Assembly: GCA_040143965.1 (NCBI GenBank) | Contig: JASJQH010006944.1 | Location: 1 to 33,868 of the forward strand | Source of the DNA: Basidiobolus ranarum | Lineage: Eukaryota | Length of the DNA stretch: 33,868 bases | Direction of reading: 5' to 3' | In this document: in pieces, positions 1 through 33,868 of the stretch | How the letters are laid out: every line of letters begins with the position of its first letter | How positions within the stretch are numbered: position 1 is the first letter of the stretch | Translations under genes and position numbers: made by a program | The notes under the pieces: model-generated | Database searches by the model: none | Seen by the model: the letters and a program-made list of their open reading frames with translations, nothing else | Told to the model about the DNA's origin: nothing

Positions 1-2
1 AG

Positions 3-164
3 GACCATCAAGAAGAAGACCTACAAGATATTCCAGATGAGAAATTGTGCACCGAATGTGTCCAAAACTGGGTGAAGGTTTATGACCAGTACTCTGATAG
101 CTATTCGGATATGTTTGCTAATGTGACCGATATCTCCCAAGTAAAAGAAAGATGCGGCTACTGA
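3..164 (+). CDS. 3' end of a secreted Cys-rich protein gene (partial), tandem paralogue of 908..1510
   Basis: The frame from nt 3 reads DHQEEDLQDIPDEKLCTECVQNWVKVYDQYSDSYSDMFANVTDISQVKERCGY* (TGA 162-164). By my count 39 of 53 residues are identical to the C-terminus of the 908..1510 protein. AATAAA at 335-340. Confidence 0.93.
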   Translation, partial: DHQEEDLQDIPDEKLCTECVQNWVKVYDQYSDSYSDMFANVTDISQVKERCGY

Positions 165-788
165 AGATACCTACTATCTCCAAGCATTTAATTCGTTTCT
201 TGCATCATCCTACATCACACCTACCAGCATTATTATGACTCTTATTATCCTTATACGAAGACCTCTGAATGCATTTCAGTTGTACTCTGAGCTATTGAAA
301 CCATTTGGATATTAGGCTATATATTCTTATATCCAATAAAATACACTCAAATATTGTATGATATTCTTCTTTTTGAATCTCACAATACTGTGCTTGCAAA
401 CGTTACTGACAACAAGTACGAAAAATAGGTTTGGAGCAACTGATCATCTTATAACTTAAAGATATCTTCAACGATGCTTGGATATGTGATAGAACGGTTA
501 CGCACAACCATGGTACCCTGAAGAGAAAAATCTAATTTTAGCAAACACTGAACCATGCCATAATCAAGGCTAGTGTAACGTGCATTTCGTATAAATGTAA
601 TAAATGGCAGTGACATGGTTACAGGTAGTCAAGGAGCACAAATAGATTTATCTTTCCATAAATACAAACCATTTACGATATTTTCATTGTTGATCATGCC
701 AAGATTAACACTCAATAGATATTGAAAATATTCAACCGATAACCGCTCAATTTCCCACAGGTTTAAAAGGTTCCAAGAGTATGCACGC

Positions 789-796
789 TATATAAG
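789..796 (+). promoter_or_regulatory. TATA box of the 908..1510 gene
   Basis: TATATAAG about 120 nt upstream of the ATG at 908. Confidence 0.6.
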
Positions 797-907
797 CACC
801 CACCAATTCCTTATTACTTCAACAAGTTACATAGTCCTTATACTGAGCTCTCTACAGAGATTAGTGATATCAACATCAACAGTTTTTCCACTCATCTCAT
901 CTCTATC

Positions 908-1510
908 ATGAAGTCCGTTCTATCCTTCGCACTGATCACCGCTTCTACACTACTAACCAACGCTGGGCCAGTAGATAATGTGTTCGGACAGCTCTCAATC
1001 TCGTGCAAGCTATCGCTGCTTTCCATTGTGACCGAAAATGAGCCTTGTCTTCCCTTCAGCCAGATCTGGTCACAAGCTAGTTCCATGGATTGGGAGAACT
1101 ATGACTCTAGTAAAGTTGACCAGTATACCTCTCTTCTGGATACAGTGTGTGCGGCTCCACGATGCGAGAAATCAGTCACAGATGCTTTAGCCACCAAAGT
1201 TCAAACTGAGTGCTCTGAAGATTCGTCACAAATGACGGTAAAGATACTTGAGTATGCATTCAAGAACTATGAGCCACTGATAGCCATCGGATGTGCTCAG
1301 AACTCGCAGCAGCAGTACTGCCTTATTGTGGAAGGGAACGAGCTGAAGGAACACCAGGATGTGAGCCTGCAAGATATTCCAAATGAGAAGCTGTGTACTG
1401 AATGTGTCCAAAACTGGGTGAAAGTGTATGACCAGTACTCAGACAGTTATGCCGATTTTTTTGCTAATGTGACTGAAGTCCCGCAAGTAAAGAAAAAATG
1501 TAACTTCTGA
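908..1510 (+). CDS. Intronless secreted protein, 200 aa, 10 Cys, function unknown
   Basis: Signal-peptide-like start MKSVLSFALITASTLLTNA. Ten cysteines, including C-x4-C, YC and CTEC, in an acidic mature chain with an NVT sequon. Upstream TATA, AATAAA at 1642-1647, and an adjacent paralogue support it as a real gene. Confidence 0.88.
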   Translation: MKSVLSFALITASTLLTNAGPVDNVFGQLSISCKLSLLSIVTENEPCLPFSQIWSQASSMDWENYDSSKVDQYTSLLDTVCAAPRCEKSVTDALATKVQTECSEDSSQMTVKILEYAFKNYEPLIAIGCAQNSQQQYCLIVEGNELKEHQDVSLQDIPNEKLCTECVQNWVKVYDQYSDSYADFFANVTEVPQVKKKCNF

Positions 1511-2222
1511 TGGACCTCATTATCTGCATGTATTTAGCTCATCACTTCGTTGATTTCTTGACCAGTGGATGTGTTCATTTGTATCAGCTAGTTCTACTCA
1601 TCGGAAATTTCCATGAAATTCTAGTGGAGTTTTTTATATTCAATAAAATCTCAACCACATTCGGCATGTTGCTTTTCAATTTATCCGTTAAACAACCTGG
1701 TATTACTCGTATTTAACGCAACACTCGTAAAGTACACAGGATGCCGTCAAAATAACTAATATGACGTTAGTAATTCCGATTATTGGGTTTGTCTAGAACA
1801 TGATGACAAAGATGAGATTATGACTTCTCCAGGTACCTTTTGACTACCAAGAAGGGAGTTCCTGATTGAAAAGAGCATACAGTATATCTCCGCAATTTCT
1901 ATCTTTCCTAAATACATCGAACTTCCATTCAACAGCACGAGTACAAACGGGATATAGAATCCCAACATTAGAAATCGCTTGTATATACAATTGTATCCCA
2001 AAGCATTCATTATCATATGTTTACAATAAGACTCCTTGGATGTACGGAAGTCTCAATAGTTGACATATTCTCCATAAATGACTCTGTCTCTCGAAATATG
2101 TTCACGGCGCATGTAGCGTGGCCATTCATACAACATCATCTGGATGCTATGTTGAAATCAAATAGCGGAATTTCAATTTCAATTTACTTTTGAATGTATG
2201 CCTCTCAAGCATATAGCCAACT

Positions 2223-2229
2223 TGATTGG
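2223..2229. promoter_or_regulatory. Possible CCAAT box (TGATTGG) upstream of the kinase
   Basis: TGATTGG also occurs upstream of ATG8 (6992-6998) and the Byr4-like gene (12816-12822). Short motif, so the call rests on position only. Confidence 0.35.
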
Positions 2230-2596
2230 CCGACATTTAATTTAAGGACAAATGACGATCATTATTTGCATTTCGTCTTAAATTAGGAAAATATCAATTA
2301 ACCCACTCATTAAGTATAGGGACTAAATCGAGTAGAATATAATTTAGGTGAAACCTCATTTACTCGCGAATGTTATAACTTCATGGTAATTATTTTGTCG
2401 GTTATTTCGAAGGAACATAAAACAAAACCCTCTTAACTTACTTTGACTCCTTCTGTGTCTAAACCGTCTTTATTTTGCCTTTTGTATAAACTTTTGACTT
2501 AACTTTCATCTACACATTTGCTCTAATAATACTACCCCTTTGACCTTAAACTTTCTCCTTTCTACTTCCTTGATAAACCGACATATAATACTATCC

Positions 2597-5346
2597 ATGT
2601 TGTCTTCAGTAAGCCATTGAAACAAGGATAACCTTGTTTGTGATTACATAGCAGTGTTAACCTATTTTTTCGTCTATCTATCAGATTGTTGAGGCTGACC
2701 CAGATAAGCTTTACACTGTATTAGAGAAGCTAGGAAGCGGCTCTTTTGGTACCGTTTATAAAGGGTAAGAGTTCACAAGAACGGTACAAGACAATTTCGA
2801 ACCTAGGTTGACAGTTTATTTCGTATTCTCTTTTCAAGAATACATAATGAGACCAAACAGCTAGTAGCTATTAAAAAAATCGATCTGGAAAGTGCTGAAG
2901 ATGATATAAGCGAAATTCAACAAGAAATTGCTCTACTGGCACAATGCGATTCAGACTACATTACACGATACTATCACTCCTACGTCAAAGGCTTTAAACT
3001 CTGGATTGGTAGGTTCTTTTTACACTATTTGGAATTACCTGATAAATGCGCATAAGTATTGGAGATTGAAATGTGTTGACTGAGACTTACTTCTGATATT
3101 GGCGCAAATGATTGACTTCTGTGATTCTAACGAATCTCTTTGTAGTAATGGAGTATATGTCTGGTGGCTCATGTTTGGATTTGGTAAGCTCTACTTTTAT
3201 CTAATATCTGCTCTCCTTACGACCAACGATTAGATATGAACAGCGAATTTGAGGGTCTCTTTAAAGCATCAATACTACACATACTAAACTTCAATTTAGC
3301 TCAAACCAGGGCCTTTTCCGGAGCCATTAATTGCTGTAACAGTACGTGAACTATTGATGGGCTTGGATTATTTACATTCCGAGGGGAAGATCCATCGAGA
3401 TATCAAATGTATGAGCTTTATCCTGTTCATTTTCATGCTTTACCTAGAGTTATAGTAATACTCACTTCTGTTTAGGTGCGAATATCTTGCTTTCGGCACA
3501 TGGAAATGTCAAACTAGGTTGGTGACATACGACCCTTATCATGTTCTTATTTAATATCTTAACTTTACATGTTTAAATACAGCGGATTTTGGTGTCGCTG
3601 CACAATTAGCCCATCAAAAAAGTCAGCGCCGAACATTCGTAGGAACTCCAGTACGTGCTTATAATCAGGAAACTTATTTCATCGCTCTTTCACTAATCAT
3701 TTATTAGTTTTGGATGGCACCTGAAGTCATTCAACAAACAGGCTACGATGTTAAGGTATTAAGAGGTGAACGATTGTATAGAAGCTTTGATATTTACCAT
3801 TTTGAATTTGATTCAGGCAGATATTTGGTCCCTTGGGATCACCGCTATTGAGATGGCTCAAGGTCAACCCCCTTTTGCTGATCATCACCCCATGCGAGTT
3901 CTATTTATGATTCCAAAGAATAAGCCACCAGTGCTAGAGGGTAATTTCTCACCGGAATTCAAAGATTTCGTTGCTCTGTGCCTTACCAAGAATCCGAATG
4001 AAGTAAGAAACTTTGTCTTGGTTCTTACAGAATCTGGTTTTCTCAACAATGTTTTTAAATGACGATAGAGACTTTCAGCTAAAGAACTACTGAAGCATCC
4101 GTTTATCACCAATGCCCGCAAAGGAGTTGCGTGTCTTCAAGAGTTAATTGAACAATATGAGCAATGGAAAATCACAGAAAACGAAGACGACTCTTTTGCG
4201 GAGAGTTGGCGCACACCGTATGTTGTTTTGTTAGATTTGAGTGCTAATATACGAAGTCGATCTAAATGTGTACCTTAGAACTTTAGAAACTGAGGAGAAC
4301 TACTATATGTCTTGGGATTTCGATACTATCCGAATGACTCACAAAACTGTCAAAGAGTTGGGTCCTGGTACAAGAGTAAGTGATGTATTATTGAAATGGT
4401 ATCATCCATTGATTAGTATTGACTCCTGTACATTCCATCTCTACTTGTATTTGTGCTATGTAGACCTCGGTTATATCAGAAGCTACAATCTCGTTGGCAG
4501 AGATCGAAAAATTCTACGACGCTAACAGTGCTATAGTAGATTGGTAAGAGATAATCGTTTACTCTTGTATATTTATCGAGATATATTGATCATTTATTCA
4601 GGTCAGAAACCGTGAGACCAATGAGCTTTCCATTACCTGGAGAAGATGTAGAAGATCGCAATAAGCAAATGACTGAGTTGGAAGAAACCGGAAGAAGTCT
4701 AGCTAACCACGTTGTCCTTCCCACCATCATAAAGGTAATTGATTCTTGGATCTTTCGACAACGTACCCTACTAAGCAATGCACTATGATAGGTAAAGAAA
4801 CAGAATCCCGATGCCACGAATCCTTTAAATATGATCGCCATGGGATTTGAACAGTTGAAGCAAACAAGACCTGATATAGTTGAAGAGATGATTACCGAGC
4901 TGTGGGAAAATTTAAAAAGGTACTAAAGGTTTCCACCAGCACGAGACGGTCACTTCTAAAAGTCAATATGAAATTTACCTTCATTTCTCACCTCTATCGA
5001 TAGGAATCCCGAACTCTATACCAACGTAAATAAAACCGGAACATGGAAATATGGAAGCCAAAGAGGTAGTCGTCGTCAGAATCTTCCATCCTTCCAAACA
5101 TATAACCCCAACAATACCATCATCAACGGAACTAATACTCAACACACTACGGCCACTACGGAAACTGACACATCTATGTCCTCGGTAATAATCAAAGAAG
5201 ATGAGCCAATAGTATCATCTAAACTCCAACAACAAAAGCCTTTATCACCAACCAAGATAGATGAACCTATCACTGAGCCAACCACTCCCAGAACATCATT
5301 TTTCGACTTTCTAAGTAATGGACTCCGGTTCAAATGGGGAAGTTAA
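2597..5346 (+). CDS. STE20-family GCK-III Ser/Thr kinase (Sid1/MST3/STK24-like), 15 exons
   Basis: Exons 2597-2608, 2685-2764, 2839-3008, 3146-3183, 3300-3408, 3476-3517, 3583-3650, 3708-3755, 3817-4002, 4069-4217, 4279-4375, 4464-4543, 4602-4734, 4792-4919, 5004-5346, all joined by GT-AG introns in frame. Motifs: [100 protein letters not shown]. These are followed by WDFDTIR and a helical region resembling the GCK-III dimerisation tail. Exact orthology not resolved. Confidence 0.93.
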
Positions 5347-6008
5347 TTCGAATTTACGTATCAACATTAATAACTATCCTGTGTATTTTGTTAAGTGCTT
5401 GATTTGATAAATGCATTATTTTCTCATCATTTGGAATTTTCCTTAATAAAGTTCATCATTCTCAATATTGAATCAACCATCAAGAAGTATCCTCCGTCAT
5501 ATGTGAATGCGATGGTGAATCAGTTAAAGGAATCATTAATACCTTTATATACATTATTAGAAGGCAATCGCAATACATTATGGCTTAGAAAGAAAATTTC
5601 CTACATAACATATTCCAAGCTGAACAAGAATTTTCCAATTAAACAAATAAGTCAATTCATTAAACTAACATTGAAAATTCACATTGTCACTTTCGTGAAA
5701 CAAGCGAATAGTTTAGTGAACTTTTACATTTGCTATTCTTATATTTATAATAAAGAAAAGTAGCTTTTGTAAAGTGGTGAAATGTATGCAATAAATTGAG
5801 CTACAGCACACATCAAACCAACTGATTAAATGTAAACCAAACGAACTGAGAAAAAGTGAGAATATAAAGGGTTCATGAAGAGCAATATTTTCAATGAATC
5901 AGTGAGAATAAAACCGGTGAAGATTAAAGACTTAATTAAACCTACTATGGGTAAAATCCTAGAGTCTGTAATCAAAAGTCCGATTTCAAGAAGCCACTCT
6001 TTATCCTT

Positions 6009-6580
<572 letters not shown>

Positions 6581-7967
6581 CTTTGAAAGGAGGTGTAAAA
6601 TTAAGAGTGGTTCAAAGGATAAGAAGAAAGGAGTGAATAGCGAGTTAGAGTTAGAGTTTGTTTAAAAGCAAGAACAAATATGTGAAGAAGGTGAACGGGT
6701 TATAGATAAACTTTCCTAACTATTGTTTTTTGGGTAACTTGAGATACCAAGGGTTCTACAACTATGGGAGGGGACTGGGAGATATAAAGGGCAAAGTCAG
6801 GTAAAATAAGGGGGTTAAGATGTAAGACAAAAGGAGAATCTGAGAGTTAAACTAAATTCCTAAAAATTCAAGCTGCGGTCCCCTGGGGAGGATTGTTAGA
6901 TGGACGGGTAAAGGGTAATTGCGATATTAAATGGCGAATGAGCTTTCAGAATAAATCACACCCTGTGAAAAGCACAAACTCAGGTAACGCTTGATTGGTA
7001 GAAATCATAATGTAAGGGGACAACAAGATTCACTTCAATTTATTAGTATGTGGAACGTCATTTCATTGATGAAAAGCCAGGTCATGAGTGCAAGAAAGGG
7101 TGAAGAATGAAGGGTGAATGCACTGCTTTGTTGATCATTGAGTGTGGGCTATACCCACTAGAAGAAGAGGCTCAGCCACCTTCATCCAATCTCGTATCTC
7201 ACCTTACCTCTGAAATCGGTAGCGATCACGTGCATAAAAGATGCAGTCACATCTACTATGGGTGAGATTATTCTCACTAGGCCGAGCTAGATTTCATTTA
7301 TTTAACAATCATTGCCAATTTACGCAAAGTTATGTCTACTACCTTGCCAGCGATTAGACAGGAAATGAATATCCGCATTTTACTCTTGAAGTGGCTCAGC
7401 TGAAGGGAAAGCCGACCAAGTCCTCAACTACAGCTGCTATCTCCATCCAATGGGTACTCTCATGTTATTATTCTTCCTAATCCATCACAGATTATTCCAA
7501 TAATTTCCGACTAATCAAATCGAATGTTTTTATTGCTGCATAATATGTGGCCGATGCTTATCAGTTTACTAGCCGAATAACAGCCGCCCACCGAAACGAC
7601 ATTATCGGTGACGAAGTGAGCTTGTATCGCCTTATCGAAAAGCATTCTACATTTTTCCCTATTGTAACACTCTTACCCCACTCTTCATATTTATCTTTTA
7701 CTTTGTCAAGTTCATAACATTGTAATCGAACTTTTCAAATCCGACTAATCGCTTTGTTTAATACCCTCAGTTATTTCTTCCTTTTGATAATATCTTCAAC
7801 TACACTTTCTAGTGCGCTCATCAATTTACTTTTCTTCTCGAACTTGGGAATACAAATCTACGTTTGATACCTACCTTGAAAGGGTTACATAAAATATTTC
7901 TTTGGCAGAAGTGGGATTTACCTTACGAGAGTCTTTGGGTTTGAAAAATAGCCTTAGTGTGAGTAGC

Positions 7968-10633
7968 ATGGAATCTAGAGAGCCCCTTATTTCTCCGACA
8001 ATCTTGACTCATAACGGCCAAGAAGATAGTCTAATGTCAGAGATAATGCAAGAGAAGTTGAATATAAATATACCAGGTCAAAGTGGAAGCCCTGATGAGG
8101 CTGAGAAAAACCCCTGGGCTGATTGCCCCCCTAGTCCACTTACCCAAAAATATATCGACTCTCATTATCAACCACCGAAAAAGTAAGATCTAATCTTTAA
8201 ACCAAGTCCTATGTATCTTTACAAACGAAATAGAGAAAGTGATTTCATTAGCTACAAGATGGTTTTTGTAACAAATTTTTATTTTCACTTCATTTTCTTA
8301 TATTTTCTTGTTTACTTGCAGTGAATCAAACGAGATGGAGATTCCCCATACTCCAGTTGGCTCTCCAACTACCGAGTTATCCACACACTCCATGAGCTAC
8401 TTTTGGGAGAATTCTTTTCATTCTCATACGGAAAAAGTCGTGTTGAATACTCCTCAAGAATACCCCCCAACCCCGCTTCCTTCCACTGGTAATACAATCA
8501 TGGTCAATATTAAGAGCTTATATCTAACATATTTCTCTTCAAAGAAGATTCCTCAGTGCCGGTGAAGTTAGTTGGCAAAAAAAACGAGCCCGTGTTTGAC
8601 CCTCAGAGTAAAGTTCCATCATTAAGCCCAAGAAACGTATCACCTGATACAAAAGAGATTCCAGGACCTTATTCTGGATTTTCAAGTCCAATACAAAGTG
8701 AAGGTTCGGATAGCGTTAGAAATGTTACCCCGGAACCATCTTCGCACCAGGATCCAGAACGCTTTGAATATAATCGTTTCTTGGAGCAGATGCGTCACAA
8801 AAGTGCAGCGCCAGTGGCGCGCTATTTAAAAAGGTAGGATTCAGCAAACAAAGATCGACCCCATCCAAATATTGAACTTTTATCTCGACATAGTTTCTTG
8901 AGAGATTTCGGTCGTAAGCCAATGTCAGTGAATGAGCAAATCAAAACTATTCATGATTTTCTTGATGTAAGAAGTGTCAACTCTAAGATTTATGCGTGCG
9001 AACAAACCAACTAACCAAGAAAACAGAGTATTGCAATCAAAATGCAGGCATGTGAGCTTTGGCAAAGTGCGTCAGAAAAAGAATTTGAAAATGCCACCGA
9101 AGGGATGGAGAAGCTTGTTATGAACCGACTGTACAAATAGTAAGCGGCATTGGTTCCATTATTCTCTCATACCATTGATTCTAATGGATATCTTAGTGCT
9201 TTTTGTCCAGCCACCACTGACGATGCAGAGAAGGATGAGGTGTTGAGTCAACGAATCCAACTTTATAAGTGGGTTCGTGAAGAGCACCTTGATATCCCTG
9301 CTAATAGCCACAACGAATCCTTTCTACAATTTGCTCAGGCCGGTAAGTAGCGCATTCCAGTCAATTTACATCAACAGAGAGTAACCCTAAGTGCTAACCA
9401 CCGTAAATCTAGAACTCCTGAAAATGAATCATTACAAAGCGCCACGTGATAAGCTGATTTGTATTCTAAACTGTTGTATTATCATCTTCGATATCCTTTA
9501 CATATTTCATTGTTGATTGCGGCAATTCACATATCCACCATTATCATCCTTAACTTTGACATACGATTATTGAAGCATCTGAATACCGATGCAAGTGCCG
9601 ATAGATTTCTACCCATTCTAATTTTGGTGGTCCTCAGGTCCAATCCATCAAAACTCATATCCAATGTACAGTACGTAGGCCTTTCATTTGATGGTCAATG
9701 ATTCTACGTGACATGCTCACACATCCCTAGATATATTTCTCGCTTCAGAAACCCTGACAAACTACAGTCTGAAGCTGGCTATTACTTGACTAACTTGGTA
9801 CGCTCATTTTCATTTCGTGAATGCCTATTCACCAGATACTAACTGTCTGATGCCATTAGATGGGCGCAATTTCCTTCATCGAAAGTATGGATTGCAAATC
9901 ACTTTCTATCTCTGAGGACGACTTCAACAAGTGTGTTGACATTTCATTTGTACTCACATCACGCTACTTTGCTAACATCTCTCTTAGACATATTGACCAA
10001 ACAGTAGAAGAGATGGCTCCGAAGCAACCACTTCCTGAACCACTGAGCAGGTCGCTAAGCTGTGATACACCCATCAACTCAACATCCACACCAACCCATA
10101 AACATAATCGACATTCACTCGAACCATCCAGTAAAGCTTATTCTCAGCGTCAAAGCTCTCGCCCTGCCAGTATCGTATCTCGCTTTCTCTCTGATATCGA
10201 GGATGAGGAGATAGCTGTGATTAGAACTCCCAGTAAATCACAACTGTCTCAATCGATGCAAACGCCCACACCATCACGTAGTTTGCCTAGAGGTGGTGAC
10301 AAGCCGAGTAGCTCAAGTTTGCGGGAAGTCCGTGATTTCAACAGCATCTCTCCTGCTTTAAGCGCACGTAAAAGATCGTCAACTGTTGGCCCATCCTATC
10401 CATCCACACCTGTCCGTAAGTCACCCACTTCAGAACGAACCCCAGGCTCATCCGTAGACTATAGTAAGGCTTTAGCCATTTTGAAAGATATGTTCACAAA
10501 CATTGATCCAGAGACATGTGAATCTATCCTTCACGCTAACAAGGGACATCTCCAACCGTCTATTGAGGCCTTGCTGGATATTTCCACTACTAACATGGCA
10601 ACCTCCAATTCAGATATGAATCATTTCCATTGA
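7968..10633 (+). CDS. VPS9: Vps9, Rab5/Vps21 guanine-nucleotide exchange factor with C-terminal CUE domain, 10 exons
   Basis: Exons 7968-8182, 8322-8488, about 8545-8833, 8894-8966, 9027-9139, 9197-9342, 9413-9490, 9565-9670, 9731-9797, 9860-9930 and 9988-10633 (11 exons if 9931-9987 is spliced, 10 if it is retained). Motifs: YLKSFLRDF, EGMEKLVMNRLY, YKAPRDKLICILNCC, SADRFLPILI, SNVQYISRFR, SEAGYYLTNLMGAISFIE. CUE-like tail LKDMFTNIDPETCESILHANKGHLQPSIEALL. The start codon is the least certain part. Confidence 0.94.
9491..9564 (+). other. U12-type (minor spliceosome) AT-AC intron in VPS9
   Basis: 5' end ATATCCTTT, branch site TCCTTAAC at 9547-9554, 3' end ...CATAC. Removing it restores ...CIIIF-G-LLKHL... 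in frame. Confidence 0.92.
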
Positions 10634-10776
10634 AAAATTTTGCACTCATTTTCTGACCTTCCCTGTTGCTTTCATCTTCTTGATAAGTTAAAACATCACT
10701 TAATGCTCCTACCCCTCATATTTGCTGAACTCTATTGAAATCCAGATTTCTTCATAAAATCTAGCGTAACCTACCA

Positions 10777-10792
10777 ACACACACACATACAC
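10777..10792. repeat. Short (AC)n microsatellite
   Basis: acacacacacatacac downstream of the VPS9 stop. Confidence 0.5.
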
Positions 10793-11447
10793 GAAAGAAA
10801 CATACTATCGAAATGGCAAGAAATACCCCCAACATTTCGGCGTTTATTCGTGCATCCGGATTCACCTAATTCTAATCGTAATGTTATTTTTCGCCATTGA
10901 ATAAACACCATCTCCTCACGTATTATATTAGCAAATGGATAGAATAATTAGCGACAACGCTGGTGGTCAATAAAAAAGAAATTCCCTTTACGTAATGCGC
11001 AGTTGCTTCCGCATGTAGCACATCTTGTAGTCGTCTCAGAGAACATACATTTGCTTACAATTGGATGGATCCAAGAGTTACAGTTGGTAAATCGGACACA
11101 TTTACCATCCACAAATGATGACTGTCTTTGAAATGCGAAATGTTTCTATATCGAAGTTTAAGACTCAGCTCGTAACGCTGGCTTAGTCACTTGGCATATT
11201 TATTGGCCTTGTCAGAAGAGAAATTTCATGCAAGAGAATTGCCACGAAATTGATCTCAGGACCATCTTGGAAGATTTACGTCATGATGAAGCTGAAACGT
11301 AGAGACAGTCATATTTCTTGAGGTTCGTGGCTTCGGTGCCACGGATTCCTGCGATTTGTATGTCCTTGGCATCTCTCTATGACACTAAGGAATGATGAAT
11401 CGTTTACTAGTAATGGAATAGATCTTAGATCCTCCAAACTTTTCAAG

Positions 11448-11455
11448 TATATAAA
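11448..11455 (+). promoter_or_regulatory. TATA box of the chitin-binding protein gene
   Basis: TATATAAA about 90 nt upstream of the ATG at 11543. Confidence 0.65.
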
Positions 11456-11542
11456 GGAATCCTCATCATACCATGAAATTCAAATCATACCCGCTAAACT
11501 TTCTTAACTTCCTCTTTAAATTATCTAAATTTAACACTAAAC

Positions 11543-12352
11543 ATGCAACTCTTAAAGGTTCTTGCTATCACTGCTGCTTTCCTCATCTCACCATCTCTAC
11601 AGCAAGATGGTACTTGTGGAAATGGAGTCCAATGCCCTCAAGGACAATGTTGCTCGAAATGGGGCTATTGCGGAACCACTTCCTTTCATTGCGATGGAAG
11701 TAATGATAATGGTAATGGCTCCGGAGGTGGCAGTAACGACAATCCTAATAATAGTGATGGCGCTACATCCACCACTGTTGTTATTGTAACTGCGAGTCCA
11801 AGCCCTACAGATCAGGCAAATCAGCCTAACCCTAATGGCGGAGTACCAACCACCGCCGTTAATCCAGGTGGAGTGATCCCTCCTGTGACTCCAGGTCAAA
11901 ATCCCCCAGTTACAGGGCAACCAGTTGACCATAATCCTCAAGCTACAGGACAACCAGCGGACCATAGTCCTCAAGCCACAGGACAACCAGCTGACCATGA
12001 TCCTCAAGCTACAGGACAACCAGCGGACCATAATCCTGCAACCACAGGACTACCAGTTGGTGAAAATCCTCAGCCTACGGAAAACCCAGCCGATCAAAAT
12101 CCCCAGACTGCAGGCCAACCAGAGAATCGCAATCCCGAAACTACAGGACTCCCAGTGGCACAAAACCCACAACCTACTGGAGAATCCGATAATGCTGGTC
12201 AGCCAGCAAACCAACAAACACCGGTACCACAAGCTCAACCTGCATCAAACACTAACAACGGGCAGAATTCTGGTGGAAATGCGAACTCTGGATTCTCTTT
12301 CAGTACTGCAACTATTGCAGGTCTACTTATGGTAGTCCCATTCTTCTTTTAA
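11543..12352 (+). CDS. Secreted, probably GPI-anchored protein with an N-terminal hevein-like (CBM18/Chitin_bind_1) domain and a Pro/Gln/Thr repeat stalk
   Basis: Signal peptide MQLLKVLAITAAFLISPSLQ. CGNGVQCPQGQCCSKWGYCGTTSFHC matches the hevein CCSxWGYCG signature. A low-complexity stalk follows, then small residues and a hydrophobic tail (NANSGFSFSTATIAGLLMVVPFFF). No catalytic domain visible. Confidence 0.9.
   Translation: MQLLKVLAITAAFLISPSLQQDGTCGNGVQCPQGQCCSKWGYCGTTSFHCDGSNDNGNGSGGGSNDNPNNSDGATSTTVVIVTASPSPTDQANQPNPNGGVPTTAVNPGGVIPPVTPGQNPPVTGQPVDHNPQATGQPADHSPQATGQPADHDPQATGQPADHNPATTGLPVGENPQPTENPADQNPQTAGQPENRNPETTGLPVAQNPQPTGESDNAGQPANQQTPVPQAQPASNTNNGQNSGGNANSGFSFSTATIAGLLMVVPFFF
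11915..12178 (+). repeat. Coding tandem repeat, 8 x 33 nt (11 aa, consensus GQPADHNPQAT)
   Basis: GQPVDHNPQAT/GQPADHSPQAT/GQPADHDPQAT/GQPADHNPATT/GLPVGENPQPT/ENPADQNPQTA/GQPENRNPETT/GLPVAQNPQPT. Confidence 0.9.
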
Positions 12353-13391
12353 ATTTGACGTAACTGAGAGAATTGCACCTAGCACTTTGATCATTTTCTT
12401 AGTAGATGATTTGTAAAAACAAAGCCTAACGCAAACACAGTCCATTTTTTATTACAATTTTAACTTTCTTATGGTGCATTTTCGATTCTTTACGAATCGA
12501 AACTGTAAAATCTACCGCGTGGCAGCCTCAATAAAATTTGGATCTTTGTTTAAACTATTTGTGAAAGTATGCGCCTTGATCCCTTGATTCTCTGTGGAAA
12601 TTAGATGCATATCCAGTCGCAACTTCATTATACGAGCTGCATGGTATGTTTTAACTCCGACATTCATTTACCTTATATGACAGTTGGCTCAATGTATGGA
12701 ATGGCAGTGTGATGTAAGACTCCAATAGCTATTTTTCTTGCTTTTAAACCTAAATATCCCCTCACTGCTATCTCCTCACCATGTAGACATTTCGAGTGCT
12801 GAATTATTGGACATATGATTGGACAGATCTATATGTATGCATAATATATGGAAAACAACCATTCGATCAGTGATTAAAACTCATGCCAGTCATTCAATAG
12901 GTGTTAGGTAAGTTATTAAGCCTGAAAGATGTTAGCCTGGGTTGTGCTCTTTGAAACTTTGTATCACTACTTCTTTTTCCCGTCTAACGGTAAAAAAGAT
13001 TCACTTTAGAGAGAGAAGAATTACTGTAGTATTATTTGATTTTACTTTCTTCTCTCAACTCAATAAGCCTCCTATTTCTAGTGCAATACGCATTTACCAC
13101 ACTATCTTATGTCGTCCATTACTTGCTAACCTAACAAGTTTCAACTCTTTAACGTTGCAATATACTCTTTCACTTAAAGAACTTCTGCCATTTTTATTTA
13201 AACCACAAAAATAACCCTTGGTTTGTGACAGGAAAACTCCCTTTTATTTACAACCTTACCCTAAGAAATAATACTTTTATCTAAAAGCGACCGAGCTGTC
13301 CGGCATAACAAGCATTCAAGACGGACTCTTAGAATAGAATTTGTCGGTTTACTCTGTATTATCTTCTTTGCAGTTCTTTTTATACTTTGAC

Positions 13392-15465
13392 ATGTTTGAC
13401 ACTACCCGCCTTTTAAACTACCTTTCTAAACCAATTGAGCTTTCCCACTCTCTTTGGCCGGATCTAGACCGTACTTTGAATGAACAAAGGCGAAATCAGT
13501 CCACTTCGACCTCTAGTCATATCACCGACAATGAAAATACACTAGAGTTTCCAATTTCCGAACCCACTACTCCCACTCCCAATTGTACAAAACCTCAAGA
13601 TTTCTCTACGTCACTGGGAGAAGTGGATACCTCGCTTCGCTCACTATCCTGTCATAGTCCTATCCTCTCCTGTAATAAAGAAGACGTTGGTCAAAATGGA
13701 ATATCCCCTGATATCCCTAGTACGCTAAGTAACAGCCAAGCTAGACTTAAGTTTAGTTCGTCCACTCCTCAACTCCGTATCCTTAATCAGAACAAAGATC
13801 GCTCGCTACTTGCTCTCACTTCTAATACTACCTCCTCCAAGTCGTCTTGCACCTCAACCAACCAGAGTACTGAGGGGGAAATTGCTTTTGGTTCTTTTGA
13901 TGGCAGTAAAAAGTATAATTCCAGGTCTTCGTTCGACGAAACACTATATGTTCGACGACGTCGTATGAATCAATTTGACTCCAATCCAACTAGTCAGTGG
14001 AATTGGAATTCAGAGGATACTGAAGAAGATTTTGAAACTGATTTGATAAGTGATGATTCTCCCATCGCTACACCAGCAGTCTCACCCTCACCCTCACCAT
14101 CGCCCACTACTTCACCTCAACCTCAAAAACATCAATTCAGTAAATCAGAAAGTCTTCCCAAGAAAGAGGCACTTGTAGAGAAAGGATTTCACAATGACAC
14201 GGAAATATCGAGTGATCCGACCAAGTTGAAATTCAACAATTCAACTCCACATGTCACTGGAATGGTTAAAGTTGTTGGGACCACTCCACCAGGTAATTCC
14301 GATTGGTCTGATGAATTAGTTGGTGGTCTTGATTTTGATAGTAATGATGAATGGGTTAATACATTTCTATCTAAAAACAAATGTCATCAGAGTAGTTGCT
14401 CCTCTTTCTCTTCGAAATCTAAAACTACTTGTACGAATAGCACAGACTTCTCTATCTCACCCGTATCCTTAAAGCACCCCAAATATACCGATCATCTATA
14501 CACCAAGTCTGAGCCTCGTCCTTATCGTGCCACGACTCCTCTCAAAACCATGATATCCTCAAAAACGGTGGATCGATCATGTATAAATCACCTCAGCCTA
14601 CCCAAGAAAAAAAGCAATAAGCAAGGGATTCGAGAAAGTGGACGATACGATTCCCAAGTTTTTAAAAATCCAAGACATTCACAGCGAATTCCAAATCCTT
14701 CCACGGCTCTTTCACCAAGTAACAATTCTCAAACGCGATACACCACAGACACTAGATCAGGTAAGCTATCTTTAATGGAATATTTGACTAATATAGAATG
14801 AGAGTTTCATTAGTAACACTATTTATAAAATCACTTTCGATCTAGATTCTTGGACTACTCACACGTCAAAGAACCACTCACCTAGAACTATTGGTAAAGT
14901 AACCATGTCAAATCAGCTCTCGGGCTCCACTCGACATACACTAGATTATTCTATTGATCTTGAGGATGATACAAGCTTTGAAAGTGCAATTCAAGAACCC
15001 AGCAAAGGTCGTATCACACAACCCCATCTCAACGAACTAACATCCCCAAGTCGACCTAGCTTGATCCCCTATGCATTTGGAGAAGGGAAAAAGGCGCATA
15101 TCATTGGGAATATGTTATTCGATCCGGAGAAAATGTGTTGGAGGAATTTAAGTGAGAAAGGAATAGATGAAAATGAAAGAAATTCCGATCCATTTGAGAA
15201 TTTTTCATCTGACGAAGAAGATATCCATTCGATTCAAGAAACACAACCACCCAAAGAAGAATTCTCGGTTGGAACTGAATTTCAATTAACCGCTGAAGAA
15301 TTACGTGAAATGTTCAAGACAGAAATGGAACATAAAATTCACATGCAACGATGGTATGTGAACTCCGATTTATATACGAATCATGATCGGATAGGATATA
15401 AAGATCCAATCATACGGGAAGTAGAATTGTTGGATATACGTTTGGTAAATAATCTTCTACGGTAA
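13392..15465 (+). CDS. Ser-rich, largely disordered protein with a Byr4/Bfa1-like C-terminus (putative SIN/MEN two-component GAP subunit)
   Basis: Exons 13392-14760 and 14846-15465 join in frame across a GTAAGC...TCTAG intron. The C-terminal block GNMLFDPEKMCW...DPFENF...EFSVGTEFQL...EMEH...RWY resembles the conserved Byr4/Bfa1 C-terminus, recognised from memory and not searched. A further small 3' exon after the TTTTAG ending at 15519 is possible. Confidence 0.6.
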
Positions 15466-15927
15466 TCTCTAACCTATTTTTTTACCTCCATATTTCTAAC
15501 TCCTTGAAATCATTTTTAGACTTGGCCAGATCGATTTCAATCTAGATCATCGCGTTAATTTGGTGTGCAAGAGACACATATTATTCACTTCAACTTCAGA
15601 ATAAACGAAATCGATTCAATTTATGGGTACCATCATAATCTGCCATTTGATGGCCTTCGAGCGAGAGAGGCAATGGACGGTATATATTTATTATCAGTCA
15701 TCCAAATTCCATTGGAATCTCAAGATTTCCTCAGTTTACATAACAGACATATACAATGGTCAAAGTAGGTGAAAGTGGTGGTGGTGGTGGATAGGGATCA
15801 ACCTTTCTAGAACTCCCATTGAATACTAAATAACATAACGATCCAAGTTCAACGATTAGATAAAGTAAGAAAAGCTGTAAAGATTTAAAAAGTACTTGAT
15901 ATTACATTGTAAATATTATTATAGAAA

Positions 15928-15961
15928 AGGGAGAGGGAGAGAGATAGAGAGAGAGGGGGGG
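15928..15961. repeat. GA-rich microsatellite between convergent 3' ends
   Basis: gggagagggagagagatagagagagagggggg. Also (GGT)n at about 15775-15790 and AAGGG-type repeats at about 16155-16180. Confidence 0.55.
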
Positions 15962-16617
15962 AAACAAACCCAAATATTTTTCTACTTTAGGGGGTTCCTA
16001 TAGCACATTGTTTTTCACTCAAGTTGATGGGTAAAGAGATAGGTGAATTCCAGGGTAAAATACACTATATTTCCGGTTTGTGAAGAGGTGAAAAAGTAAA
16101 AGCATGTTAAGGGGAAACAAGTCGATATTGAAAGAAAAAAGGTTGGTAGAGTGGAAGGGGAAGGGGAAAGGGAAAGGGAAATAGCTAGATATGATAATTG
16201 ATATGAATAACGAAAAGGGCATCAAAACTTGGGTCCGCTTAGAATTTCTGTAAGTGAAATAAAGGATCACTAGAACTGTGGTGAAGTGGAGTGGAGTAGT
16301 GGAAAGGGGAGGTGAGATATTGGATGACAATTAAAGAAGTACAAATCCATGCGAAACAAAAGTACAAAAACAAAATGGATTACAACAAATGCTTCCAAGG
16401 TCCCCCATCCTGCGGTTATTTGTTTTCAAACAACCAACTGAGAAAAAGAGAAAAAGGATCTAAAGTACATCCAACCATTATCTGAAATAAAGGTCTATAA
16501 GAAAAAGATGAAGAGATGGTGGTAGCCTGACATATTTAAAAGGCAAATATCGATATACCCGAGAAAGGTGCTTGAGTAAAGTAATGTAAAGAGCTAACAT
16601 GAACCGAAGATAGACCT

Positions 16618-19600
16618 CTACATATAATTGTACCCGATATCATTCATACCGATCAAGTTCATGGGCGCGCCGTAATTAGGCGGTGCCATATTGTTGTAGC
16701 CATAGTTGATCATATTCGAATGTTGAGGAGCCGGGTGTACCTGCTCTCTCTGAAGTTTGCCCTGTATACGCTTCCCATAAGGTGTATTGCGAATAGCAGG
16801 AAGGAGTGGTCGAATCGCATCAACCAACTAGTAGGAAACAAGATTAGGGTTATTGTGTTTCGATTCAGGTCAACGAATCACTTTTTGTACTAACCATGGC
16901 ACGTTGATTGACCTCGGCGTAATCGAGTGCCGTTTGGACTACATAATTACCAAAGGAATCTCTAAGTAGCTTATCAAGTCTCTCGCGGCTAAGAAGTTCC
17001 TCGATAAGCGCCTGACGAGTGTCAAGCTTAGAGACACGGATGCACTAATAAAATAGGAAGCGTTCATTTCCAAGAACACTATTGGGGTACATGATGGTTC
17101 AAACGTACCTTTTCCATAACATTAGAGCTAAACTTTTGCACTGACAAAAGACAAACATTCCCAACAAAACGACGAATTAAAGGATCGGAAAGTTGACCTT
17201 CATTGAGGTCCAACACATATTGTACAACATAATTTCCAAATGGATCCTACAAAAGAAGGTTAGGAACTAATAGATGAAGGAAAAGGCCTTGAAAGAGGAT
17301 TACTTGGACAAGAGTAAGCGCATGGTAAGTAATCTCCGAAACCAATTGTCTCTAAAGGAAAGAGAAGGGTATGGTTAGACATGGCCGAGTGTCCTTGAGA
17401 TATGAAAAAAGCACCTTCTGAGATTCTGATGAATAATCAATGCATCGTTGAAGAACGCAACAGCCATGACGATGTGTAGCAACCTCGATAAGACTCTTAC
17501 AGACCCCATTATATATAAACTAAAGAAACGGACGATTAATAGAAAACTCAACAGAAAACGACATTCAGAATCAATGTTGAACCTGGTTGTCTGCAGGTTT
17601 GAGGCGGTTGAGGCATTTCTGGATTACATGGTTACCGTTTAAATCCTACAAAAGGAATACCAGTTTAGTTGACGGTATTAACGATAGTAGCTTGCGATTG
17701 GATTATACTTTGATCAGTGTGACTATGTTAGGATTAAGTGCAATCATTATCATTCGAATCTGCAAAGGCAAATGGTTAGAGGCTTGTAATTGTGTAGCGA
17801 CAATTGACCAACGCTTACCTGTTGAGAGTTGGACAAAAACTCGATCATTTTTTGTACAGCCCTGGTTCCATGCATATTTAGTGCGATGTTGACAAGCTCA
17901 GGAGCAACCGTCTCTACGATAACGGTCCTTTGTTCGTCATTGCAAAACTCGAGAAGCTTTTGACAAAGATAGTTGCCAAAGGGATCGGTCATCAGCTCTA
18001 CAAAATGGCCAAATACTTCATGGAAGATGATATCGAGATACTTCGGATTTTGCTCCTCAAGTTTCTTCTGCAAGTATCTACATCCATGTTGGTCTTTGCA
18101 CAATGAGTATATTTCCCCAATCATATCTTCTATGGGTATTCCAGAGAATCGGTTTGAAGCTTCAACATCACTCGATGCTCTCTTGGAGACTTGTTTGTTG
18201 CCGTTGGGATTAGGTTGGACAGATTTACCATTATTGGAGTTAGGATGATTGAACCCATGCTTGGAAGACGTTGAGTAGTTATTTGGGGGAAAGCCGTTGC
18301 TGTTCATTTGGTTATAGAAAGTAGGGCTCAACGGACTGACAGGATAATTAAATGGATTCCCTCCGGCACTAACAGGGGATAGAATGGAGCGAGGCGAGTC
18401 GGGTGAAATAGATTTAAAGACGTGGACAAAAGTACATCTATCTCCACGAGAACAATGGCCCTGCTGAAAGAAACGGCAAACGTTACTTGAGGGAGATGTA
18501 GGTATATCACTCAAGTCTCGTGCATTGTTAGGATATTGTTGGATTCTGTGGTACCCTGGATCAATATTGCTGATGGGAGAAGTCACATTTTCTGACAGAA
18601 ATGCTTCTTGCTTGGACATCTCATTAGCGTACATTACAGTGTTGATAGATGGCGGGGGGCCTTTTCTGGTACTAATATACATAGATGCAGTTTGTCTCAA
18701 CGGCGGTCTTGTCTGTCTATAACCATGGTCACTTGATTGAGCTGAAGGATATTGCTCCCACTCTGAACCGTTCATGCCACCATTGGTTTGGCGAGAAGTC
18801 TGTGGTAGATACGCCAGATCCAAGGCAGCAGAAGAAGTCGATAACTACAATCAACAAAATTAAGAATCTCGGATAATCAATGATCAATAAATGATAACCG
18901 CTACACACCAAATCCGAATAATTATTTCTATCGGCAATGGAAGGAAATCTTTTACTCTTGCTTGTTGTTGCTTGAGGGTATCTTTGATTATATCCTAAGA
19001 GACAAGATGGATCAGGATACAAGCCATTGCTTTGCATAGATATTGAAAAATTACCAGGATTGATGTTGTCCTCCTCGAAAACAAGCATTTCAGAGAAACC
19101 AGGGAAATCTGAACTCGGATTATGATGGACATCTTCTAATCCTGAGCGCTGTTGCCCATGAACACCTTGGCCATTGTTTTCATTGAACATTGCCATTCGA
19201 GCACCACTGAAAGTAGGCAAAAAGATAAGCAAAAGATCCGAATAATCGACAGCGTTGGAACTTACTCATTAGTATGCATTTTGGGTTCATTTAAAGTAAG
19301 ACTTTTGAAATCCTCCCAAATATTCAACCTATCGTTTGAGTTCCTCCGGGAAACAGGTACTGACCGAGGAGGTGGAGACATACCACTCGACCTTTCGTGA
19401 GACTTCTTCGGCCCATAGCCATTGTTATTCGCGTGAAATGGGCCAAAGTTGCCTGAAAGATCATTCATTGAGGGCTGAACCAGAGGTGTTGGGCGAGCAA
19501 TTGGAATAGTATTAGATCTTGCCCTGGTGTCAATTTGAGGATTCCCATTGGATCCACTGGAATGAAATGAAGCGGTAGTTACTGGCAAACCGGCAGAGTT

Positions 19601-20203
19601 TAAACCTGCCTTATTATTATGATGTCTGAAGTTGTCGAAGTTCTCATTCTAGAATTCGATGAAACCATTAATATCCATAAGAAAAATGAGAATTAGCTTG
19701 AAAGCTCTTACTTGAGTTAACCTCTTATCAAGGTGCGAAGATGGATCATTATCTGGCTAAAAGATTCAAACTCCAGTTAGAAGACTAAATAATTACATGA
19801 GCTTCAACCTTAGAAATGGGCTTACTTCAATAGAGCCATAACCTTCACGACTCTCAGGATCAAAAAGCTTAGTGTTAGGTAGCAGTCCAAGCCCATCAGC
19901 AAAGCCACTTTGATATACATCTCTAGGATACTCGTGTCTTGGAGAGATTAGACTGTTTAGCATTAAACTTCGTGCATTTCCAAATCCTCCATCATTTGGT
20001 CTCGAGTCTCTATGCGCAGTATAATTGGCGGATTGAGTGTCAATAGAGAACGATACGTTCCTACGCAAATGTGAACCAAATAGTGCGTTCCTGTTTCTGC
20101 TCTGATCGCCTGATCTGTTTGAAGCGCCTATATTGTCTTGGGTGCGAACTTCATAGGAATTAGCCCTCTCTGGTTTTCGAAATGACGAATACTCCGGAGT
20201 CAT
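16618..20203 (-). CDS. Pumilio/PUF RNA-binding protein of the Puf4 type with a CCCH zinc finger, 12 exons
   Basis: Exons 20203-19826, 19756-19712, 19648-19266, 19206-18909, 18844-17819, 17759-17709, 17645-17583, 17519-17415, 17351-17304, 17246-17109, 17044-16895, 16827-16618, in frame. Eight PUF repeats: DQHGCRYLQ, DPFGNYLCQ, NMHGTRAVQ, DLNGNHVIQ, HRHGCCVLQ, DPFGNYVVQ, QKFSSNVME, DSFGNYVVQ, then RNTPYGKRIQ. Zinc finger CRFFQQGHCSRGDRCTFVH (C-x7-C-x5-C-x3-H). Confidence 0.93.
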
Positions 20204-21206
20204 TGAGATGTTTCACTTGATTTCGAAAAAGAAATGTATATTATTGCGATTGGGGAAAGAAACAATAGTATAGAGGTTGAAATTGAGCTCAGTAGATTAG
20301 CTATGTGAGAATTTCGAGAGTACAGGAAAGGAAGGAATAGAAAGTATCTATCTCAAAGTAAACACTAGTAAAGGAGAAAAGAACGTTCTAAACTTGGGCT
20401 TAAAAGGTGAATAAATAACTGAGGTCAAGAAAGACCAGATGAGATAGCAAATGCACTCAATCTGAGTTTGCAAAAAGTCAATTAAGTAAACCACAAAAAA
20501 TAGCCTATTCAAGTATATATTAAAGTGAAGATTGACGATCTGTTGATTGAGTTTCCTCTTAATTTTGTGACGAAAAGAAAGAACAACTGGTAGACTAAGC
20601 GCTACTTACGAACCGAGCTAATTTCTTGGGAACTTGAACTGCTGATTATTACGAGCCTGGCCGAAATCTACCAGCTCGATAATATTGTGAAAATCATATT
20701 GTGGGTTCAAATGATCATATGAAACAAATATGCGAAAGCTTGTTTAATCTAAGATGAAATTCGATGATTCAATGGTTAACATAGTTTAGAGCACAAATCA
20801 ATATAATACTATAAATGCGTTTCAATTGGTTGTCCCGTTGATACTGTAGACGAACTAGATGAGGAGTCTGTTGTGGAAAAATTTTCGACAGTCGGGCAGA
20901 GTAACAGAAGACCTCCAAAACTAAGACACAACTTACTACAAATGCTCTCTTGATTAACCCGGATGTTTGTGATTAATTGCACCAATCTGTTGCTTTAAAG
21001 GTGAATTTTACCGCAATTTGTGACTCCAAGGACTGTTGCTACCCTCATTATGAGCCTTTTTAAGCGTGTTTAACTTTCGGGTTAGTCAAGATTTAGTAAC
21101 AGCCCATGATAGGCTAATCAGATTCATCAAAGCAAAAATTTCTTTTCCAAGCCAGTATCGAGGTCTTAGCTTGTCTTTGCTCTATCGTTACTGATAAACT
21201 GAAAAC

Positions 21207-21677
21207 ATGGCTTCCGTTATTGCTACCGCTCGCGCCTCTTTCAAAAACCTTCTTCAAGAAGTTGATTTGCAGGTAATTACTTAGTCTAATAGACAACAAA
21301 GACTTTATTTCAGACTTTTCTAAAGTAACTTATTGCTTTTCGCATAATAGCTCACCCAAAAAACCAAGAATGTATATTGGAACGAGCAGCTTCAATTAAT
21401 CTACAAAGAAAAGCTTGATAACGGTACACCTGAAGTTGCCGCTAAAGTTCAAGCTGATGTTCAAGATATCCTTTGCTATTTAGAAAGCTCTCGCAAGCAC
21501 AAGGTAATACTACATCCTTCGAGTCTAATTTTCATCATATACTAAATGAACTGAACCATACAACAGGAACTCATGGAACGCTACAGTCCTCTTGCCAATG
21601 TCACCCCGGAGGAGAAGCTTAGCATGACTGCTAACCGCGTTGGCCTTCAGCTACCCAAAGCCTTCAATCCTGAATAA
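21207..21677 (+). CDS. FMC1: Mitochondrial ATP synthase (F1) assembly factor Fmc1-like, LYR family, 109 aa, 3 exons
   Basis: Exons 21207-21272, 21351-21503, 21567-21677 give MASVIATARASFKNLLQEVDLQLTQKTKNVYWNEQLQLIYKEKLDNGTPEVAAKVQADVQDILCYLESSRKHKELMERYSPLANVTPEEKLSMTANRVGLQLPKAFNPE*. YLxSxR...L-ERY-P...EE...TA-RVGL-LP is the Fmc1 signature. Not in the ORF track. Confidence 0.85.
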
Positions 21678-23313
21678 ACGATAGTGTTAGAGATCTCACC
21701 CCACATACATTGCATATCTCTCAAATTCATACGAACTCTCTTTCTCTGGTACTTGTTTATAAATATCTGTCTCAGATATGCCAAGCATTAATAAATTTCG
21801 GAATTGCACAGATTATTAGATATTTAGCTTCTCTATTTTTTTGAAGCACACATATAGCTCGTTCGTATTGCTACAATTCAACACTGTTTTCAAGAGTTTA
21901 CAAGTTAACTTCCGTAGTAAGAAAAGTCTTGGTCGGTTTTACGAGTTAGTTTTCTCAAACTTTTTAACTCCAAAAAAGAGAATAGCATTGAGTTCTTTAT
22001 CTTTGCTATCTCTAAATGGTTGGACCATATGTTCTACTATAAGTACGTTGATACATGACCATAAATTTGGAAATTATATTGTAACGTCACATTATCCTTG
22101 AGAGTATTCTATTCGAACAATCACATACGGGTCTTCATTTGCCAAGAAAAGAGAATTTGCAGCGGATGAACGAACTAAGAGTACACAAATATTACAAAGA
22201 GATAATAAGAAAATTAGTTGTCTGGGACTTTCATCTCTAAGCTGTGGTGGTTTTTTCATGAGCTAGAATCATATTCGTGAAATGTGGTTTTGCCAGATAT
22301 ATGCAGAGACCAGTATATTTCTGAGTAGAGGTATTTCAAATAAATTCCAATGGCATGATAGGCGAAGTATTTCTACTAGTATACTGATATTAGTTAACCT
22401 GTATTGAGTTTTAGTGGCTGTAGCCTACAGCAAAAGCATTTAACTTTTAAGGAAGATTTAATATGATACAACATGGTTTCTATATTTTTAGTAATAAAAT
22501 GGCACCCAAACGAATGTCTTACTACTATTACTATTCTGGTTTTGTCCTTCTTTAGGCATTAGATAAAGAACATATTGGTTACAAAGAGATGGTCAGCTAT
22601 CATCCGGAAGAGAGAGTTGTCCCCTGTAGTTTTATTGGAGCTAGACTCGAGTAACCAGATAACCGTTATACCCAACCGTTCAAGCAAATTAGTATGCGCA
22701 ACACTTGAATGCATGGTTTGATCACAGCATTTAAGTTTCTTCTTTGCAAAGCGAATCATGATCAGACATCCTCTTTCCCGATAAAGCTTCAAACGGCAAA
22801 CCTCCTCAGTACCTTGTGATATATCTACTAGTTTGGGAGTGTTTGAGCGCTTGATATAGTAGCGATCACGCAATAAATATGGAAGATCATTTAACCATTA
22901 GGTAAATCCATCAGCTGGACAATCTATCAAAATACCCACACTAGCCTCAACTGCCCTCCAGCCTCTTTCAGACATATTCCCGACTAAGCGTTCACAACTA
23001 ATAGATAGTAGAGTACACATGGCCAGCATGTAAGTACAATATGGAAACTCCAAACAAGAGCTCGTGGTATGTGAGTATATATACATCCACCAACAGCTTT
23101 GATGGAGAGAGAGAGTAGAATGGTAAAGCATCTATGCATTATCTCCGTCTTGCTTCTTATTCTTGTTTCTGGGGTTGCCGTTATTATTAGATTGTGCTGA
23201 CTTTTGCCGCGCATGGATGATTGGTTATCTCAGTTAGGATCGAAACCCAATCAATACCAGTCTTTGATGCTCTTATGGAAAGCATCATAGTCTGGATTAG
23301 AAACTCTCACAGA

Positions 23314-23368
23314 TTCACCATGTACTTTGTTACGATATTCACTATGCACTTTGTTACAATGTTCACCA
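23314..23368. repeat. Imperfect 24-nt tandem repeat (about 2.3 copies)
   Basis: ttcaccatgtactttgttacgata / ttcactatgcactttgttacaatg / ttcacca. Confidence 0.7.
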
Positions 23369-24093
23369 CGCTGCTTACATTGTTAATGTCATCCACAGGG
23401 ACGAATGCACAATATAGAGCTGATGCTCACTCAGATGGTAGATAGTGATTCGGGTGATTAACACAACTTCTGCGCGGCTTAAATTAACATAAGCCATTCG
23501 ACTTTCAGTGGCTTGTCGATCGACCAACAATGGAAAGTATAGCCCGAATGAAGTTGGCTAATGTGATCGAGTCGAGAAGTAAGAATAGATATTGAAGCGA
23601 ACGTTTATCACCAAACTGCCATGGTCTGTTGTAAGCTAGGCTTATGCCTAAGTTTGAGAATTCATTCCCAAAAAGGCTCTCCAATATACATGTGAAATAG
23701 TGACACAGTAGATGCTTATATATGTTCTTTATCTGGAATATCATGCCGACCCTTTTGGTTTTTTTTTCATGCTAAACTGGGATCATACTGATTGAGTTTC
23801 AATTTTATCTGATAGTGGTTTCGTGGTTTAGATAAAAGAGCCAGCTTCTCCAACTGATTCCACTCAGCATATGATGCTAGATACTTTCAACGCATATACA
23901 CGAGTTGTTTTGCCTTCTTCAGCTTTGACTACTTCCCCTTTCGAAAACTGCTACCTTTGCCAAATCCTCTGCGCCACCCAATATATCACAATTGACGGAG
24001 GCTAATTTGAACTACTACGCTTCCACATATTGTTAAATTATCTAGTTTATAACACGAATATCTGAACGGACGGACCATCCTATATCATAGAAC

Positions 24094-24739
24094 ATGAACA
24101 CTTCAGAATCCACTCGTCTTCAGTTACAAAGATCTGTTCTTAGCACAGTAATCTCTTTCATCGAGTACAAGAAACTTCGCTTTCTTATCCTCGACTGTCC
24201 TACTGACTCGAACATTCCTCTTTACCTTAAAGAATTTCGTAACTTTAATGTTACTCACGTAGTGGTAAGTTCGTTTGAATTTCTCTATTTAAAAGGTAGA
24301 GATTCTAAACCAGTTTCCATATGTGTAGCGTGTTTGCGAACCCACCTACAATACCGGATCCCTGATGAGTGCTGGTATTAAAGTTCATGACTATCCATTT
24401 GCTGATGGTGGTATTCCACCCACCGCTTTGGTTAAAAATTGGTTGAGCTTGGTAAAACAATGTGCGACTTCGGAGAATGATGAGGAGGAACCGGAAACGA
24501 TCGCCATTCATTGTGTAGCTGGACTTGGCCGTGCACCAGTTTTAGTAGCAATTGCCATGATTGAACATGGTATGGAATCCCTCCATGCGGTAGAATATAT
24601 TCGTAAGAAACGTAGAGGAGCATTCAATAACCGACAAATTGAATACTTGGATAACTATAAGAAGGGAAAACGTTCATCAGGATTTAAACATTCCCTCAAC
24701 AAGATGTTCAAGTTTTCCAAGAACATTGAAGTGAATTAA
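24094..24739 (+). CDS. PRL/PTP4A-family (type IVA) protein phosphatase, 2 exons
   Basis: Exons 24094-24264 and 24329-24739 (GTAAGT...TGTAG). Motifs [43 protein letters not shown] and [13 protein letters not shown] are diagnostic of PRL phosphatases. Confidence 0.93.
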
Positions 24740-25418
24740 TTTCTTAGTTATCATGATAACTATGCCTACATCTCAATTAGATGTAGTCTGTCAAAGCCAC
24801 CTTACTTGATTCGGTTTTCATTAGATCACTTTAACTATTTATATGGTAATACCCTTCTATATTTATGTTGAAGATGAGGAGCACTGTTTTAGTAAGTATT
24901 GATGAACAGTTCTGTCGAAATGTTCTTTAGGAGATAAGCCACTTCCCAAATATTCCTTTGGACATACCAAAAATAGATAGTAGAATGATCGATAGCAATC
25001 TATAAAATAAACCGTTAGTTAAATCGTATTCCATGGGTTAAATGTACATATATACGACTGAGATACATCATTTTGAAGGAACCATGTGTAAATGGATAAA
25101 GCCATTCTCATGTGACAAGCATAATACCAAACAACTTACTGTTTTGGAATATTATCACAGCACGTAGAGGTTCTAGCTTTTAGGGTTCAAACAAGGTTCA
25201 TATTTTGATTTTAAGAAACATCCATGGTGTGAACACAAACGAGATCTTTGAGAAGAAATAGCCGAATTTTTATTAAGACAAAAGGAGTTTATTACAAAAA
25301 GCGGGATAAGAAAATGTGATAAAAAGCAACATTAGAGGGGGTGAGATTGTAAAGTAAACGAACGCGAACGAATAAAGTTATACTAAATGATGAATGATAA
25401 TGTAGTGAATCAATTTAC

Positions 25419-28400
25419 TTAATTAGATCTATTTCGGTTCTTGATGACTGTGAGACGTTCTTTGCTATTGGCAAATTGACTAGTCTTATTCTTGCGACTA
25501 TTCTTCTTCATCTCATTCTTCTGGATCTTACGCTTAGCATGGGCTTCTGGATCAGTGATGGCCTGGAAGGAGCGTTTGGCCTTACGTTCGCGACGAATAT
25601 CTACTACACGTTGACGAATCTGGTTGTATGTCTCGTGATAGACGGTGGTGCCCACTTGTTTACGAACGAAGTCCAATACCTCTTGTCCCAAGGCTCTCAG
25701 ATCTTCTGCTTCCTTACCCTTGCTAGTCTCATCATTCACAGTTCTATAAATGGGTGAAACAATGGGGATAAGGTAAGGTTGAAGTTCTTCAGGCTTAATG
25801 AAGCTAGCCATCGCGGCAAACCATTGGAAGATGAAGATTCTACGAGCAGTTGCTTTGTTTCCACCGATATCCGATCTAGCAACGAAAGAGAGTTTTTTGA
25901 ATAACCAGAATAATGCCCGATTACGGTTACTATCTCCATTCGCTTCTTCTCCTTCTCCTTCTTCTACTGGCTCAGCCTCAGCTTCAGACTCAGATTCACT
26001 ATCCTTATCCTCACCACTTCTGGTACCGTTATGATAGAAGCATTTACCAATGAAGAATGCGTTCTTAACAAGTTGAGTTCCCAAGTCCTCACTGAGATAT
26101 TCACTCTTAAGTTGAAGGCACAGTTTCTTAGCAATCTCCAAAAGCACCGACTTGCGCAGATAAGTATCTTTGGTTCCAGTGGTAGAGAACAACATTGTCT
26201 TGGGGTCAAGATATGTGAAGTAGATTCCGAACAAACGGGCAGTAGATAGACGGATCCAACTATGAGGGTGTAGGAGAAGTGAGATGATCAAATTCCAAAT
26301 TTCTCGGGAGCTTTCTTGGGTAATCACCAATGGGAATTTACGAATCAACTTTGTAAAGGTAGAGAGTGCGAAATATCCAGTTTCCCACTCGATTTCCACA
26401 TCCATATCTGCTTCTTCATCATTTTCTTCATGTTCTGACATATTTTGTTTGTTGTATTCCAAAATGGTTTTGATATGACCAAGTGTTTCTGGAATGTATT
26501 TCTTGGATTTGTCGTCGAACGAATCAATAATGAGTCCGTATACTTGAATGGAGGCTCTCTGAAGATTTTGTTGACTAGAGGGTTCGAGCCACTTGTTCAG
26601 AAGAAGGAAGATGTTCTCTAAACGGGTGGTATCCATTCGAAGAAGCAAATTCTTGATCAATACACCAGCCATTTCACGGCATTTGTTGGACTCATCATTG
26701 ACCATAGACATGACCAGAGAGAGGAAAAACATCTCCGCGTATTCCATCAAGATTTGATCGGCGAACTTGGAGAAAATTACATTCAACATTTCCATTACTG
26801 ATTGTCGACCACTCTCGTAAACATAGTCGAGATTCTTGACAAGGAAGTTCATCTGGTTGCGAAGACGTCCTTTACCTTGAGGATAATCGAGCAGAAATTG
26901 AAGGTACACATGTCTACAGAGCTCACGGACTTGAGAGGACTGACTGGTGACCATGATTTCGGAGATTACTTTCATAATATCGTAGACCTCCTCGACGATG
27001 AATTTTCTCGAGATGATGGCTTTGATGAGGGAGAATGTGATGCTTTGTCTCTCGGGTTCTTCCAAATCTGGTCTAACAAGATCAAGTACAAAGGCAAGCT
27101 GCTTCTCGGTAACATTAACGCTATTGTTATCACGGATAGCAATGGTTAATAATTTGAAGCAACTCTGTACTAACTCAGAGTGAGTAGTGCTAGATCCCTT
27201 AATAATTTGGAAAACGCGTTTCACAATAACAGGGAGACCTTCTGTGAGAGATGGAAGGGGAATCTTACAAAGTATACTCAAAGTACGTAGAGATAAGATG
27301 ATGACTTTTTGATGCTTAGAGTATGTAGAGTTTCCGACCACATCCACAAATGGATCAAGCATTTCCAGATGTTCTTTGCATTTGACATCGAACTTGCTTC
27401 GCTTAAGAGCAGACAAAAGGATGCTCAAACCGAATTCAACAAAACGATGGGCATTGGCATTGAAATAGTTGGGCTTTTCGTAGCCAGGATTTCTACCCAA
27501 TACCACAGTGAAATTGGTTTCGAGATTGGTCTTTTCTTTCTTGACCACCTTCTTAGTCTGAGATAACTTCAAGTTTTGTGAGATCAAACCGTGACAGAAT
27601 ATGAGGATTTCCTTTGGTTCGAACTGAGGATTGTTGTTGATACCTGCAGATATACGACGGAGGGATTCATCAATCTTACGAGTGACTTTACCATTCTCAG
27701 TCTCAACCATGATTTCTTTGAAGGGAACAAGTAGAACTCCGATGGACTTGAAGCGAATGATACGACCAAGAAGTTCGAATGATTCAAAACTCTTGTGGGT
27801 CTTGGCTTCCTTCATCTTATTGGTGATCTCCTGGGTTTCCTTTTCGATACCAACCTCACCGAACACATCTTCGATGAGGATTTCAATCACTGGCTCAAGA
27901 CAGTAGTCGATATCACCAACGTTTAGCTCAGGAACCATGTGCACCAAGATCGAATGCAAGGTATATCCCAAGACATGGAGTTGATAACCTCTTTGAAGAG
28001 CACCCTTCAATTCCTTAACAATGAAGGAAAAGTAAGTGGGTCCTAAGAAAGTGGCAATCTTTACAAGAGTACTACGAGTAGTATCTCGGGTCTCTTGGGA
28101 ACGACTTCTAAGGGTTTGACAGATAGAGGTCAACATTCCTGGGAGATGAGTTTGTAAAGCTTTAACCGGAAGACACTTTAGAAGTTTAGTGATAGCTAAT
28201 GCAACTGGAACTCGAACATTAACATTTTCATCATCACGTTTGGTCAAATACTTTTGAAGATCTGGCAACAACTGAGAAGTTACCGCGTTCAATATGTATG
28301 AGGCAGTGGAAGGGCTAAGTTGAGATGCCAGGGTTTGATTGGGGTGTAGCTGGTTTGACTCTTCTTCGATCTCTTCCTCTTCCTCCTCATCTTCAGGCTC

Positions 28401-31400
28401 CGCTGCGGGGGCTGCAGAGGCATCAGCTTCGGTGGTATTTGTTGGTGCTTGAACTGCTGGCTTGGGAAGCTCAAATACGGCATTGGTAAGATCGAAATGG
28501 AAGTCTTCCAAAAGTGCGACGACAACTCTGACCAAGATCTTCTCCAAGAGAGGCTTCTTGGGGATCAATTTGAGGTATTGTCTAATCATCCCGTAGTATG
28601 GACCCCAAGGCAATTGTTTACTAATAACACCCAATCCAGTAACCGTTTCATTAATGAGATTGTGATCAGAGATGGTATCTGACTCGAAGATGAAATGAGA
28701 CAAGAGGGGAATGAAGATTCGGGTGATATTGGAGGCCTTGATTTTACCAGCTTGGCATTCTGTAGCCAAACGGGTGACTGATCTAATACGACGATGAAGC
28801 TGGATATGATGGATATTGTTGAAGAAACTGGCTTCGTCATCGCCTTCAGCGAGCAAACAGGACATATCTGATATTTCATCCAGATCTGGACGTTCTTTGA
28901 TGGCATGAGCAAGAATGGTAAGGAATTCCACTCTGATGATTTCTTGTCGAGATCTCATACCCTTTCTGATGGAAGGGAAGACAACATGGGTGAGCAAGTT
29001 GTGGAACTTCGCATTAAGCTCCGAGTCCTTGATGTCGATAGTGCGATCAACGAATTTAGTCAGTGCAAACGATGCATTGTTACGAATGGACATTTCCTCA
29101 GGATCTTGAACAAAATAGATCAGATTGTGCAAGACAGGAAGCCATTGGTCGGGTGTAAATTCGAGATAGATTGTTTGAGTAAGAGTTGCAAAAGCGACCA
29201 ATCTTCTGTCAAAGTCTGGCTCATCCAAACGAGTAGCCGAGAACGAATTTAACTCAGTAATAAGTTGAACGACAGGCAGCAACTTAGGGTCGAATGAGGA
29301 AAAGGTAGTAAGCACCTCGGCCAAAAGTACACGACAATCTCTAGATTCCAAGGTAGAGAACATAAGAGAAATAAACGAATAGTAACGAGTGTACAGAGAT
29401 GAGAGTTCCTTGAGTTCGACAATAAGAGGAATGAAATTCTTCATGATGAGAAGAATATCTGCCTTGGTCTTCTCAGGAACCACTCTAACAGGCTTCTTGA
29501 GACTTGGAAGCAAAATATCAACCAGTTGACGTGCTTGTTCACCATGCTTAACATAGGCAGCAATTTGAGAGAGGATAAAGATCTGTCTCTTTGAAAATTG
29601 ATCTTTACCAAAAGCAACACTCTCACTTGCGACAGTGATAATATGGCCAATGTTATTAAGCAAGTCATCCACATAAGGCAGGATAATATATTCAGCCAGG
29701 TTTTGTTCATTGTTTGAGCTTGGCTCCAAATGCATGGACAAGATGTCTTCGATAATTTCCAATACAGCAGAGATGACGGAGTTCTGAACCTTCTTGGCAG
29801 ACAGGCATCCGAAGATTACTTTTAAGAGATTCTTATCATAGTCAACAAAGAAGCTAACATACTCGACACGCTTGGCCCAGATGGTAAACAAATCCATAAG
29901 AGCAGTAGGGGCTTGCGAGTTTTCGACGGAGAACTTGGGAATTCGAGGTGTGATTGCAACTTCGAAGATATATGGCAAATAAGCAGCATAATCAAAAGTG
30001 GCATTTAACTTAAAGAATCCACCAAGACGCTTGACGCTAAGCTGTCTAATTTCTCTTCTCTGTAATAGATCAATAGGCTCAAGGTCATCCTCATTAACTG
30101 TGCGAGAGGCATCAGTTAACATGTATAGAACAGTTTTCAAAAGCTCTGGAATAAAGGGAAGTACAAACGAAGCCAGTTGTTTGAGGACATCTTCCAGATT
30201 ATGAAGGAAACCAAGTTGCTTTCTGACAGGTACCATAGCACTAATATTGAAGTTAACATCAGGTTGGAATTTCCCGTCCACGATGCCCGGTGTTGAATTC
30301 AAACATTCGAAGGGCTCAAGCATAAGTTTGATGAACTCATTGAGTTCCTCTTCGCTCAAATGAGCTATTGTCTGAAGAACGGCAATTCTGCGGGCAGCCA
30401 TTCCAAGTTTAGATGACACCTTTCCTTTTCTAGCGATCATACGACCGTAGAGAATACGAACAAGCAAGGGGATAAGTTCAGCGCGATGTGCGGCATCTAC
30501 ACTACCACTCTCCCGATCCAATGAGAAAGTGGAGAGTTCATCACGGAATTTGATATCATCCAGCAAATTTCTCAAATTATCCGCATAGGGAATGACTTGT
30601 GGAGTTTTCCAAGTGAATACACACTCTAAAGCTAACAATTGAATCTTGGCATCACCTCTAGCGAGAAGTGAAAGGTAAATAGTCTTGAGTTCGACGGATT
30701 TGTATACACTCTTTGGGTTCTTGAATTTAGCGAAGAGTTGTAGATAAAGGTTCATCTTGTTCTTGGTAGCCTTTGTAGAATGCTCAAGAACTAGTCCTTT
30801 GTCGGTTCTTTCACTAGCCCCATCAACATCCATATCCTCATTCTCTTCTTCAGCGTTTTGTCCGTGCAACTGAATCTGTTCAAAGACAGCCTCATATTCC
30901 TCTTTGACGAATTTCATGAATACAGGCACCAAGCTTCGAGAATGTTGCTCGGCAATATATGGCACTTCGCCCAAAGTCTTGATGATAAGACTATAATAAT
31001 TCCAGTAATCCAAATGATCCTTAGTAGGCTCCCAAATAGAAATGAACTCCATCAAGAAGCTTTTAGCCATATCAGTCTTTACGAAAGATTGACCAACCTC
31101 AAAAGCCTTATGAAGCTTTTGAACGGCTGGACAGCTGAATGTTAAACCACCACTCTCAACGGGTTTAAATGCCACTTCGAAGTGATGCATATTCGCAATG
31201 TATTCCAAATACGAGTCATTTGCAACTGGAGTTAAGCCACTTTCTAATAGACGAGACTCTTCTTCGAATTTGGAAAATTCATTGTGGAAAATATCCCAGA
31301 AAGTATGACTATCCACTTTAGCGAATTTGGCTGCAAGTGAGATAGCCTCAGGCCAGATAAGGCTCAAGTTGATGGTGAAAAGACCTAACAGAAATGCATG

Positions 31401-33850
31401 TTAATTATGATGCTTTTGGAGTTTGGTGAATTCTTTGTTATTACCAAGAGCAAGACGAGGGGCAACCTCTTTGTAGAATTCAGGCATGCGACCACTTTCT
31501 ACAATCAAGGAAACTCGACGGACATACATCAGTTTGTCACGATAAGTATGAATACTGTTGGAAACTTGTTCAATAAGGAGACATTGATTGAATATCTAGA
31601 ATTGTAACGAGTGTAAGTTATGATGTGAGAAACACAAACATTCCAACAAATATAACGTACATCACAGTCCTCCAATTGTCCTTTGTCGTTAGATTTCATC
31701 TTAAATTGTTCAAATATACTCAAGACTTCAAATGTATAGAGTCGCTTTCCTTGATAGACGGAACTGATATTGGCTAAAAGATGGGGATAAACTTTCTCGA
31801 GAGACTTGACCGAAAGATAACTCTTACAGCTGGGGCTGCAAAGTAAAGTTAGAATTGGACCATTATCACAAAAACTTCAAACACTGAAATACCTGTTGCG
31901 AATTGCTTTCAAGTAGGAAGCTACGCCCTTGACGACGAGCTGGCAAGATCCATAAGGAATCAAGATATCATCAATAACAGTCTCTACAATAGTGGTTAAA
32001 GCTTCAATTCCTTTCTCGCCATTCTTCTGGGCAACTATGGTAAGAGCTGATAAGCAATGACCCAAAAGCGATTCCACCGAAACAGCCGAATCTCCTTGAG
32101 AAATGCTACCTTTGATCATCTCATGCTTGACATCATCTCTAGAGAGAAAAGCAGTAAGGTTGCTTATCAAGGTTTTGATAGCATTGAAGGATTTTTCAAA
32201 TGGAATAACAACGAATGGGATGATATCCAAAGTAGCAGAAACCAAGGCGACATCAAGAATATTCTGTGACTGTCAGAGATATACAAAGTTAGTAATAAGG
32301 ACCAGAATGAATGTGACATGATGGCATATTTACATCTTCAAAGTCTATCTCATTGAATCTTTCCACATCTTTCGCCCAATCTCTTTCTTTTTGAACTATG
32401 TCCAACAAGCCATCGGCAAGCAATACTTGCTCCTTATTATTGGACAGTTTTGGGAATCTAACCCGACCTTCTTGAGTAAGAACCGAAGATACTAATCCTT
32501 CAGAAAGAGCTAAAACCTCATTTTTCATCAAATAAGACAAAAGTAAAATGATTGGGACAGAGTGTGTGTTCCAAGAACGAGAAGAGAAGCTGCAATATAT
32601 CAGAAGGATTAGCACAAGGGTAGAAATGGAAATGGTTCAAGACACAATAAACATACTTCACAATGTACGGCAACAAAATTTGAGTGTACTGGCTCCATTC
32701 AAATCGAGCTAAAGCAAAGCACAAAGAGATAATAGGCACAGGATCCTAGAAATTAATTTGGAATTAGAGACGAGCTGGAGAGGTAATTAACCTGTCGTAT
32801 ACACTTACATGATACTGGAACACTATATCTAAAATGACTTTGCCCTTGGACAAAGTGTCTTCCAATTTGCCCTTGAGAAGAGTTGAGGATACGAGTTTCA
32901 GCAATTCTTCAATAGCATAAGTTGGATGACTCTTGGAAGAATCAACCAATAGGGCTCTACAAGCCTTCTCTGTAACTGTGTGAACACGAGGGAAATCTGT
33001 CAAAGCGATAAGAATTTAGGTTAGTCCTCAGCAGTAAGTTTGAATATAATCCATAAATAGAATGGCAAATACCTATCAATTTGGTTCCCTTTCTGATAGC
33101 CACAAGCATGTTAATGATTGCCAACAACTTGCCAAGCTTCATGCTTTCCTCGTGTTTACCCATTTCAATGTCTTTAAGACATTCCTCCGCTTGACCAAGG
33201 ACCAAATCCCATACTGGAGAAATGTGCTCCTTTTTAACGTAGTGACCAATTAAAGTGTAGACATTAATCACCAATTTGAACAACGAATCTTGATCTAAAC
33301 ATATGACGAGTTAGTATCGGCAAGAGAAGCATAAGAGGCGAATGACTTACATAGGTCTGATTGAATGTCACGCTGGTATAGGAGAGTAAGCAACTCTGAA
33401 AGAATACTAACACCACGGGAGTGTAGACGATTTTTCACATGCTAGAAGTAGTCAGAGAAAGGATTAGATTGATAATAACAAGAAAAATGCACAACTTCTT
33501 TACCTTGGATGCTTCAAACAAAAGCGCACTTATACCGTGGCAGTAGTCTTCACTATAATTCTCGACAAGAGAAGAAATCATATGTGAAATAATGCCATTC
33601 AAATCATCTCCTCTAGTCTTACGAATTAAAAATGAAAATGACTCGGCAGCAAAAACTCGAATGTATGGTTTTTGTTGGTGTTCACCAAGTAAAGGTGAAA
33701 GCAAGCTAAAAACGAATTTGGATGTATTAGTATTCGGATGACTTCTGTATTACTTGCTAGTGAGGGTATTTACCGGAATGTAGGTCTTAAATCAACAACC
33801 AACTGTTTTGATAAATATTTGAACAAGTACGCAATAGCGTTAAATGACCA
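25419..33850 (-). CDS. UTP20: U3 snoRNA-associated protein 20 (SSU processome HEAT-repeat protein), 5'-partial
   Basis: Exons in window: 33850-33774, 33705-33504, 33441-33351, 33294-33073, 32996-32809, 32745-32657, 32589-32334, 32269-31893, 31835-31661, 31595-31445, 31384-25419, in frame with GT-AG introns. Motifs: WSFNAIAYLFKYLS, YIRVFAAESFSFL, FFNNIHHIQLHRR, LQRGYQLHVLGYTLH, MKEAK, FLLDYPQGKGRL, YESGRQSVMEML, HPHSWIR, and a basic C-terminal tail. The gene continues beyond the window. Confidence 0.93.
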
Positions 33851-33868
33851 CTACACGAGAAAACGAAA

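Follow-up and report, generated by a model that had tools for sequence, protein, structure and literature searches.

The 33,868-nucleotide stretch of Basidiobolus ranarum DNA analysed here (the window; contig JASJQH010006944.1) contains a VPS9-domain gene annotated by NCBI as K7432_002527. A protein search with the translation of the last exon (214 amino acids) returned four proteins with E ≤ 0.001 among 3,999 candidates, and the 656-residue product of K7432_002527, designated P0001, matched the query with 100% identity. Nine of the introns delimited by mapping P0001 onto the window are 56–139 nucleotides long and fit GT-AG boundaries, and most of them contain a CTAAC-like branch site. For the remaining intron, number 7, only one choice of boundaries fits, and its termini are AT-AC. 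Because no other pair of boundaries is possible for intron 7, the NCBI gene model already splices out exactly the segment that is the subject of this report.

Table 1. Features of the VPS9-domain gene and of intron 7, with positions counted from the first base of the window, and metagenomic loci with a GT-AG intron at the equivalent site.
Feature	Positions	Strand	Remarks
Coding region of VPS9-domain gene, NCBI K7432_002527, 656 aa	7968–10633	+	11 exons, 10 introns; P0001 100% identical, mapped exon by exon
Exon 7	9413–9490	+	78 nt, phase 1 to phase 1; encodes ELLKMNHYKAPRDKLICILNCCIIIF; matches Arabidopsis VPS9a 2efc
Intron 7, probable U12-type AT-AC	9491–9564	+	74 nt, phase 1 in Gly361; sole boundary pair that yields the protein
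5' splice site ATATCCTTT, U12/U11-type donor	9491–9499	+	read from the sequence; fits the U12 donor consensus
In-frame TGA that would end translation on intron retention	9514–9516	+	read-through frame ...IIIFDILYIFHC*
Branch-site box TCCTTAAC	9547–9554	+	10 nt before the 3' splice site
AC 3' terminus	9563–9564	+	read from the sequence
Exon 8	9565–9670	+	encodes (G)LLKHLNTDASADRFLPILILVVLRSNPSKLISNV(Q); Asp373 codon at 9600–9602; matches Rabex-5 1txu
Loci with GT-AG intron at the equivalent site			L036, L047, L048, L054, L058, L060, L062, L067, L070, L074–L080

The spliced P0001 contains one unbroken VPS9 domain (PF02204) at residues 331–429, which covers profile positions 3–103 of 104 with an E-value of 4.3e-34 and a score of 117.4 bits (cut-off 27). 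The VPS9 domain is preceded by the helical bundle DUF5601 (PF18151), which is recognized with an E-value of 1.1e-18 and a score of 67.5 bits (cut-off 23). The conserved aspartate of the xADxFLP motif is present, and the SADRFLP segment of P0001 aligns with SADDFLP of Rabex-5. Judging by the literature on Rabex-5 and VPS9a, Asp373 is presumably the catalytic aspartate. K7432_002527 is predicted to encode a VPS9-domain exchange factor of the Rab5 family. The idea that Rab5 activation is rate-limited by minor splicing is unsupported speculation, and the finding of the intron carries no message yet on Rab5 regulation.

Introns of the U12 type have a donor with the consensus [A/G]TATCCTT, a branch box located about 10–15 nucleotides upstream of the 3' splice site, and either AT-AC or GT-AG termini, and they lack a polypyrimidine tract. 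The donor of intron 7 fits this consensus right at the start of the intron, and the branch box is located within the characteristic distance of the 3' splice site. The tail of the intron that follows the branch box, TTTGACATAC, is 10 nucleotides long and does not include a run of pyrimidines. The termini are AT, at positions 9491–9492, and AC, and the intron lacks a polypyrimidine tract. The upstream exon ends with ...atc ttc g and the downstream exon starts with ga tta ttg aag; therefore, the intron is in phase 1 of a glycine codon. This phase agrees with the published phase bias of minor introns. If intron 7 were retained, the reading frame would continue as F-D-I-L-Y-I-F-H-C and terminate at the TGA. 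A first-pass annotation of the window had called the segment a minor-spliceosome AT-AC intron that interrupts the VPS9 domain of a fungus, and this core reading is upheld. Its positions of the donor and branch box, the length of 74 nucleotides, the AC end, and the premature stop codon upon retention were all confirmed by direct reading.

The combination of signals in intron 7 is unique in the window. The pattern TATCCTT-N30-60-TCCTTRAY-N6-14-A[C/G] has one match when both strands of the 33,868 bases are considered, and no match in 100 dinucleotide-preserving shuffles. The expectation based on nucleotide composition is 0.57 occurrences per window for ATATCCTTT alone and 1.33 for TCCTTAAC. There are ten sites with the sequence [AG]TATCCT[TC] in the window, seven on the plus strand and three on the minus strand, and only the site at 9491 is accompanied by a branch box and an AC or AG end at an intron-like distance. 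The other nine U12-like donors were all discarded as introns. Sites 21466 (plus strand) and 18752 (minus strand) are located in apparent coding sequence and have no branch box, and the sole partner of site 30832 is a weak box more than 900 nucleotides away. The segment had also been described as the only intron not of the GT-AG kind among about 50 in the window. That description holds for the VPS9 gene, in which nine of the ten introns fit GT-AG, and for the scan of the window with the U12 motif; the boundary check covered the ten introns of this gene.

The assignment of the junction between 9490 and 9565 is based on homology and on the public gene model. The region 9430–9650 contains 41 frame-keeping splice pairs with GT-AG, GC-AG, or AT-AC termini. 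None of the 41 pairs is GT-AG, in agreement with the first-pass annotation, which had found no nearby GT-AG pair that would rebuild the helix. All seven GC-AG pairs were rejected, because each deletes conserved residues from PRDKLICILNCC or from the region around SADRFLP. Among the AT-AC pairs, only 9491–9564 yields the homologue-like sequence ...CCIIIFGLLKHL.... The claim that exact excision rebuilds the conserved helix upstream of the aspartate of SADRFLP is borne out by the unbroken VPS9 domain of the spliced product.

The exons flanking the junction are supported by homologues. The translation of exon 7 matches residues 144–168 of the Arabidopsis VPS9a chain 2efc with an E-value of 5e-8, and that of exon 8 matches residues 186–214 of the Rabex-5 chain 1txu with an E-value of 3.9e-4. 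A HMMER search identified 3,840 relatives with E ≤ 0.001, 150 of which were listed. In a phmmer alignment of 152 proteins, the span from ILNCC to ADxFLP has the 26 residues of the spliced model in 100 of 156 rows, and 27 residues in 22 more. Across an alignment of 20 homologous sequences, the conservation of Gly361 is 90% or more, and A372, D373, F375, and P377 are invariant. The motifs, the exact restoration of the frame, and the homology agree with each other. The segment 9491–9564 is, with a probability of about 0.92, a genuine textbook U12-type AT-AC intron, the seventh of ten in the VPS9-domain gene of B. ranarum.

Paralogues of P0001 were identified in both B. ranarum (P0004) and B. meristosporus (P0002, P0003, and P0005, the last of which came from a later search). 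The ...IIIFGLLKHL... junction is common to P0003 and P0004; these are predicted proteins, perhaps with shared annotation logic, and do not constitute independent evidence. In P0002, a JGI model, the homologous segment is read through in frame as F-DILFITCCYLAKPNTSIFNSDLR-LLKHL (F-DILF...SDLR-LLKHL). The residues D-I-L fit g|AT ATC CTn and the last arginine fits C|ga, which would imply that an AT...AC segment of equal phase lies here and that ...AAY precedes its end by 10 nucleotides, as it does in the window. P0002 also runs through the preceding intron and is a poor model overall. P0005 has the sequence IF-DIL-LPSHV at the homologous spot and looks like a gene model that may have failed around the donor of intron 7. 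It had been stated that gene predictors mis-model AT-AC introns. This applies to P0002 and apparently to P0005; it has no force for K7432_002527, because the NCBI model splices intron 7 correctly.

Minor introns are abundant in the genus Basidiobolus. For the sister species B. meristosporus, two published surveys count 249 minor introns (0.554%; Larue and Roy 2023, PMC10639083), a density higher than in any other fungus, and 237 (Olthof et al. 2024, PMC11347168). According to the latter study, zoopagomycotes have high-confidence U11, U12, and U6atac, and the U4atac of B. meristosporus is only putative and divergent (PMC11347168). By extension from these results within the genus, it is plausible that B. 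ranarum encodes U11, U12, U4atac, and U6atac. An Rfam scan of the 33.9-kb window at the gathering score gave no matches, as expected for 34 kb. Among the many minor introns described for Basidiobolus, intron 7 is unremarkable. Its presence is unsurprising in a genus that holds the published fungal record for such introns, and the public gene model already removes it. The B. meristosporus catalogue (PMC10639083, PMC11347168) concerns the same genus and the same class of introns, with the junction of P0003 and the AT...AC read-through of P0002 as counterparts; by contrast, the copy described here is that of B. ranarum. No publication linking VPS9 or RABGEF1 to minor or U12 introns was found in the literature searched.

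If intron 7 follows the standard scheme for minor introns, its removal would run as follows. U11 would pair with the ATATCCTTT donor, and U12 would pair with TCCTTAAC, placing the branch adenosine about 11–12 nucleotides from the AC terminus. Catalysis would be completed by U4atac/U6atac.U5, so that position 9490 is ligated to 9565 and both the codon of Gly361 and the helical segment ...NCCIIIF-G-LLKHL... are restored.

Introns at the site equivalent to Gly361 are also found in other fungi. When metagenome contigs were searched with a profile built from 20 sequences, 573 stretches matched, 322 of which were confirmed as VPS9 loci, and the best 80 of the 322 were analysed; they are mostly Dikarya-like, and intron-rich relatives, which score lower in tblastn, may be missing from them. 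In 63 of these best 80 loci, nothing interrupts the sequence between PRDK and ADxF[LIVMFT]P, and the stretch measures 78, 81, or 84 nucleotides. It is interrupted in 16, and the motif is absent in one. Some of the contiguous loci may be transcripts; several are on contigs of 150–485 kb and are genomic. All 16 interrupted loci, which represent about 12 distinct sequences (L060 and L062, L074 and L075, and L079 and L080 are duplicates, and L067 is close to L076), admit a GT-AG intron in phase 1 of the glycine codon equivalent to Gly361. Excision of this intron restores ...[FM]G[LFY]L.... The intron starts 49 nucleotides after the first base of the proline codon of PRDK, and position 9491 of the window has the same offset, since the codon of Pro345 starts at 9442. 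The introns are thus like intron 7 in position, offset, and phase. They differ from it in having GT-AG termini, a length of 48–70 nucleotides, CTAAC- or CTGAC-like branch sites, and no U12 signals. A second AT-AC copy of the VPS9 intron was not found among the best 80 of the 322 metagenomic loci.

Among the proteins compared, the best tblastn matches of the 16 interrupted loci have identities of 36–66% in the top HSP. Of the best matches checked by name, eight belong to Pezizomycotina: Saccharata, Elasticomyces, Thelocarpon, Xylographa, Rhizina, Drechslerella, Penicillium, and Aspergillus. The intron is absent from the Gly361 site in the loci nearest to Basidiomycota (Flammula, Puccinia, and Malassezia) and to a budding yeast (Tortispora). 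The position of intron 9 (phase 0, after GYYLTNL) is shared as well: a GT donor directly follows the equivalent leucine codon in 12 loci, in a comparison in which the motif used missed 35 of the 80. The sequence context of the Gly361 site, TTTG|G or TTCG|G, is not known to be a good proto-splice site. Because two intron positions, those of introns 7 and 9, are shared, the shared positions look like the result of inheritance.

Gene models from early-diverging fungi provide a further indication about the site. The equivalent of exon 7 is missing (...FAxx-G-LI[KR]HV...) from the VPS9 models of Funneliformis caledonium, F. geosporum, Umbelopsis vinacea, and Jimgerdemannia flammicorona. Skipping of exon 7 keeps the reading frame, since its length is 78 nucleotides. 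The residues after CCKGIY are deleted from the VPS9 model of Entrophospora. That the models from Glomeromycota and Mucoromycota break exactly at the Gly361 site hints that a non-standard intron may be present there too. Rhizophagus irregularis, a member of Glomeromycota with a full minor system and with 205 minor introns according to Larue and Roy 2023 (PMC10639083), resembles Basidiobolus in being an early-diverging fungus with this machinery, and the VPS9 models of Glomeromycota are aberrant at the Gly361 site. The sequence of a Glomeromycota-like contig of 1,009 base pairs, L065, reads ...NCCKVIFGLLR... without interruption.

The occurrence of GT-AG introns at the identical site and in the identical phase in 16 of the best 80 of the 322 loci indicates that the position is old and that the type of intron differs between lineages. 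The earlier suggestion that the position may be ancient is therefore upheld within fungi, on the strength of those loci, the named nearest proteins of which are from Pezizomycotina. The simplest reading of the sequences is that the Gly361 site may represent one old fungal intron position, occupied by a U12-type intron in Basidiobolus and by a major-type intron in lineages that lost the minor spliceosome. Published work reports the loss of the minor spliceosome in Ascomycota (PMC10639083, PMC11347168) and no convincing minor introns in Ascomycota and Basidiomycota (Larue and Roy 2023, PMC10639083).

The direction of the change of intron type can be read in two ways. In the first, to which we assign a probability just short of even, Gly361 is an ancestral fungal minor-intron position, at which the U12-type intron has been kept in Basidiobolus, was converted to GT-AG or lost in Ascomycota after the loss of the minor spliceosome, and survives in Glomeromycota and Mucoromycota as an intron of non-standard type that disrupts the VPS9 models there. 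If this is true, the VPS9 gene would provide a clean, datable example of minor-to-major conversion spanning the fungal tree, and a marker for annotation errors. In the second, an older major-type intron was recently converted in the Basidiobolus lineage, so that intron 7 is real and U12-type and does not descend from an ancestral minor intron. We regard the recent conversion as a serious candidate with odds somewhat below even. In its favour, the ancestor of Zoopagomycota has been reconstructed with a low density of minor introns, despite the high density in Basidiobolus, in PMC10639083; this is taken to imply gains in the Basidiobolus lineage and therefore leaves room for major-to-minor conversion, which is discussed as an occasional event in PMC11347168. 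The GT-AG introns at the Gly361 site in Ascomycota-like loci are also in line with the recent conversion; however, they are expected under either direction, because Ascomycota lost the minor spliceosome and an ancestral minor intron must convert or vanish. The breaks of the Glomeromycota and Mucoromycota gene models exactly at the Gly361 site, with their hint of a non-standard intron, speak against the recent conversion. The recent conversion concerns only history and is compatible with the U12-type AT-AC reading of intron 7.

It is very unlikely that B. ranarum lacks a working minor spliceosome and splices out intron 7, as an AT-AC intron, with the major (U2-type) machinery. Such a scenario could draw on the splicing of the Gly361 site as GT-AG in other fungi, and on the fact that a high-confidence U4atac is missing even in B. 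meristosporus, according to PMC11347168. The signals of the intron argue to the contrary: ATATCCTTT together with TCCTTAAC 10 nucleotides from the 3' end are characteristic of the minor class, and not of the major-class form of AT-AC introns, as judged by the consensus, and there is no pyrimidine tract. Furthermore, PMC10639083 and PMC11347168 attribute to B. meristosporus 237–249 such introns as well as U11, U12, and U6atac. The notion that the 74 nucleotides are not an intron, and instead stem from an insertion that disrupts the gene, from faulty assembly, or from damage in a pseudogene, with a fortuitous match to splice signals, would be in keeping with the stop codon encountered upon retention, but it is scarcely credible in view of the absence of the combined motif from 100 shuffles, the base-exact excision that restores the conserved domain, the homologous AT...AC segment implied in the B. 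meristosporus paralogue P0002, the 16 other fungal loci with an intron at the Gly361 site among the best 80 of 322, and the intact remainder of the VPS9 gene.

The U12-type reading of intron 7 supplies a well-defined case from B. ranarum in a genus rich in minor introns, and confirms that a true minor intron can be spotted from the sequence alone, without tools. Its new value is modest and comparative: at one and the same codon position, Basidiobolus probably has a U12-type AT-AC intron and some Ascomycota-like genomes have one of the GT-AG kind, and several gene models of Glomeromycota and Mucoromycota break there. This makes the VPS9 Gly361 site a convenient test case for the conversion of intron types and for checks of annotation pipelines. 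Intron 7 shares several traits with the classical U12-type AT-AC introns known from animals and plants: the ATATCCTT donor, the location of TCCTTAAC near the 3' end, the AC terminus, a phase that is not 0, and the lack of a pyrimidine tract. Unlike these introns, it is fungal and short, with a length of 74 nucleotides.

Public gene models of several homologues of the VPS9-domain gene K7432_002527 are broken at the position of its intron 7, the U12-type AT-AC intron that splits the Gly361 codon. The models from Funneliformis (P0018 and P0153), Umbelopsis vinacea (P0047), Jimgerdemannia (P0132), and Entrophospora (P0020 and P0155) lack either the exon-7 equivalent or residues at the Gly361 site. 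The skip or deletion falls exactly at these elements and leaves the VPS9 domain without a conserved helix. All six models were probably misannotated in the region of a non-standard intron.

In the model from Geosiphon pyriformis (P0009), the residue of the split codon is arginine instead of the conserved glycine (KVIF-R-LIRKV). Arginine is the residue expected if the final C of an ...AC intron end is read together with the exon GA. For a protein from a 1025-nt Logan contig of the Funneliformis cluster (P0154), the beginning of the open reading frame (MLI-GLIRHV...) coincides precisely with that of the exon-8 equivalent, and the frame continues unbroken to the C-terminus. The contig could represent a transcript that retains the 3' end of the intron (which would end ...ATAG), with the downstream introns spliced. 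In the B. meristosporus paralogue K493DRAFT_334882 (P0002), the equivalent of intron 6 is also read through (FAQA-GRHFPAHPALANTNSTMNL-ELLKMN); the model contains two in-frame retained introns and is unreliable.

The intron at the shared Gly site of metagenomic locus L070 starts with GTATCCAT, which is similar to the donor of U12-type GT-AG introns, and ends with ...GCCTAATCAAAACATAAACAG. This intron may descend from a minor intron that underwent conversion, or the resemblance may be due to chance. The proteins nearest to L070:1761-1924 are Vps9 of Penicillium and Aspergillus.

The position of intron 9 is common to 12 of the best 80 of 322 confirmed metagenomic loci, in which a GT donor lies directly 3' of the equivalent Leu codon.

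Intron 9 and other features of the contig
Feature	Window position	Strand	Details
Intron 9	9798-9859		phase 0, after GYYLTNL
ORF with chitin-binding domain	11498-12349	+	Chitin_bind_1
Protein with PUF repeats and CCCH zinc finger	17753-18844	-	
UTP20 small-subunit processome protein	25422-31400	-	UTP20_N, E 7e-196

Two further copies of ATATCCTT are present in the window, at 21466 (+) and 18752 (-). Both were rejected as introns, because they lie within apparent coding sequence and no branch box was found downstream of either.
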